In this document: positions 1 through 64,000 of the stretch, piece after piece
How positions within the stretch are numbered: position 1 is the first letter of the stretch
How the letters are laid out: each line of letters begins with the position of its first letter
Assembly (NCBI GenBank): GCA_002493625.1
Contig: DKZK01000010.1
Location: 74,810 to 138,809 of the forward strand
Reading direction: 5' to 3'
Length of the DNA: 64,000 bases
Origin: Lachnospiraceae bacterium UBA7076
Lineage (GTDB): Bacteria; Bacillota; Clostridia; Lachnospirales; Lachnospiraceae
Position numbers and translations under genes: made by a program
The notes under the pieces: generated by a model
The model's input: the letters and a program-made list of their open reading frames with translations, nothing else
Told to the model about the DNA's origin: nothing
The model's database searches: none

Positions 1-127
1 TTTTCATAATCTTCTCCTCCAATTTCCGGAACGTCAGTCATTCCAAATTTGCTTTCAGCATATGTTCCGATTTACTTTGTAAATCGAGAACTCTATGGGC
101 TGACACGCTGTCTCGAAAGCTTTGCCA

Positions 128-1300
128 CTAGTCATTTGCAGGCACAAATTTTCCTTTCAGTCCATCTGTTATAATTACAGTTCCGTCATCCTCCACAAAC
201 ACAGCGTCTGCGTTATATTTTTCAAGTAATTCCAGCGATTTGTCATATCCAAGCACAAAGCAGGCTGTTGAAAGTCCATCGCTGCAAAGTCCCGACCGGC
301 ACACTACAGTAACAGATATAAGACCGCTTCTTGCAGGATACCCTGTGCTTCTGTCAAATATATGATGGTATCTTGTGCCATCCGCCTCAACATACTTTTC
401 ATAGTCGCCTGAGGTTGAGATACAGGCGGTCTCATCTGCCCCAAATGTAAGATGCCCTATAAGCTCTGTTTCATCTCCTCTGGGATTTCTTATGCCAACA
501 GTAAAGCCTTCCCCATTCGTCTTACTTCCATATACAAGAATGCTTCCGCCGATTGTCACGCATGCGCCCTGTGCTTTACTTTTTTCGAGCTGCGCCCTTA
601 TTATGTCAAGGGTATAGCCCTTGCCTACGGCTCCTATGGCAAAATCAATATTTTCTTTGTCTATTAAAATATACCCTGCTTCATTACTGCAATTATTGAC
701 ATTATTGCTATTACTACTATCTTTACTATTATCTTTGTTATTATCTTTACCGCTGCCTATACTCTTATCTTTATATACGCTTATGTTTTCATATCCCACA
801 AGCTCAAGCGCTGCGCTTATTTCATTATCACCTGGAACGTGGAAGCCGTCATATTTTGCCTCAATGCCCCAGAGCTTATTCAAAGGCTCAATGGTAATTT
901 CCAGCGCTCCGTCGCTATCGGCGCATATATCAAGAGACTGACTCAACGCATTATAAAGCTCATCACTTACCTTATAAGGCTCTCCCACCTTATAATTTGC
1001 AGCAAGCCTGTCAATTTCCAAGGTAAACACCTGTCCGTCAAGTCTGTCTATACACTCAAATGCCAGCGCAGCCGATTGTTCCGCTTCTGTGCCGTAAACG
1101 GTAACACTCACTGACGTTCCCATACGGTAATCTCTGATTGCGCTTTCCCTTCCGTCTGCCGACGTATTTACATAGGCGTATTCTGTCTGTGAATCATTCC
1201 CATCCGTATTATCGTTATTTTCAACACCAAGCTTATAGATAAAAACAAGCGCTATTGAAAGCGCCAGCATTTTAAGCGCCATTGATATTTTTCTGTCCAT
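128..1300 (-). CDS. apbE: FAD:protein FMN transferase (ApbE family)
   Basis: ORF 128..1306. It has an N-terminal hydrophobic signal-like segment and ApbE-type core motifs (AIGAVGKGYTLD, ISTSGDYEKY, YHHIFDRSTGYP). The ATG at 1300 lies 7 nt after GGTGGAG; the ORF-track start at 1306 is two codons upstream. Confidence 0.85.
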   Translation of the reverse strand: MDRKISMALKMLALSIALVFIYKLGVENNDNTDGNDSQTEYAYVNTSADGRESAIRDYRMGTSVSVTVYGTEAEQSAALAFECIDRLDGQVFTLEIDRLAANYKVGEPYKVSDELYNALSQSLDICADSDGALEITIEPLNKLWGIEAKYDGFHVPGDNEISAALELVGYENISVYKDKSIGSGKDNNKDNSKDSSNSNNVNNCSNEAGYILIDKENIDFAIGAVGKGYTLDIIRAQLEKSKAQGACVTIGGSILVYGSKTNGEGFTVGIRNPRGDETELIGHLTFGADETACISTSGDYEKYVEADGTRYHHIFDRSTGYPARSGLISVTVVCRSGLCSDGLSTACFVLGYDKSLELLEKYNADAVFVEDDGTVIITDGLKGKFVPAND

Positions 1301-1407
1301 ATGCATACTCCACCAATTTATACCACTTATCCCATTTTATATCTTTCCCCTTTTTGTTGCAATAGAAAAAAGGACTTTTCGTAAGTCCTTGATTCCTTTG
1401 GACGTAA

Positions 1408-2277
1408 TCAGCATTTTTCTCCTTCAATATAATAATCGAGCAGATTATAAAGCCAGTCATTTATATTTGAAAATGTAAATCCAAGCTCATTTGCTTTTTC
1501 CGTATTTACACTAAATTCCGGTGTTCCGTTATATGGCGCCACATCGCCGTCATGATTTAAAATCGCTTTTCTGCCGCACTTTTTCTCCACATAGTTAATG
1601 ATTTCCCTGATTGAAACCGTACCGGAGGATGCACCGTTTATTGCACCTGTAACATCCGTTGTAGATATATATGCCATAAATTCCCCTGCTTCCCTCGAAT
1701 CTATAAAACTCATCTGACCGTCCATATTATCTATGTACATCGGCTTTTCGTTTAATATATGCTCCACATAAAATTCCAGTCTTTTCGTATAATCATCCTT
1801 TCCAAGCACAACCGGATACCTTACGGAAAGCATTTTTTTATCTCCATAGCATTGTGCCATTGCATATTCAGCCTGCCGTTTTGCCTCGCTATAATCAAAA
1901 TCATTTCTATCTCCCCAAATAAGCTCATTTTCCAATGGATTAAAATCATCTTCAACCAAATTTAAGTGAAAAGGTGTGTACACTGCCGTACTGGACATCT
2001 GAACATACTTTCCACAGCAGGCATAATCAAGAACACTCTTTATATCATTGGAGGCATATGCAATTTTATCGATAATAATATCATAATAATTACCTGATAA
2101 AATATTTTTAACGCTCTCTCCGTCGGTCCGGTCATATTTTACCCGATGAACCTTATCGGCAAACGAATCCTTTGACAGTCCTCTTGTGGCAATTGTAACC
2201 TCATGCCCTCTGTCAAGTAACTCACTGACTGTATACCTTCCAAAAAAGCGCGTGCCGCCAAGCATTAAAATTTTCAT
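1408..2277 (-). CDS. NAD-dependent epimerase/dehydratase family protein (SDR)
   Basis: 289-aa ORF with an N-terminal Rossmann motif (MKILMLGGTRFFGRY). Length and layout are typical of extended SDRs. Confidence 0.8.
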   Translation of the reverse strand: MKILMLGGTRFFGRYTVSELLDRGHEVTIATRGLSKDSFADKVHRVKYDRTDGESVKNILSGNYYDIIIDKIAYASNDIKSVLDYACCGKYVQMSSTAVYTPFHLNLVEDDFNPLENELIWGDRNDFDYSEAKRQAEYAMAQCYGDKKMLSVRYPVVLGKDDYTKRLEFYVEHILNEKPMYIDNMDGQMSFIDSREAGEFMAYISTTDVTGAINGASSGTVSIREIINYVEKKCGRKAILNHDGDVAPYNGTPEFSVNTEKANELGFTFSNINDWLYNLLDYYIEGEKC

Positions 2278-2407
2278 TGGATTTTTCCTCCTAGGATAAT
2301 TATTTTATAAATTAAATATATTATTTTTCAATTATTCTATATCGTCAATCGCAAATTGACGATGCGCTATTTGCGATTGTCTTTCGCAAAGTATAATATG
2401 TGCTTGC

Positions 2408-2605
2408 TCATATTATACCGTAAATCTCATACATGGATAACATTTTCTGCAATGTAAGCTTCTCCGCCATAAGCTGATTATATGTAACACTTTTAACCTT
2501 TCCCTCTGCCTTTAGGTTTTCCATTTTTTCCGTTGTGTCTGCATACCTGTCCATAACATTTTTCAGCATGCTTTCAAATGCGGCAAGCCGTTCTTCCCTG
2601 TTCAT
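2408..2605 (-). CDS. small hypothetical protein (65 aa, helical)
   Basis: ATG is preceded by GAGGA at 7 nt spacing. No family recognised. Confidence 0.55.
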   Translation of the reverse strand: MNREERLAAFESMLKNVMDRYADTTEKMENLKAEGKVKSVTYNQLMAEKLTLQKMLSMYEIYGII

Positions 2606-2668
2606 AAAATATCCTCATTTCAGATTTGATTTGTTGTAAAATATTTTTTGTATTGTGATTCTATATAT

Positions 2669-3109
2669 TTACAGTTGTTTAAAAAAGCTTACATGGTCCG
2701 TTAATTCTTCAAACCCGCATTTGGAATAAAATCTGTATGCCGGTTTGTCTCTGTCGGTACACAGATAAATCTGCTCCATTCCGTAGGATTTAATAGCATC
2801 TTCAATATCATGTAAAAAGGACGTGCCGATTCCCTTCCCCTGAAGCTCGGTCAAAATACAAAATTCCTCTATGACATATTCTGTTCCTCCCCACCAATGA
2901 CGTTTATTGCCAAGACAAAGTCCGACCATTTTATCAGCGTCATAATAGCCAAAGCAAACGGAGTTAAAGCACCCTGCCAAATCATTTATGTAAGCCGAGA
3001 GTTGCTCGTCATTGCTCCAATCCTCATTCCATGGTGGATTGGTAAATACATTTCTGAAAAATTGCTTCATTTCATTTATATTGTCAATTGTTAATTTTTT
3101 CAGGTTCAT
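2669..3109 (-). CDS. GNAT family N-acetyltransferase
   Basis: Acetyl-CoA-binding motif region LQGKGIGTSFL. The ATG at 3109 lies 8 nt after GAGGAG; the ORF-track start at 3136 lacks an SD. Confidence 0.85.
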   Translation of the reverse strand: MNLKKLTIDNINEMKQFFRNVFTNPPWNEDWSNDEQLSAYINDLAGCFNSVCFGYYDADKMVGLCLGNKRHWWGGTEYVIEEFCILTELQGKGIGTSFLHDIEDAIKSYGMEQIYLCTDRDKPAYRFYSKCGFEELTDHVSFFKQL

Positions 3110-3312
3110 TGTATTCTCTCCTCGTGTTTTATCCATTTAGCTCTTTGCATTTAGTGCGATATATCGTTCCAATGAATAGGGAGCCTTAATACTTCTATTA
3201 TAAATAACAATTTAAAGCAACAATCCCCATAGTTTTTTTCTCAAAAATTATAACATAATCCATAAATTTATAAAACGATATATTAAAAAAGAAAATTTTC
3301 AAAAAATAGCTC

Positions 3313-3341
3313 TTGCATTCCAAACACGCATATGGTAATAT
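3313..3341 (+). promoter_or_regulatory. sigma-A-type promoter (TTGCAT-17-TAATAT)
   Basis: -35 TTGCAT at 3313..3318, a 17-nt spacer, and -10 TAATAT at 3336..3341. It lies about 195 nt upstream of the small ORF at 3536. Confidence 0.5.
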
Positions 3342-3535
3342 CCTATCGAAGCATTGTTCTATTTTGTCTTTGACGGGGTCAACCTGTTTCTCGTATTCAA
3401 AAGCTTAATTCTTCGATGCTTTATTATCACTATAATACAGGCAGAGAAGATATTGTTATATAATACCGCAAAGGGGCTTTTGTTAATTGCACCTTGTTAT
3501 TATTCTATCTTCCGCCAAACAAAGGAGGAATTTTT

Positions 3536-3787
3536 TTGAAGAAACCGGAAAAAGAAAAAAAATTGGAGAATTACTTTTTAGACTATGGCATTTTACGAAA
3601 CAGCAGCGGACTTTATCTTAACGACAACAGCTGCAATGGTTACGGAAAACCTAAAGATGGCGCTGTCACAATTCAAAAGGCAAATCATGCAGATACCAAA
3701 AACGAAATCATTACAATCAGTACACCCGAATATAATAAGAAGCTTCCTAAAAATATATTACATAACGGAACAACTCAATATATGTAA
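3536..3787 (+). CDS. small hypothetical protein (83 aa, TTG start)
   Basis: In-frame TTG at 3536 lies 7 nt after AAAGGAGG (3521..3528). The ATG at 3494 in the ORF track has no SD. No family recognised. Confidence 0.5.
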   Translation: MKKPEKEKKLENYFLDYGILRNSSGLYLNDNSCNGYGKPKDGAVTIQKANHADTKNEIITISTPEYNKKLPKNILHNGTTQYM

Positions 3788-3807
3788 ATGACTTTTTAAC
3801 ACTTAAA

Positions 3808-3886
3808 TTGCCCGTTTAACATGACTTATCGTGACTGAAAACCTACTTTCGCCCGACTTTTGTTCTAAGTCATATCAAACGGGCAA
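3808..3886. terminator. 79-bp imperfect palindrome between convergent genes (likely bidirectional terminator)
   Basis: Arms TTGCCCGTTTAACATGACTTA (3808..3828) and TAAGTCATATCAAACGGGCAA (3866..3886). It sits between the stop of the small ORF and the stop of fhs. Confidence 0.55.
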
Positions 3887-3890
3887 CTAA

Positions 3891-5558
3891 TTAAAACAAT
3901 CCCGCAATTACGCCGTTTTCATCAACATATATTCCCTCTGCCGCAGGTGTTTTCGGAAGCCCCGGCATCGTCACCACCTGACCCGTTATCGCCACAACAA
4001 AGCCTGCGCCTGCACTTACATAAACCTCGCGGATATTGATATCAAAGCCTTCCGGTCTGCCAAGCTTTGAGGCATCATCAGAAAGTGAATACTGATTTTT
4101 CGCCATACATACAGGCATATGGGAAAATCCCATTGCCTCTATCTTTGCTATTGCAGTCTCCGCCTCCTTGCTGTAGGTTACATTATCCGCGCCATATATC
4201 CTTGTGGCTACCATCCTTATCTTTTCCTTTATGGAAAGGTCATCCTCATATAAAAGTTTAAAGTTGCTCTTTTTATTTTCAAGTGTATGAATAACTGCGT
4301 TTGCCAGCTCTATTCCGCCTTCGCCGCCCTTTTCCCAAACATTTGCCAGGGCAAAGTCACAGCCCTTATCCTCACAGAACTTTCTTACAAAAGCAAGCTC
4401 TGCCTCCGTATCAGATATAAATCTGTTTAGTGTTACTACTACCGGCACACCGTACATCATAAGGTTTTCAATATGCTTTTCAAGGTTTACGATACCCTTT
4501 TTAAGCGCTTCCACATTCTCATTTCCAAGCTCCGCCTTTGGCACTCCACCATTATATTTTAACGCTCTTACGGTGGCAACAAGAACAACTGCATCCGGAA
4601 CAAGTCCCGACATTCTGCACTTTATATCAAAAAACTTTTCCGCTCCTAAGTCTGCGCCAAAGCCTGCCTCCGTTATAACATAATCTGCAATTTTCAACGC
4701 CGTTTTTGTTGCCCTTACTGAATTACAGCCATGTGCAATATTGGCAAAGGGGCCTCCATGAACAATTGCCGGAGTGTGCTCAAGGGTCTGTATTACATTG
4801 GGCTTTATTGCATCCTTCAAAAGCGCAGCCATTGCTCCCACAGCCTTAAGTTCGCCTGCCGTCACAGGCTCATTGTCCACATTGTAGGCAACTATTATTC
4901 TTGAGAGCCGTTCCTTAAGGTCATTGATATCGGAAGCAAGACAGAGTATTGCCATAATCTCTGATGCAACGGTAATAACAAAGCCGTCCTCCCGCATAAC
5001 TCCGTCCACTTTCTTACCCATTCCAACAATAATATTTCTAAGCACCCTGTCGTTCATGTCAAGACAGCGCTTAAAAACAATTCTTTTTGTATCTATCCTC
5101 AGGGCATTTCCCTGATGTATATGATTATCCATAAGTGCGGCAAGAAGATTATTTGCAGATGTTATTGCATGAAAATCTCCGGTAAAATGAAGATTTAAGT
5201 CCTCCATTGGAACGACCTGTGAATATCCTCCTCCTGCGGCACCGCCCTTTATTCCAAAGCACGGTCCAAGAGACGGCTCGCGGAGCGCAATTACAGATCT
5301 TTTTCCAAGCCTTCCCATAGCCTGCCCCAGCCCGACCGTCACGGTAGTTTTCCCCTCTCCTGCCGGTGTAGGATTAATTGCAGTTACAAGAATAAGCTTT
5401 CCGTCCTTATTGTCTTTTACGGAAGCCATAAACTCGTCAGAGAGCTTCGCTTTATATTTTCCGTACATTTCCAAATCATCTTCTTTAATGTCAAGCACAG
5501 AAACAACCTCTTTTATATTTTTCATTTCAGCCTGCTGTGCAATTTCAATATCAGTCAT
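3891..5558 (-). CDS. fhs: formate--tetrahydrofolate ligase
   Basis: 555 aa. P-loop region [12 protein letters not shown], with end-to-end resemblance to FTHFS by recall. Confidence 0.95.
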
Positions 5559-5636
5559 ACTTAATCTCCTTATTAATTTACACCTGCCTGCTTAGCAATA
5601 AGTCGAACAGCAGGCAGTCACTTCACTATATTATAT

Positions 5637-8285
5637 TTACATATTTTCTTCAACATAATTTTCAAATTCTTCCATAGACATAAGCACCTTTCTTGGCTTG
5701 GTGCCCTCCTCAGGCCCCACAACTCCTGCATCTGAAAGCTGATCCATAATTCTTGCTGCCCTGTTAAAGCCTATCTTGTAAACTCTTTGCAGCATGCCAA
5801 TAGACGCCTTTTCCTTGCCTATTATAAATTTTCCTGCATCAACAAAATAATCATCATACTCCGGACCGCTGCTTCCTCCCTGAGACGAGCCTCCCACGTT
5901 TGACTTATCTATCTCATCGGTAATTTTGCTGTCATACTCAACATCTCCTGTCTGTTGTTTCAGAAAATCAACTACATCGGCAATCTCCTCATCTGATAAA
6001 AATGCGCCCTGAACTCTCACCGGCTTTGGATAGCCCGTAGGATAAAAGAGCATATCCCCCTTGCCGAGAAGCTTTTCCGCTCCGTTCATATCGAGAATTG
6101 TTCTTGAGTCAACGCCTGATGATACCGTCATGGCGATACGTGACGGCACATTTGCCTTTATCAGTCCTGTGATTACGTCCACGGAAGGTCTCTGTGTTGC
6201 TATTACCAAATGTATTCCTGCCGCCCTTGCAAGCTGGGACAGTCTCACAATGGCATCCTCAACCTCACCGTGAGCCACCATCATAAGATCCGCAAGCTCG
6301 TCAACTATAATGACAATCTGCGGAAGCTTCTTAAGCTCCTCGTTGCCTGCCTCCTCACCTGTCACAGCCTTTACCTTTTCATTGTAGCCCTGAAGATTAC
6401 GCACATTATACTGTGCGAAAAGCTGATATCGGTTTGTCATTTCCATAACGGCCCAATTCAGTGCGCCTGCCGCCTTTTTAGGGTCTGTAACAACCGGTAT
6501 AAGCATATGAGGAATACCGTTATATATGCTAAGCTCAACCTGCTTAGGGTCCACCATGATAAGCTTAACCTCATCCGGTCTTGCCTTGTAGAGAATACTC
6601 ATGATAAGCGTATTGATACATACCGACTTACCTGAACCTGTCGCTCCTGCCACAAGAAGGTGCGGCATTTTGGCTATATCGGCAACAACAACCTGACCGC
6701 TTATGTCCTTTCCAACCGCAAAGGCTATCTTGGAAGGAAATTTTTTATAATTTTCCGACTCAAGCAAATCCCTGAAAGATACCGCCTGACTTTCCTTGTT
6801 TGGAACCTCTATTCCGATTGCCGCCTTTCCCGGTATAGGAGCTTCTATTCTTATATCCGCCGCCGCAAGGTTCAGCTTAATATCATCTGCAAGTCCGACG
6901 ATTTTACTTACCTTTACACCCTGTTCCGGCTGAAGCTCGTATCTTGTAACGGACGGTCCGCAGCTATAATCGGTTATTGTTACATTTACGCCAAAATTCT
7001 CTAACGTGCTTTTTAGCTTCATGGCAGTTTCCCTGACATATGCATCACTGCCTGAGCTTCTTCCTGCCTTTGCAGCCTTTAAAAGACTAATTGGAGGAAG
7101 CTTATAGTCCTCAGGTGAAATGTTTCCTGCCGGTTGTCCGGTTTTTACGGTTTTAGCCACAGCAGAATTACCGGTTTGATTATGAACAACCGAATTGCTG
7201 TTTACATTATCCTCTTTTTGTGTAAAGGAGGATGCTGTGGCAGTTTTACCATTTATTTCATCTTCTATATCAGCTCTTTCATCAAGCATTTCCTTATATG
7301 TTTCTTTTGTTTTCTTCCGTTTTCCCTTCGGTGCCGCTGCTGCCTGTTCACTGCCTGCTTCACTATCCGCAAAAAAGTCCTTTGAACTGCTGTTAAAATC
7401 CTGCTTGTCAGCTTTGAAAATGTCCTTTTCTACCGAATAATCATTACTCTCCTCATCAAAAAAGTCCTTTGGCGGAAGGGGCTTAAGTTCATGAATTTCC
7501 TCAGGATTCGGCTTCTTCTTTTTATTTTTTCCTTTCGTTTTTTTACCGTCGGCGGATTCCAATACCTTTATATTGTTTAACATATTCTTATTTTTACGCC
7601 GGTTTGAAATAAGCGCCTCCTCATCCGGATCATCCTCAAAATCATCATCTTCTTTATCCAGGCCGTCCTTTATCATACGCACGATAGATACATCCATAAC
7701 TATTATGATTCCGATAATCGTAAGCAGTACAATAAGTATGATCGAGCCCGACATTCCTATAAGCCTGTAAAGCAGTGCAAGAAGACCGCCTAAAAGGACG
7801 CCGCCCCCTCTTTTATGCTTTGCTCCATCCTCATAAAGCGTTTTTACGGACACTTCATCAACACCGCTTATCAATTGACAAATAAATGCCAGAGCAACAA
7901 TAAATATGGCTATGCACAAAACCCTCTTGACAATTTTTTTCTGAGCGCCGTTTGAAAGAAGAAACGCAGCAGAAAAGAAAATATAAAAAGGAAGTATAAA
8001 TGCTACAGTACCCACAAGACCAAATATTATTTTTGAAATAAAATTACCGACTACGCCTCCAACTCCAAAATTACTTAAAACAAGAAACACGGAAACCGCC
8101 AGATATATAAAAAGATATATCTCATTTTTTCTCGAACCGCCTTCTTCATTTAAAGCCCTTACCGCAGCCTGTTTTCGTTCACTTGTATATGTATTGTCTG
8201 TCTTATTGCTTTTTTTTGTACCGCCCGAAACTTTTGCAGAACCCTTTTGGGGCGTACCACGTCCGGCATTTTTTTGTTCAGCCAT
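5637..8285 (-). CDS. ftsK: DNA translocase FtsK/SpoIIIE
   Basis: N-terminal TM helices, a long low-complexity linker, a motor domain with Walker A GATGSGKS, and a C-terminal winged-helix gamma domain ([19 protein letters not shown]). Confidence 0.95.
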
Positions 8286-8341
8286 CCATCTGTCTCCTTA
8301 TCCATAATTTGTCCGAGGTTGATGTACTAAGATAAAGGTGT

Positions 8342-8420
8342 CGTGGCTGTCGCAATAAGGATTTTAATTCTTTATTTATTGCGACAGCCACGGCAGCTCC
8401 ATTCTTAGTACGGCAGCCCC
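8342..8420. repeat. CTGTCGCAA-core palindromic intergenic repeat (hairpin plus extra half-site)
   Basis: CGTGGCTGTCGCAATAAGGA and TTATTGCGACAGCCACG form a hairpin. An extra half-site CTTAGTACGGCAGCCCC lies at 8404..8420. The element is downstream of the tepA-like stop. Confidence 0.8.
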
Positions 8421-8471
8421 GTTATATTCCTAAAAACACAACATAAAGTGATATTTATTTAAGCAAGTCCC

Positions 8472-9185
8472 TCATATTGTACTATTTTTCTTTTTATTTA
8501 TCAAGTCATATAAACAATTCATGGCACAGTTTATTCCGCCTACATTGTCAATTATTCCCTTTTTTACTGCCTGCTCCCCAATAAGAACAGAACCGATATC
8601 CTTGGTAAGCTCCGTCGTATTAAACATAATGTCCCTTAATTCATTTTCTTTTATCCTGCTGTGACTTGCCGTGAAGCTTATAATTCTGTCCTGCATTCTT
8701 TCAATATATTCATAATTCTGTCTTACTCCAAGTACTGTGCCGTTTATCCTTATGGGATGGACAACCATGGTTGCGGTAGGCACAATATATGTCACGTCCC
8801 CTGATACGGCAAGGGGTACTCCTATGGAATGTCCGCCTCCAAGCACAAGACAAACCTTCGGTTTATCTATTGACGCAATCATTTCTGCTATGGCAAGCCC
8901 TGCTTCCACATCTCCGCCAACGGTATTCAAAAGAACAAGCAGCCCATCTATATTCTCATCGCTTTGAACAAGAGCAAGCAGAGGAAGTATAAGCTCATAT
9001 TTACTTACCTTAGAATTGCCTCCAAGAGACTCATGCCCTTCTATTTCCCCTGCTATATTAAGTAAAACGATACCTTTTCCGTCTGTTTTGGATTTGAGAA
9101 CATACTGACCTAAATCCTTTATTAATTTACCGTCATATTTTTCCGGTTCTCTTTTTTCGCCATTATCCTTATTTTCGCTGCACAT
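8472..9185 (-). CDS. ClpP/crotonase-fold serine protease, TepA-like
   Basis: ClpP-like core (LLNTVGGDVEAGLAIAEMI, GGGHSIG). The ATG at 9185 lies 7 nt after GGAGG. Confidence 0.75.
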   Translation of the reverse strand: MCSENKDNGEKREPEKYDGKLIKDLGQYVLKSKTDGKGIVLLNIAGEIEGHESLGGNSKVSKYELILPLLALVQSDENIDGLLVLLNTVGGDVEAGLAIAEMIASIDKPKVCLVLGGGHSIGVPLAVSGDVTYIVPTATMVVHPIRINGTVLGVRQNYEYIERMQDRIISFTASHSRIKENELRDIMFNTTELTKDIGSVLIGEQAVKKGIIDNVGGINCAMNCLYDLINKKKNSTI

Positions 9186-9495
9186 AACAAACCTCCGTTT
9201 TTTTGTTATTATGCACACACTTTTTTTAATTATTCCTTATTGCACAGTATGAAGAAGTTTTTTAACTTTCCTTGAAAACAGTAATGAACAAAGCTCTGCT
9301 TTCCAGCTCATAACGAATTCCCGTAAATTGAAAAAGAAGTTCCGACTAATTCCTGACAAGCAGGAAAAAATCAGAACTTCTTTTCTCATATATAATATAT
9401 GAAACACCCCATATGAATTATCGAAAACTCAATTATTCATTAGGTAAATTCTATCATGGTAAGGCTTTAACAACTAGCTACTAACGGTTACCTTT

Positions 9496-11898
9496 TTACA
9501 TGATAAGCAAAATATCGTTTTCATCCTTAAGCTTATCAAAAGGGATATAATTATCAGACAATTTTTCATCGTTTAATATCAATGTCTTATATCCGCTCTG
9601 CGCCCCATCAGGGTTTGATACCTTAATATTAAGCTTCTTCCCTCTGTACATTTTTATAATCTCAAATTCTTTCCAGTCAGAAGAAACAGAAGGCGCCAGC
9701 CTAAGTCCCTCAAAGTCAGGTCTTATTCCCAAAATACCCTCGACGCATCCTACCATAACTGTAGACGCAGTACCGGTAAGCCAATGGACATGTGACCTGC
9801 CCTCAAAAGGACTGTCAGAACTTTCTGTAAACTGTCCGTGACAATATGGCTCAAGCTTGCGGATTTCCGCCTTATCATTCATTGACGCAGGTGAACTTTC
9901 TGTAAAATATTCAAATGCCCGGTTTCCATGCCCCATAAGCGCTTCAGCAAGTATAATCCATCCCTGCGGCTGCGAAAATATACCTCCGTTTTCCTTTGTG
10001 GAAGCATTAAACAGCAGCATAAGCGCTCCGTCAAACGCATGGTCTGCATAAGCAGGCGCCATAAGTCTTACTCCATAAGGCGTGTTAAGCTCCCTGTGTA
10101 CCGACTCAAGAGCTTTTTCTGCCTGTTCCCTTGTTGCAAGCCCGCTTATAACTGACCACGACTGTGGATTAAGCCACATGCTGGCCTCAGGGTCATGCTT
10201 CGAACCTATTATCATACCGTCTTCCTTGTAGCCTCTTATATATCTGTCATCTTCCCAGCACTTAGACTGAATGGTATCTCCAAGCTCCTTCTGTACCTTA
10301 TCAAGATATGCAATATACTCCGAATCATTTTTTCTTACGGCAAAGTCACGGAGAACTGTCATTGCATAATAAAGCTGCATTGCTACAAATGTTGATTCTC
10401 CCTTTTTTCCAAGCCTTAAGCAGTCATTCCAGTCTGCGTGAAGTCCTGCCGGCATGTTGTTATTTCCCAATCGGTTCATGGAAAAATCAATTGCTCTCTT
10501 TAAATGCTCATATACGGTTCCCTCACCGCCGTTTGCAAATAATATAACCTCGTCTATAAAATTCACATTGCCGGATTCCGCAATATACTTATATATGGTA
10601 GGAAAAAGCCAGAGCGCATCATCCGCCCTGTATGCAGGATGACCTGTCGCCTTTACATATGATGCATCATCCGGTGTATCCTCATGCCCCGCATTGTGGT
10701 TAAATTTAACAAGAGGAAGTCCTCCTCCGTTATCAACCTGGGCAGAGAGCATAAAACGAATTTTTTCCAGCGCCATTTCAGGAGCAAGATGTATTACACC
10801 CTGTATATCCTGAACAGTATCCCTGTATCCATATCCGTTTCTTAAACCACAGTATGAAAAGGACGCAGCTCTTGACCATATAAATGTCATAAAACATTGA
10901 TAAGCATTCCATGTGTTTATCATTGAATTAAATTCAGCACTTGGCGTTTTAACCTGTAAATTATCAAGCTTATCGCCCCAATACTTTTTAAGCTCAGCAA
11001 GCTCTTTTTCAGCCTGCGACTTTACGTCATCATAAGATTTTATAACCGCCTCTGCTTCAGCATCATTCTTCATGCCCAGGACAAACGCTATATATTTGGT
11101 TTCTCCCGGTGCGAGGGATATCTTTGTTTCCAATGCCCCGCACGAATTTGAGTTATAATTCAATTTATTTCCACAGTTACCATTTATAACAGCCATAGGA
11201 TTTGCATATGAATGATACAACCCTAAAAATTCCTCTTTGTCACCGCAATAGCTGGCAACCTCTCCGCCTGCCAGTCCAAAAAACCTTGTAAATGTAACAT
11301 TTCCGTCTACCGGAGCACCCTTATTTACATTTTCGTTTATAACCTGCTTGATTCTGTTTTCCTTAAAATATGTTCTTGTTATAAATAACGTATACTGAAG
11401 GTTTACCTGATCCTGCTCATAATTGTTATCGTTTGTAAACTCACAGTATCCGATTGTGGACAAATTTCTCGGCTTATCTGAATTATTTGTAACCTTGAGA
11501 TTCCACACCTCATGTGTTTTATCAAGAGGGACTAAATAAAGAGCCTCCGTATCAATACCGTCGTAGGATGCCTTAATATTCGTATATCCCGTTCCATGAT
11601 GACATTCACTTTTATAATTATCAAGTGACTTTCCAACAGGCTGCCATGATGCTGACCAGTAATCCTTTGTGTCATTATCTCTCAAATATATGTACCTGCC
11701 CGGCTGGTCAAAGCTGTTAAACACATATCTTAAAATTCTGCCGTTTGCCCCGGATTTTACAAAGCTATATCCACCTGCATTATTTGAAATAATGGCTCCA
11801 TACTCAGGGGATCCTAAATAATTTGCCCAAGGCGCCGGAGTGTCGGGCCTGTCAATCACATATTCCCGTGCAGCATCATCAAAATAGCCGTATCTCAT
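9496..11898 (-). CDS. GH94 glycoside phosphorylase (cellobiose/cellodextrin phosphorylase type)
   Basis: 800 aa. The N-terminus MRYGYFDDAAREYVI, the catalytic-region motif LHADWNDCLRLG and the motif HWLTGTAS match the cellobiose phosphorylase family by recall. Substrate is not determinable from the sequence. Confidence 0.85.
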   Translation of the reverse strand: MRYGYFDDAAREYVIDRPDTPAPWANYLGSPEYGAIISNNAGGYSFVKSGANGRILRYVFNSFDQPGRYIYLRDNDTKDYWSASWQPVGKSLDNYKSECHHGTGYTNIKASYDGIDTEALYLVPLDKTHEVWNLKVTNNSDKPRNLSTIGYCEFTNDNNYEQDQVNLQYTLFITRTYFKENRIKQVINENVNKGAPVDGNVTFTRFFGLAGGEVASYCGDKEEFLGLYHSYANPMAVINGNCGNKLNYNSNSCGALETKISLAPGETKYIAFVLGMKNDAEAEAVIKSYDDVKSQAEKELAELKKYWGDKLDNLQVKTPSAEFNSMINTWNAYQCFMTFIWSRAASFSYCGLRNGYGYRDTVQDIQGVIHLAPEMALEKIRFMLSAQVDNGGGLPLVKFNHNAGHEDTPDDASYVKATGHPAYRADDALWLFPTIYKYIAESGNVNFIDEVILFANGGEGTVYEHLKRAIDFSMNRLGNNNMPAGLHADWNDCLRLGKKGESTFVAMQLYYAMTVLRDFAVRKNDSEYIAYLDKVQKELGDTIQSKCWEDDRYIRGYKEDGMIIGSKHDPEASMWLNPQSWSVISGLATREQAEKALESVHRELNTPYGVRLMAPAYADHAFDGALMLLFNASTKENGGIFSQPQGWIILAEALMGHGNRAFEYFTESSPASMNDKAEIRKLEPYCHGQFTESSDSPFEGRSHVHWLTGTASTVMVGCVEGILGIRPDFEGLRLAPSVSSDWKEFEIIKMYRGKKLNIKVSNPDGAQSGYKTLILNDEKLSDNYIPFDKLKDENDILLIM

Positions 11899-11924
11899 TA
11901 TTTGCCCTCCATATCTTATCTAAA

Positions 11925-11965
11925 TTATATCAAATATGCCCCGCATTAGCGTAAACGGGGCATAT
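11925..11965 (-). terminator. intrinsic terminator after pnp
   Basis: Stem ATATGCCCCG / CGGGGCATAT (11934..11943 and 11956..11965), followed on the minus strand by a T-rich tract. Confidence 0.65.
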
Positions 11966-11979
11966 CATGCTTAAAATAT

Positions 11980-14061
11980 TTATGCGTCTTTGAGGCTTAA
12001 GCTTATCTTTCCCATTCTGTCAATGTCAAGAACCTTAACCTTAACCTCATCTCCGATATTAACAACATCCTCAACCTTTTCAACTCTATGATCTGCAAGC
12101 TTGGAAATATGAATCAATCCATCCTTATTTGGCGCAAGCTCAACAAATGCGCCAAAGTTCATGATTCTTACAACCTTACCCTCATATGTTTTTCCAACCT
12201 CAATCGGGTCAACAATTGAACGTATAATTTTAAGTGCCTTATCCATACCTGCCTGTTCAACGCCACAGATAGAAACACGTCCGTCATCATCAATGTCAAT
12301 CTTAACACCTGTCTCCTCTATAATGGAATTGATAGTCTTTCCTCTCTGACCTATAATCTCACCAATTTTTTCCGGATCAACAACAGTCTGAATAATCTTT
12401 GGCGCAAGCTCTCCTACGCTTGGTCTAGGCTGGCTTATTGCCGGCTTCATACATGTATCCATAATGAAAAGTCTTGCCTCACGGCATCTCGCAATGGCAC
12501 CCTCAACAATAGGTCTTGTAAGTCCGTGTATTTTAATGTCCATCTGAATTGCTGTAATACCTTCCGTCGTACCCGTAACCTTAAAGTCCATATCTCCAAA
12601 GAAGTCCTCAAGTCCCTGAATATCAGTGAGAAGTACATAGTCATCATCCGTATCACCGGTTACAAGTCCGCAGGATATACCTGCTACCATTTTCTTTATT
12701 GGTACTCCGGCTGCCATAAGCGCCATACAGGATGAACATGTAGATGCCATGGAGGTTGAACCATTTGACTCAAACGTCTCCGAAACGGAACGAATAGCAT
12801 ATGGGAATTCCTCCTCACTTGGAAGCACCGGTACAAGAGCTCTCTCAGCAAGTGCGCCATGACCGATTTCACGGCGTCCCGGTCCCCTTGAAGGCTTTGT
12901 CTCTCCAACTGAATAGGATGGGAAATTGTAATGATGCATATATCTCTTTGATACAACATTCTCATCAAGTCCGTCTAACTTCTGAGCCTCTGACAAAGGC
13001 GCAAGTGTAACAATATTACATATCTGTGTCTGACCTCTTGTAAACATAGCTGAACCGTGAACTCTTGGAATAGTATCAACCTCAGCGGCAAGCGGTCTTA
13101 TCTGTGTAATCTGTCTTCCGTCAGGACGCTTGTGATCCTTTAATATCATCTTTCTTACTGTTTTCTTCTGATACTGATAAACAGCCTCATCCAATACCTC
13201 AAGCCATCCCTCATTGTCTGCAAAGGCCTCCTCAAGCTTGTCCTTAATCTGTCTTATATTTTCCTCTCTGACCTGCTTCTCATCTGTAAATACAGCTTCT
13301 TCCATCTGCTGAGGTGTTACTATGGCCTTTATAGCCTCAAAAAGCTCCTCCGGAACCGCACAGCTTGTATATTCATGCTTAGGCTTTCCGCACTCTGCCA
13401 CTATCTGGTCAATGAAAGCGATAACCTTCTGATTCAGCTCATGGGCTGCATATATAGCCTCAATCATCTTATCCTCAGGAATTTCATTTGCCCCTGCCTC
13501 AATCATAATAACCTTATCCCTTGTGGAAGCAACGGTAAGCTTAAGGTCTGAAACAAGATTTTGGGTGGCATTCGGATTAAATACCAAAACGCCGTCAATC
13601 ATACCTACCTGAGTAGTTGCACATGGTCCGTCAAACGGTATATCAGATATAGCTGTTGCAATAGCAGAACCAAGCATCGCCGTAAGCTCAGGCGAACACT
13701 CAGGGTCAACTGAAAGAACCAGATTATTCAGCGTAACATCGTTTCTGTAATCCTTCGGAAACAGTGGTCTCATAGGACGGTCAATAACTCTTGAGGTCAG
13801 TATTGCATTCTCACTTGCCTTACCCTCTCTCTTATTAAAGCCTCCCGGTATTTTACCTACTGAATAAAGCTTCTCCTCATACTCAACTGAAAGCGGAAAG
13901 AAATCAATTCCCTCTCTGGGCTTCTCAGAAGCCGTAGCTGTTGATAAAACAACTGTATCGCCATAGTGCATAAGCGCCGCACCGTTTGCCTGCTTCGCAA
14001 CCCTGCCGACATCAACCCGAAGGGTTCTTCCGGCAAGCTCCATCTCAAATTTCTTGTACAT
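11980..14061 (-). CDS. pnp: polyribonucleotide nucleotidyltransferase (PNPase)
   Basis: Two RNase PH domains plus C-terminal KH and S1 domains (GKVVRIMNFGAFVEL). The ATG at 14061 lies 7 nt after AAGGAG. Confidence 0.95.
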   Translation of the reverse strand: MYKKFEMELAGRTLRVDVGRVAKQANGAALMHYGDTVVLSTATASEKPREGIDFFPLSVEYEEKLYSVGKIPGGFNKREGKASENAILTSRVIDRPMRPLFPKDYRNDVTLNNLVLSVDPECSPELTAMLGSAIATAISDIPFDGPCATTQVGMIDGVLVFNPNATQNLVSDLKLTVASTRDKVIMIEAGANEIPEDKMIEAIYAAHELNQKVIAFIDQIVAECGKPKHEYTSCAVPEELFEAIKAIVTPQQMEEAVFTDEKQVREENIRQIKDKLEEAFADNEGWLEVLDEAVYQYQKKTVRKMILKDHKRPDGRQITQIRPLAAEVDTIPRVHGSAMFTRGQTQICNIVTLAPLSEAQKLDGLDENVVSKRYMHHYNFPSYSVGETKPSRGPGRREIGHGALAERALVPVLPSEEEFPYAIRSVSETFESNGSTSMASTCSSCMALMAAGVPIKKMVAGISCGLVTGDTDDDYVLLTDIQGLEDFFGDMDFKVTGTTEGITAIQMDIKIHGLTRPIVEGAIARCREARLFIMDTCMKPAISQPRPSVGELAPKIIQTVVDPEKIGEIIGQRGKTINSIIEETGVKIDIDDDGRVSICGVEQAGMDKALKIIRSIVDPIEVGKTYEGKVVRIMNFGAFVELAPNKDGLIHISKLADHRVEKVEDVVNIGDEVKVKVLDIDRMGKISLSLKDA

Positions 14062-14179
14062 AATTAATCTCCTTAAAAAATATTTTGCATTAGAATTCCG
14101 AAACAACTGAAAAAACCATTACATCAGCGGAAATAATTTTTTCAGAAGTCTCGGTTTTATTCTAATTACAATCTATAAT

Positions 14180-14208
14180 AGTATACCATTTATATTTTTT
14201 TTCTTCAA
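14180..14208 (-). promoter_or_regulatory. sigma-A-type promoter of pnp (TTGAAG-17-TATACT)
   Basis: On the minus strand, -35 is at 14203..14208 and -10 at 14180..14185. A long leader hairpin follows at 14098..14154 (CTGAAAAAA / TTTTTTCAG stem). Confidence 0.55.
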
Positions 14209-14311
14209 GATAAAAATGGTTCATATTTCCTTTTGTATATTCCATCTGTAAAAAAGAGCTGTCACACCGGAACATTGATACCATAATAACAGAAATATGC
14301 CTTTGTCCGTT

Positions 14312-14376
14312 CCCGACGTAACGTATTTTTGCACAATAGCAGCTTGCCCGCAGGACATACGTTACTTAATACCGAC
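14312..14376. repeat. CGTTACGT-type palindromic repeat module
   Basis: GTAACGTAT (14318..14326) pairs with ATACGTTAC (14357..14365). It shares CGTTACGT and TTAAGTAAC strings with the elements at 20626, 32417 and 38275. Confidence 0.5.
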
Positions 14377-14467
14377 ATTTTCAAACAGTTTTCTTATATT
14401 ATGGAATAAAGGTTCTCAGCGCAACAGCCTCTATAATCTGAATTTTGCATTTACGTGAAAATGAAAT

Positions 14468-14962
14468 TTACCTTGCAACATTCATATGTAAATTCTTTTT
14501 GATATACTTTACCTCTGTTTCTAAAACCCCAACTCTTACTACAAGCACTTCCATCTCATTATTTGGTCTTATAACATCATTCATATTTCTTGCCAAATCA
14601 AGATGTCCTTCCGCTATTCTTTGAATGTTGACCCGAATTTCATTCTCAATTATGAGATTTGTTTTTGTAACTTCTTCCTTGACCTCTTTCATGTCGGCTT
14701 TCAGGATTGCCATTTCCTCCTTGACCTCTTTCATGTCGGCCTTCAGGATTGCTATTTCCTCCTTGACCTCTTTCATGTCGGCCTTCAGGATCGCTATTTC
14801 CTCCTTAACCTCTTTCATGTCGGCCTTCAGGATTGCTACTTCCTCCTTGACCTCTTTCATGTCGGCCTTCAGGATTGCTACTTCCTCCTCAACTCTGTAC
14901 ATTCTTGTATTTAAATCAATTACTCCCGTCAAAATCAAATCAAGCTTTTCACTGTCACTCAT
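14468..14962 (-). CDS. coiled-coil repeat protein (five 14-aa repeats xAILKADMKEVKEE)
   Basis: 164-aa ORF with five perfect or near-perfect 14-residue repeats and heptad-like hydrophobic spacing. No family recognised. Confidence 0.7.
   Translation of the reverse strand: MSDSEKLDLILTGVIDLNTRMYRVEEEVAILKADMKEVKEEVAILKADMKEVKEEIAILKADMKEVKEEIAILKADMKEVKEEMAILKADMKEVKEEVTKTNLIIENEIRVNIQRIAEGHLDLARNMNDVIRPNNEMEVLVVRVGVLETEVKYIKKNLHMNVAR
14672..14881 (-). repeat. 42-bp in-frame tandem repeat, 5 copies
   Basis: The unit TTCCTTGACCTCTTTCATGTCGGCCTTCAGGATTGCTATTTCC (plus strand) is repeated head-to-tail with a few substitutions. Confidence 0.9.
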
Positions 14963-15135
14963 TATTTCACCTTCTTTCGATTATTAACAATACGCTTCAT
15001 CTTAATTATGAACACATATAAATTGTATGGGTGGCAATACATTTATATTCTGATATATGCGTGTATAACATAATATCACAATCAAGAAAAATTAACAAGT
15101 ATATTTTATATAAGAAAAATGCGGGAGTTATAATA

Positions 15136-15399
15136 TTATAATTTACAATATAATTCCAACAATTCCATCAATTTAATTGCCAATGAATTCGAATAATCCC
15201 AACTGTCAATAATCCCTTTAGGATAATATGGATAAAACACATGAAAATTTCTTTTCTGTTCCATTTTATTTAATTCAGTTTTAATAAACGCAAGCTGTTT
15301 TTCTAACATATAGCTTGGACGCTTATCCTTATTCGTAAGATTTTCTTCTATGAGCGCCTTTGTTTCTTCCATCATAGCTTGAAATTCTGTCATGTTCAT
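15136..15399 (-). CDS. small hypothetical protein (87 aa)
   Basis: ATG is preceded by GGGGGA. It starts 47 nt downstream of the aroE-aroK stop. No family recognised. Confidence 0.6.
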   Translation of the reverse strand: MNMTEFQAMMEETKALIEENLTNKDKRPSYMLEKQLAFIKTELNKMEQKRNFHVFYPYYPKGIIDSWDYSNSLAIKLMELLELYCKL

Positions 15400-15446
15400 T
15401 TTTCCCCCACAAATTTCAAATTTGTATTTTCATCAAGCTTCTTGCT

Positions 15447-16919
15447 CTATCGGCTTGATTTTGCTTTGTTGTTTGTTCTGCTGTCGACTCTCGTTTGGAT
15501 TTCCCCTGCCACATCCTCTATGCTCTTATTATCCGTACAAATCACAGCATCAGCGCAAAGCAAATATGCAGGCTCTCTTTCTCTAAGCATACTGCATATT
15601 CTCTCATATGGATTTTCACACAAAAGAAGCGGTCTGTCCTCATTTCCTGAAACTCTCCTGAAAATAGTATCTGCTTCCGTTTTAAGATAATAAACCGTTC
15701 CCAAATCTTTAAGCAGTTCTCTGTTTTCATCTCTCATTGGAAGCCCTCCGCCTGTAGCTATTACAGCATTATGAAAACTCGTTCCCAAGTCCCTTACAAT
15801 GTCTGTTTCAAGCCTTCTGAAATATTGCTCCCCCTTTTGGGAAAATATGTCATTGATTGACATTCCCTCTTTTTTCATAATGTATTCATCCGTATCTATA
15901 AATTCATATCCAAACTCACGAGAAATATATTTACCCAATGTTGTTTTTCCCGAACCCATATAGCCGACTAAGACAATATTATTCCCCGTACCGTAAACTG
16001 CTGCGCAAAGCGCCCTATACACCTTGTCTGCCGTATCTTTATCCACAGCCTTTTTATTCCACAGCTCATTGGACATAATGCCCTGATACAAAAGCATTTT
16101 AATTCCATTCATGCATTTTATGTCAAGGTCTTCCAAAAGCTTTATAAACAGTGTTTTTGCAGGGTTATATATTAAATCCACTCCAAACGAAGCCATTTTA
16201 TAAAACTCTGCATCATCCACAACCGGAAGTCCGTCGCCCTCATGAAGCCCCACGGACGTACACTGAATAAAAATATATTTATCATTTGGTATTTCCTTAT
16301 ATTTTTCAGCAGCAACAGCATATATTTCAGGACATTTACTTTGTTTGCCACGACCGTCATAAACACAAAAGGCAGCCTCCATATCATCAGCAATTCTCCT
16401 TGCATTCTCTACTGTTCTGTTAATTATGTAAACTCTTTTTGCACCATATTTTACGCACATATATACAGCTGCCCTTGCTGCGCCGCCTGCGCCGAGAATT
16501 ATGACATTTTTATTTTCAAGGCTTATCCCCTCACTCTCTATCGCTTTGGCAAGTCCAGGCATATCAGTATTATACCCTGCATATCCCTTCTTGATTCTTA
16601 CAAGCGTATTGACTGCTCCTATGACCTTTGCCGCCTCATCCACCTCCACAAGAGAATTCATAACGCTTTGCTTATGCGGAACAGTTATATTCAGTCCCAA
16701 AATCCCTCTCTCAAATGCATCCTTAACTGCCAGATTCAAATTATTTTCTATATGAAACGGTATATATCTTTCATTTAAATTTAAAGCTCTGCTTATTGTA
16801 TCATGTATGACAGGTGAAAGGGTATGCTTTATGGGATTACCAAAAATCCCTATATATGTTTCCGCTTGCACATCCTTATATTCATCCAAAACATAATTCA
16901 AAACATTATACTTTTCCAT
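15447..16919 (-). CDS. aroE: bifunctional shikimate dehydrogenase / shikimate kinase (AroE-AroK fusion)
   Basis: The N-terminal half has AroE motifs (GNPIKHTLSPVIH, ILGAGGAARA). The C-terminal ~170 aa has the AroK P-loop (VGYMGSGKTTLGK) and DTDEYI. Confidence 0.9.
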   Translation of the reverse strand: MEKYNVLNYVLDEYKDVQAETYIGIFGNPIKHTLSPVIHDTISRALNLNERYIPFHIENNLNLAVKDAFERGILGLNITVPHKQSVMNSLVEVDEAAKVIGAVNTLVRIKKGYAGYNTDMPGLAKAIESEGISLENKNVIILGAGGAARAAVYMCVKYGAKRVYIINRTVENARRIADDMEAAFCVYDGRGKQSKCPEIYAVAAEKYKEIPNDKYIFIQCTSVGLHEGDGLPVVDDAEFYKMASFGVDLIYNPAKTLFIKLLEDLDIKCMNGIKMLLYQGIMSNELWNKKAVDKDTADKVYRALCAAVYGTGNNIVLVGYMGSGKTTLGKYISREFGYEFIDTDEYIMKKEGMSINDIFSQKGEQYFRRLETDIVRDLGTSFHNAVIATGGGLPMRDENRELLKDLGTVYYLKTEADTIFRRVSGNEDRPLLLCENPYERICSMLREREPAYLLCADAVICTDNKSIEDVAGEIQTRVDSRTNNKAKSSR

Positions 16920-17151
16920 ATCGTGCCTCCAGTTTTTAACAGCGTTACATCCATGCTCAAATTTACAAAGTATATCAAAACATATTACAAATTTACACGG
17001 AACATCTGATACAATTATTTTACATTTTTTAGAATATCAGCAACCCCCCTCATTTTCAAGAACAAAGTTCCTTTGGCGCTGCAGTCCGAGTCTTAACTTA
17101 CGTCTGCAAGAACCGTGCCTGTAGGAAATTTCTTCGAAATTTCCTACAAAG

Positions 17152-17179
17152 TAAAAAGAGACTGCCAAAACCGGCAGTC
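17152..17179 (-). terminator. intrinsic terminator after rpsO
   Basis: The minus strand reads GACTGCC-GGTTTT-GGCAGTC followed by TCTTTTT. Confidence 0.8.
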
Positions 17180-17191
17180 CCATGTATGGCC

Positions 17192-17458
17192 TTACTTTCT
17201 AAGTCCAAGCTTTTCAATAAGAGTTCTGTAACGCTCAATATCCTTACTCTTAAGATAAGCAAGTAAGTTTCTTCTCTGACCAACCATCTTAAGAAGTCCT
17301 CTCCTTGAGTGATGATCCTTTGGATGAGCCTTAAAATGCTCATTCAAGTCATTGATTCTTGCAGTAAGAAGCGCAACCTGTACCTCAGGTGAACCCGTGT
17401 CCCCCTCGCTTCTTCCGTACTTCTCAACGATTTCTTTCTTCATCTCGGTAGTAATCAT
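17192..17458 (-). CDS. rpsO: 30S ribosomal protein S15
   Basis: 88 aa. [18 protein letters not shown] and [16 protein letters not shown]-type motifs. Confidence 0.97.
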
Positions 17459-17540
17459 ATTTTTTTCCTCCTAAAATAAATTATATCCAATCACCGGGTT
17501 ATGGTCGGAGTATTCCGGTAACTAAGTGATGGCATTGCCT

Positions 17541-17569
17541 ATAATAACATATCAACCGGTTAATGTAAA
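17541..17569 (-). promoter_or_regulatory. sigma-A-type promoter of rpsO (TTTACA-17-TATTAT)
   Basis: On the minus strand, -35 is at 17564..17569 and -10 at 17541..17546. A structured leader of about 75 nt follows. Confidence 0.5.
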
Positions 17570-17640
17570 CACTTTTTTGGTACTGTCACACTAAGAATAT
17601 GTTGGATTTGCCACATAAAAATATTTATATCATAATGACA

Positions 17641-18363
17641 TTATACTCCCTCAATTTCGTTCAGCTTTTCCTGTATCCTGTCCTTGACAAGCTGTGCAAG
17701 CTGAGGCTTTTTCATACCACCATATTCATCATAATATATCGGCTTTAAAAAATGCACCTGCGTTTCAACCTTCTCAAAGGTATTACTGTTCATGGATTTA
17801 TAGGAATCATAAATGCAGACGGGTACAACAGGTGTTTTCGTCTTTAATGTACAGCTAAAGCATCCGGTGTGAAATTCCTGAAGCTTATTTTTGTTATCCG
17901 TGTAACCGCCTTCGGGAAAAATAAGAAAATCACGACCCTTTCCCACTTCCTCCGTAACCTTCCGGATCGCTTTTACCTCATCTCTGGGATCCGTAAGATC
18001 TATTACAACTCCCTCAACAAGGCCCACAACCTGCCTGCTTAAAAGCCTGCTTGCCTGTACTTTTCCAAAAAGCATTCCGCAGGGCTTATCCAGTGCAAGT
18101 AAAATTCCTAATGCATCATACTTTCCCTGATGATTTGAATAAAAAATACATCCGCCCTCAGAAGGAATATTTTCTTTTCCTGTAACCAATGTTGTTGTGC
18201 GCGCCCTTTTCCGCAAATGATTCATAATACATTTTGCATGCTCATAGCGAACCCTAAGACTATACTTTTCCTTTTCCCTAATCATTTTATTTGCCTTTGG
18301 AACTGCCCACAAAACAAATAATCCGCTTGAAGCAACAACATATTTAAAACGTAAATTTAACAT
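17641..18363 (-). CDS. plsC: 1-acyl-sn-glycerol-3-phosphate acyltransferase family protein
   Basis: HX4D-type motif (SNHQGKYD) and FPEGG motif. The start at 18363 (MLNLRF..) is preferred because of an upstream AGGGG. Confidence 0.8.
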   Translation of the reverse strand: MLNLRFKYVVASSGLFVLWAVPKANKMIREKEKYSLRVRYEHAKCIMNHLRKRARTTTLVTGKENIPSEGGCIFYSNHQGKYDALGILLALDKPCGMLFGKVQASRLLSRQVVGLVEGVVIDLTDPRDEVKAIRKVTEEVGKGRDFLIFPEGGYTDNKNKLQEFHTGCFSCTLKTKTPVVPVCIYDSYKSMNSNTFEKVETQVHFLKPIYYDEYGGMKKPQLAQLVKDRIQEKLNEIEGV

Positions 18364-18455
18364 TATTATACCCCTGCCTTTAAACATCTGACATTTTATA
18401 ATTGCCTTCGCATATGCGGATGACACCGTGTCCCGGCAGCTTTGCCACCGACATA

Positions 18456-19307
18456 CTACATCATAAAATCTCTGAGTTTTTCAAATTGTTCTTCCATATA
18501 TTTATAACCTGTTTCATAACATTCATTGAGCTTTGAGCTGTCATTTTCAAAATGCCCTACAGTACTATCCTGCGGTCTTAAAATTAATGCCTTTCCCTCT
18601 CTTTCAAGCTCAAGCAGCGCCTCCATCTGTTTATCATATGACACCCTTCTTGAAATCATTGTACTGCATAAATTTGGATATTTTCTCTGATATTTCAGTC
18701 CTATTACTCTTTTTAATTTGGAATAATCTGTTGCATGGCTTCCCTCAGGCTTTGTCAAAATAACCACAAGCTTATCACAGCCCTGCTCCATAGCATGCTC
18801 TACCGGAATGCCATCCGCAAGGCTGCCGTCTAAATACGGCACATTATCTATAAGAACCGGCTGACATGCAAACGGAACTGCACAGGATGCCTTGCAGTTA
18901 AGCAGAAGCCTGTCCCTGTCGCCGTCACTGGATAAATACTCAGCCTTCCCTGTAACGCAATTTGTAACAACGCACTCACAAAACGTATCGGAAGAAAAAT
19001 ATGTATCAAAATCCAAAGGAAAAACATTGAGTGCATAATGGTCAACAAGCATATCAAGATTAAGCAGCTTTCTGCTTTCCTTAAGCTGCCCCATTCCATA
19101 ATACGGTTTTGTATCTTCATGGGTTATGACCTTTTTGGAACGGCCGGTCTGACGGGCTACAAAGTTCACTGCATTCCCCGAACCGGCAGACACACCGACT
19201 ACATACTGAAAATGTATATTTTTTTCAAGAAGGAAGTCAAGAACACCTGCGGTAAAAATTCCTCTTAACGCACCGCCTTCCAACACAAGTCCAAACTTAC
19301 TCATCAA
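18456..19307 (-). CDS. patatin-like phospholipase
   Basis: Oxyanion motif GGALRG, nucleophile elbow GVSAG, and a DG(S/A) catalytic Asp region (YLDGSLAD). Confidence 0.85.
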   Translation of the reverse strand: MMSKFGLVLEGGALRGIFTAGVLDFLLEKNIHFQYVVGVSAGSGNAVNFVARQTGRSKKVITHEDTKPYYGMGQLKESRKLLNLDMLVDHYALNVFPLDFDTYFSSDTFCECVVTNCVTGKAEYLSSDGDRDRLLLNCKASCAVPFACQPVLIDNVPYLDGSLADGIPVEHAMEQGCDKLVVILTKPEGSHATDYSKLKRVIGLKYQRKYPNLCSTMISRRVSYDKQMEALLELEREGKALILRPQDSTVGHFENDSSKLNECYETGYKYMEEQFEKLRDFMM

Positions 19308-19354
19308 CCCTCATCCTTTTCCTTTTTGTAAATATTTAAACATAATTATCATCA

Positions 19355-19383
19355 TTGACAATTATTATATGTGGATATAATAT
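19355..19383 (+). promoter_or_regulatory. sigma-A-type promoter upstream of aroC
   Basis: TTGACA at 19355..19360, then TAATAT after a 17-nt spacer (or TATAAT after 15 nt). Confidence 0.45.
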
Positions 19384-19527
19384 ATTAATAATGCATTTTC
19401 TGTGATTAAAATGTCGTAAATCGACGAAACATACAAATAATTATATATATGGTTTTCATTGAAGTCAACGGATAATTTTGTATTATTTTTTCCAAAATAT
19501 TATTTATTTTATAAAGGGGATTTTATT

Positions 19528-20625
19528 ATGGCTGGTTCTACATATGGTAACATTTTTAAAATTAGTACATGGGGTGAATCTCACGGTCGGGCTCTCGGCG
19601 TAGTTGTTGATGGATGCCCGTCAAATGTACCTCTTTCCGAGGAGGATATTCAGATATTTTTAAACAGACGGAAACCGGGACAGAGTGATTTTTCAACAAA
19701 GCGCAGCGAATCGGACACGGTTCAGATTTTATCAGGCGTTTTTGATGGAAAAACAACGGGTACTCCTATTTCCCTTATTGTTTACAATGAGGACCAGAAA
19801 ACTAAGGATTACGGAAATATTGCATACTGCTACAGACCCGGACATGCAGATTTTGGATTTGATGAAAAATTCGGCTTTAGGGATTACAGAGGCGGGGGAC
19901 GCTCCTCAGGCAGAGAAACTGTTGGAAGGGTTGCCGCAGGCGCCATTGCAGCAAAGGTTTTAAATACACTTGGCATTCATTTTTTGTCTTATACCCGCTC
20001 AATCGGCGATATTGTAATTGATTATTCCAAATTTGAAAAAAAAGAAATATGTAACAACCCGCACTATATGCCTGATTCTGCTGCCGCTGAGGCTGCAACG
20101 GCACTTCTGAAGGAAATCATGGCTGACAGGGATTCCATCGGCTCATCCGTAGAATGTATAATAAGCGGTGTTCCCTCAGGCGTAGGTGAGCCTGTATTTG
20201 ATAAGCTGGATGCAAGTCTTGGAAAAGCCATAATGTCCATCGGCGCAGTAAAAGCAGTCGAAATAGGTGATGGCATCCTTGTTCAGCGCGCTAGAGGTTC
20301 GGAAAATAACGATGCCTTCCGAATTGAAAACGGAAAACCGGCTAAGGCTACAAATCATTCGGGCGGTACCTTAGGCGGTATAAGCGACGGCAGTGATATT
20401 CTTGTAAGAGCTTCCTTTAAGCCTACCCCGTCCATATTTAAAAAGCAGCAGACAATAACCTCATCACATGAGGAAACGGAAATTGAGATAAAAGGACGCC
20501 ATGACCCGATAATCGGTCCGCGTGCCGTTGTTGTAGTGGAAGCAATGTGTGCAGTGACATTACTTGACCTTATGATGATAAATGCGACCTCGAAGCTTGA
20601 GAACCTTATGAAAATTTATAATTAA
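19528..20625 (+). CDS. aroC: chorismate synthase
   Basis: [30 protein letters not shown] and RHDP motifs. The ATG at 19528 lies 7 nt after AAAGGGGA. Confidence 0.95.
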
Positions 20626-20750
20626 AAATGAGGCTAAGGGGCAATTCTTAGTGCCGTTACGTCTGAAATGAGCGAAAGCGTGTTTTCTGAGCATATAACA
20701 ACAGGAGTCCACAACAGAAAGTCTCATTCTCCAGTGCGTCAGCCTCATTT
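20626..20750. repeat. composite palindromic repeat (outer IR AAATGAGGCT/AGCCTCATTT, inner CGTTACGT..GAGCGAAAGCG module)
   Basis: The outer 10-bp inverted repeat lies at 20626..20635 and 20741..20750. The inner ~46 bp (CTTAGTGCCGTTACGTCTGAAATGAGCGAAAGCGTGTTTTCTGA) is about 80 percent identical by eye to 38359..38404. Confidence 0.7.
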
Positions 20751-23700
20751 ATAATTTTAAATTTACATAGGTCGTCACAAGCTCCACAATTGCAGCACTG
20801 TCCCTTGCTGTCACAACCTCAGCCAGCGCATCTAAAAAGTCTTTATCCTCCCCCTCAAATTCCATGGTGGATATCATCTCCATTGTGGCATCAAGAAGCT
20901 CAAAGTCATTCTCGATTGCATACTGCTTTATGCTTTCTAATGTTTCTTCGTTTAATGTAGTGACAGTGCCGCCGTCAGCCTCATCCAAAGACTTATTTTC
21001 AGCAAGCCTCTGGTTATATTCCTCATCTGTCATGCCCGTTACCGTGTCTACAAATTCCAGATATTCCTGAATGCCCTGCAGAATATCCTTCAGATTTTTA
21101 ACAAAATCCCTTAGATTTCTCCTGACATATTCCTTATTGCCTATGTTAATGGCTGCCTCAAGCCTTGACGCTTCCTTTGCAATGCCTGACGCTCCGATAT
21201 TTGTGCTTGTTGTCTTTATTGTATGGATTTTTGCCTTCAACCCCCTTATATCCTTCTCAAACTTTTTTGAAAAATCATCAGGCGCACTCTCATTCTGATT
21301 GTAATATGCAACAACAAGTCTGTTAAATACGTCTATGCTTCCTCCAATACGCTCTATGGCATTTTCCACATCAAGATGAGCCGCAAGCTTTTCCAGTCCA
21401 TCCCTGTATCTTGATCCATGCATATATATTGCAATGTCATTTGTTTTTTCCTTAAGCTTGCTTTCAGGAAGGCAATCCTTAAAAATTGCCGCCACTCTCC
21501 TTATATCCATAGGCTTCACAAGAGTATCCGTAAAGCCCTGCTCCAACAGCTTGTCATTATTATCCCCTATAGCATCTGTATCCATGGCAACAATAGGCAT
21601 AATTTTATACTCTTTCCCATCAAGCTCCCTTATCTCCTTCATGGCATCTGTACCATTCATAATCGGCAGCGTTAAATCCATAAATACAACATCATAATCA
21701 TTATTTAAAACCATATCTATAGCTCCAATACCGGAGGTTGCAACATCCACCCTGAGATCAAACTGACCAAGAACCTTCTGTGCAACCTGCCTGCTTACTT
21801 CATCATCCTCGACAAGCAGTACATTTACCTCCGGAAGCCAAAGCTTCTCCGCCACCTCCTTGGACACCGTCTCCTCAACCTTTGAAGCAGAATTTACCGT
21901 ACTATTGTCTGCCACGGTTTGATTTACGGAAAGGGTAAAGGTCGAGCCTGCACCATAGGCGCTTTCCACTTCAAGATCAGCATTCATTATATCCGCAAGT
22001 CCCTTTGCAATAGCAAGTCCGACACCGTTTCCCGAATGAATATTGTTCTTTTTATTATCGACTATTTGAAACACCTCAAATATTGTTGCAAGCCGCTCCT
22101 CCTGAATGCCAATTCCCGTATCTGATACGGTAAAAACAAAATTCACTACATTTTTATTTGACTTGTCAGTATATTCATAGCAGTCTGCAGAAAGTGTTAT
22201 TGAGCCGTCCTTTGTATACTTTATAGAGTTTTCCAAAAGCCTTTTTAAAATATTTTTTATCTTTTCCTGATCTCCCACAACATTATCGGCAAGTATATCC
22301 CCAATTTCCACAAAAAACTTCACGGCTTTTTCGCCTATGCTTTGCATTACAAGCTCAGACAGATCATAAATCATTGTTGTCACAGAGTATTTTTCATTGA
22401 CTACATCTACCTTTCCGGCCTCTATCTTTGCAAGAAGAATAATATCGTCAACCTTATTTAATATTTCTCCGCCCGTCTCGTATATGCTTAATATACTTTT
22501 TTTATACTCGTCATCCGCCGTATGAAGCTGAAGCAGTTCATCCGCCTTAGCCATCATTACATTAATAGGCGTCTTTATCTCATTACTCATATTGGCAAGG
22601 TAATCATTTTTTATGCTGCTTGATTTTACCGCCTGCTCATGCTCCTTGGAAAGCTTTTCTATTTCCTCGCTATTTGAAATTAATATTTTTTTGACTCTGA
22701 TAACTGCATAAAAAATGAGACATATTCCTAAAAGCATCGTTATAAGTATAAAATACCTCGATGCGCTTTTCTCAAAAAAACTCTTTTGCTTTTCAATTTT
22801 AAATGCAACCTCCTCGTTGCACATTTTACCATCACCGTTATATGCCTTTATCCTGAACTGATACTCTCCTCCATCGAGATTTGTGTACACTGCTTCCATG
22901 GCATTACTTCCGCTTATTACAATCGGATTTTCGTCAAAGCCGTCAAGAAAGTATTCTACAGAGATATTATTTCTGTTCGTAAAGCTGAACACTGCAAAAT
23001 ACACAGTAATACGTGTCGTGTTGCTGTCAACCACAAGTCCGTCCGACAAATCATCATACTCATACCTCGTCCCGTCTACATCTATAGCTGTAACCCTTAT
23101 CTTCGGCGCAACATTATTGTACCATGTTTCTCTTGTATCCAATGTACAAATACCATTATTACAGCATATATAAAGCATTCCGTTTGCGTCTATTGTACTA
23201 TGACACAGAGTATTTATATCCTTGGTAAGACCATCGCTTTTATCAAACGGTCTTCCCGCTATACCCTGACTTCCCAAAAGCTCCTCCTCATTTGTGAGAA
23301 GCACGCCCTTGGAACCGATAACCCACACGGCATTTTCCCTCACAATGATGTCATATACACTGTTTGAAAAATCTATATTACTGACAGTTCTGAATGATTC
23401 ATTATAAAAGCAAAGTCCGTTATCCGTTGCAATCCATAATCCCTCTTTGCCTTTTTTAATCGTCGTGACAACATTAGAATTAAGACCGTCCTCCGTATTG
23501 TAGTTTACAATTCTTCCTGTGGCAAGAGTGATGCAGCTTATTCCGCCGCCGTCTGTTCCGCACCACAAAACGCCTCCGTCCTGATAAAAGCACCGGACGT
23601 TGTTTGCATCCATTCCCACAGAGGTATCATATGTATCAGATACCTTGCCATCTTTACCTATTATGGCGATGCCCTCCTCAGTGGCAACCGCAATTCTTCC

Positions 23701-25011
23701 GTCATTCAGCTCATAGGTGCAATTTACTGCCATGCTCGGAAGCCCTGCGCCTCTTGTCAAGGTACTTATGGTATTATTACTCTGTACCGTAACCACTCCG
23801 TATTTTCTGTGAGTGCTTATCCAAATCTTCCCTGTGGAATCTCTCATTATATGACTTATGCTTACACCCTGAAGCATGTCAGTAAGCGCATTGCTTTCCT
23901 GCTCATTATCGGAATTATAGATAAAAAGTCCGTCGTCCGTTCCGATATATTTATTCCCACCATGTATATATATGCAGTTTGTCATAGTCTCCTGCATACC
24001 TGATTTTATGTTGTAGTCGGAAAATTTGCTTTTTGCAAGCATAAGAACGCCCATGCGTGTTGAGGAAATCCAATAATTCCCTTCATAATCCTGAATAATA
24101 TCCGACAAATAATTATCTATCTGACAATTATTTATCTTATAAAACTGCCCGTTTGTCCTGAAAAAACCAATGCCATTATCCGCACATACCCATACCCGTT
24201 CCTCACTGTCCTGCATAACCTTATTTATACCATCTATGCCGGTGCTTACAACTTCAAAGCTTGACCTGTTTCTAAATACAAGTACATCGCTTCCTGAGGT
24301 TCCCACATATATATAATTGCCGACAACACTTATACACGTAAATTCATCAAAGGAAAGCTCACCTATATCTACTGCAGAACACTTTCCCATCTCATCAATT
24401 ACAAAAATGCCGTCATTGTTTATTGCCCATATTTCGCTGCCAAACGTAACCATGTCTGTATACTTTCCTGAACCGGACTCATTTGCAACCGGAAAGAGCG
24501 ACATTTCCCCGTCCGGTGTTCCAACACACATATACAGTCCCCTGGAGGTTGCAACATATAAATTCCCCTTTTCATTTTCACACACCCTGTATATGGTTTT
24601 TATTCCGTCATAATATTCTGTCTGAAAATGATGCGTCTCTCCTTTTTCTATATAAAAAAGTCCATAGTTATCCGTTCCGACCCACACTCTGCCTTTTGTA
24701 TCCTGTGTAATACAATTGACGGAGTACACATCCGTTCTGTCCATATCCCATAAATTAACCGATGAAAACTCATATCCGTTTGAACGGTACAGACCGCCGT
24801 CCGTTCCAACCCATATGTACCCTGAGCTTGACTGATAGAGACAATTAACCTCATTACTGGCGATTCCGCTTTTGGAATCATATATAGTCTGAATATAATC
24901 TGCTATAAAGGAATCCTTTGCCACTGTTATATCTTCTTGCAGCAAAAACAGGCACACCGTAAGGAGTACCTGAACTGCCACTATTTTTTTTATTGTTTTG
25001 TGAATATTCAT
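20749..25011 (-). CDS. hybrid sensor histidine kinase with periplasmic beta-propeller/Y_Y_Y sensor, HisKA-HATPase-REC-Hpt
   Basis: Domains in order: signal peptide, about 600 aa of two-component-regulator-propeller-like repeats, a Y_Y_Y-like domain (GGEYQFRIKAYN), one TM helix, H-box-like ANMSNEIKTPIN, N box LLENSIKYT, G boxes DTGIGI and GNGVGLAIAK, REC (LLVEDDE, VFMDLTLP, LVKP) and Hpt (IHTIKTTSTNIGA). Confidence 0.85.
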   Translation of the reverse strand: MNIHKTIKKIVAVQVLLTVCLFLLQEDITVAKDSFIADYIQTIYDSKSGIASNEVNCLYQSSSGYIWVGTDGGLYRSNGYEFSSVNLWDMDRTDVYSVNCITQDTKGRVWVGTDNYGLFYIEKGETHHFQTEYYDGIKTIYRVCENEKGNLYVATSRGLYMCVGTPDGEMSLFPVANESGSGKYTDMVTFGSEIWAINNDGIFVIDEMGKCSAVDIGELSFDEFTCISVVGNYIYVGTSGSDVLVFRNRSSFEVVSTGIDGINKVMQDSEERVWVCADNGIGFFRTNGQFYKINNCQIDNYLSDIIQDYEGNYWISSTRMGVLMLAKSKFSDYNIKSGMQETMTNCIYIHGGNKYIGTDDGLFIYNSDNEQESNALTDMLQGVSISHIMRDSTGKIWISTHRKYGVVTVQSNNTISTLTRGAGLPSMAVNCTYELNDGRIAVATEEGIAIIGKDGKVSDTYDTSVGMDANNVRCFYQDGGVLWCGTDGGGISCITLATGRIVNYNTEDGLNSNVVTTIKKGKEGLWIATDNGLCFYNESFRTVSNIDFSNSVYDIIVRENAVWVIGSKGVLLTNEEELLGSQGIAGRPFDKSDGLTKDINTLCHSTIDANGMLYICCNNGICTLDTRETWYNNVAPKIRVTAIDVDGTRYEYDDLSDGLVVDSNTTRITVYFAVFSFTNRNNISVEYFLDGFDENPIVISGSNAMEAVYTNLDGGEYQFRIKAYNGDGKMCNEEVAFKIEKQKSFFEKSASRYFILITMLLGICLIFYAVIRVKKILISNSEEIEKLSKEHEQAVKSSSIKNDYLANMSNEIKTPINVMMAKADELLQLHTADDEYKKSILSIYETGGEILNKVDDIILLAKIEAGKVDVVNEKYSVTTMIYDLSELVMQSIGEKAVKFFVEIGDILADNVVGDQEKIKNILKRLLENSIKYTKDGSITLSADCYEYTDKSNKNVVNFVFTVSDTGIGIQEERLATIFEVFQIVDNKKNNIHSGNGVGLAIAKGLADIMNADLEVESAYGAGSTFTLSVNQTVADNSTVNSASKVEETVSKEVAEKLWLPEVNVLLVEDDEVSRQVAQKVLGQFDLRVDVATSGIGAIDMVLNNDYDVVFMDLTLPIMNGTDAMKEIRELDGKEYKIMPIVAMDTDAIGDNNDKLLEQGFTDTLVKPMDIRRVAAIFKDCLPESKLKEKTNDIAIYMHGSRYRDGLEKLAAHLDVENAIERIGGSIDVFNRLVVAYYNQNESAPDDFSKKFEKDIRGLKAKIHTIKTTSTNIGASGIAKEASRLEAAINIGNKEYVRRNLRDFVKNLKDILQGIQEYLEFVDTVTGMTDEEYNQRLAENKSLDEADGGTVTTLNEETLESIKQYAIENDFELLDATMEMISTMEFEGEDKDFLDALAEVVTARDSAAIVELVTTYVNLKL

Positions 25012-25030
25012 AGGTGATTTCCTCGTCAGA

Positions 25031-26410
25031 TTATGCTTCCCTTAAAAACACCTTATAGCCCTTCAATGTTTCAAATATGTCCGCCTTTGATGTTATCTCC
25101 CAAGGTGCATGCATATTTAAAACGGCAACTCCGCAATCAATAACCTCCATGCCATATAATGACAGAATGTACGCTATTGTTCCGCCTCCGCCTAAATCCA
25201 CCTTGCCAAGCTCAGAGGTCTGATAGCATATATCATTTTTATCCATCATTTTTCTTATTCTTGCAATATATTCGGCATTTGCATCATTGGAGCCTGATTT
25301 TCCCCTTGCTCCGGTAAATTTATTAAATACCATTCCGCGTCCGAAATAGGATGCGTTATTCTTATCAAATGCATCTGCAAAAAGAGGGTCATAGGCTGCA
25401 TTTACATCTGAGGAAAGCATGGAGGAGGATGCAAGACACCTTCTCACTGCTATTTCACTGTATTCGCCCATTGCATTCATAAGCTCAACAACCGTATTTT
25501 CAAAAAATTTCGATTGCATACCGGTAGCTCCCACGCTTCCTATCTCCTCCTTATCCGTGAGAAGACAGCAGGTTGTCTTTTCAACAGTATCAACCTCAAG
25601 CATCGCCATCAGTGATGTATATGCGCATACCCTGTCATCCTGCCCATATGCCATAATCATGCTGCGGTCAATACCTGATTCCCTGGCTTTTCCTGCCGGT
25701 ACAACCTCAAGCTCTGCCGATATAAAATCCTCCTCCTCAATATCATACTTTTCCTTCAAAAGAGCAAGAACATTCTCCTTTACCGCATCCTTATCCTTGT
25801 CCTTTAACGGTCTGCTGCCAAATAAAATATCGAGCTTTTCCCCCTCAATAACCTTGTTTGCTTTTTTCTCCATCTGCTCTGCGGCAAGATGAATCAGCAA
25901 ATCCGTCACGCAAAATACAGGGTCATTTTTATCCTCGCCTATGGAAATATCAATAACGCTTCCATCCTTTCTTGCAACAACCCCATGTATGGCAAGCGGA
26001 AGCGTAACCCATTGATATTTTTTTATTCCTCCATAATAATGAGTATCAAGATATGCAAAATCACCATTTTCATACAGAGGATTTTGTTTTATGTCCATAC
26101 GGGGAGAATCAATATGCGCTCCAAGTATATTCATCCCCTTCTCCAATTTTTTTGAGCCTATATTGAACATTGCCACCGTCTTATTCATGCATACGGCGTA
26201 TACCTTGTCCCCCTGCTTCAGCTTCTTACCTTCCTCAATGATTTTACTTAAGTCTGCGTATCCATGTTTCTCAGCCATCTTTACTATCTGCTTTACACAT
26301 TCCCGCTCGGTCTTTCCTGCATCCAGAAATTCACGATACTCCTTACAAACCTTTTCAAGCTCATTTATTGATTTTTTTGTATATGTTGTCCAAGCATTTT
26401 TTCTTTCCAT
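25031..26410 (-). CDS. M18 family aminopeptidase
   Basis: ILGAHIDSPRMDIK and GGGGT-type motifs typical of M18/aminopeptidase 1. The ATG at 26410 lies 6 nt after AAGGAG. Confidence 0.8.
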   Translation of the reverse strand: MERKNAWTTYTKKSINELEKVCKEYREFLDAGKTERECVKQIVKMAEKHGYADLSKIIEEGKKLKQGDKVYAVCMNKTVAMFNIGSKKLEKGMNILGAHIDSPRMDIKQNPLYENGDFAYLDTHYYGGIKKYQWVTLPLAIHGVVARKDGSVIDISIGEDKNDPVFCVTDLLIHLAAEQMEKKANKVIEGEKLDILFGSRPLKDKDKDAVKENVLALLKEKYDIEEEDFISAELEVVPAGKARESGIDRSMIMAYGQDDRVCAYTSLMAMLEVDTVEKTTCCLLTDKEEIGSVGATGMQSKFFENTVVELMNAMGEYSEIAVRRCLASSSMLSSDVNAAYDPLFADAFDKNNASYFGRGMVFNKFTGARGKSGSNDANAEYIARIRKMMDKNDICYQTSELGKVDLGGGGTIAYILSLYGMEVIDCGVAVLNMHAPWEITSKADIFETLKGYKVFLREA

Positions 26411-26500
26411 ACTATTCTCCTTATCATCATAGAACTCTTGGTGGCTTTGCCACATATTATAACCATTTTATTTGTTTATCAATCCCGAAACGAAGCGGTT

Positions 26501-27712
26501 TCAGGCAAGCGCCGATACAACTTTATTCAGAATATCAAATGCTTTGTCACATTCAGCTTCCGTCACATTCAGCGGCGGAACAAGCCTTATTACGGATGGT
26601 CTTACAGCAGTAATTAAAAGTCCTTTATCCGCGCAGTTATATTTTACGTCATTTGAAATATCACTGTAAAATTCCACTCCTATCATAAGACCTTTTCCTC
26701 TTACCTCCTTAACGCAAGGAAGACCTTTTAGCTTTTCCATAAAATATGCCCCGACCTTTTTTGCATTTTCAGGAAGCCTGCCTTCTATTATCTCATTTAT
26801 CTGTGCGTAGGATGCCGCACAGCACACAGGATTTCCTGCATATGTGCTGCCGTGAGCTCCGGGACCAAATGTGAGGGCAAGTCTTGCGCTTGTGCACATA
26901 GCGCCTATCGGCATGCCTCCTCCCATTGCCTTCGCCATACTGACCGCATCAGGCTTGACACCGTAATCCATAAATGCCATAAGCGCTCCGGTACGTCCCC
27001 AGCCTGTCTGAACCTCATCAAACAAAAGCAGCATATCCTTCTCGTCGCAAAGCCTGCGAAGTCCCTGAAGAAATTCCTTTGTGGCAGGTATGACGCCCCC
27101 TTCTCCCTGTACAGGCTCAACCATAACTGCTATTGTATTTTCCGTACATGCAGCCTCAAAGGATGCCAGATCATTGTAATTTGCATAGGAAAACCCCGGG
27201 ATAAGCGGGTCATAATTTTTTTGAATGGCAGAATCAGGCTGTCCCGTTGCGGCAAGCGTTGCTAAGGTTCTTCCGTGAAAGCTGTTGTATGCAGTAACTA
27301 TATTATATCTGTCAGGACCATAGTTATCTTTTCCGTATTTTCTTGCAAGCTTTATCATAACCTCATTTGCCTCAGCCCCGGAATTCTGAAAATAAATTTT
27401 TTCCATGCCTATACTGTCACATATAAGCTTCGCAAGCCTTGCCTGCGGTATTGTGTAAAAATAATTAGAGGCGTGCATCATTGCTTCTGCCTGCTCCTTT
27501 ATGGCCTTCACAACATTTTTATTGCAGTGTCCGGCACTGTTTACGGCTATTCCTGCCATAAAATCAAGGTACTCTCTGCCGGTTTCATCGTATATATAAG
27601 AGCCCTCGCCTCTGTCGGCAACAAAATCAAAACGCTTAAAGGTCTCATAGAAATATGTATCGTAAAGCTCCTTTAATTGCTCCTTCGTCATGTTAAAATC
27701 ACTCAAATGCAT
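26501..27712 (-). CDS. argD: class-III PLP aminotransferase (acetylornithine aminotransferase-like)
   Basis: LLFDEVQTGWGRTG and SMAKAMGGG (PLP lysine) motifs. The ATG at 27712 lies 6 nt after GAGGTG. Substrate assignment is tentative. Confidence 0.8.
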   Translation of the reverse strand: MHLSDFNMTKEQLKELYDTYFYETFKRFDFVADRGEGSYIYDETGREYLDFMAGIAVNSAGHCNKNVVKAIKEQAEAMMHASNYFYTIPQARLAKLICDSIGMEKIYFQNSGAEANEVMIKLARKYGKDNYGPDRYNIVTAYNSFHGRTLATLAATGQPDSAIQKNYDPLIPGFSYANYNDLASFEAACTENTIAVMVEPVQGEGGVIPATKEFLQGLRRLCDEKDMLLLFDEVQTGWGRTGALMAFMDYGVKPDAVSMAKAMGGGMPIGAMCTSARLALTFGPGAHGSTYAGNPVCCAASYAQINEIIEGRLPENAKKVGAYFMEKLKGLPCVKEVRGKGLMIGVEFYSDISNDVKYNCADKGLLITAVRPSVIRLVPPLNVTEAECDKAFDILNKVVSALA

Positions 27713-27750
27713 AGCACACACCTCAATTCTTATAGTAGTTTACCAAAATC

Positions 27751-27811
27751 TATATGGGGCTGTCGCATTAAAAGTATTTAAGGTATAACCTTAGTGCGAC
27801 AGCCCCATATA
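27751..27811. repeat. CTGTCGCA-core palindromic intergenic repeat
   Basis: TATATGGGGCTGTCGCATTAA (27751..27771) pairs with TTAGTGCGACAGCCCCATATA (27791..27811). Confidence 0.8.
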
Positions 27812-27833
27812 AGACAAATATCAAAGTATTTTT

Positions 27834-28745
27834 TTATCCATATATCTGACTTGCAACCAGATTATCAAGTATGCTTACAAGCTGTCCTATCTCAGGCTTA
27901 CTTATCTGTGAATCGGCGCCCAACGCTTCTCCCTTTCGTTTCATGTCATCATTTATAAGTGACGAGAATACTATGATTGGAATATGCTTTAAACCCTCCG
28001 TATCCCGGATAAGCTTTATAAGCCTGTGTCCGTCCATCTGCGGCATTTCAATATCGGTTATAATACATTTTGCCCCATAATCAACGCCGTTATTTTTCTT
28101 AAGCTCACACAGATAATCCCAAGCTTCCTGACCGTTGTTCTTAACCGTAAGCTTATTGTAGCCCGCCTTATAAAGGGAATCCTTTATCAGTGTGCAAAGC
28201 AGACTTGAGTCCTCAACAATAAGCACAGGAATATCATTTCTTTCTCTTGACTCAAGCTTTACAATCTCCGAAACCTTAAGGCTGGTCTCAGGACAAATCT
28301 CCTCAACAATGCGCTCAAAGTCAAGTATTATAAGAAGGTTATCCGCATTTTTTATAATACCTGTCGCAACTCCGGAGCCGGGACCGCTCACTGTTGAATC
28401 CGGCTTTACCACATCCGTCCACGAAACCCTGTTTATGCCAATCACTGCCTGAACATCAAATGCAATATTAAGATTATTGAAATTTGTTACAATAAGAAAA
28501 TTGTTTCTGTTATCATTATTTTGAAAGCCTAATGTTTTGATAAGGTCAATTACAGTAATGATATCTCCACGGGGCATAAATATGCCCTCAATACACGGAT
28601 GAGAATTTGGAACGGGAGTAATATTTTGGAACTGCAATATTTCTCTGACTTTCTCAACATTTATGCCATAGTGGTTTCCTTCAATGACAAATTCCAATAC
28701 CTCCAGCTCATTTGTTCCGCTCTCAAGTAAAATATTACTATCCAT
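27834..28745 (-). CDS. cheV: chemotaxis protein CheV (CheW domain + receiver)
   Basis: N-terminal CheW-like domain and C-terminal REC (VLIVEDS, IITDIEMPQMDG, SKP). Confidence 0.85.
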   Translation of the reverse strand: MDSNILLESGTNELEVLEFVIEGNHYGINVEKVREILQFQNITPVPNSHPCIEGIFMPRGDIITVIDLIKTLGFQNNDNRNNFLIVTNFNNLNIAFDVQAVIGINRVSWTDVVKPDSTVSGPGSGVATGIIKNADNLLIILDFERIVEEICPETSLKVSEIVKLESRERNDIPVLIVEDSSLLCTLIKDSLYKAGYNKLTVKNNGQEAWDYLCELKKNNGVDYGAKCIITDIEMPQMDGHRLIKLIRDTEGLKHIPIIVFSSLINDDMKRKGEALGADSQISKPEIGQLVSILDNLVASQIYG

Positions 28746-28758
28746 ATCAAACCTCCTA

Positions 28759-29535
28759 TTATTGTAATTGCATAACTTTATCTAAACCGTCATACGTTAT
28801 CTTAAGCTTTAAGTCATCAATATTATCCGTAAGCTCTGCAGAAATCTGATATATAAGTACGATTTCCCCGCGGCTGCTCGCCTCAAGAGTATCCTGGTAT
28901 GTATACATATCATCAAGCAAAATCGTCAGCATCTGCTTTGCGCTTTTCGAATCGTTTATTATAATGCTATAATTTGCATCCTTGGAATAAAGGTCAATAT
29001 ACTGATTATCATTTGTTTTATTTTCCAATTCAAATTTTAAGACAAGCAGCTTATATCCGCTTTGAGCTTCAATCTCAAAATATACCCCATCCTTGTCATA
29101 GGAAGGATATGTATCAAGCAGCATATAATAGGAATAGCGGATGTTAATATTATCCTCACCTAAAAATTCCGCTATGTTAAAATCAGCAGGCGCATCGGAA
29201 ACGATACCATTTACATCCTCAGCGTCAACCGGTTCCTCCGTTATTACGTTTCCAGGATGATTTGTTCCTGTCTCTGTAGAAGCCTCCGTTTCAGTAGCAG
29301 TATTCTCAGGGGATATCTCAATGACAGCCTCAGTGGAATTAAGCGCGTTGACCTCCGCTTCAAACAAGCCTTTCTCATATTTTGAGTTGACATTCCTGTC
29401 GTATTTTAATAATAACCCTCCTGCATACTCCGCAATCATCTTACTTTCATCATCCGTTAAATCTATAACCTGGGCGCATCCCACAAGAAAAAGTGACAGA
29501 ATCAGGATACTGCAGGAAAACCATCTTTTTTTCAT
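28759..29535 (-). CDS. lipoprotein of unknown function
   Basis: Lipobox LFLVGC after MKKRWFSCSILILS. The ATG at 29535 lies 6 nt after GGAGG. It is the last gene of the RR-HK operon. Confidence 0.7.
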   Translation of the reverse strand: MKKRWFSCSILILSLFLVGCAQVIDLTDDESKMIAEYAGGLLLKYDRNVNSKYEKGLFEAEVNALNSTEAVIEISPENTATETEASTETGTNHPGNVITEEPVDAEDVNGIVSDAPADFNIAEFLGEDNINIRYSYYMLLDTYPSYDKDGVYFEIEAQSGYKLLVLKFELENKTNDNQYIDLYSKDANYSIIINDSKSAKQMLTILLDDMYTYQDTLEASSRGEIVLIYQISAELTDNIDDLKLKITYDGLDKVMQLQ

Positions 29536-29595
29536 ATGCTTCCTCCGAATCATTAAACATAAATTGTATCCTAATTCTATCACTTTTTTTTCATA

Positions 29596-31071
29596 TCAGC
29601 AAGGCATATTCGCATCTAAATCAAAATAAAAAACTACGCCTTCCTCTGCATTGAAAACTCCGTAATCCTTTCCATGTGATTTCATTGCCGCCGCCACAAT
29701 GGAAAGCCCTATGCCGCTGCCGCCGTATTCCCTTGTTCTTGCCTTGTCAACCTTATAAAATTTGTCAAACAATCTGTCTATATCCTCATCCGGTATTTTT
29801 TCTCCCTGATTGAAGACAAAAACTCTTACGTTGTCTTCCGTACGGTCAAACGTGATTCTTATATCCCCGCCGGGCTTTACATGATGAATTGCATTTGTAA
29901 GATAATTTGTAAACACCTGCTCAATCAGGAATTCATCTGCCCATACATAAACAGGTGCGGCTTCATCGAATAAAATCCTTGCCCCAGCCTCCTCCACAAG
30001 AATGGATGACGCATCAATAATATTTTTTATAAAATCAACAAGCTCAAACCGTTCAAAGCTAAGGGTTGACTGTCCGAATTCAAGCTCATTTAGGTTGAGC
30101 AGCTTCACTACAAGCTCATTCATTTTCTTCGCTTCATCTATAATAACATCCGTGTAAAACTCCCTGCTTTCCATATCATCCGACAAATTACACCTTAATC
30201 CCTCCGCATACCCCTGAATAAGCGCAATGGGAGTTTTCAGTTCATGGGAAACATGAGACAGAAAGTCCTTTCGCATATCGTCAATCTGCTCCTTTTGCTC
30301 AATATCCTTCTTTAGCTTTGCATTGGCTGCTTTCAGCTCGGAAATTGTACTTTCAAGCTTTTCAGACATTTCATTCATACAGGTGCCAAGCTCACCGATT
30401 TCATCGTTTGTAAAAACAGAAGCCTTAACGTCAAAATCAAGGTGCGTCATTCTTTTCGCAACATTACAAAGACTTTTTATCGGCGCAGAAAAAATATTGC
30501 CGAATGCAAGAATAAACATGGAACCGAAAATAAGCAGGCCTATTGCCACCTTAATAAATACGTTTTTGACAACAAAAACCACGCTGTCAATTCTTGAAAC
30601 GGGACTCCTGACTATAATGTTGAAGCCATTGTCAAGACGTCCCACCAAATCATAATAATCCGCATTTATTACCTCATCATGATTTTTAGTGATAACATAA
30701 TTTGAGTATACATTTCTGGAAATAACATCTGCCGTTTCCATAGACCTTATGGCATTATTCAGGCTTTCCATTATACGGCTCTCGTCATTTATGGATGTAT
30801 ATATTTTCACATTCTTACTGTCAAATATAAGAATTGTTGCATCCAGCGGATTATAAATATTTCCGTAAAGGTCATTTGTCCCATAATTCCCGTCCTGATT
30901 TTGAGAGAAAAAACCATTGCAGGATTCATATGTGCTTTTTAAATTATTCTTCACATTGGACACAAAAATATCCTCAATAAAAAAATTACATATAATCCAT
31001 GATGCCATCAATATAAATGCACAGAAATTAATTACCATGAAAGTAATTTTGGTTCTTATTGAGCTTCTCAT
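29596..31071 (-). CDS. sensor histidine kinase (two TM, HAMP, HisKA, HATPase_c)
   Basis: H box HVSHELKTPI, N box LTNAIHH, G box GGSGIGLSIV. Confidence 0.9.
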   Translation of the reverse strand: MRSSIRTKITFMVINFCAFILMASWIICNFFIEDIFVSNVKNNLKSTYESCNGFFSQNQDGNYGTNDLYGNIYNPLDATILIFDSKNVKIYTSINDESRIMESLNNAIRSMETADVISRNVYSNYVITKNHDEVINADYYDLVGRLDNGFNIIVRSPVSRIDSVVFVVKNVFIKVAIGLLIFGSMFILAFGNIFSAPIKSLCNVAKRMTHLDFDVKASVFTNDEIGELGTCMNEMSEKLESTISELKAANAKLKKDIEQKEQIDDMRKDFLSHVSHELKTPIALIQGYAEGLRCNLSDDMESREFYTDVIIDEAKKMNELVVKLLNLNELEFGQSTLSFERFELVDFIKNIIDASSILVEEAGARILFDEAAPVYVWADEFLIEQVFTNYLTNAIHHVKPGGDIRITFDRTEDNVRVFVFNQGEKIPDEDIDRLFDKFYKVDKARTREYGGSGIGLSIVAAAMKSHGKDYGVFNAEEGVVFYFDLDANMPC

Positions 31072-31073
31072 AT

Positions 31074-31748
31074 TTAAACCTCGAATTTATATCCCATGCC
31101 CCAGATAGTCTTAATGTAATCTCCTCTGTCTCCCAGTTTGCTTCTAAGCTTTTTTACATGGGTGTCTATCGTTCTTGCATCTCCGAAATAATCATAATTC
31201 CAGACATTATTTAATATCTTTTCTCTTGAAAGGGCAACGCCCTTATTTACAAGGAAATAATTTAAAAGCTCAAATTCCTTGAAGCTGAGCTCAATTTCTT
31301 CACCGTCCACAAGAACCTTGTGTGCGGATATATCCATTTTTATTCCTCCGCATTCAATATTTTTCTCATCCCCTGCAAGACTGCTTCTCCTTAAAACCGC
31401 CTGCACTCTTGCAACAAGAATTTTAGGACTGAAGGGCTTTGTAATATACTCGTCAATACCAAGCTCAAAACCTTTTATCTCATCCTTTTCATCGCTTTTT
31501 GCCGTAAGCATAATGATAGGCACCATGGAAATTTTTCTTATTTCCTGTGCAACACCATATCCGTCAAGCTTAGGCATCATAACATCCAATATAATAAGCG
31601 CTATGTTCTTTGTGGACATGAAAACATCTACGGCTTCTTCACCGTTTGAAGCCTCCAGAACACCAAAGCCCTCCTTTACGAGAAAGTCCTTTACCAGCTT
31701 TCTCATACGGCTTTCATCATCTACAACAAGAATTTTTAACCCCTCCAT
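31074..31748 (-). CDS. OmpR-family response regulator
   Basis: REC (ILVVDDE, IILDVMMPKLDG, ITKP) plus a winged-helix C-terminus (IKTIWGMGYKF). Confidence 0.92.
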   Translation of the reverse strand: MEGLKILVVDDESRMRKLVKDFLVKEGFGVLEASNGEEAVDVFMSTKNIALIILDVMMPKLDGYGVAQEIRKISMVPIIMLTAKSDEKDEIKGFELGIDEYITKPFSPKILVARVQAVLRRSSLAGDEKNIECGGIKMDISAHKVLVDGEEIELSFKEFELLNYFLVNKGVALSREKILNNVWNYDYFGDARTIDTHVKKLRSKLGDRGDYIKTIWGMGYKFEV

Positions 31749-31824
31749 AAAGGTGCCTCCTTTAACAGGTAAAATAATTAAATATTATTATATTTCAACT
31801 TTATGTTAAAAATGTGAAATCCCA

Positions 31825-32385
31825 TCACTTATAATATTCTTTTTCAAGCTCAAGCAGCTTATCCTCCCGGATGGTAAGCTCCTCCTCCCATTTTTGCAGT
31901 CTTTCCTCCCATGCGGAATATTTGTCCAGAACCTTTTCCTCAGCATTAAAATATCCAACATTTTTGTTGGTTGCCATAATAAATATCATTCCCACTATGA
32001 CGATTATCATGGAAACGATTGCAAGTATAAGCCTGTTTTTTGTCATGCTCTGTTTATTATACCGCTTCTGAAGCTCCATATACTGTCTGCTTTGTTCACT
32101 GCGGCTTTTCACTCCGCCCGACGAAACAACCGGTATATAGGCCACGCTCACATTATCGTTATCCTCCTTAAGGAATGCCCTTAGCTCATAAAGAAAAGAA
32201 AAACCAACCGGAGTCCGGAAATATCTTTTTGAGACAAGCCTGTTGTAAAGCTCAATAAGATTTTCCTGATTCTCCATATTGATTTTCTGCTTAAGCTCTT
32301 TTATCGTTTCATACTCTTTTTTTGCTTTATCAAATTCTCTTTTGCTTCTGAAAATAAATCCGTCTACCACAAGCTTATCATCCAT
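31825..32385 (-). CDS. hypothetical single-pass membrane protein
   Basis: 186-aa ORF with one TM helix (LILAIVSMIIVIVGMIFIM). No family recognised. Confidence 0.6.
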   Translation of the reverse strand: MDDKLVVDGFIFRSKREFDKAKKEYETIKELKQKINMENQENLIELYNRLVSKRYFRTPVGFSFLYELRAFLKEDNDNVSVAYIPVVSSGGVKSRSEQSRQYMELQKRYNKQSMTKNRLILAIVSMIIVIVGMIFIMATNKNVGYFNAEEKVLDKYSAWEERLQKWEEELTIREDKLLELEKEYYK

Positions 32386-32416
32386 TCTTTTTCCTCCTTA
32401 TATTTTTCCTATAAAA

Positions 32417-32567
32417 CAAAAGGGACTGTCGCAATAAGGATTTATTTTCTTAGTAACTATGCATTTTAAACAAAGAAAAGCGGAAGTTAAGTAACACGTT
32501 GGAGCGTTCTTTGTTTAAAATGTATTAATGAAAGAGAATTAAAATCCTTATTGCGACAGCCCCTTTG
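32417..32567. repeat. 151-bp nested palindromic repeat (CTGTCGCAA arms plus inner 16-bp IR)
   Basis: Outer arms are CAAAAGGGACTGTCGCAATAAGGATTT and AAATCCTTATTGCGACAGCCCCTTTG. The inner perfect IR is CATTTTAAACAAAGAA / TTCTTTGTTTAAAATG. Confidence 0.85.
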
Positions 32568-32571
32568 TAGC

Positions 32572-33111
32572 CTACTGTGCATCTGTCGAAGTGCCTAAGT
32601 TCAAATTACCGTAAACCGTTATATCATTGTCGGCAGCAAGCGCCTTAAGCTCCTGCTCATACTGTGCAAGGTATGTTTCAGACTGGGTAATCATTCCCGA
32701 CGCATCTGTCAGGTAATCTGAATTTTCTTCTTTTATTGCAAGAACAACCTTATTCATGGCATCATACTGAAGCTGGCATGAAAGGGAATAAAGCTCCTTT
32801 AAATCTGCAACCTCGTCCGTAGCAGTTTCAATAGCTTCCAGCTCGTCCAGATATGTTTTCATACTTGGAATTGCCGTTGTTTCCATGTCATTCAGGAAAA
32901 TTCTTATATCAACATTTTCATTTTCAAAATAGGAATTGTAAATATTGATTGCCGTGTTTTTTTTGTCCTCTATTGCAGGTAATTCCTTATTTACAAAATT
33001 AAGAACATCTGATTTTACGTCAGATTTTTTATCTTTTTCCTTTTTACCGCATCCTGCTGCAAGCAAAACAAGCATTACTATCATTAACAGTGCATATATT
33101 TTCTTCTTCAT
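32572..33111 (-). CDS. lipoprotein of unknown function
   Basis: Lipobox LLAAGC. The ATG at 33111 lies 7 nt after GAGGAG. Confidence 0.7.
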   Translation of the reverse strand: MKKKIYALLMIVMLVLLAAGCGKKEKDKKSDVKSDVLNFVNKELPAIEDKKNTAINIYNSYFENENVDIRIFLNDMETTAIPSMKTYLDELEAIETATDEVADLKELYSLSCQLQYDAMNKVVLAIKEENSDYLTDASGMITQSETYLAQYEQELKALAADNDITVYGNLNLGTSTDAQ

Positions 33112-33257
33112 ATGTTTTCTCCTCATAACTTTTAATACCGCCGGACGTTTGCGAAACTATGCTTTGAACATCAGGAGTTTCACAATCACCCATTTTAATA
33201 CCACATGATTATACAACATAAAATTTACAAACACAAGTATTTCGTAAACATACCATG

Positions 33258-33968
33258 TCACTCTTTCTCATTTTCCGACATATATTTTTCATACAAGTCG
33301 GGTCTTCTTTCCTTTGTTCTTATCAGTGACTGCTCATGTCTCCACGCTTCTATATTTTTGTGATGTCCCGAAAGAAGAACGGGCGGAACCTTCATTCCCA
33401 TAAATTCCTCCGGTCTTGTATACTGGGGATATTCCAAAAGCCCGTCATAAAAGGATTCATACACCGCGCTCTCATCACTTCCCAGAACGCCCGGAACAAG
33501 CCTTGACACGGCATCAACAATTACCATTGCGGGAAGCTCGCCGCCGGTAAGCACAAAATCACCGATGGACACGTTATCCGTAACAATAAGCTCAAGCACT
33601 CTCTCATCTATGCCCTCATAATGTCCGCAGAGAATGATTAAATCTTCTTCTTCTGAAAATTCTCTTGCCATATCCTGATTAAAAACCCTGCCCTGGGGCG
33701 TCGTATAAATTACACGGGGTCTGTCTCTCTTACAGTATTTTTCAATCACATGCATATAGGACTGGTAAACCGGCTCTGCCTGAATAAGCATCCCTGCTCC
33801 GCCGCCGTAGGTATAATCATCCACATGTCTTGATTTATTATTTGCAAAATCCCTTATATTTACAACATTTGTATTTATCAGTCCCTTTTCAATAGCCCTT
33901 CCCGTAATGCTTTCTCCAAGACAGCCTTTTATCATCTCCGGAAAAAGCGTCAGTATATGAAAATTCAT
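33258..33968 (-). CDS. trmD: tRNA (guanine37-N1)-methyltransferase
   Basis: [12 protein letters not shown] start, and GGGAGM and [10 protein letters not shown] motifs. The start overlaps the rimM stop. Confidence 0.95.
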
Positions 33969-33969
33969 T

Positions 33970-34479
33970 TTAATCAAGCATTCCTTTCATAAGCTTAACA
34001 ATAACCTTCTTCCCTTCCGTGTCAATATCAATAACACAGTCGTTTATAACAGGTATAAGAAGCTCCCTGCCATTTTCCATAGCTACTGTAAATACATCGT
34101 TTGCGCCGGTCTGAAGCACATCATTCACTGTTCCCAGATGACTGCCATTATCCTCATACACGTCAGAGCCTATGACATCCGAAATATAATACTCCCCCTC
34201 CTCAAGAGGAACTGCATCCTCCCTCGAAACATATATATCGCAATTTCTGAACGCTTCAACCTCATTTATATCATCATATCCCACAAATGATAAAATAACT
34301 AAATTTTTAAAAAATTTGCAGGATTTTTTTTCTGCCTCTATGTCTCCTTTTTTTGTCCTTATTATACATTTTTTCAGCTTTTTAAATCTCTTTGCGTCAT
34401 CAGTGGTAGGGAAAACCTTTACCTCACCCTTTAAGCCGTGAGGCTTTGTTATAACGCCTATTCTAAAAAAATCTTCCAT
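33970..34479 (-). CDS. rimM: 16S rRNA processing protein RimM
   Basis: [16 protein letters not shown] motif plus a PRC barrel. The position between the KH gene and trmD is conserved. Confidence 0.92.
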
Positions 34480-34501
34480 ATTTTCTCCCGTTAAAATATT
34501 T

Positions 34502-34534
34502 AAGGGCTGTTGCGCTAAAGCGCAACAGCTCCTT
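34502..34534. repeat. short palindromic repeat variant (AAGGGCTGTTGCGC-TAAA-GCGCAACAGCTCCTT)
   Basis: Near-perfect hairpin between the KH-gene stop and the rimM start. It shares the GGGCTGT..ACAGC(C/T)CC ends with the CTGTCGCAA family. Confidence 0.6.
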
Positions 34535-34541
34535 ACACTTC

Positions 34542-34769
34542 TTATTTGATGTCTACAATTACCTTCTTGTCACCCTTTGACGCTGCTGCTTTCACAACAG
34601 TACGAATGGACTTGGCTATTCTTCCCTGTTTACCGATAACCTTCCCCATATCATCTGGTGCAACCTTAAGTTCAATTGTAATGGTATCTTCACTGATTGT
34701 CTCATTTACAACAACTTCCTCAGGGCAATCAACAAGAGATTTTGCTATAAATTCTACTAATTCCTTCAA
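34542..34769 (-). CDS. KH domain RNA-binding protein (YlqC family), TTG start
   Basis: KH motif GKVIGKQGRIAKSIR. The TTG at 34769 lies 7 nt after AAGGGAGGTG. The longer ORF-track start at 34808 would overlap rpsP. Confidence 0.85.
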   Translation of the reverse strand: MKELVEFIAKSLVDCPEEVVVNETISEDTITIELKVAPDDMGKVIGKQGRIAKSIRTVVKAAASKGDKKVIVDIK

Positions 34770-34788
34770 AAAACGCACCTCCCTTGTA

Positions 34789-35034
34789 TTACTTTTCGAT
34801 ACCTGCATGTTTTAAAAGCTTAGCAACCGTTTCCGTAGGCTGTGCGCCATTTGCAAGCCATTTCTTAGCTGCGTCCGCATCAATCTTTATAGCCGCAGGC
34901 TCCTGATTTGGGTCGTAAGTACCTATCTCGTCGATAAATCTTCCGTCTCTTGGTGACCTTGAATCTGCTACGATTACTCTATAAAAAGGATGCTTCTTGT
35001 ATCCCATTCTTCTAAGTCTGATTTTTACTGCCAT
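34789..35034 (-). CDS. rpsP: 30S ribosomal protein S16
   Basis: [34 protein letters not shown]. Confidence 0.97.
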
Positions 35035-35081
35035 GTTTTCACCTCCTTAATTATTATTATCTATAATAGTTAAACCTATTA

Positions 35082-36428
35082 TCAAAGTCCAAAGGGCAGC
35101 TTAAAACCGCCTTTCTTCTTTCCCCCCATAAGACCCGACATCTGTTTCATCATTTTTCTTGACTGTTCAAGCTGCTTTATAAGCTTGTTTACCTCGCTTA
35201 TGGGAACGCCTGCTCCATCGGCAATTCTTTTTTTCCTGCTTGGATTTATTATATCGGGATTACTTCTCTCCTTCGGTGTCATGGAAAGAATTATAGCTCT
35301 CGGCATGCTCATGGCATCGTCGTCTATTTCAATGTTTTTAAGCTGTTTGTTTGAATTAAAGCCCGGGAGCATACCAAGAAGGCTGTTCATTCCGCCCATT
35401 TTTTCCATCTGCTCCATATTGTCAAGAAGGTCGTTAAAATCAAAGCTCGCCTTCTTGAGTTTCTGCTCCATCTCCCTTGCCTTTTCCTCATCAATGGCGT
35501 TTTGTGCTTTCTCTATAAGGCTTTCCACATCGCCCATACCAAGAATACGGCTCGCCATACGTTCCGGATAAAACTGCTCCAGATCCTCAAGCTTCTCCCC
35601 CATACCGGCAAACAAAATCGGCTTTCCCGTTACCGCCTTTATGGAAAGCGCGGCGCCGCCTCTCGTATCGCCGTCAAGCTTTGTGAGAATAACGCCGTCT
35701 ATACCAATTTTATCATTAAATGAGGTAGCTACATTTACCGCGTCCTGTCCTGTCATGGCATCCACGGTAAGTATCGTGTATGTTACGGAAATATTTTCCT
35801 TTATTTCTATAAGCTCATTCATCATGTCCTCATCAACATGAAGACGTCCCGCCGTATCTAAAAAAACAAGATTGAGATTGTTTTTCTGCGCATGTTCTAT
35901 GGCTGCCTTTGCAATATTGACAGGCTTATGCCCGTCACCCATGGAAAATACCGGAACACCAACCTTTTCACCGTTTATTTCAAGCTGTTTAATAGCCGCA
36001 GGTCTGTAAACGTCACATGCCACAAGAAGGGGTTTTTTTCCTTTTTTTACATACTGTCCCGCAAGCTTGGCAACCGTGGTTGTCTTACCTGCGCCCTGAA
36101 GTCCGCACATCATAATTACGGTCACTTCATTTGATGGAAGAAGCTTAAGCTCCGTTGTTTCCGAACCCATAAGCTTATCCATTTCCTCTTTGACTATCTT
36201 TATGACCATCTGCCCCGGATTCAGTCCTTTAAGAACCTCCTCACCGACAGCTCTCTCACTTACCGAATTAATAAACTGCTTTACAACCTTAAAGTTTACG
36301 TCAGCCTCAAGGAGCGCTCTCTTTACCTCCTTCATGGCTTCCTTAACGTCAGCCTCAGTAAGCATCCCCTTGCTTCTGAGCTTTTTAAACACGTTTTGCA
36401 GTTTGTCTGTCAGACTGTCAAAAGCCAT
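35082..36428 (-). CDS. ffh: signal recognition particle protein Ffh
   Basis: NG domain (GLQGAGKTTT, DTAGR, TKLDGD) and a Met-rich M domain. Confidence 0.97.
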   Translation of the reverse strand: MAFDSLTDKLQNVFKKLRSKGMLTEADVKEAMKEVKRALLEADVNFKVVKQFINSVSERAVGEEVLKGLNPGQMVIKIVKEEMDKLMGSETTELKLLPSNEVTVIMMCGLQGAGKTTTVAKLAGQYVKKGKKPLLVACDVYRPAAIKQLEINGEKVGVPVFSMGDGHKPVNIAKAAIEHAQKNNLNLVFLDTAGRLHVDEDMMNELIEIKENISVTYTILTVDAMTGQDAVNVATSFNDKIGIDGVILTKLDGDTRGGAALSIKAVTGKPILFAGMGEKLEDLEQFYPERMASRILGMGDVESLIEKAQNAIDEEKAREMEQKLKKASFDFNDLLDNMEQMEKMGGMNSLLGMLPGFNSNKQLKNIEIDDDAMSMPRAIILSMTPKERSNPDIINPSRKKRIADGAGVPISEVNKLIKQLEQSRKMMKQMSGLMGGKKKGGFKLPFGL

Positions 36429-36461
36429 GCCATACCTCCTGATAAATAGTTTTATTATTTT

Positions 36462-36818
36462 CTAAAATTCATCCAAAAGCTCGTCAGTAAGCATGCCAAG
36501 CTCGTCAAGTGTTTCATTCAGTTCAGGGTTTGTGTTTTTCCCTTTCATGTCCATAACCCTGCATTTTATGCTTTCTGCCATTTCTCTTGCTTTTACAAAT
36601 CTCTCCACAAGCTTAAGCTTTGTTTCGTAATCCTCAAGTATTTTATCGCAGCGCTTTATCATATCATAGACGCCCTGTCTTGATATGCCGTTTAAGCCTG
36701 CTATCTCGGAATATGACAAATCATTCATGGTAACATCTTCGTATATGCTCTTTTGATGCTCAGTCAGAAGCTCACCGTAAAAATCGTAGAGTAATGACTG
36801 TCTCACTATTTTTTCCAT
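36462..36818 (-). CDS. ylxM: YlxM/UPF0122 putative DNA-binding protein
   Basis: LLYDFYGELLTEHQ and SYSEIA sigma-70-region-4-like HTH. The position upstream of ffh is conserved. Confidence 0.85.
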   Translation of the reverse strand: MEKIVRQSLLYDFYGELLTEHQKSIYEDVTMNDLSYSEIAGLNGISRQGVYDMIKRCDKILEDYETKLKLVERFVKAREMAESIKCRVMDMKGKNTNPELNETLDELGMLTDELLDEF

Positions 36819-37024
36819 ATCCCACACCACCTGTAAAGTTATTTTGCTTTACAAACCTTATGTATCATAAATCATGGATAATTACTTGTCAAGTATTTTT
36901 TCTTGACAGGCATCCGGTCTGTATGAGGTATTTTCAGGCAATGATTTTAAAAAATAACATTGCACCTGTCATTTATCACTTCACTGCACATATAATATAA
37001 CAACGTCATTTTAGGATTTTATTT

Positions 37025-38263
37025 ATGGATTCAAATAACATTGACACAGGAAAATTAAGGATAAATGTCACAGGGCCTGAGGGAATTGTTCCCATTGATA
37101 ACGCAAGCATTCAAATTGCAAATACAGGAACCCCGAATACGATTTTGGAAACGATTAATACCGATACAAACGGTAACACGGAAACCATAGACCTTGCTGC
37201 GCCTCCTGTAGAATACAGCATGGAGCCTACGGACAATCAGCCCTACTCCGAATACAACATAAGAATAAATGCTCCCGGTTATTCGGAACAACTAATAACA
37301 GGCGTTCAGATTTTTTCCACACAGATAGGCATACAGAATATAAGGCTTATCCCAAATCCAAATCAACAGAACATATATGACCCTACCGTAATCGGAGGAC
37401 ATACCTTATGGGAATCTTATCCTCCAAAAATTGCCGAAGCGGAAATTAAACCTTTAAATGAATCCGGTGAAATTGTTTTAAGACGGGTTGTTGTTCCTGA
37501 AACAATAGTTGTACATAACGGAACGCCGGGCGATTCAACCGCAACAGATTATTATGTTCCATATCTGGATTATATTAAAAATGTGGCAAGCTGTGAGATT
37601 TACTCCACGTGGCCGGAATCCACAATACAGGCAAACGTTCTCGCAATCATGTCATTTACGTTAAACAGGGTTTACACGGAATGGTACAGAAACAAGGGCT
37701 ACAATTTTACAATAACCTCATCAACAGCCTATGACCACAAATGGATGAAAGGAAAAACGATATACGAAAGCATTGACCGTGTTGTTGACAGTCTTTACAA
37801 CAATTTTCTTTCACGCCCAAATATTAAACAGCCTATTCTCACCCAATACTGTGACGGCAAACGGGTATCCTGTCCGAACTGGATGACGCAGTGGGGTTCA
37901 AAGGCGCTTGGGGATGACGGATATACAGCGATAGACATTTTAAGATATTATTACGGCAGCGATATGTATATAAATTCTGCGGAAATCATTTCCGGCATAC
38001 CTGCCTCCTACCCGGGATATAACCTTACAAACGGGTCCTCCGGCGAGGCAGTCATTCAGATACAGGAGCAACTGAACCGTATCGCACAGGTTTACAGCGC
38101 AATTCCTACCATAAATGTTGATGGAATATACGGACCTGCCACTGCCAATGCAGTAAGAGAATTCCAAAGGGTATTTAACCTGCCCCAGTCAGGAATCGTT
38201 GACTACCCTACTTGGTACAAAATATCCCAGATATACGTCGGTGTGACAAAAATCGGAGGCTGA
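37025..38263 (+). CDS. peptidoglycan-binding protein, SleC-like cortex-lytic enzyme candidate
   Basis: The C-terminus has a PG_binding_1-type repeat (GSSGEAVIQIQEQLN..DGIYGPATANAVREFQ). The centre (YLDYIKNVASCEIYSTWPESTIQANVLAIMSFTLNRVYTEWYR) resembles clostridial SleC-type lytic enzymes by recall. The N-terminus is a beta-sandwich-like region, and no signal peptide is present. Confidence 0.6.
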   Translation: MDSNNIDTGKLRINVTGPEGIVPIDNASIQIANTGTPNTILETINTDTNGNTETIDLAAPPVEYSMEPTDNQPYSEYNIRINAPGYSEQLITGVQIFSTQIGIQNIRLIPNPNQQNIYDPTVIGGHTLWESYPPKIAEAEIKPLNESGEIVLRRVVVPETIVVHNGTPGDSTATDYYVPYLDYIKNVASCEIYSTWPESTIQANVLAIMSFTLNRVYTEWYRNKGYNFTITSSTAYDHKWMKGKTIYESIDRVVDSLYNNFLSRPNIKQPILTQYCDGKRVSCPNWMTQWGSKALGDDGYTAIDILRYYYGSDMYINSAEIISGIPASYPGYNLTNGSSGEAVIQIQEQLNRIAQVYSAIPTINVDGIYGPATANAVREFQRVFNLPQSGIVDYPTWYKISQIYVGVTKIGG

Positions 38264-38274
38264 TTAAGGCTATG

Positions 38275-38443
38275 AACGGGACTGCCACATTAAAAATATT
38301 TAAGGTATAATATAAAAAAATCGTTTGAAGACGTCGGTACTTAGGTGGCGTATTTTGCCACCTTAGTACCGTTACGTGGGAGACGAGCGAAAGCGTATTT
38401 TTTGATATTATACCGTAAATAACCTCAGTGCGACAAATCCGTA
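38275..38443. repeat. ~170-bp composite nested palindrome (CTG(T/C)C(G/A)CA arms, GGTATAATAT IR, CGTTACGT module)
   Basis: ACGGGACTGCCAC..GGTATAATAT..GACGTCGGTACTTAGGTGGC-GTATTTT-GCCACCTTAGTACCGTTACGT..GAGCGAAAGCG..GATATTATACC..CAGTGCGACAAATCCGT. The right arm overlaps the 3' end of ptsI. Confidence 0.8.
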
Positions 38444-40059
38444 TTCCTTACCTGACTGCGCACCTTAAGCACAAAGCCCGGTGACACGGAAAGCTCATCG
38501 ATTCCCATGCGGAGGAACTGCTCCGTAAGGCTTGTGTCCGCTGCAAGCTCGCCGCAAATTCCAATCCATTTACCGTTTTTGTGCGCATTATCCGCAGCCA
38601 TTTTTATAAGCCGTAAAACCGCTTCATGGTGGGTGTCACAGAAGCCTTCCAGCATCCGGTTCTGACGGTCAATTGCAAGGGTGTACTGTGTAAGGTCATT
38701 TGTTCCCACACTGAAGAAATCAACCATAGGCGCAAGCAAATCGCTGATAACTGCCGCCGCAGGCGTCTCTATCATAATTCCAAGCTCAACATTTTCCGAG
38801 TATTCAAGACCTTCCTCCTTAAGCTCCGCCTTTACCTCGTCACATACAGCCTTTATTTTTTCCACCTCCGAAACGCTTGTAATCATGGGAAACATTATAC
38901 CAAGATTGCCGTAAACAGAGGCACGATAAAGCGCCCTTAGCTGCGTTTTAAATATATCGGTTCTTGTGAGACAAATCCTGATTGCCCGATAACCAAGGGC
39001 AGGATTTTCCTCCTTGTCAAGGTTAAAATAATCAACCTGCTTATCTGCGCCGATGTCAAGGGTCCTGATAATAACCTTTTTGCCCGCCATGCTCTCAAGA
39101 ACCTTTCTGTATGCGATAAGCTGCTGCTCCTCCGTCGGATAATCACTGTTTTCAAGATAGAGAAACTCACTTCTGAAAAGCCCTATGCCGCCTGCATCAT
39201 TTAACAGCACAGCCCCGATGTTGTCCACGCCTCCTATATTGGCAAATATTTTTATTTTTGTTCCGTCAATGGTGACATTTTCCTTGCCCTTAAGCTCGAG
39301 AAGAAGCTTTTTCTTTTCATTATCCTCAGCCTGCTTTTTCTCCATTGCATGGAGTGTTTCCTCATCCGGATTAACATATATGTCTCCCGTAAACCCATCC
39401 ACGATGGCAAGCTCTCCATCCTTTATATCATTGAGGAAATTCTCACCCACACCTATAATTGCAGGAATGTTCATATTTCTTGCAAGTATTGCCGTGTGGG
39501 AATTGGAAGACCCGTAAGCGGTTACAAATGCAAGCACATTCTCCTTGTCAAGGGCTACGGTTTCACTTGGCGCAAGGTCATCGGCGCACACAATCATTTT
39601 ACCGCTAACACCGTCCATGCCCGCGCTGTCAGAAGACAAATTCTTAATTATCCGGTTTGATATATCCCTCACGTCCGCTGACCTTGCCTGCATATAGGCG
39701 TCGTCCATGGAAGCAAACATCTGGGCAAAATTGTCCGAGGTCAGCGCCACGGCATACTCCGCATTTACAAGCTGTGTTTCAATTATGCTTGATATGGATT
39801 CGTTGTAATCCTCATCCTCAAGCATCATCATGTGAATTTCAAATATCTGGGCATTTGTCTCTCCAACCTCTCTGAGCGCCTTCTCATATATATCCGAAAG
39901 CTCCTGATTGGAAATCTCCTTCGCCCGTTCCACTCTCTTTTTTTCCGCCTCCACATCCTCTATACGGGTGCGCTTTACCGAAAGCTCCTGCCTCTTATAT
40001 ACCGATATTTTTCCTATGGCAACTGCGCCGTATACACCTTTACCTTTATATTTGTTCAT
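38425..40059 (-). CDS. ptsI: phosphoenolpyruvate-protein phosphotransferase (PTS enzyme I)
   Basis: Phospho-His region GSSNSHTAILAR and the PEP-utilising C-terminus (GTNDLTQY, ICGE). The ATG at 40059 lies 8 nt after AAAGGGG. Confidence 0.95.
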   Translation of the reverse strand: MNKYKGKGVYGAVAIGKISVYKRQELSVKRTRIEDVEAEKKRVERAKEISNQELSDIYEKALREVGETNAQIFEIHMMMLEDEDYNESISSIIETQLVNAEYAVALTSDNFAQMFASMDDAYMQARSADVRDISNRIIKNLSSDSAGMDGVSGKMIVCADDLAPSETVALDKENVLAFVTAYGSSNSHTAILARNMNIPAIIGVGENFLNDIKDGELAIVDGFTGDIYVNPDEETLHAMEKKQAEDNEKKKLLLELKGKENVTIDGTKIKIFANIGGVDNIGAVLLNDAGGIGLFRSEFLYLENSDYPTEEQQLIAYRKVLESMAGKKVIIRTLDIGADKQVDYFNLDKEENPALGYRAIRICLTRTDIFKTQLRALYRASVYGNLGIMFPMITSVSEVEKIKAVCDEVKAELKEEGLEYSENVELGIMIETPAAAVISDLLAPMVDFFSVGTNDLTQYTLAIDRQNRMLEGFCDTHHEAVLRLIKMAADNAHKNGKWIGICGELAADTSLTEQFLRMGIDELSVSPGFVLKVRSQVRNTDLSH

Positions 40060-40088
40060 AAGCAAAACCCCTTTTCATTGAACGTCAG

Positions 40089-40355
40089 CTATTCTCCGAA
40101 ACCTGTCTCAAAAAGCTCTGCTGCTTTATCAAGGGCAGCCTGCTCATTTTCACCTTCCGCGGTTATTTCCACCTTTGAGCCGCATTTTATGCCCGAAGCC
40201 ATAATCTGCATAACAGCCGTAGCCTTTGCCGTCTTTTCCCCGCATTTTAAAGTTACGTTACAATTAGGAAATTTCTTCATTTCCGCTACAAGCATTCCTG
40301 CCGGCCTCATGTGTATTCCCTGCGCATTTACAACCTCAATCGTTTTTGTTACCAT
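40089..40355 (-). CDS. ptsH: phosphocarrier protein HPr (His15 present, Ala at Ser46 position)
   Basis: 88 aa, collinear with B. subtilis HPr by recall. It has GIHMRPAG, but the regulatory-site region reads KATAVMQIMASG. The ATG at 40355 lies 8 nt after AAAGGAG. Confidence 0.9.
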   Translation of the reverse strand: MVTKTIEVVNAQGIHMRPAGMLVAEMKKFPNCNVTLKCGEKTAKATAVMQIMASGIKCGSKVEITAEGENEQAALDKAAELFETGFGE

Positions 40356-40427
40356 AATTTTATCTCCTTTCATTAGAAAACCTGACACATCCTGTTAATA
40401 TGTTTCCATTTTTTGTTCAGAAGCGAT

Positions 40428-42359
40428 TTATTGCGGCACCTTCTTTTTAAGAAGCGCAAGCAGCATCATTCCAACAACCGAACCTATTACAAGGGACACG
40501 ATATACATAGGCCAGTTGCTTACTACCGCAAACACGAACACACCGCCGTGAGGAGCCATAAGCGTACAGTTAAACGCCATGGAAAGACCGCCTGCCACGG
40601 CTGCGCCCACGAGACAGGAAGGGATAACCCTGAGCGGATCTGCCGCCGCATAAGGAATTGCGCCCTCCGTAATGAAGCTTAATCCCATAACATAATTTAC
40701 AGGTCCGTTTTTTCTCTCCTCATCCGTCCATCTGTTCTTAAAAAATGTTGTTGAAAGTGCAATTGCTATCGGAGGCACCATACCGCCTATCATAACCGCC
40801 GCCATAATGTCATAGCTTCCTGCCGCGATTGCCGTTATGCCAAATGTATATGCCGCCTTATTAAATGGTCCGCCCATATCAATTGACATCATTCCGCCTA
40901 GTATGCAGCCAAGAACAATCTTACTGCTGTCGCCCATATTGTTCAGGAAATTTGAAAGTCCCGTATTTATCATTCCCATAAAGGGATTAACTGCGCACAT
41001 AATTACCGCTATCAGTCCAAGCCCTGCAAGCGGATAGATAAGCACAGGCTTAATACCGTTAAGCGCCTTAGGCATATGGTCGCACAGCTTTTCAATTCCA
41101 AGCATAAGATAGCCGCCTGCAAAGCCTGCAAAAAGTGCTCCCAGAAATCCCGAAGGAATGTCACCGCCCACGCTTGCAAAGGTTGAACCTGTAGTTGCAA
41201 GATAACCGCCTACAAGACCTACAAGAAAGCCGGGTCTGTCAGCAATGCTCATGCCTATATACGCCGCAAGCACAGGCACCATAAAGTTAAATGCATATCC
41301 TCCGATTGTCTTTAAAAATTCTGCTGCCGCCGTATGGGTTCCAAATCCTGCATCCTGCGGTGCCCCCGCTATGGTGTCAATCAGAAATGCAAGAGCGATA
41401 AATATACCGCCAGCTACCACAAAAGGCAGCATATTTGATACGCCGTTCATAAGCTGTTTGTATATTCTTCTTCCAAATGTCTCATCGTCATCGCTACCAC
41501 CTGATACGGCTTCTCCGCTATGGTGATAAACAGGCGCGTCTCCTGCCTCGATTTTATTTATAAGCTCCTCCGGTATTTTTATTCCGTCGGAAACCTTTGT
41601 CTTATAAACCTTTTTGCCGTCAAAGCGTGACATTTCCACCGCCTTGTCAGCGGCAACTATTATTCCGTCACAGGCTGCAATTTCCTCCTTGGTAAGGACA
41701 TTCTTAGCTCCACCGGAGCCGTTTGTCTCCACCTTGATTGAGATACCCATTTTCTTTCCTGCTTTTTCGAGAGCCTCAGCCGCCATATAGGTATGCGCGA
41801 TACCTGTAGGGCACGCCGTAACTGCAAGCACCCTGTAAGCGCTGTCTGACACATTATTTCCCTCATTTTTCGCATTTGCCGCATTCGCCGGCTCGTCAGG
41901 GTACTTTTCCTTTTCCATATCGTCAATAATTTTAATAAATTCGTCCTTATCCTTTGCGCCAAGAAGCTTTGCCCTGAAATCCTCATCCATAAGTATTGTC
42001 ATCAGCCTTGAAAGTACCTCCAGATGAACGTCGCCGTCATTTGGCGCGGCAATCATAAATAAAAGATTTGATGGCTCATCATCCAAGGCTTCATAGTCAA
42101 CGCCCTCAGGCACTGTCATTGCCGCAAGTGAAGGACCCTTTACCGCCTCACTTTTTGCGTGGGGAATGGCAATTCCTTCTCCAACAGCAGTAGAACCCTG
42201 TTCTTCCCTTGCAAGTATACCTTTTCTGTAGGCTTCTTTATCAGCTATTTTCCCGCCCTTAACCTGAAGCTCCACAAGGGTGTCAATGGCTTCCGCCTTG
42301 TTTTTTGGCATTCCTCCAAGAAGAATGCTATCCTTACCAAGCAAGTCTACTATTCTCAT
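40428..42359 (-). CDS. fruA: PTS fructose-family transporter, IIA-IIB-IIC fusion
   Basis: N-terminal IIA(Fru/Ntr) with GIAIPHAK, central IIB with TACPTGIAHTYMAAE, and a C-terminal multi-TM IIC. Confidence 0.92.
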   Translation of the reverse strand: MRIVDLLGKDSILLGGMPKNKAEAIDTLVELQVKGGKIADKEAYRKGILAREEQGSTAVGEGIAIPHAKSEAVKGPSLAAMTVPEGVDYEALDDEPSNLLFMIAAPNDGDVHLEVLSRLMTILMDEDFRAKLLGAKDKDEFIKIIDDMEKEKYPDEPANAANAKNEGNNVSDSAYRVLAVTACPTGIAHTYMAAEALEKAGKKMGISIKVETNGSGGAKNVLTKEEIAACDGIIVAADKAVEMSRFDGKKVYKTKVSDGIKIPEELINKIEAGDAPVYHHSGEAVSGGSDDDETFGRRIYKQLMNGVSNMLPFVVAGGIFIALAFLIDTIAGAPQDAGFGTHTAAAEFLKTIGGYAFNFMVPVLAAYIGMSIADRPGFLVGLVGGYLATTGSTFASVGGDIPSGFLGALFAGFAGGYLMLGIEKLCDHMPKALNGIKPVLIYPLAGLGLIAVIMCAVNPFMGMINTGLSNFLNNMGDSSKIVLGCILGGMMSIDMGGPFNKAAYTFGITAIAAGSYDIMAAVMIGGMVPPIAIALSTTFFKNRWTDEERKNGPVNYVMGLSFITEGAIPYAAADPLRVIPSCLVGAAVAGGLSMAFNCTLMAPHGGVFVFAVVSNWPMYIVSLVIGSVVGMMLLALLKKKVPQ

Positions 42360-42374
42360 AAAAATCTCCTCCTT

Positions 42375-43274
42375 CTATAATTGTTTCAGCAGCTCGTACA
42401 CAAGCTCCTTTTTTGCAAGTCCGTCCGAAAATGCCGTTGCTCCTCCCGCAGCAGTTCCAAGCTTAAGGGCATATTCATAATTACCTGTTTCATATCCTGC
42501 CAAAAAGCCTGCCACCATGGAATCTCCTGCACCAACGGAATTTTTTACGCTGCCCTTACATACTCCGCACTTGTGAACACTGCCATTTTCGTCAAGAAGT
42601 ATGGCTCCGTCCCCCGCCATGGAAACAAGCACATTCACAGCCCCCATAGCCTTAAGCTTTCCTGCATATGCAACTATTTCATCATCTGTTTTAAGCTCAG
42701 TCCCAAACATTTCACCGAGCTCAAAATTATTCGGCTTAATAAGAAACGGCTTATATTTAAGAACACTCATAAGCAGCTCCTTTGTTGCATCCACAACAGC
42801 CCTTACTTTTTTTGTCTCAAGCCTTTCCAAAATCCTCTCGTATATATCAGAAGGCAGGGATCCCGGAATACTTCCCGCAAGTACAATTGTATCTCCATCG
42901 CTTATCTCATCAAGCTTTTGAAAGAGCTTATCAATATCCTCCTTCAAAATGTCAGGTCCCTGACCGTTAAGCTCCGTTTCATCCTTCGCTTTAATTTTGA
43001 CATTAATCCGGGAAAAACCCTTGTGAAGCTTTACAAAGTCTGAGCAAACCCCTTTATCTATGATTCCCTTTTCAATGGCATCCCCTGTAAAGCCTGCCAC
43101 AAAACCAAGAGCCTTGGATTTAATACCAAGCTCACCCAGAACCATTGATACGTTAATTCCTTTGCCCCCAAAATAGATCTCCTCTTTTCCGGAACGGTTG
43201 ACGGAGCCTGCTGTCAGCTCATCACAATGAACGACATAATCAACTGCCGGATTAAAAGTTACGGTATAAATCAT
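42375..43274 (-). CDS. fruK: 1-phosphofructokinase
   Basis: PfkB family (MIYTVTFNPAVD, GAGDSMVAGF). The start overlaps the fruR stop. Confidence 0.92.
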   Translation of the reverse strand: MIYTVTFNPAVDYVVHCDELTAGSVNRSGKEEIYFGGKGINVSMVLGELGIKSKALGFVAGFTGDAIEKGIIDKGVCSDFVKLHKGFSRINVKIKAKDETELNGQGPDILKEDIDKLFQKLDEISDGDTIVLAGSIPGSLPSDIYERILERLETKKVRAVVDATKELLMSVLKYKPFLIKPNNFELGEMFGTELKTDDEIVAYAGKLKAMGAVNVLVSMAGDGAILLDENGSVHKCGVCKGSVKNSVGAGDSMVAGFLAGYETGNYEYALKLGTAAGGATAFSDGLAKKELVYELLKQL

Positions 43275-44035
43275 ATCTTCACCACCTCCTCTTTAACAAC
43301 ATTAATCCTGGTTGCCACATTATACTTTTTATCAGTTTCCTGATCCGTTACAATTTCTGCATCCTTAATGTCTGCAAATGTTACGGAATACTTTTGGGAA
43401 AACTTTGAATGGTCAGCCAAAATATAGCTCTTAACGCTATTTTCTATAACGGTACGTTTTACTATGGCTTCATTTTCATCAGGCGTGGAATAACCACCGG
43501 ATATCGATATTCCGTTCACACCCAAGAAAGCCTTTGTAAAATTATAGCTTTTTAAATCAAGTACACACTTAGCTCCTACAATTGCCTCTGTAGATATTTT
43601 AATCTCTCCGCCCGGAATATATACCTTATATCCTTTTGCTGCCAGCTTTTTTGCATTTATAAACGCATTTGTGACAAAAACCACATCTTTTGCCGTAATG
43701 TAGTCCGCAAGCTTCTCCGTGGTAGTTCCTGCATCAATAAATACAAAGTCACCGTCATTTATAAACGTCGCAGCGTATTTTGATATGGCGTTTTTTTCCT
43801 CCATATATAATACCTGCTTCTCCTCTACATTATGTTCAACAAACGAAAAATTATCATTATTAGCAACAGCTCCACCATGAACCTTGACTAATTTCCCCAT
43901 ATGATGAAGTGCGTTAAGGTCACGTCTTACAGTGGAAACAGATGCGTCAAGTGTATTGCAAAGTTCTGTAAGCTTCACGCTTTTTTTATCATTAACAATC
44001 TCTAAAATCTTTGAATATCTTTCTTCCGTAAGCAT
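43271..44035 (-). CDS. fruR: DeoR-family transcriptional repressor of the fructose operon
   Basis: N-terminal DeoR HTH (VSTVRRDLNAL) and a C-terminal sugar-phosphate sensor domain. It is the first gene of the operon. Confidence 0.9.
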   Translation of the reverse strand: MLTEERYSKILEIVNDKKSVKLTELCNTLDASVSTVRRDLNALHHMGKLVKVHGGAVANNDNFSFVEHNVEEKQVLYMEEKNAISKYAATFINDGDFVFIDAGTTTEKLADYITAKDVVFVTNAFINAKKLAAKGYKVYIPGGEIKISTEAIVGAKCVLDLKSYNFTKAFLGVNGISISGGYSTPDENEAIVKRTVIENSVKSYILADHSKFSQKYSVTFADIKDAEIVTDQETDKKYNVATRINVVKEEVVKI

Positions 44036-44094
44036 ATAATTACTCCTTCCAAAATATCTTGACGTTTTTTGAACGTTTTTGGTTTTTCAAGAAC

Positions 44095-44123
44095 ATATTA
44101 CCATATATTTCAATATTATGCAA
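44095..44123 (-). promoter_or_regulatory. sigma-A-type promoter of the fru-pts operon (TTGCAT-17-TAATAT) with downstream direct repeats
   Basis: On the minus strand, -35 is at 44118..44123 and -10 at 44095..44100. Directly downstream (44050..44090) are repeats AAAAACGTTCA / AAAAACGTCAA, a candidate FruR operator. Confidence 0.55.
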
Positions 44124-44184
44124 TATTTTTATGTTAAAATAATTCAATAAGTTTCAAAAAAGAGCATTTTCGTTCATCTGCAAT

Positions 44185-44217
44185 GAAAAAGCAGGCTACC
44201 ACAACCGATAGCCTGCC
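44185..44217 (-). terminator. intrinsic terminator after the zinc-ribbon gene
   Basis: The minus strand reads GGCAGGCTA-loop-TAGCCTGC followed by TTTTTC. Confidence 0.8.
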
Positions 44218-44234
44218 GTTCTTTTTATTTAATA

Positions 44235-45059
44235 TTATCTGTAATTAAAATCAGGATTATCATACGTATCCATATGAATAAAGTAATATTCACCGATTCC
44301 TTTTTTCAGCTTTACAAGCTGTATATCAAACTCAGTATTAACCGTTACGTCTTTTCCACCTCTGTCCGCCGTTCCTGACATTTTTACGGTAACAAGCGTT
44401 GCGCCCTTTATGTTAGCCGTTTTACCGGTCTGATATTTTATGGAATCCTGAAGCTCATTCATCTCCATTTGCGAAAGCTCTGTGGTTCTGACAATCTCAA
44501 AGGTATCAATATGAGCGCCCTTCATATCATCAATAAGCTTCTGCGCCTCTGTCTGCTCGTTTAGATATGCCGGCATAATGGTTGCCATCTTATCGACGTC
44601 GCCATCGTTTACAGCCTCAACATAAATACCCATAAGTGCATCAGGAGTATCGGCTCCCTTTTTCTGTTTCAGATATCCTGAAATAATAACAAACGCAAAA
44701 ATACATATTGCTATAATAACTATAGCCCTCGTGATAAGCTTTTTTTGTTTTTGTTTCAGTTTCTTCTCCTTGTATGCCGCATCATCATCTATTACATTTT
44801 GTGCATATGTAAGAGGAATGGAACCTCCCTTAAGGTCATCCTCCACCTCAGCATCATCATCCTCAGCCCGAAGTAAATCCGTAAGTCCCGACCCCGTGCT
44901 TACAGTCATTCCCATTGGATTAGCAGACTTCTTTTTCTTCTGTGGCTCCTGCGGCTTTAAGGCAAATCCCCCCGTACTTCCCACAACGGTAGCACCGCAA
45001 TCAGGACAAATAAGCTCCTTGTCATCAACCTGCGCCCCACACACATGACATGTTTTCAT
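44235..45059 (-). CDS. zinc-ribbon domain membrane protein
   Basis: N-terminal CxxC..CxxC (CHVCGAQVDDKELICPDCG), one TM helix, and a C-terminal extracytoplasmic domain. A strong SD GGGAGGGA is present. Confidence 0.75.
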   Translation of the reverse strand: MKTCHVCGAQVDDKELICPDCGATVVGSTGGFALKPQEPQKKKKSANPMGMTVSTGSGLTDLLRAEDDDAEVEDDLKGGSIPLTYAQNVIDDDAAYKEKKLKQKQKKLITRAIVIIAICIFAFVIISGYLKQKKGADTPDALMGIYVEAVNDGDVDKMATIMPAYLNEQTEAQKLIDDMKGAHIDTFEIVRTTELSQMEMNELQDSIKYQTGKTANIKGATLVTVKMSGTADRGGKDVTVNTEFDIQLVKLKKGIGEYYFIHMDTYDNPDFNYR

Positions 45060-45082
45060 AAGCTAAATTCCCTCCCTTTTAT

Positions 45083-45469
45083 TTATAATTCATCAACGCC
45101 TTCATCTTCGTCCGAAGCATCATCCATAATGAATTCCTTACTTGTTACCTTCTTCCTTGAACGCTCCTCCTCCACATAAGAGGAAATAAGCTCCTTTACC
45201 TCACTCGGCTTTTTTATATTGTGAATTTTGAATACACCCATGGATTTATCTGAGGAGTGACATGTAATTGTTCCAAGTCCAAACATGCGCTGCCACAGCT
45301 TACGCTCCAATGAGACATCCATAATACGGTACAGCCTGACCTCATTTTCAGTCAGATTAAGCAGCCCCGTCTCAATAAAAATCCGATCCTCCGATAAACC
45401 ATATTTTGTAAAAGTCCAGGGAAGCCCGAAAATTATCCTTTTTCTGTCCTTCCATACTACATCTACCAT
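45083..45469 (-). CDS. bacterial PH domain (bPH_2/YdbS-like) protein, soluble
   Basis: RIFIETGLLNLTENEVRLYRIMDVSL..GLGTI pattern typical of bPH_2, and an acidic C-terminal tail. The ATG at 45469 follows GGAGGG. Confidence 0.65.
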   Translation of the reverse strand: MVDVVWKDRKRIIFGLPWTFTKYGLSEDRIFIETGLLNLTENEVRLYRIMDVSLERKLWQRMFGLGTITCHSSDKSMGVFKIHNIKKPSEVKELISSYVEEERSRKKVTSKEFIMDDASDEDEGVDEL

Positions 45470-45674
45470 ATTACCCTCCAAACCTCTCCATAGCAACATT
45501 TATGCATTTTAAAAAAAATACAGAACAAATATAGTATACAATATTGTATTTTGTATTTCAATACAAAAATACCATTTTTAGTGTTTTTCCGATAACATAA
45601 TACAAAATATTGTGTTTTATCCATACATTATATATTTATCCGCAATAAAAAATAATGCTTTTTTAAAAAAACGC

Positions 45675-45703
45675 TTGCATTTATTATAAACCTTTGTTAT
45701 ACT
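45675..45703 (+). promoter_or_regulatory. sigma-A-type promoter of tRNA-Glu (TTGCAT-17-TATACT)
   Basis: -35 at 45675..45680 and -10 at 45698..45703. A 9-bp inverted repeat AACCTTTGT/ACAAAGGTT brackets the -10 element. Confidence 0.6.
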
Positions 45704-45720
45704 TACAAAGGTTCAAAAAT

Positions 45721-45792
45721 GGTCTGTTGGTCAAGCGGCTAAGACGTCGCCCTCTCACGGCGAAAACAGGGGTTCGATTCCCCTACAGACTG
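45721..45792 (+). tRNA. tRNA-Glu (anticodon CUC)
   Basis: Hand-folded cloverleaf: acceptor GGTCTGT/ACAGACT (G1-U72 wobble), 3-bp D stem, anticodon stem TCGCC/GGCGA with loop CTCTCAC, T arm AGGGG-TTCGATT-CCCCT, discriminator G. CCA is not encoded. Confidence 0.9.
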
Positions 45793-45822
45793 CTAAAGTA
45801 TAAAGCGTTATAATTTATGAAG

Positions 45823-45860
45823 TCTGCAAGCCTTGCATTAAGGCGTTGCGGATTTTTTGC
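45823..45860 (+). terminator. intrinsic terminator after tRNA-Glu
   Basis: Stem CTGCAAGCC / GGCGTTGCGG (one bulge) followed by ATTTTTTGCTTTT. Confidence 0.65.
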
Positions 45861-45875
45861 TTTTGTTCCAGACAC

Positions 45876-46073
45876 TTATTTCTTAAATTCTATTATATCG
45901 TTCGGGGTACATTCTAAAATATCACACAATGTCTCTATCGTGGCAGTAGATATATTTTTTTCATGTTTCAGATTATATATTGTTTTAGACTGAATATTAT
46001 GCTTTTTGATAAGGGCATATGTTGTTATGCCTTTTTGTTCCATTGTATTCCAAAGTGGAGCATAGGAAACCAT
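45876..46073 (-). CDS. small XRE/Cro-family HTH transcriptional regulator (65 aa)
   Basis: HTH pattern ITTYALIKKHNIQSKTIYNLKHEKNISTATIETLCDIL. The ATG at 46073 follows AAAGGCGGTG. Confidence 0.8.
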   Translation of the reverse strand: MVSYAPLWNTMEQKGITTYALIKKHNIQSKTIYNLKHEKNISTATIETLCDILECTPNDIIEFKK

Positions 46074-46120
46074 ATATACACCGCCTTTCATTATATTTAA
46101 GTTACCTACATAAAAGCGGT

Positions 46121-46149
46121 TTGACTATACCGATTATTTTCGGTATAAT
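46121..46149 (+). promoter_or_regulatory. consensus-like promoter TTGACT-17-TATAAT with embedded 8-6-8 palindrome (candidate XRE operator)
   Basis: -35 at 46121..46126 and -10 at 46144..46149. The inverted repeat TATACCGA-TTATTT-TCGGTATA at 46126..46147 spans the spacer and part of both hexamers. Confidence 0.7.
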
Positions 46150-46221
46150 AGAAATGGCTATGTATATATTTTAATTTTCTAATATAATATTATGCTTTTA
46201 CAAAAGGAGTTTTGATATACA

Positions 46222-46410
46222 ATGAAGATAAATACTTATATCTGTTTATTCATAATATTAACAAAATTTACGGCAGCAATACTGATAGCGGGCATAGTAA
46301 CAGGATTTATTTACATTATAATCAGGGCAGTAAAAAAATATATCCAATACAGGAATGAAGACCTTCAGTTAAAAAAAGAAATACTTATGGAATTAAAAAA
46401 TAACAAATAA
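46222..46410 (+). CDS. small membrane protein (62 aa; one or two TM segments, charged tail)
   Basis: Hydrophobic N-terminal ~35 residues followed by a K/E-rich tail. AAGGAG lies 12 nt upstream. The gene is divergent from the XRE gene. Confidence 0.55.
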   Translation: MKINTYICLFIILTKFTAAILIAGIVTGFIYIIIRAVKKYIQYRNEDLQLKKEILMELKNNK

Positions 46411-46421
46411 AAAACAGTATA

Positions 46422-47711
46422 TTAATACAAGGTCTCCACAAGCTCATTGATATATTTTGTGCAGTCCGTCCCATCGACTTTCATTTTAATCAGGATGTAC
46501 CGCTCTGTATGTCCCTTTATATATTGTACTCCATTTTCCAGAACATATTCCTCAACAAGAACAAACTGCTTTGTTCCCCTAAATAAAGCCTCATATTCTT
46601 CCTTCTGCTTCTTTGCAAGCCCAAGAAGAATATTACTCCTCCTGTCCTTCTCCTCATCACTGACCTGATTTGGCATCGAATCCGCAGCAGTCCCTGCTCT
46701 CCTTGAATATTTAAAAATATGCATCTCATATAATTTAAGATCATATAAATTTTTTACCGTAATATCAAATTCTTCCTCCGTCTCACCGGGAAATCCCACT
46801 ATAACATCCGTTGTAATTGCAGGCTTATCATAGTATTTTCTTATAAGTCCGCATTTTTCCTTATACTCCTCAATTGTATATTTCCTGTTCATGCGTCTTA
46901 GGGTATCATTGCATGCGCTTTGCAGAGACAGGTGGAAATGAGGACATATCTTATTTTCCTTACTTATAACGCCTAGAAATTCCTCCGTAATAACCCGGGG
47001 CTCCAGGGAGCCCATTCTTATCCGCTCTACGCCCTCCACGCCGCATACTGCCAGAAGCAAATCAAGGAGCCCTTTTCCGCAGTCGTCATAGGAGGAAAGA
47101 TTAATGCCTGTCAGAACTACCTCCTTTATGCCGGAGGCTGCAAGTCTTTTTATTTCCTCTATTACCTCCGCAAGGCTTCTGCTTCTTATACGTCCCCTTG
47201 TATACGGAATAATACAATACGAGCAAAAATTATTACACCCGTCCTGAACCTTCACATAAGCCCTGGTATGCTCATTTGGCTTAACGAGCGTCATTGATTC
47301 GTATTCACAGTTTTTATTTATATCTATGAAATTATCCGAAACCTTATGCTCACTAATATATTCATCAATAATCCTTACAATGTCTTTTTTTCTGTTATTG
47401 CCTACAACGATGTCTATAAGCTCATCTTTAATCAGGCTGTCCCTGGCAGCCTGAACATAACAGCCCGCTGCAATTATAACTGCATCCTTGTTTTTTTTTC
47501 TTGCCCTGTGTATCATCTGTCTGGATTTTCTGTCAGCAATATTTGTCACGGAACAGGTGTTTATAATACACACATCCGCCGGCTCTGAAAAAGGTACAAT
47601 TACAGCGCCTTCCGATGCAAGCATGTCAGCCATGCTGTCAGATTCATACTGATTAACTTTACAACCCAATGTATAAAATGATACTTTTATGTTATTAATA
47701 TTTACAAACAT
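46422..47711 (-). CDS. mtaB: tRNA t6A37 methylthiotransferase MtaB
   Basis: UPF0004 N-domain (FYTLGCKVNQYES), radical-SAM CNNFCSYC and a TRAM-like C-terminus. Confidence 0.88.
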   Translation of the reverse strand: MFVNINNIKVSFYTLGCKVNQYESDSMADMLASEGAVIVPFSEPADVCIINTCSVTNIADRKSRQMIHRARKKNKDAVIIAAGCYVQAARDSLIKDELIDIVVGNNRKKDIVRIIDEYISEHKVSDNFIDINKNCEYESMTLVKPNEHTRAYVKVQDGCNNFCSYCIIPYTRGRIRSRSLAEVIEEIKRLAASGIKEVVLTGINLSSYDDCGKGLLDLLLAVCGVEGVERIRMGSLEPRVITEEFLGVISKENKICPHFHLSLQSACNDTLRRMNRKYTIEEYKEKCGLIRKYYDKPAITTDVIVGFPGETEEEFDITVKNLYDLKLYEMHIFKYSRRAGTAADSMPNQVSDEEKDRRSNILLGLAKKQKEEYEALFRGTKQFVLVEEYVLENGVQYIKGHTERYILIKMKVDGTDCTKYINELVETLY

Positions 47712-47811
47712 TTTACTAAAAAACTCCCATATGATTATTGACTTTTATATTCTTAGCTTATATTATAGTAACATACATATTTAATTAATGTAAATGAGGA
47801 GGTTATCTACA

Positions 47812-48045
47812 ATGATAGCAGTTCATGTATCGCTTAATTCTATTGAGAAGGTTAAAAGCTTTGTAAACGATATCAGCACATTCAATGCTGAATTTGACTT
47901 AGTTTCAGGAAGATATGTTATAGATGCAAAGTCTATCATGGGCATTTTCAGTCTGGATATATCAAAGCCAATTGAGCTTAACATTCACACGGAAGAAAAT
48001 GACGAGGACATAATGGCAGCAATCAAACCATATCTTGCAGAGTAA
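47812..48045 (+). CDS. HPr-like protein lacking His15 (Crh-like)
   Basis: 77 aa. VIDAKSIMGIFSLD matches the HPr Ser46 region. The position equivalent to GIHARP reads NSIEKV. The ATG at 47812 follows GAGGAGG. Confidence 0.75.
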   Translation: MIAVHVSLNSIEKVKSFVNDISTFNAEFDLVSGRYVIDAKSIMGIFSLDISKPIELNIHTEENDEDIMAAIKPYLAE

Positions 48046-48057
48046 GGGCTTAATAAC

Positions 48058-48095
48058 GGGGCTGTCGCAATAAGGTTACTTATTGCGACAGCTCC
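48058..48095. repeat. CTGTCGCAA-core palindromic repeat (minimal hairpin form)
   Basis: GGGGCTGTCGCAATAAG-GTTA-CTTATTGCGACAGCTCC. The right arm contains the last five codons and the stop of the GNAT gene. Confidence 0.85.
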
Positions 48096-48520
48096 ATTTT
48101 TTTTGCAATATATTGTATCATTCCCGGTCCCAGGCTTTCCGTAGGTCTTGCAGCAAAACCATGCTTTATGTAAAACGGCTCACGCCCTTTTGCACACATA
48201 AGGCAGAGCATCATCTCGCTCCCATCCTCACACAAGGATTTTACAAATGCAATCAGTTTTTCAATAATAAGGGAACCGATTCCCTTTCCCTGAGCCTCAG
48301 GAATCACTATAAGATCCTGTACATAGGAGATAACCGCTCCGTCCCCGACTATTCTTCCCATCCCCAAAATATTTCCATTTTCATCCACTGCCTTGACATT
48401 AAAAATACAGTTGGAAAGAGCAAGCTGCGCCTGCCTGTCAGTAAGCTGTTTCCAGTGAACCTTATCCCTTAAATAAAAATACTCCTCCACACAAATGTCA
48501 TTTTCAACTAAATCTATCAT
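48080..48520 (-). CDS. GNAT family N-acetyltransferase
   Basis: QGKGIGSLIIEKL motif. The ATG at 48520 lies 7 nt after TGGAG, just downstream of the hisF stop. Confidence 0.85.
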   Translation of the reverse strand: MIDLVENDICVEEYFYLRDKVHWKQLTDRQAQLALSNCIFNVKAVDENGNILGMGRIVGDGAVISYVQDLIVIPEAQGKGIGSLIIEKLIAFVKSLCEDGSEMMLCLMCAKGREPFYIKHGFAARPTESLGPGMIQYIAKKMELSQ

Positions 48521-48537
48521 GAAAAAACTCCAATCCA

Positions 48538-49299
48538 CTAAAATCTTACGGAAAGCCCTCTGTCTGCCAGATAAGCTTTTAAATCCATTATTTCAAGCTC
48601 CTTGTAATGAAATAATGATGCGGCAAGGGCAGCGTCCGCCTTTCCCTCCGTAAGCGCCTCATAAAAATGCTCCTTTGTCCCTGCTCCCCCTGAGGCTATA
48701 ACCGGAACAGAAACATTTTCAGATATTATTCTTGTAAGCTCTATATCATATCCCGCCTTTGTGCCGTCACAGTCCATGCTCGTAAGCAGTATTTCACCTG
48801 CCCCAAGCCTGTCAGCCTTAATTGCCCATTCTACGGCGTCAAGCCCCGTATCGACGCGTCCTCCGTGCTTATATATATTCCAACCCGTGCCATCCTCACG
48901 CCGTCTTGCATCTATGGCAACCACAACGCACTGGCTTCCAAATTTGTCGGCGGCATCACTTATAAGCATGGGATTATCTATGGCGGCTGAATTAATTGAA
49001 ATCTTATCGGCGCCCTCTCTGAGTATTGCCCTGAAATCTTCCACAGTTCTTATTCCTCCTCCTACCGTAAATGGAATAAAAACCGTCTCAGCAACCCTTC
49101 TTACCATGTCTATGACTATATTTCTTGCATCGGAGGATGCTGTTATATCCAAAAAAACAAGCTCGTCTGCGCCTGCCTTATCATATGCGGCTCCAACGCT
49201 TACAGGATCACCCGCATCCTTAAGATTAACAAAATTTATACCCTTAACAACCCTTCCGTTTTTTACATCAAGACATGGTATAATTCTTTTTGTATGCAT
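48538..49299 (-). CDS. hisF: imidazole glycerol phosphate synthase cyclase subunit HisF
   Basis: KRIIPCLDV and GGGIR motifs, with GAGEILL and ASGGAG in the second half-barrel. Confidence 0.96.
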
Positions 49300-49348
49300 G
49301 TATTAATCTCCTCAAACCTGGTAAATAGAAAAACCTGTTATATATTTG

Positions 49349-49951
49349 TTACAAATTCAAAAAATTTTTCAAGATGGACAATCCAACCTCACCGCTTTTT
49401 TCCGGATGAAACTGACATGCAAAAATATTTCCTTTTTCAACGGATGCATGTATCTCCACGGCATAATTTGTTTTTGCGGCAACCTCAGTAGCATTCTGCG
49501 CCTTCAGGTAATAGGAATGGACAAAATATACATAGGGATTATCCGGAAGACCCTTAAAAAGTGTCGCTCCCTTCGTTATGTCGAGGCTGTTCCAGCCAAT
49601 CTGCGGAACCTTAAGCCCCCTGTCGGGTATCTTAAGTATTTCTCCGTCCAATATTCCAAGTCCCGAAACGCCGCTGCATTCTTCACTGTTTTTATATAAA
49701 AGCTGAAGTCCGAGGCAGATTCCCAAAAAAGGCTTTCCCGAGTTACACACATCATAAATGACATTCACAAGACCATATCCATTCAGCTTATTCATGGCAT
49801 CCCCAAAGCTTCCAACACCGGGAAGTATAACCTTATCACTGCCTGATATAACGTCCCTGTCTCTTGTAACTACCGCTTCTTCTCCCAAAAAGCCAACTGC
49901 CTTTTCCACACTTTTTATATTGCCTGCATCATAATCTATAATTGCTACCAT
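49349..49951 (-). CDS. hisH: imidazole glycerol phosphate synthase glutaminase subunit HisH
   Basis: MVAIIDYDAGN, GICLGLQLL (catalytic Cys) and QFHPEKS. The ATG at 49951 lies 6 nt after GGAG. Confidence 0.95.
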   Translation of the reverse strand: MVAIIDYDAGNIKSVEKAVGFLGEEAVVTRDRDVISGSDKVILPGVGSFGDAMNKLNGYGLVNVIYDVCNSGKPFLGICLGLQLLYKNSEECSGVSGLGILDGEILKIPDRGLKVPQIGWNSLDITKGATLFKGLPDNPYVYFVHSYYLKAQNATEVAAKTNYAVEIHASVEKGNIFACQFHPEKSGEVGLSILKNFLNL

Positions 49952-49978
49952 ACTTTTCTCCATTCAATTGCAGTTTGA

Positions 49979-51529
49979 TTATTCATTCACTATACCGGAG
50001 GAAAGTTCCAGAAGCTTTATTGAATATTCCTGTCCCTTCAAGGCAATAATGCTGTACGCCTCCTCCTCTGAAATACCATAAGTATCCCAAAGCGCCGTTA
50101 CAATTTTAGCCTTACAGCCATCTAAATTCCCGGCTATTCCAAGCTCCACCGCTTCAGCATAGTGGACATCATGCTTCTCCAAGCCCCTGAGCAGTGCATC
50201 AAGCGCCTTATCAGGGCGGTTACTGGATAAATTATTTTCATATGATTCATACAACCGCTCAACATACATAACCGTATATATCCTGTCCTTAAGCACCTGA
50301 TCATCCTCTTTTACATCAACACCCGATACCTCATCATATGCCAGTCTGTATCTCTGCCTTTCAAAATAATCATCCGCCTTCTTTATAACCTGAGAATAAT
50401 TAAATATACTTGAGCCAAGCACAATCAAAACACCAAGCGCAATAAAAATTACAAAAACTATAACGACAGCAGAAGTTGAAAGCTTCTTTTCATCTTTTTC
50501 AGCCTCAAGCTCCGCATTTAATTCTTCAAGCTTCTCCTTTTTCTTTTTATCCTTTTCTTTTTTCTTTTCCTGCTCCTGTTTTTTCTTTAATGCTTTTTTC
50601 TCGTTACTCTTAGCTTTCTTCTCCGCCTTAATAACATCTTTCTCAGCCTTTTTTTCTTCTTTTTCGGCTTTTTTTGCCTGAAGGCGGCGTTCCTCCTCCT
50701 CGTCATCCTCGTCAGGCTCTCCAAATAAAATTACGGAAAGAGATTTTTTTCCTCCATTTTCTCCTTTTGATTTCTTTGCACCCTTTTCTCCAATGTCCTC
50801 AATATCATCAATATCGCTATTCTCAAAGTCCAATTCCGTGGCGCCGTCAAGCATATTGTCAACCTGACTCTGATTGGTGGTATAATCATCTTCATCTGAC
50901 GAATTATCATCATCTATGCCAAGTGCAGAGAATAAATCGTCAAGATCCATATTTTCCACATCACCAGACGCCTCCATATCTGCCCCCATGGCATTTCCGG
51001 TATCCTCTCCAAAAGCATTCAACTCATTCATAGACATCCCAAACATTTCCTCATCCATACGCTGTTCCGTTTCCGCCTCACTAAACACCTCCTCGTCAAA
51101 GGAAAGAGTTTGTTCCGGCATTGGCTCAGGTTCATATTCCGGCTCAGACACATTTTGAAATTGAGCCTCCTGCGCCTCTGCTTCGCTCTCCATGAAGATG
51201 TCCTCTCCGGATGAAGAATCCGGAGTTTCCTGTGTCTCGGCAATGAGTGATTCCATATCAAAATCCACGTCATTTGACTTATTACCAACCACAGGTTTTT
51301 CACTGCTGAGCTTTGTAACATCAACGTCGTCAAAATCTATGTCATCTAATTCCAATGAAGATAAATCGATATCATCAAGTGCATCCAATTCATCCAATGA
51401 GATATCCTCCACATCGGAAAAATCTATATCAATGCCGGAGTCTTCTGACATACTTTTATCAAAGCTGTTTTGTTGTCCGTTATTCCCTGATAACTCGCCT
51501 AATAAATCGTCAAGATAATTTTCGTCCAT
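49979..51529 (-). CDS. highly acidic low-complexity membrane-anchored protein
   Basis: 516 aa. About one residue in three is D/E over the first ~280 aa. A K/E-rich stretch, one TM helix (VVIVFVIFIALGVLIVLG) and a ~140-aa C-terminal domain follow. The ATG at 51529 lies 6 nt after GAGGAG. Confidence 0.65.
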   Translation of the reverse strand: MDENYLDDLLGELSGNNGQQNSFDKSMSEDSGIDIDFSDVEDISLDELDALDDIDLSSLELDDIDFDDVDVTKLSSEKPVVGNKSNDVDFDMESLIAETQETPDSSSGEDIFMESEAEAQEAQFQNVSEPEYEPEPMPEQTLSFDEEVFSEAETEQRMDEEMFGMSMNELNAFGEDTGNAMGADMEASGDVENMDLDDLFSALGIDDDNSSDEDDYTTNQSQVDNMLDGATELDFENSDIDDIEDIGEKGAKKSKGENGGKKSLSVILFGEPDEDDEEEERRLQAKKAEKEEKKAEKDVIKAEKKAKSNEKKALKKKQEQEKKKEKDKKKKEKLEELNAELEAEKDEKKLSTSAVVIVFVIFIALGVLIVLGSSIFNYSQVIKKADDYFERQRYRLAYDEVSGVDVKEDDQVLKDRIYTVMYVERLYESYENNLSSNRPDKALDALLRGLEKHDVHYAEAVELGIAGNLDGCKAKIVTALWDTYGISEEEAYSIIALKGQEYSIKLLELSSGIVNE

Positions 51530-51752
51530 TCCGCACTCCTCATATCTACAATATTTTTTATTTATTGTTGTTTTAATTTTGTCACACAATTATAGTAATA
51601 ATACCACATACAAGTTTAATTAACAAGATTTTTGCATTCATTTCGACAAAAGCTTATTATTGATTTTTTTATTGTTATGTTATATTATATGAAATGTATT
51701 TATATATAAATTTGATTTTCATTTTTAAAATATACATAAGGGGGTGTTTTTT

Positions 51753-51953
51753 ATGAAATCAACATTTTTCGTAGAATTTTACGGAAAACAGGTGGAAGAA
51801 GCAGCGCTTATCAAGACGGCAAAAGAAATATGGAAAAACAGCGGCAAGAAAGCGACTGATTTAAAATCTTTAAATTTATATGTAAAGCCTGAAGAAAATA
51901 CAGTTTACTATGTTTTCAATGATGACGAATCCGGAAGCTTTGCTATTGATTAA
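51753..51953 (+). CDS. small hypothetical protein (66 aa)
   Basis: The ATG at 51753 lies 8 nt after AAGGGGG. It is followed directly by a strong terminator. Confidence 0.6.
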   Translation: MKSTFFVEFYGKQVEEAALIKTAKEIWKNSGKKATDLKSLNLYVKPEENTVYYVFNDDESGSFAID

Positions 51954-51957
51954 AAGA

Positions 51958-51990
51958 CAAAAAAGACCGAAAACAATCGGTCTTTTTTGT
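51958..51990. terminator. bidirectional intrinsic terminator
   Basis: AAAAAAGACCGA-AAACAA-TCGGTCTTTTTTGTTTT between convergent genes. Confidence 0.85.
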
Positions 51991-52006
51991 TTTGTGGGAG
52001 AATCGC

Positions 52007-52417
52007 CTACACATCGAAATAATCATCATAATCACCATTGGCATATGAACGTGTATAATTGACATTATTTGCCCTCTTTACCTTAGGCTGTGGTCTGCTG
52101 CTCTCTCTCTTTTTGTTCTGCTTCTTTTTAATGGATTTTTGTTCCTTCTCTAAACGAAGCATCGTTTTATTTTTATCAGGTATTGACACTGACGATTTAT
52201 TATCCTTTGGACGGGACGGTCTGCTTCTTCTTCCGTTTTCCTCCTCATCATCCTTATCCTTTGGAGAATATCTGGGGGTATAGCTTTTATTGCCATATCC
52301 GCTGCTCTTTTCACCCTTTTTTTGATATTTCGGTCCATTTGCAGTACCCGGTCTTGTATAATCCCTTTTTGGTTTGTTTTTTCCGGAACCAATATCATTT
52401 GTCCCTTGCGTTGCCAC
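52007..52417 (-). CDS. basic low-complexity (K/R/S/P-rich) protein, GTG start
   Basis: The GTG at 52417 lies 8 nt after GGAAGGAG. The ATG at 52453 in the ORF track has no SD. The sequence looks disordered. Confidence 0.5.
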   Translation of the reverse strand: MATQGTNDIGSGKNKPKRDYTRPGTANGPKYQKKGEKSSGYGNKSYTPRYSPKDKDDEEENGRRSRPSRPKDNKSSVSIPDKNKTMLRLEKEQKSIKKKQNKKRESSRPQPKVKRANNVNYTRSYANGDYDDYFDV

Positions 52418-52534
52418 TTTTGTATCTCCTTCCAAAATAATAGAATAAATCATATACTATATTACTTTAGATAATTCTTACTCGTCAACATATATTTTTA
52501 AAAAAATATACATAAATTGTGTTCAATCGTCACC

Positions 52535-53326
52535 TTATGCATGCATTTTATATTCAATTCTCAGTTTATCTGCAATCAAAGCTATAAATTCAGAATTAGT
52601 CGGCTTACCCTTTCCGGCGCTTACCGTATATCCGAACATTTCCTCAATAACCTCTATTTTTCCCCTGCTCCATGCCACCTCAATTGCATGCCGTATAGCC
52701 CGCTCAACACTACTTGATGTCGTCTTGTATTTTTTAGCTATGCTCGGATATAAAAGTTTTGTAATAAAATTCAGCATATTCATATCATTTATTGCCATAA
52801 TAATGCCTTCCCGAATATACTGATACCCCTTTATATGCGCAGGTATTCCGATCTCACGTATAATCTCCGTAACATCATTTTCAATTGAAGATTCCTGCCG
52901 GCTCATATTTGCCCTCGCATCAATCTCCACAAGCTCATCCTCCTTAGATAAGCCTGCAATCTGTATAATTCTCTTTGCCAATATTTCAGGATTACACGGC
53001 TTCATAATGTAATAATCTGCTCCAAGATTAAATGCCATGCTTATTATACGTGGTGAACCCACGTTAGTAATAAAAATAATGCTTGTCCCTGAAAATTCTT
53101 CGTTTGCACGTAACTGCTCAACAACCTCAAGTCCGTCAACATTTGCAATAAATACATCTATCAGAAGAACATCCGGCCTGTATTCTGAAACAATATCACA
53201 AACAGCCGCTCCATCATCCGTTGTACTTACAATATCAATAGTATCTCCACTTTGAACCTGTAATTGCTTTGATAGGATTTCATAGCCTGCATCTGCAATT
53301 ACAACCCGAACTTTTTGTTCAGTCAT
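52535..53326 (-). CDS. spo0A: Spo0A-type sporulation response regulator (paralog B, near-canonical receiver)
   Basis: The C-terminal Spo0A_C signature is [55 protein letters not shown] retains the phospho-Asp (LLIDVFI), Thr (FITNVG) and Lys (IMKP), but the acidic pair reads ADA. The ATG at 53326 lies 7 nt after GGGGAG. Confidence 0.9.
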
Positions 53327-53377
53327 AACAATCTCCCCTTTAGCTATTCTCCATATCAATCATATAACCATATGGAG

Positions 53378-53406
53378 ATAATATAATTTCATTTTTTCAT
53401 TGTCAA
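53378..53406 (-). promoter_or_regulatory. sigma-A-type promoter of spo0A paralog B (TTGACA-17-TATTAT)
   Basis: On the minus strand, -35 is at 53401..53406 and -10 at 53378..53383. An exact TGTCGAA (0A box) lies on the minus strand at 53437..53443. Confidence 0.6.
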
Positions 53407-53452
53407 GGTCGAATTTGCATATTTTACCAATAATATTTCGACATATTGTGAC

Positions 53453-54241
53453 CTAAGCACTTTTCATTTTACTGTCAAGTCTTATCTTATCGGCAATAAG
53501 CGCTATAAATTCCGAATTTGTAGGCTTTAATTTTCCCTGATTCATTGTATAGCCAAACAGTTCATAAATTGTATCTGTTTTCCCTCTCCCCCATGCAACC
53601 TCAATTGCATGTCTTATTGCCCTTTCAACTCTTGATGAGGTTGTTCCGTACTCCTTAGCAATCGAGGGATATAGCTGCTTTGTTATGGAATTTAAAACAT
53701 CCATGTCACGTACCGCCATGATAATGGAGCTTCTTAAATACTGATAGCCCTTTATATGTGCCGGAACACCGATCTCATGTATTATCTCGGTAACCTTCCG
53801 TTCCAGGTTACTCTCGTAAATTTCATCTGAATTCTCACATATGTGAATCCCTTTTTGTTTTGATTTGGATGTATTTATTATTTCCTGAAATAAATCAATT
53901 CCGTCTGCCGCTTCATCAATTATGTTTATGTATATATTATTTAATTTTCCCTTGTATATTTTTTCCAAAAATTTTATCTGGCTCATATTGGCCTTTACAA
54001 GAAATTTAAACGGGCAATTTTCCCTTTTATCTATCTCATCCATTATGGCAATGCCATCTAAATTTGGCAGCAATAAATCGATAATTACAATGTCAGGATT
54101 ATATTTTAAAATTCCGTCCATTCCCTCCTGACCATCCGTAAAACAGCCGCAGACATAAAAGTCTTTCTTTGTCTCAAGCATGACCCTTAACTCGTTCGCG
54201 CTTCTCAAATCATGCTTGATAACAAGTACCTTTATTCTCAT
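53453..54241 (-). CDS. Spo0A-like regulator (paralog A, degenerate receiver domain)
   Basis: The C-terminal Spo0A_C signature is [52 protein letters not shown]. In REC only the central Asp (VIIDLLLP) is recognisable. The acidic pair reads KHD, and the Thr and Lys-Pro positions are not conserved. Confidence 0.85.
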
Positions 54242-54276
54242 AACATTTTCCCTCTTTTCATTTTGTTTTCACTGCC

Positions 54277-54305
54277 ATTATAGCTTTGGAAAATATAGGT
54301 AACAA
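54277..54305 (-). promoter_or_regulatory. sigma-A-type promoter of spo0A-like paralog A (TTGTTA-17-TATAAT)
   Basis: On the minus strand, -35 is at 54300..54305 and -10 at 54277..54282. Confidence 0.5.
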
Positions 54306-54315
54306 GACCAAAGAG

Positions 54316-54330
54316 GTCGCAAGTTGCGAC
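54316..54330. promoter_or_regulatory. 15-bp palindrome GTCGCAA-G-TTGCGAC 10 bp upstream of the -35
   Basis: Perfect 7+1+7 palindrome. It has the same GTCGCAA core as the intergenic repeat family and is one substitution from the 0A-box core. Confidence 0.45.
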
Positions 54331-54414
54331 ACTAGGATTTGACAACATTTTCAGTCAAAAAAATAAGGGTACTGTCACACGCAGGTAAATTCCTGGTACA
54401 ACAGACCCGTTATT

Positions 54415-55311
54415 TTATATATTAATATTCATCCTTGCCCTGGGATGCGCCTTATCATATTCCTCTTTTATTTTACTTCTTCTGCTTCTTAAATATATCT
54501 GTGTTGTTGAAATATCCGAGTGCCCTAACATCTCCTGAACTGCCTTTAAATCAGCTCCGTTATTTACAAGATGTGAAGCAAATGAATGTCTTATCATATG
54601 AGGTGTAATTTCCTTGTCTATTCCGGCTTTCTTTGCATAGGATTTTATAAGCTTCCAAAATCCCTGTCTCGTCATCTGTGCGCCCTTCAAATTTGTAAAC
54701 AGATACTCGCTTCCCTCGCACATGCTCTCCCTTGCATTATTTATATAATTTTCCAGAGCAGCTCTCGCTGCATTTTCTATAGGTATAACACGTTCCTTAT
54801 TTGAATCCTTGCATAAAATATAACTCATGGATAAATTTACATCCTCAAGCCTGATTGAAATAAGCTCCGATACTCTCATGCCTGTGGCATATAAAAGCTC
54901 AAGCATAGCCTTATCCCTTATCTCCTTTGGCGTCTGCTTTGACGGCTGCTCAAGCAGTAAATTTATCTCCTCAATATTAAGAATCTCCGGTACCTTCTTT
55001 TCTATCTTAGGCGGCTTAATCTGCTCTGTAGGATCAGAAGCAATAACACCTTTTTTCAAGAGATACATAAAGAATGATTTTACACTTGCAATGTTTCTCG
55101 ATATTGTAGCTGATGACATCCCCTGCTTTTCAAGCGACAGTATGTATGAGGAAAGCTCTGTAGAGCTTATTGCCGTTATGGAGACAACATCCTTATCCTC
55201 AAGGAAAACGCAAAGCTTAATCAAATCTCTTTTATAGGAAGCCATTGTGTTATTACTGGAATGTTTTACTTTATTTAAATAATCAATGTAATCATCTACA
55301 TATTCTCTCAT
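54415..55311 (-). CDS. xerD: tyrosine recombinase XerD
   Basis: 298 aa with an N-terminal SAM-like domain and catalytic R..HxxR..Y residues (ATGMRVSEL, HMIRHSFASHL, LGHSDISTTQIYL). Confidence 0.88.
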   Translation of the reverse strand: MREYVDDYIDYLNKVKHSSNNTMASYKRDLIKLCVFLEDKDVVSITAISSTELSSYILSLEKQGMSSATISRNIASVKSFFMYLLKKGVIASDPTEQIKPPKIEKKVPEILNIEEINLLLEQPSKQTPKEIRDKAMLELLYATGMRVSELISIRLEDVNLSMSYILCKDSNKERVIPIENAARAALENYINNARESMCEGSEYLFTNLKGAQMTRQGFWKLIKSYAKKAGIDKEITPHMIRHSFASHLVNNGADLKAVQEMLGHSDISTTQIYLRSRRSKIKEEYDKAHPRARMNINI

Positions 55312-55344
55312 GAGTAACCCCTCTTAGACCTAACGCATAAGAAC

Positions 55345-55373
55345 ATTATAATGATTAATTTACATAAAATCAA
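55345..55373 (-). promoter_or_regulatory. sigma-A-type promoter of xerD (TTGATT-17-TATAAT)
   Basis: On the minus strand, -35 is at 55368..55373 and -10 at 55345..55350. An exact TGTCGAA lies on the minus strand at 55412..55418. Confidence 0.55.
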
Positions 55374-55444
55374 ACACATTTTTCTGCGAAAAGTGACGAT
55401 TTTAAGCCATTTTCGACACACGGTACAATATAGCCGATTTTAAA

Positions 55445-55999
55445 TTATCCAAGCACCATATATTGATAATATTTAAATAAAAAAAATCTCGAAAAAAATC
55501 CTTCACACATGACCCCAATGGAAAATAATATGGCAAAAAGTATTAAAATTTTTGTTTTTTCGTATCCGTTCCCTGCATAATAATCATACAGCAACTTTAT
55601 AATTAAAATATATACTATGTAATGTGGCAGTAAAAAAACGAGAAGAATCATCATGCCGTTCATGCCCAGATAATAGCTTTGAACTGTTGCCATAATTCCA
55701 AACATTCCACTTATAATTACAAGCAGGGTATTATAAACGTATTCTGTCTTAAGCACCTTCATCAGCATCCATATAATGGCAAGCTGTTTCCCCCGCTTAA
55801 ATATAATATAAATGATAGACGGCGCCATCCTCGAGGAAAGTACATCTCTCATATCATAAGCCGACAGTGTCAGATATTCAAAGTCCAGTCCCCTCCTTAT
55901 AAAAAGATTTATCAAAAAACTCGATAAAAAAATTGTGACAAGAAGTATCACCCTTCTTCCACCCTTATACATATAATTGCTCGTTTCCACCGCCTCCAA
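55445..55999 (-). CDS. polytopic membrane protein, SpoIIM-like (tentative)
   Basis: About 5 TM helices, with size and position (between nudF and xerD) like SpoIIM in Bacillus and Clostridium. Sequence similarity was not verified. The start is uncertain: TTG at 55999 or ATG at 55972. Confidence 0.45.
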   Translation of the reverse strand: MEAVETSNYMYKGGRRVILLVTIFLSSFLINLFIRRGLDFEYLTLSAYDMRDVLSSRMAPSIIYIIFKRGKQLAIIWMLMKVLKTEYVYNTLLVIISGMFGIMATVQSYYLGMNGMMILLVFLLPHYIVYILIIKLLYDYYAGNGYEKTKILILFAILFSIGVMCEGFFSRFFLFKYYQYMVLG

Positions 56000-56030
56000 A
56001 ATAAAAATAGAGAGTAAAAATACTCTCTAT
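55998..56030 (-). terminator. intrinsic terminator after nudF
   Basis: The minus strand reads ATAGAGAGTA-TTTT-TACTCTCTAT followed by TTTTTATTTT. Confidence 0.8.
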
Positions 56031-56033
56031 TTT

Positions 56034-56600
56034 TTATGATTTTAAGTTCTTTATTATTCCACTATTTCGCATGTGTTTGTAAGCAAAAAGTGCTAAAATA
56101 GTTTTACTGTCCACAATTGTTCCATCAAACACAAGCCCTATCGCTTCATCCACGGAAAGCTTAACCACATCGATAAATTCATCCGGATCAAGCTTTATAT
56201 TTCCACGTTTGAGCCCTGTCCCTATATAGATATCGGTTTTCTCATCAAATGTGCCTATAGCTGACACAGCATTCGTAACATGATAAATTTCCGTGGGAAC
56301 AAATCCGGTTTCCTCCTCTGCCTCGCGAACCGCACAGTCACTTCCCAGCTCTCCTGCATAGGAATATCCGCCTGCCGGAATTTCCATGTCAACAGCATTT
56401 ATGGAATTTCTGTACTGCCTTACCAGATAGGTATTTTCCTCACTGTCAACCAGAAGCACCCCGGCTCCTCCACGGGTTTTATGTTTTATATAATCATAGC
56501 ACACTGTTTTCCCGTCAGGGGTCTCAAGATAATCCTTATAAAGCGCAACTATTTTTGCATCATATGCAAGCTCCAATTTTTTTCTTTTAAATTCAACCAT
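56034..56600 (-). CDS. nudF: NUDIX hydrolase (ADP-ribose pyrophosphatase type)
   Basis: Nudix box GGYSYAGELGSDCAVREAEEETG. AAGAGG SD. Confidence 0.85.
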   Translation of the reverse strand: MVEFKRKKLELAYDAKIVALYKDYLETPDGKTVCYDYIKHKTRGGAGVLLVDSEENTYLVRQYRNSINAVDMEIPAGGYSYAGELGSDCAVREAEEETGFVPTEIYHVTNAVSAIGTFDEKTDIYIGTGLKRGNIKLDPDEFIDVVKLSVDEAIGLVFDGTIVDSKTILALFAYKHMRNSGIIKNLKS

Positions 56601-56685
56601 AACAACCTCTTAACAACTTAAATTATAACCATGAGTAGTTCTGCTTAAATTAAGAAAGGGTGTGGAATAATCCACACCCCATAAC

Positions 56686-58227
56686 TTATTTTGCATAATC
56701 CGTAACACGCGATTCTCTGATAAGATTTACCTTTATCTGACCCGGATATTCAAGCTCAGCTTCAATCTGCTTTGAAATATCTCTTGCCAAAAGTACCATA
56801 TCGGCATCACTTATCTGCTCTGGAACTACCATAACGCGAATCTCTCTACCTGCCTGAATAGCAAAAGTCTTATCAACACCCTTAAATCCATTTGCAATGT
56901 CTTCAAGTGATTTAAGGCGTGTGGTGTAAGTTTCCAACGTCTCACGTCTCGCTCCCGGTCTTGCAGCTGAAATTGTATCTGCCGCCTGAACGATACATGC
57001 TATTAAACTTTGCGGTTCAACATCTCCATGGTGAGATTCAACTGCATTTATAACAGTTGCTGATTCCTTATACTTTCTGCATAAGTCAACACCAATGGAT
57101 ACATGGGAACCTTCCATTTCATGATCAATTGATTTTCCAATATCGTGCAACAAGCCTGCACGTTTAGCCAAACGAACATCAAGTCCAAGTTCGCCGGCAA
57201 GGAGCCCCGAAAGCTGGGCAACCTCAATAGAATGTTTTAAAGCATTCTGTCCATAGCTTGTCCTGAATTTCATCTTTCCTAACAAACGAACCAATTCCGG
57301 ATGAATACCGTGTACTCCTACTTCAAGAGTGGCAGCTTCACCCTCCTCCTTCATCATGGTCTCGACCTCTCTTTGAGCCTTCTCAACCATTTCTTCAATC
57401 CGTGCCGGATGAATTCTTCCATCGATAATAAGCTTCTCAAGGGCTATCCTTGCAACCTCTCTCCTTACAGGATCAAAGCTTGACAGGATAACTGCCTCCG
57501 GAGTATCATCTATAATAAGATCAACACCTGTCATAGTCTCAAGGGTTCTGATATTTCTACCCTCCCTGCCTATGATTCTTCCTTTCATCTCATCATTCGG
57601 CAACTGAACCAAGGATATAGTTGTTTCAGAAACATGGTCTGCCGCACATTTTTGTATGGCAGTTACAACATAATCCTTAGCCTTCTTGTCTGCTTCTTCC
57701 TTTGCTCGTGTTTCTAATTCTTTGATCATGACTGCAGTTTCGTGTTTAACTTCGTCTTCAACAGTCTTTAATAAGTATTCCTTTGCTTGTTCAGAGGTAA
57801 GTCCGGAGATTCTCTCCAGTTCCTGAGTTCTTTTTGCTTCCAAATCAGCAATCTCACTTTTGATGGCATTAAGCTCATTTTCACGCTTATTAAGAGCAGC
57901 TTCCTTCTTTTCTATAGCCTCGCTCTTACGGTCCAGATTTTCCTCTCTTGAAAGAACTCTCTTTTCCATGCGCTGAAGCTCATTACGACGATCCTTAACC
58001 TCTTTATCGATTTCATTTTTCGTCTTAAGAGCCTCCTCTTTAGCCTCAAGAAGTGTCTCGCGTTTTTTTGCCTCGGCACTTTTCAGTGCTTCATCTATAA
58101 TCTCTCTAGCCTTGTCCTCAGCCTTACCCACTTTTGCTTCCGCAATGTTCTTTCGATATGCAACAGCAATAAACCAAGTGGCAACTACAGCAACAACCAG
58201 AGCTATTCCAAAGATTACATATGGCAT
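56686..58227 (-). CDS. rny: ribonuclease Y
   Basis: N-terminal TM helix, coiled coil, KH domain ([12 protein letters not shown]) and HD domain (LLHDIGK). The ATG at 58227 lies 9 nt after AAGGAGGTG. Confidence 0.96.
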
Positions 58228-58344
58228 ACTCAGGAGCACCTCCTTATTTAATTTTTAATGTACGAGTGTACAACAGTTAAATATTATACTTTTTTTATAG
58301 ATGTGTCAAGAAATAATATTGTTTTTTATGCAAAAATAACAAAA

Positions 58345-58809
58345 CTAAAAAAATTTATCTTCCTTTACAAGTGAATTTATGGCATTTGATATATCCTCAT
58401 AGGCATATCCTCGTCTTGCCATATACCCCTGCGCTTTTCTTCTTGTTGCCAAATCGGATAAATCACTGTAGCGTGCAGAAAGCACCTTTTTAATATCAGA
58501 ATATTCGTCAAAATCTGCCATATCGAGCTTACTCTCAATTATATCCCTTGATATTCCTTTTTGTGAAAGCTTAAGAGCTATAAGCCTTGCGCCCATTTTC
58601 CCTTTTTTGCTTCTGATATAGGAAAGGGCATAGCGCTCATCATCAATGTACCCATAGCCGGCAAGCCTGCCTATGGCAGCATCAATATCCTTTACGCCAT
58701 ACCCTTTATCAGACAGCTTATCTCTCAGCTCTTTTTCCGTACGATCCTTGTACGTAAGATAATAAACTGCCGTATCAAAAGCACTGTACCTTGCTTTTGA
58801 GTTATTCAT
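58345..58809 (-). CDS. recX: recombination regulator RecX
   Basis: 154 aa with three-helix repeats (ALYYLTYKDRTEKELRDKL). It lies immediately downstream of recA. Confidence 0.85.
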   Translation of the reverse strand: MNNSKARYSAFDTAVYYLTYKDRTEKELRDKLSDKGYGVKDIDAAIGRLAGYGYIDDERYALSYIRSKKGKMGARLIALKLSQKGISRDIIESKLDMADFDEYSDIKKVLSARYSDLSDLATRRKAQGYMARRGYAYEDISNAINSLVKEDKFF

Positions 58810-58814
58810 AATTA

Positions 58815-59900
58815 CTATTTATCGTCTCCTGTTTTATCGTTATTTTTATTGCCGTTTTTATCATTATATTTTTGATTGTTATCCGTTTCACCACCATCAG
58901 AGTCTCCGCCAAATCCGCACTTTGCCCTTACAAGAGCCTCAATCTCAGTCATCAATTCAGGATGCTCGGACAAATAAATCTTAGTATTCTCACGTCCCTG
59001 ACCAATTTTCTCTCCATTATACGAATACCATGCTCCTGATTTAACCACAACATCATGTAAAACCGCAAGGTCGAGAATATCCCCCTCTCTTGAAATGCCC
59101 TTTCCAAACATAATATCAAATTCTGCTTCTTTGAATGGAGGCGCAACCTTATTCTTAACAACCTTTACCCTTGTCCTGTTACCTACAACCTCACCGCCGA
59201 CCTTTAATGTTTCGATTCTTCTCACGTCAAGTCTGACGGAGGAATAAAATTTAAGGGCGCGGCCTCCTGTAGTTGTCTCAGGATTACCAAACATAACTCC
59301 CACCTTCTCACGGAGCTGATTAATAAATATAACGACGCAATTTGACTTGCTTATAATACCTGTAAGCTTTCTTAAAGCCTGTGACATAAGCCTTGCCTGA
59401 AGTCCCACATGGGAATCTCCCATATCACCGTCTATCTCCGCTTTGGGAACAAGAGCCGCAACAGAGTCGACGATAATGACATCAACCGCACCGGAACGAA
59501 CCATCGTCTCCGTTATCTCCAAAGCCTGTTCTCCGTTATCAGGCTGTGATATGTAAAGATTATCAATGTCCACGCCTATATGGGATGCATATACGGGATC
59601 AAGCGCATGCTCTGCATCAATAAAGCCTGCTATGCCTCCCATCTTCTGTATCTCTGCAACCACATGCAGTGCAACCGTAGTCTTACCGCTGGATTCAGGT
59701 CCGTAAATCTCAACGACCCTTCCCCTTGGCATACCGCCCAATCCCAAAGCCAAATCAAGACTTAATGAACCGGTAGGAACAACCTCTATATTCATATTGG
59801 CAGATTTATCGCCCAGCTTCATAACCGAGCCCTTGCCGAACTGCTTCTCTATCTGTGCCAGGGCAGCATCAAGTGCCTTTATCTTCTCTTCGCTTGCCAT
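58815..59900 (-). CDS. recA: recombinase RecA
   Basis: Walker [10 protein letters not shown], and the FIDAEHALD and FINQLREK motifs. Confidence 0.98.
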
Positions 59901-59926
59901 ATAATACCTCCTGTTTTGAACATATG

Positions 59927-59940
59927 TTTGTTTTTTATAA
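59927..59940. promoter_or_regulatory. LexA (Cheo-type) box TGAACATATGTTTG
   Basis: Matches the Firmicutes SOS box CGAAC-N4-GTTCG with two deviations. It lies just downstream of the recA -10. Confidence 0.6.
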
Positions 59941-59948
59941 TATAATAC

Positions 59949-59977
59949 ACGAAACTTAATTTGTCAATACATTTATC
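59949..59977 (-). promoter_or_regulatory. sigma-A-type promoter of recA (TTGACA-17-TATATT)
   Basis: On the minus strand, -35 is at 59972..59977 and -10 at 59949..59954. Confidence 0.65.
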
Positions 59978-59986
59978 GAATTTATG

Positions 59987-60000
59987 TTCGATATTTTATG
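59987..60000. promoter_or_regulatory. LexA (Cheo-type) box CGAATTTATGTTCG
   Basis: Matches CGAAC-N4-GTTCG with one half-site deviation. It lies 10 bp upstream of the recA -35. Confidence 0.6.
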
Positions 60001-60136
60001 TATTTACTTTCACAGCCGTCGGCTGCCTGCATGTTCTGGATTATTTGTATGCACAATTATTTTAACCTGAGAAGCCATATCATGTAAAGCTACAAATTGT
60101 ATAATTCACTTTACAATATGTATGCCATATCATCAA

Positions 60137-60373
60137 TCATTGTGAAATCATTTTTTTTGCATCACTTTTTTTAATTTTGGTCTTTTCACCGCAACCGGGG
60201 CAGACAACAAAATAGCTTTTCCAAAGAGGAATTAATGGTATAAAAAACAGAGTAAACCATGTCCAATGTCTTATAACTGCATGTCCGGTCTGTGCCCGGC
60301 AATGTCCGCACACAGCCGCCTGATGTACATTACCAAGCTGTTTTACAAATATTTTGGTTCCATAAAAAATCAT
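60137..60373 (-). CDS. zinc-ribbon domain membrane protein (78 aa)
   Basis: CGHC..CPGCG cysteine pairs flank a TM segment. Confidence 0.65.
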   Translation of the reverse strand: MIFYGTKIFVKQLGNVHQAAVCGHCRAQTGHAVIRHWTWFTLFFIPLIPLWKSYFVVCPGCGEKTKIKKSDAKKMISQ

Positions 60374-60399
60374 AATTTTTCTCCTTTATCATTTTATAT

Positions 60400-60960
60400 T
60401 TATAATATTTGAAACAAAATTACCATAATTATAATTGTACTTATAAGACTTATCAAAAACAGAAGGAACATATTTTTTGCCCACTTTTTCTTATGATGAA
60501 GCTGTTCTTCCGTTATCCGGCAGTCAACAAAATATGCCGGCTGTGTCATATAAGCGGTCTTGTCTCCCGTATTCATCAAATCATCATTTTTACTCTGTAG
60601 TCCCCATTTATTGTCGACAGCGCTGTCTTTTTTCAGTATCAAAAGCTTAATAAGAAAACCGATACCCAAAGGCGTAAAAATGATGCAAAAAATCAAAGAC
60701 GTAAGAGAATATCCCACGTCGTGGAATCTTCTTAACTGCAGGGACAACATTGGAATCACCAGCATAAATATGCATGAAATTGCAATACATGACATAATAC
60801 CTCCCACCACTTCATTATTACCCTGAATTATAACAAGAGAAATTCCAATAAATATAATATAAATAAACAGACCCAGCCTGTATGCCTGCCAAAATTCCCT
60901 CTTACTGATTCTGCCATTAAAATTAAATGCATGTTCCCACATGTCAATAAACGACTTCAT
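60400..60960 (-). CDS. DUF805-family inner membrane protein
   Basis: GRISKREFWQ motif and RRFHDVG motif, with several TM helices. The ATG at 60960 lies 6 nt after AGGAGG. Confidence 0.8.
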   Translation of the reverse strand: MKSFIDMWEHAFNFNGRISKREFWQAYRLGLFIYIIFIGISLVIIQGNNEVVGGIMSCIAISCIFMLVIPMLSLQLRRFHDVGYSLTSLIFCIIFTPLGIGFLIKLLILKKDSAVDNKWGLQSKNDDLMNTGDKTAYMTQPAYFVDCRITEEQLHHKKKWAKNMFLLFLISLISTIIIMVILFQIL

Positions 60961-61038
60961 AAAAAACCTCCTGTTATGTTTTAATGCATATGTACCGCTC
61001 ATATTGCTGATATTTGCAGACAGTCAATATGTCGATTA

Positions 61039-62043
61039 TCAGCTTAAAATGCACAATGAAAACAATACAGCAATGAAAATCACAACAACATTACCAAACA
61101 TAATATCTGATTTGTCAGGCGCTTTATAATCTGCAATATACCGTATACGCTTTTTTAGTATTGTATTGTTCAGATGAGATGCTACAGCAATATGCTTCCT
61201 GTTATGTCCTGCCATTGCAATAAGACACTTCCCATACTCCATCTGCAAATCACAATTCATATTCCTCAGCATTCTGTCATCGCATGCCAGCTCGCAATCA
61301 TATCCTGATATTTTCACGCAATACCACACAAGGGGGTTAAACCACATAAAAACGACACATATGTTTATAAACATCCTGTACAAATTATCCCCTGCACGAT
61401 AATGCGTAAGCTCATGCGATACAATCAGGCTGCGCCAGGTCTCATGTTCCAGTGCCGTATGCCCTACATATATCTCCGGATTCACAATCCCAAAAAGACA
61501 GGATCCCCCTTTTTCATCAGTTATGTAAACCGGTAAGTTGTCGCGAATACCATAGAGATAACTCTGTTTTTTCATGCGTCTGTAAAAAAATATATTTTTT
61601 AAAGTAAAAATTGTAAAAACAACAATCACGCCCATAAACCACAAAAAAACCAAAATGTTCTGAAGTGTATATTTATCAAGCAATTGGTCAAGAAAATCAA
61701 AACATATCCACTTCAACTTAAACAGAGCAGCAAACGTGTCATTGGAAATCTCTGCCATATACCACCTGCCAAAGCTCTCAATAGATATATCTGATATCCG
61801 GCACTCTATATTTTCGTATAGCTGTGAAACACCCACATACTCGTATAAACTATGAAATACGGCAAGCTGTAGCGGAAATATAATTCTCAAAAAACAAATT
61901 CCCCACAATATACGCCGATACGAGGGAAGGAGTCTTTTCCCTGCGATTTTTCTCAGCAGCAGGATGATAATAAGTAAAAAAGAGGTATCCCATGCCCTTC
62001 TCAGCATATCTCCATATGTAATCCAGCCTAAAACAACGTCCAA
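61039..62043 (-). CDS. M56 (BlaR1/MecR1-type) membrane metalloprotease without sensor domain
   Basis: Multi-TM N-terminus and HExxH (VSHELTHYRAGD). The protein ends shortly after the last TM helix, with no penicillin-binding sensor domain. The TTG start is 5 nt after the blaI-like stop. Confidence 0.8.
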   Translation of the reverse strand: MDVVLGWITYGDMLRRAWDTSFLLIIILLLRKIAGKRLLPSYRRILWGICFLRIIFPLQLAVFHSLYEYVGVSQLYENIECRISDISIESFGRWYMAEISNDTFAALFKLKWICFDFLDQLLDKYTLQNILVFLWFMGVIVVFTIFTLKNIFFYRRMKKQSYLYGIRDNLPVYITDEKGGSCLFGIVNPEIYVGHTALEHETWRSLIVSHELTHYRAGDNLYRMFINICVVFMWFNPLVWYCVKISGYDCELACDDRMLRNMNCDLQMEYGKCLIAMAGHNRKHIAVASHLNNTILKKRIRYIADYKAPDKSDIMFGNVVVIFIAVLFSLCILS

Positions 62044-62048
62044 AATAT

Positions 62049-62417
62049 TTAACGCTCCTTTTTTCGGGACAAAATATCCATCAGTTCATCAATTTCCTCG
62101 TCGCTTATTTTATCCTGCTCTACCAGATTTGAAACCATCACTCCCATATTGCCATGAAAAACCTTGTCAATAAAGCTTACGGATTCCTTTACAACGGTAT
62201 CTGTTTTGTCAATTAACGGAGAATAAATCTTTGCGCGTCCCTCCACATGAGATGCCACAAGCCCTTTTGCCTCCATTTTATTTAAAAACGAAATAACCGC
62301 ATGCTTGCTCCAGTGTCTGGAGGCTTCCAACAGCTTAACAATCTGCATAATTGTAAGCGGTCCCTTTGTCCACAGTAAATCCAGCAGCACCCACTCTGCA
62401 TCCGAAATATTTGCCAT
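62049..62417 (-). CDS. BlaI/MecI/CopY-family transcriptional repressor
   Basis: Winged-helix N-terminus (SDAEWVLLDLLWTKGPLTIMQIVKLL..WSKHAVISFLNKMEAKGLV) with a dimerisation helix. Confidence 0.9.
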   Translation of the reverse strand: MANISDAEWVLLDLLWTKGPLTIMQIVKLLEASRHWSKHAVISFLNKMEAKGLVASHVEGRAKIYSPLIDKTDTVVKESVSFIDKVFHGNMGVMVSNLVEQDKISDEEIDELMDILSRKKER

Positions 62418-62441
62418 ATGATAACCATACCCCCTTCCATT

Positions 62442-62459
62442 GGTAATATTTATATTACC
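62442..62459. promoter_or_regulatory. perfect 8-2-8 palindrome GGTAATAT-TT-ATATTACC (candidate BlaI-family operator)
   Basis: It lies between the -10 hexamer (62460..62465) and the SD of the blaI-like gene. Confidence 0.6.
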
Positions 62460-62488
62460 TTTATATCATACAGAGGCACAGTTGTCAA
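62460..62488 (-). promoter_or_regulatory. sigma-A-type promoter of the blaI-like operon (TTGACA-17-TATAAA)
   Basis: On the minus strand, -35 is at 62483..62488 and -10 at 62460..62465. Confidence 0.65.
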
Positions 62489-62572
62489 TTCTATAAAAAA
62501 ATTGTTGCTTTCTGCCCTTTCGTATGCTAGCATATTTGAAACTTATTTTAACCATAGCAGGGAGCTTAAAAC

Positions 62573-63829
62573 ATGAAAACAGTCGCCATTATTGCAGAGT
62601 ACAACCCGTTTCACAACGGACACAGCTATCAGTTATCCGAAATCAGGGAACGCCTGAATCCGGACTATGTAATCGCTCTTATGGGTGGAAATTTTTTGCA
62701 GCGCGGACATGCCGCCATGTGGGACAAATACAAAAGGGCAGAAATTGCATGCCGAAATGGAATCGACGCCGTTCTTGAACTCCCCTTTCCATATGCAACA
62801 GGAAGTGCACGTGATTTTGCAATGGGCGCAATCTCAATTCTCAACAAATTAGGCTGCATTGATTATATTGCATTTGGAGCCGAAACATTTAATATAACTT
62901 TATTCACTCATATTGCCGATATCCTGGAAAATGAGCCTGAGGAATTCAAGGCATTGTTTAAACAATTTCTATCTGAGGGCATCTCCTACCCTGCCGCAAG
63001 GCAAAAGGCGCTTGGGCAATACCTCGGAGACGACACGGTTACCGAAGTTATGTCCCTTCCGAATAATATTTTGGCAATCGAATATCTAAGGGCGCTTAAA
63101 ACTACAGCTTCAAAAATAACCCCTGTTTTAATAAAAAGAACATGCGACAATTATCACGACGAAACCATAACCGGTGAAATAAGCTCCGCAACCGCGATAA
63201 GAAAGCTGATTAAGCAGCCCGATTTCAGTTATGATATGTACGATAAGCTTTCTGAGGACGTATCAGACGTAACCTTAGATACATTGAAAAAGCTCCACGG
63301 CGTAGCTGCCCCTGTCTTTACTTATGACCTTGCGCCCTTTATTCAGCAATGCCTACTCCTGGAAACCCCAAGCGACAATATATGCGACCTTACAAAGGAA
63401 ATGCAGAATAAGCTTATAAGGCTGGATCCTGCCTCCTCATATGACGAGATAATCTGTTTCCTTAAATCAAAGGAAGTCACCTCCTCAAGGATAAGCAGAG
63501 TCCTTGTCCACCTTCTTTTAAATTATATGGAAAACGACCGTGACACCTTTGCATCGGATGAGTACGGCTATTATGCCAATCTTTTAGCTTTCAGGGAAGC
63601 TTCCTCTGAAATTTTAAAATGCATGGCTACCGAAGGTAAAATTCCAATCATTACAAAAAAAGCAGACTTTTACAGCAGTCTTTTAAAATATTCCCATATT
63701 GACAGTATTGCAGCAAAACGAATGTGGGAGCTTGATACAAAAGCAACAAGGCTTTATAACTGTATAGTGTATAACCGATATGGAACAAGGCTTCCAAATG
63801 ACTTTAATGTAACCCTGCCTATAATTTGA
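62573..63829 (+). CDS. tmcAL: tRNA(Met) cytidine acetate ligase (UPF0348 nucleotidyltransferase)
   Basis: N-terminal AEYNPFHNGH HIGH-type motif. Its 418 aa are collinear with the TmcAL/YlbM family by recall. Confidence 0.85.
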   Translation: MKTVAIIAEYNPFHNGHSYQLSEIRERLNPDYVIALMGGNFLQRGHAAMWDKYKRAEIACRNGIDAVLELPFPYATGSARDFAMGAISILNKLGCIDYIAFGAETFNITLFTHIADILENEPEEFKALFKQFLSEGISYPAARQKALGQYLGDDTVTEVMSLPNNILAIEYLRALKTTASKITPVLIKRTCDNYHDETITGEISSATAIRKLIKQPDFSYDMYDKLSEDVSDVTLDTLKKLHGVAAPVFTYDLAPFIQQCLLLETPSDNICDLTKEMQNKLIRLDPASSYDEIICFLKSKEVTSSRISRVLVHLLLNYMENDRDTFASDEYGYYANLLAFREASSEILKCMATEGKIPIITKKADFYSSLLKYSHIDSIAAKRMWELDTKATRLYNCIVYNRYGTRLPNDFNVTLPII

Positions 63830-63836
63830 TGCAAAA

Positions 63837-63895
63837 GGGGTTGTCAAATTAAGAATGAAGCTGTGTAATATAAATATTCTTAGTGCGACAACCCC
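63837..63895. repeat. palindromic intergenic repeat (GGGGTTGTC..AAGAAT / ATTCTTAGTGCGACAACCCC)
   Basis: The right arm carries the CTTAGTGCGACA variant seen at 27791 and 38427. The element lies immediately downstream of tmcAL. Confidence 0.75.
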
Positions 63896-64000
63896 GTATA
63901 TTTTTTCAAGTTGTAAAATAAATATATACAAATGGAAATTTTTATTTACATATCTATGTCCGTTTTTGTATATATTATGATTCTTTGTTTATTAATAGCT

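Follow-up and report, generated by a model that had tools for sequence, protein, structure and literature searches.

A conserved tandem pair of Spo0A paralogs with altered phosphorylation pockets in gut Lachnospiraceae

Spo0A is the master regulator of entry into sporulation and the textbook example of a master switch graded by phosphorylation, and finding it in a gut bacterium serves to predict spore formation. It was found in single copy in 107 of 118 Spo0A-positive genomes by Galperin et al. (2022, bioRxiv 10.1101/2022.02.25.481979), who had already noted paralogous spo0A genes in Clostridiales, with two genes in 10 genomes and three in Anaerostipes hadrus. At the level of gene counts, these paralogs are the same phenomenon as the pair that we describe here, contained in a 64,000-nucleotide stretch of Lachnospiraceae bacterium UBA7076 (hereafter, the window). 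Galperin et al. give counts alone, and we found no mention of a tandem arrangement, of two lineages, of active-site loss or of promoter differences, with the two-spo0A genomes of the supplementary tables not itemised. A first-pass annotation of the window had taken Spo0A as normally single-copy, which these counts support in general, but in this branch of Lachnospiraceae a tandem pair is the rule.

A receiver substituted in the acidic pair, the Thr or the Lys is considered a pseudo-receiver, and the second residue of the acidic pair (DD2) binds the metal directly; Thr to Ala changes and DD2 loss are the commonest in the census of PMC12632262. That review does not mention Spo0A. Paralogs of Spo0A are, then, already known, and it is for a pseudo-receiver form that we found no published description in the open-access literature.

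Two described pairs of response regulators are comparable to our pair, whose members we call A and B. Like A and B, BldM and WhiI of Streptomyces belong to a single family, and they govern a developmental programme; one of them has an atypical pocket and the pair works as a coincidence detector (PMC4125116). Unlike A and B, they are of the NarL/FixJ type, their genes are not adjacent and they are not recent tandem paralogs; also, their heterodimer was shown by experiment, whereas A and B are linked only by co-inheritance and adjacency. Likewise, CmrR and CmrT of Clostridioides difficile are two regulators of one family encoded side by side, one typical and one with a likely pseudo-receiver, and the models proposed are heterodimers or a constitutive member controlled through its expression (PMC12548384). 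They differ in being OmpR-family proteins encoded in an operon with the kinase gene cmrS, and in that the atypical member of the module in the window is the ortholog of the ancestral master regulator.

The two genes are adjacent and co-oriented on the minus strand: spo0A copy A (53453..54241, 262 aa) encodes a pseudo-receiver and a Spo0A_C effector domain, and spo0A copy B (52535..53326, 263 aa) a receiver without the second acidic residue and the same type of effector domain. We start B at an ATG just preceded by AAAGGGGAGA; the mechanical list of open reading frames begins it instead at an upstream TTG (53359). Pfam Spo0A_C (PF08769) scores 149 bits for A and 150 bits for B, and both surpass the curated cutoff of 200 bits of the Spo0A equivalog model, NCBIfam TIGR02875 (237.2 and 281.3 bits, respectively). 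The effector domains are 72% identical (84/116) and the receiver halves about 19%, and the recognition helix is invariant across the A and B lineages. The first-pass annotation had given these genes and lengths, with two Spo0A effector domains around 70% identical, barely alignable receivers and a shared recognition helix, and all of this was borne out. The receiver plus Spo0A_C architecture and the recognition helix are also those of canonical Spo0A from B. subtilis, G. stearothermophilus and C. difficile, and the effector domains of the window share ca. 65% identity with the solved structures 1LQ1 and 1FC3.

The Pfam Response_reg model (PF00072) aligns to A over profile positions 1–77 of 111 (41.7 bits) and to B over positions 20–110 (62 bits). 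The AlphaFold model of A (pLDDT 87.8) retains the receiver fold, with Foldseek TM values of 0.9 against the Spo0A-C structure 1LQ1 and of 0.78–0.80 against the Spo0A-N structures 1QMP and 5WQ0. That of B (pLDDT 81) contains a regular receiver of five strands and five helices and a disordered linker at residues 127–144; among PDB entries, B matches the Spo0A receiver 5WQ0 with E=3e-20.

Active-site residues were assigned by aligning the proteins with B. subtilis Spo0A in MAFFT, and the assignments agree with the register of the secondary structure in the AlphaFold models. The complete receiver active site, with two acidic residues, the phospho-Asp, a Thr or Ser and a Lys, is absent from both proteins. 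Only the phospho-Asp, one of the five residues, remains in A (K/H/D/A/N): K9-H10, followed by D11, replaces the D10-D11 pair of canonical Spo0A, D55 is kept, A84 occupies the Thr position and strand 5 is not followed by the switch Lys. Four of the five remain in B (D/A/D/T/K; D12-A13, D57, T87 and K109), which departs from canonical Spo0A in lacking the second Asp and in the effector substitutions H162R and R211S (B. subtilis numbering). All 69 B orthologs lack an acidic residue at the metal-binding DD2, so B is formally a pseudo-receiver too, although a Thr or Ser is present in 69/69 and the Lys in 67/69. Under the definition of PMC12632262, A is a pseudo-receiver through the lack of DD1, DD2, Thr and Lys, sharing Thr to Ala and DD2 loss with those catalogued there, and B through the lack of DD2, which it also shares with them. 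Neither is an aspartate-less receiver (PMC4395418), because the phospho-Asp is retained in both; D55 of A, conserved in 84 sequences, and D57 of B are invariant.

The initial reading of the B pocket, with phospho-Asp, Thr and Lys kept and an A-D-A sequence at the acidic pair, agrees with these assignments. For A, the solitary Asp, the K-H-D motif and the lost Lys were correctly recognized, but the Thr position aligns to the Ala of the KAN motif and not to a Lys. The prediction that A cannot be phosphorylated normally gains from the absence of four of the five residues for normal phosphotransfer; conversely, the view that a single copy bears a pseudo-receiver gives way before B.

The pair is not an oddity of one assembly. 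In each of the 34 loci from related species that leave room downstream, A is followed by B. Coprococcus hominis and Eubacterium sp. MSJ-21 are among the carriers, and the pair recurs in dozens of independent assemblies, from metagenomes and also from isolates, which rules out the assembly artefact that the first-pass annotation had already thought unlikely. The reading frame of A is unbroken in more than 100 protein clusters and its receiver shows dN/dS values of 0.007–0.19 in seven species pairs, several saturated dS values being excluded. A reading of A as a pseudogene in decay, or of the duplication as an artefact, could appeal to nothing besides the weak Pfam receiver match of A; it is refuted by the intact frames, the recurrence of the pair and dN/dS values well below 1, to which the confident structure prediction can be added, and we hold it to be extremely improbable.

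Conservation within the receiver of A indicates remodelling rather than the degeneration first supposed. The K-H-D loop has the highest value of the receiver (0.97) and, together with the strand-3/helix-3 loop, is its best-conserved segment, whereas the strand-5/helix-5 region reaches merely 0.35–0.48. In B, the helix-4/strand-5 region is conserved at 0.92–0.98. The invariant phospho-Asp and well-conserved pocket of A would also fit a non-canonical site that can still be phosphorylated. In such a rewired acceptor, D55 would receive the phosphoryl group, metal binding or charge would come from H10 and from D11, which is displaced by one residue, and K9 would replace the strand-5 Lys; indeed, phosphorylation sometimes survives a substitution of the acidic pair, Thr or Lys (PMC12632262). 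Nevertheless, A has exchanged four of its five catalytic residues, two from acid to base, the Thr position is A, G, C, L or an S-shifted variant, never an aligned Ser or Thr, in the window and 35 tabulated relatives, no part of the receiver is less conserved than the seat of the switch Lys, and the Pfam receiver alignment stops at position 77. We thus regard a working acceptor in A as unlikely. As the pocket has been rebuilt, A has probably lost the normal response to kinases.

Related loci form a graded series. The A copies of three of them (L088, L090 and L092) have a canonical D/D/D/(T or S)/K pocket, and Anaerobutyricum-like relatives carry the A-B pair with a fully canonical A. In the early-branching carriers, Anaerobutyricum-like and Fimousia, the full A pocket goes with an operon-like gap of 0–25 nt between A and B; the gap is 119 nt in L088, the third canonical-A locus. 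One intermediate lineage (L084) shows N/H/D/A/K, that is, N-H-D with the Lys kept, and the Coprococcus locus L086 shows K/R/D/G/R; the pocket is lost in the A copies of Coprococcus and of the clade of the window. B is without DD2 also in the loci with a fully canonical A, and the loss of this residue does not, therefore, track the loss of the system.

The first-pass annotation regarded A as the odd extra paralog, and our comparisons reverse this. Of the 11 type-specific positions in the effector domain, A coincides with B. subtilis Spo0A at 6 and B at 1, while the single-copy Spo0A of Herbinix, encoded after recN-spoIVB, has eight A-like and one B-like position. The A orthologs of four relatives (L001–L003 and L084) lie directly downstream of spoIVB, which we take as the ancestral slot of spo0A; in the window itself, xerD and not spoIVB precedes A. 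Within the B lineage, one cluster includes EDO56563.1, which we take to be from Clostridium sp. L2-50. From signature positions and synteny, with neighbour-joining trees as supporting but not decisive evidence, and because single-copy Herbinix Spo0A groups with A, we conclude on sequence grounds that A is the ancestral ortholog of ordinary single-copy Spo0A and B the older duplicate, forming a derived lineage. These comparisons show that an old tandem duplication generated the A and B lineages, B being derived in its effector domain and never having had the DD2 acidic residue, and that in the clade of the window the A pocket was turned into one of K-H-D, D and A without the Lys, with retention of the fold, the phospho-Asp and the recognition helix.

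In the same lineages, the upstream regions of both genes show predicted regulatory gains. B is preceded, in the A-B intergenic region, by a predicted sigma-70-type promoter, TTGACA-17-TATTAT (53378..53406, minus strand, 11/12 consensus matches), conserved in about 30 loci and missing where A is canonical and the genes are 0–25 nt apart. A has a promoter-like site, TTGTTA-17-TATAAT (54277..54305, minus strand, 10/12); its TATAAT and the block around it are preserved across 35 loci. The earlier proposal of a sigma-A-type promoter for each gene thus receives good support for B and, for A, comes down to a promoter-like site in a conserved block. Upstream of the -35 of A there is an invariant, partly palindromic 14-bp element, TGTCGCAACTTGCG (54318..54331, minus strand), which resembles a 0A box (TGTCGCA, 6/7 positions); it occurs once in the window, against an expectation of 0, and is present in one copy per locus in 42/42 loci with a degenerate A pocket and in none of the canonical-A loci L088–L092.

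A perfect 0A box, TGTCGAA (53437..53443, minus strand), lies upstream of the B promoter, and a second, inverted 0A-like box, TTCGACC (53407..53413, 6/7), abuts its -35. A single 7-mer match is not significant, with four found in the window against 5.8 expected, so that the evidence is its positional conservation: of the 34 listed relatives, 17 have TGTCGAA at this position, often with TGCGAAA about 10 nt later. In all, B gained a strong predicted promoter downstream of 0A boxes and A an invariant upstream element.

Between the promoter and the start of B there is also a conserved inverted repeat, TCTCCATA-N15-TATGGAGA (53348..53378, minus strand), with changes on both sides in 4/8 pairs. We first read it as a hairpin of the 5' untranslated region, a reading shaken by the position of its 5' arm, whose first base is also the final one of the -10 hexamer; as this places the arm largely before the probable start of transcription, an RNA hairpin and a palindromic operator are equally possible. 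An Rfam scan of 51500..55500 gave nothing above the gathering score, only two weak matches over the terminator hairpin described below.

The neighbours of the pair are xerD, immediately upstream of A, the gene for a small basic protein, DUF6465 and hisH/hisF. The small basic protein (52007..52453, minus strand, 148 aa), downstream of B, belongs to no Pfam or NCBIfam family, and shows 73% identity over its C-terminal 82 aa to the product of its positional counterpart in L001. A strong terminator-like hairpin follows this gene (51957..51990) and there is no terminator-like site between A and B; judging from this layout, the small gene may share a transcription unit with B. A membrane protein (55445..55999) also lacks a Pfam or NCBIfam family. 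No sensor kinase gene was found among the neighbours, so the locus does not reproduce the three-gene arrangement of CmrRST, and Pfam scans retrieved no other sporulation-specific family from the rest of the window. The window does contain FtsK/SpoIIIE-family and ClpP-like genes, which are not specific to sporulation.

The gene adjacent to A on its upstream side is not spoIVB in the window nor in Coprococcus (L086), which would fit a reading of A and B as two phosphorylation-independent remnants from a loss of sporulation, kept, for instance, for metabolism or biofilm control. Along the same line, DD2 is missing from all B orthologs, just 40 of the 99 nearest family representatives keep the five residues, and Spo0A is present in many non-spore-formers (bioRxiv 10.1101/2022.02.25.481979). 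However, DD1, phospho-Asp, Thr/Ser and Lys of B are under strong constraint, many K-H-D loci keep spoIVB immediately upstream, and DD2 is missing from the B lineage even beside a fully canonical A, all of which makes such remnants very unlikely.

We favour, with a probability of roughly 0.6, a conserved two-gene Spo0A module composed of a phosphorylation-independent A and a kinase-responsive B, with cross-regulation through 0A boxes. A would not be switched by normal Asp phosphorylation and would probably act as a phosphorylation-independent regulator binding 0A boxes, its activity being set by the amount made and perhaps also by a new input at the K-H-D pocket. B, which would retain the phosphorylation switch and has a strongly conserved helix-4/strand-5 output face, would be the remaining kinase-responsive member, although B itself may be a poor phospho-acceptor, given the missing metal-binding DD2. 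The 0A boxes before B suggest that its transcription is controlled by A, by B or by both, which would make a two-tier circuit and not simple redundancy. A third, canonical spo0A may exist elsewhere in these genomes.

The first-pass annotation had suggested for A the hypothetical roles of a competitor, a heterodimer partner or an alternative master regulator. By analogy with BldM-WhiI, A and B could alternatively work mainly as an obligate heterodimer on paired 0A boxes, gated by the phosphorylation state of B. Strict co-inheritance and adjacency (34/34 loci), the shared recognition helix and the precedents (PMC4125116, PMC12548384) point in this direction, as does a metagenomic protein (P0316), a natural fusion in which the receiver-plus-Spo0A_C unit occurs twice. 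Two observations speak against it and lead us to see it as improbable: in this clade the genes have separate predicted promoters, and the helix-4/strand-5/helix-5 face is poorly conserved in A and nearly invariant in B. This face is a usual dimerisation surface of response regulators.

Returning to the two-gene module, a more speculative elaboration, which we put forward tentatively and hold as possible rather than probable, is that in a large clade of Lachnospiraceae abundant in the gut (Coprococcus, Wujia and relatives) the K-H-D pocket of the true Spo0A ortholog came to sense a non-phosphoryl cue, such as a ligand, a metal, pH or redox state or a partner protein, while the older duplicate B took over the kinase input; with the new promoter elements, a two-tier circuit would replace the threshold of a single Spo0A.

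Cultured carriers, including Coprococcus hominis CLA-AA-H212 and Eubacterium sp. MSJ-21, make the proposal testable. How pseudo-receivers evolve is listed as an open question in a 2025 review of these domains, and the series from a canonical pair through the N-H-D intermediate to K-H-D without Lys offers a comparative system for the evolution of a working receiver into a pseudo-receiver. A conserved and selected Spo0A with a pocket that is not the textbook one also implies that scoring spo0A as present blurs at least three functional states, canonical, without DD2 and K-H-D, and that a major group of commensals of the human and animal gut may reach the decision to enter sporulation through a different wiring.

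The two tandem, co-oriented Spo0A-type genes reported by the first-pass annotation are present as ORFs on the minus strand, copy A at 53453..54241 (262 aa) and copy B at 52535..53326 (263 aa), the latter with an ATG after the ribosome-binding site AAAGGGGAGA. Both products match the whole of Pfam Spo0A_C (149 bits for A, 150 bits for B) and exceed the curated cutoff of 200 bits of the NCBIfam Spo0A equivalog (237 and 281 bits, respectively). Over their entire length, the C-terminal domains can be aligned to the Spo0A effector structures 1FC3 and 1LQ1 (E about 1e-47). The divergence estimated by eye was borne out, with 72% identity between the effector domains versus 19% between the receiver halves. 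The Pfam receiver model was matched in part, at positions 1-77 of 111 in A and 20-110 in B; the B receiver matched solved Spo0A receivers with E=3e-20, and the best such match for A (E=1.6e-6) spanned residues 2-72 only.

The five active-site residues of the receiver pocket (acidic pair, phospho-Asp, Thr and Lys) were located by alignment to B. subtilis Spo0A, which served purely as a numbering reference (D10, D11, D56, T86 and K108). B has D12-A13, D57, T87 and K109; A has K9-H10 and then D11, D55 and A84, with no Lys after strand 5, and has lost four of the five key residues. AlphaFold2, supplied with an 84-sequence family alignment, modelled A as a complete five-strand, five-helix receiver (mean pLDDT 87.8) with K9-H10-D11 in the loop after strand 1, and the B model combines a regular receiver fold with a disordered linker. 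In Foldseek searches the effector half of A matched Spo0A-C (TM 0.9) and its receiver half Spo0A-N 1QMP and 5WQ0 (TM 0.78-0.80), at just 15-20% identity. On these alignments and models, the earlier description of the pockets holds (K-H-D, a retained central Asp and a missing Lys in A; a D-A acidic pair in B), save that the Thr position of A is Ala and not Lys. Receivers without any one of the five key residues are termed pseudo-receivers, and the second Asp of the acidic pair is a direct metal ligand (2025 review, PMC12632262); A does not qualify as an aspartate-less receiver (PMC4395418).

More than 100 full-length relatives of A, 50-98% identical and nearly all of 260-266 aa, come from Lachnospiraceae. 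Scanning one genome per species with patterns specific to the A receiver retrieved 35 loci, including those of Coprococcus hominis CLA-AA-H212, Eubacterium sp. MSJ-21 and Wujia. All 34 loci reaching far enough have a B-type gene behind A in the same orientation, after a gap of about 40-165 nt, and the same pocket states recur there; this recurrence excludes an assembly artefact. In a rival, less likely reading, A and B would form an obligate heterodimer. dN/dS values were 0.007-0.19 for the A receiver, 0.04-0.075 for the B receiver and at most 0.023 for both effector domains. Conservation in the A receiver family peaks at the K-H-D loop (0.97), followed by the loop after strand 3 (D..LPN.D, 0.86) and N85/Q88/F91, and is lowest in strand 5/helix 5, the usual site of the switch Lys (0.35-0.48). 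The B family shows the opposite pattern, with values of 0.92-0.98 in helix 4/strand 5, Lys in 67 of 69 orthologs and Thr/Ser in all 69. The second residue of its acidic pair is in no case an acid and differs freely between orthologs (S, A, G, K, T, L, I).

The low dN/dS and the conservation concentrated at the K-H-D loop indicate that the A pocket is remodelled and under selection, not simply eroded; four of the five catalytic residues are indeed lost, but 'degenerate', as the receiver had been called, fits less well than 'remodelled'. A decaying pseudogene is ruled out by the same data and by the intact relatives. The A pocket, which keeps D55, may instead be rewired yet phosphorylatable; we nevertheless judge it unlikely, with a probability of about three in four, that kinases switch A in the normal way, because four of the five residues are missing and the strand-5/helix-5 switch region is no longer constrained.

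The first-pass annotation was correct in broad terms, but it had implicitly taken A for the odd, additional paralog, and here the polarity is reversed. In relatives A lies directly after spoIVB, in the order recN-spoIVB-spo0A, and the lone spo0A of Herbinix luporum holds the same place after recN-spoIVB. Among 11 effector positions fixed differently between the two lineages, A matches B. subtilis at 6 and B at 1, the changes in the B lineage including H162R and R211S; Herbinix Spo0A is A-like at 8 and B-like at 1. Neighbour-joining trees concur, weakly, as a purely distance-based phylogeny. Synteny and signature positions thus indicate that the 'odd' protein is the original copy, the ancestral ortholog. 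The genome may have a third spo0A gene at another site.

Three A-lineage loci, L088, L090 (Anaerobutyricum-like) and L092 (Fimousia), contain a fully canonical upstream A copy (ADDNER, D, T/S, KP), and their downstream B-lineage copy already lacks the second Asp. The A copy of locus L084 is intermediate (N-H-D, Ala, Lys retained), and that of an abundant Coprococcus group, whose B-lineage cluster contains EDO56563.1, has K-R-D, Gly and no Lys. This series of canonical, intermediate and degenerate loci indicates that the duplication is old, that B never had the second Asp and that the A pocket disappeared step by step within one part of the tree. Degenerate pockets appear to be common in the Spo0A family: among the nearest 99 full-length representatives of 50%-identity clusters, a sample skewed to relatives of A, only 40 have all five residues, 30 have the [D/E]-x pair typical of B and in 22 the phospho-Asp is missing. 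Separately, P0264 and P0374, representatives of sister groups of the A lineage, show a further step of pocket loss, with N-H-D or N-H-H for D-D and Asn for the phospho-Asp; one cluster of this kind comprises 22 members, NCBI genomes among them.

In the canonical-A loci A and B overlap (L092) or are 25 nt (L090) or 119 nt (L088) apart, the last without an evident promoter. Degenerate-A loci contain a predicted near-consensus promoter in the spacer (TTGACA-17-TATTAT in the window, 11/12), preceded by 0A boxes, the 7-mers bound by Spo0A; the TGTCGAA at 53437..53443 recurs at the same place in 17 of 34 listed relatives, often with TGCGAAA one helical turn later. A conserved inverted repeat, TCTCCATA-N15-TATGGAGA (53348..53378, minus strand), starts at the last base of the B -10 hexamer and has a conserved central 'GGTTAAnTTGATTG'; both arms co-vary in relatives (4 of 8 pairs) and it has no match in Rfam. 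The repeat may serve as a palindromic operator or, if transcription reads through from A into B, fold into an RNA hairpin; no terminator-like site was found between A and B. Upstream of the promoter-like site of A, the 14-bp element TGTCGCAACTTGCG (54318..54331, minus strand), whose left half resembles a 0A box, has a single copy in each of 42 loci with a degenerate A pocket (L001-L038, L084-L087) and is absent from the canonical-A loci (L088-L092). As judged from these comparisons, A and B each lie behind selected cis-elements.

Directly downstream of B, 52007..52453 (minus strand) encodes a Lys/Arg/Ser/Pro-rich protein of 148 aa, without a Pfam or NCBIfam family, whose last 82 aa share 73% identity with the product of the same-position gene in a relative where A itself is only 63% identical. 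This small basic gene is followed by a strong terminator-like site and may be co-transcribed with the pair. Two further neighbours keep their position beside the pair in L001-L003: 49979..51589 (minus strand; 536 aa, strongly acidic in its N-terminal half, with a stretch rich in Lys and Glu, a single predicted membrane segment and weak family matches only) and the adjoining small DUF6465 gene at 51744..51953 (plus strand). A 184-aa multi-pass membrane protein without a family match is encoded at 55445..55999 (minus strand), between a NUDIX hydrolase gene and xerD, a place where other Firmicutes often have spoIIM. About 22 kb from the pair, 27834..31748 (minus strand) contains in a row a CheW-plus-receiver (CheV-like) gene, an unassigned 274-aa ORF and the genes for a HisKA/HATPase histidine kinase and an OmpR-type response regulator.

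The recognition helix of A is unaltered and its effector domain is nearer to canonical than that of B; most likely, A retains 0A-box binding. Its activity would be set by its expression level, which fits the new invariant upstream element, and may also be subject to the conserved K-H-D/D55/N85/Q88 site, which could now serve as a charge latch, bind a ligand or a metal, or make contact with a partner. B would be the better candidate for the kinase-responsive member, given that its phosphorylation site, Thr/Ser and Lys are retained and its output face hardly varies, and may be a slow phospho-acceptor owing to the missing second Asp; alternatively, both proteins may be phosphorylation-independent remnants. 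The 0A boxes preceding B suggest its regulation by A and/or B.

The pair is a variant within two known classes, Spo0A and the atypical response regulators. Its nearest functional analogues, each a typical and an atypical member of a single regulator family that act jointly, are BldM/WhiI in Streptomyces development (PMC4125116) and CmrR/CmrT in C. difficile (PMC12548384). Two spo0A genes were counted in 10 Clostridiales genomes and three in Anaerostipes hadrus, without further analysis (Galperin et al., bioRxiv 10.1101/2022.02.25.481979), and a proteomics study reports the expression of three Spo0A homologs in Faecalibacterium duncaniae (PMC13020158). The pseudo-receiver review does not mention Spo0A (PMC12632262), and we found no description of a pseudo-receiver Spo0A, the tandem A/B lineages or the graded pocket loss in the open-access literature, an absence that is not proof. 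'Faecousia' MAGs (Oscillospiraceae; L042 5123..6756 and L043 2..1375) also have two Spo0A-like genes side by side, each with D-x at the acidic pair, which may be an independent tandem duplication. Metagenomic proteins include tandems of three or four Spo0A_C domains without a receiver (P0241-P0244, P0281, P0315, P0326, P0385), two receiver-plus-Spo0A_C units (P0316), one receiver with two Spo0A_C (P0278) and two receivers with one Spo0A_C (P0246); the use of the Spo0A effector domain extends well beyond the textbook architecture. For abundant gut commensals, the A/B module bears on the textbook model in which a phosphorylation threshold governs entry into sporulation, and direct tests are possible in cultured strains.
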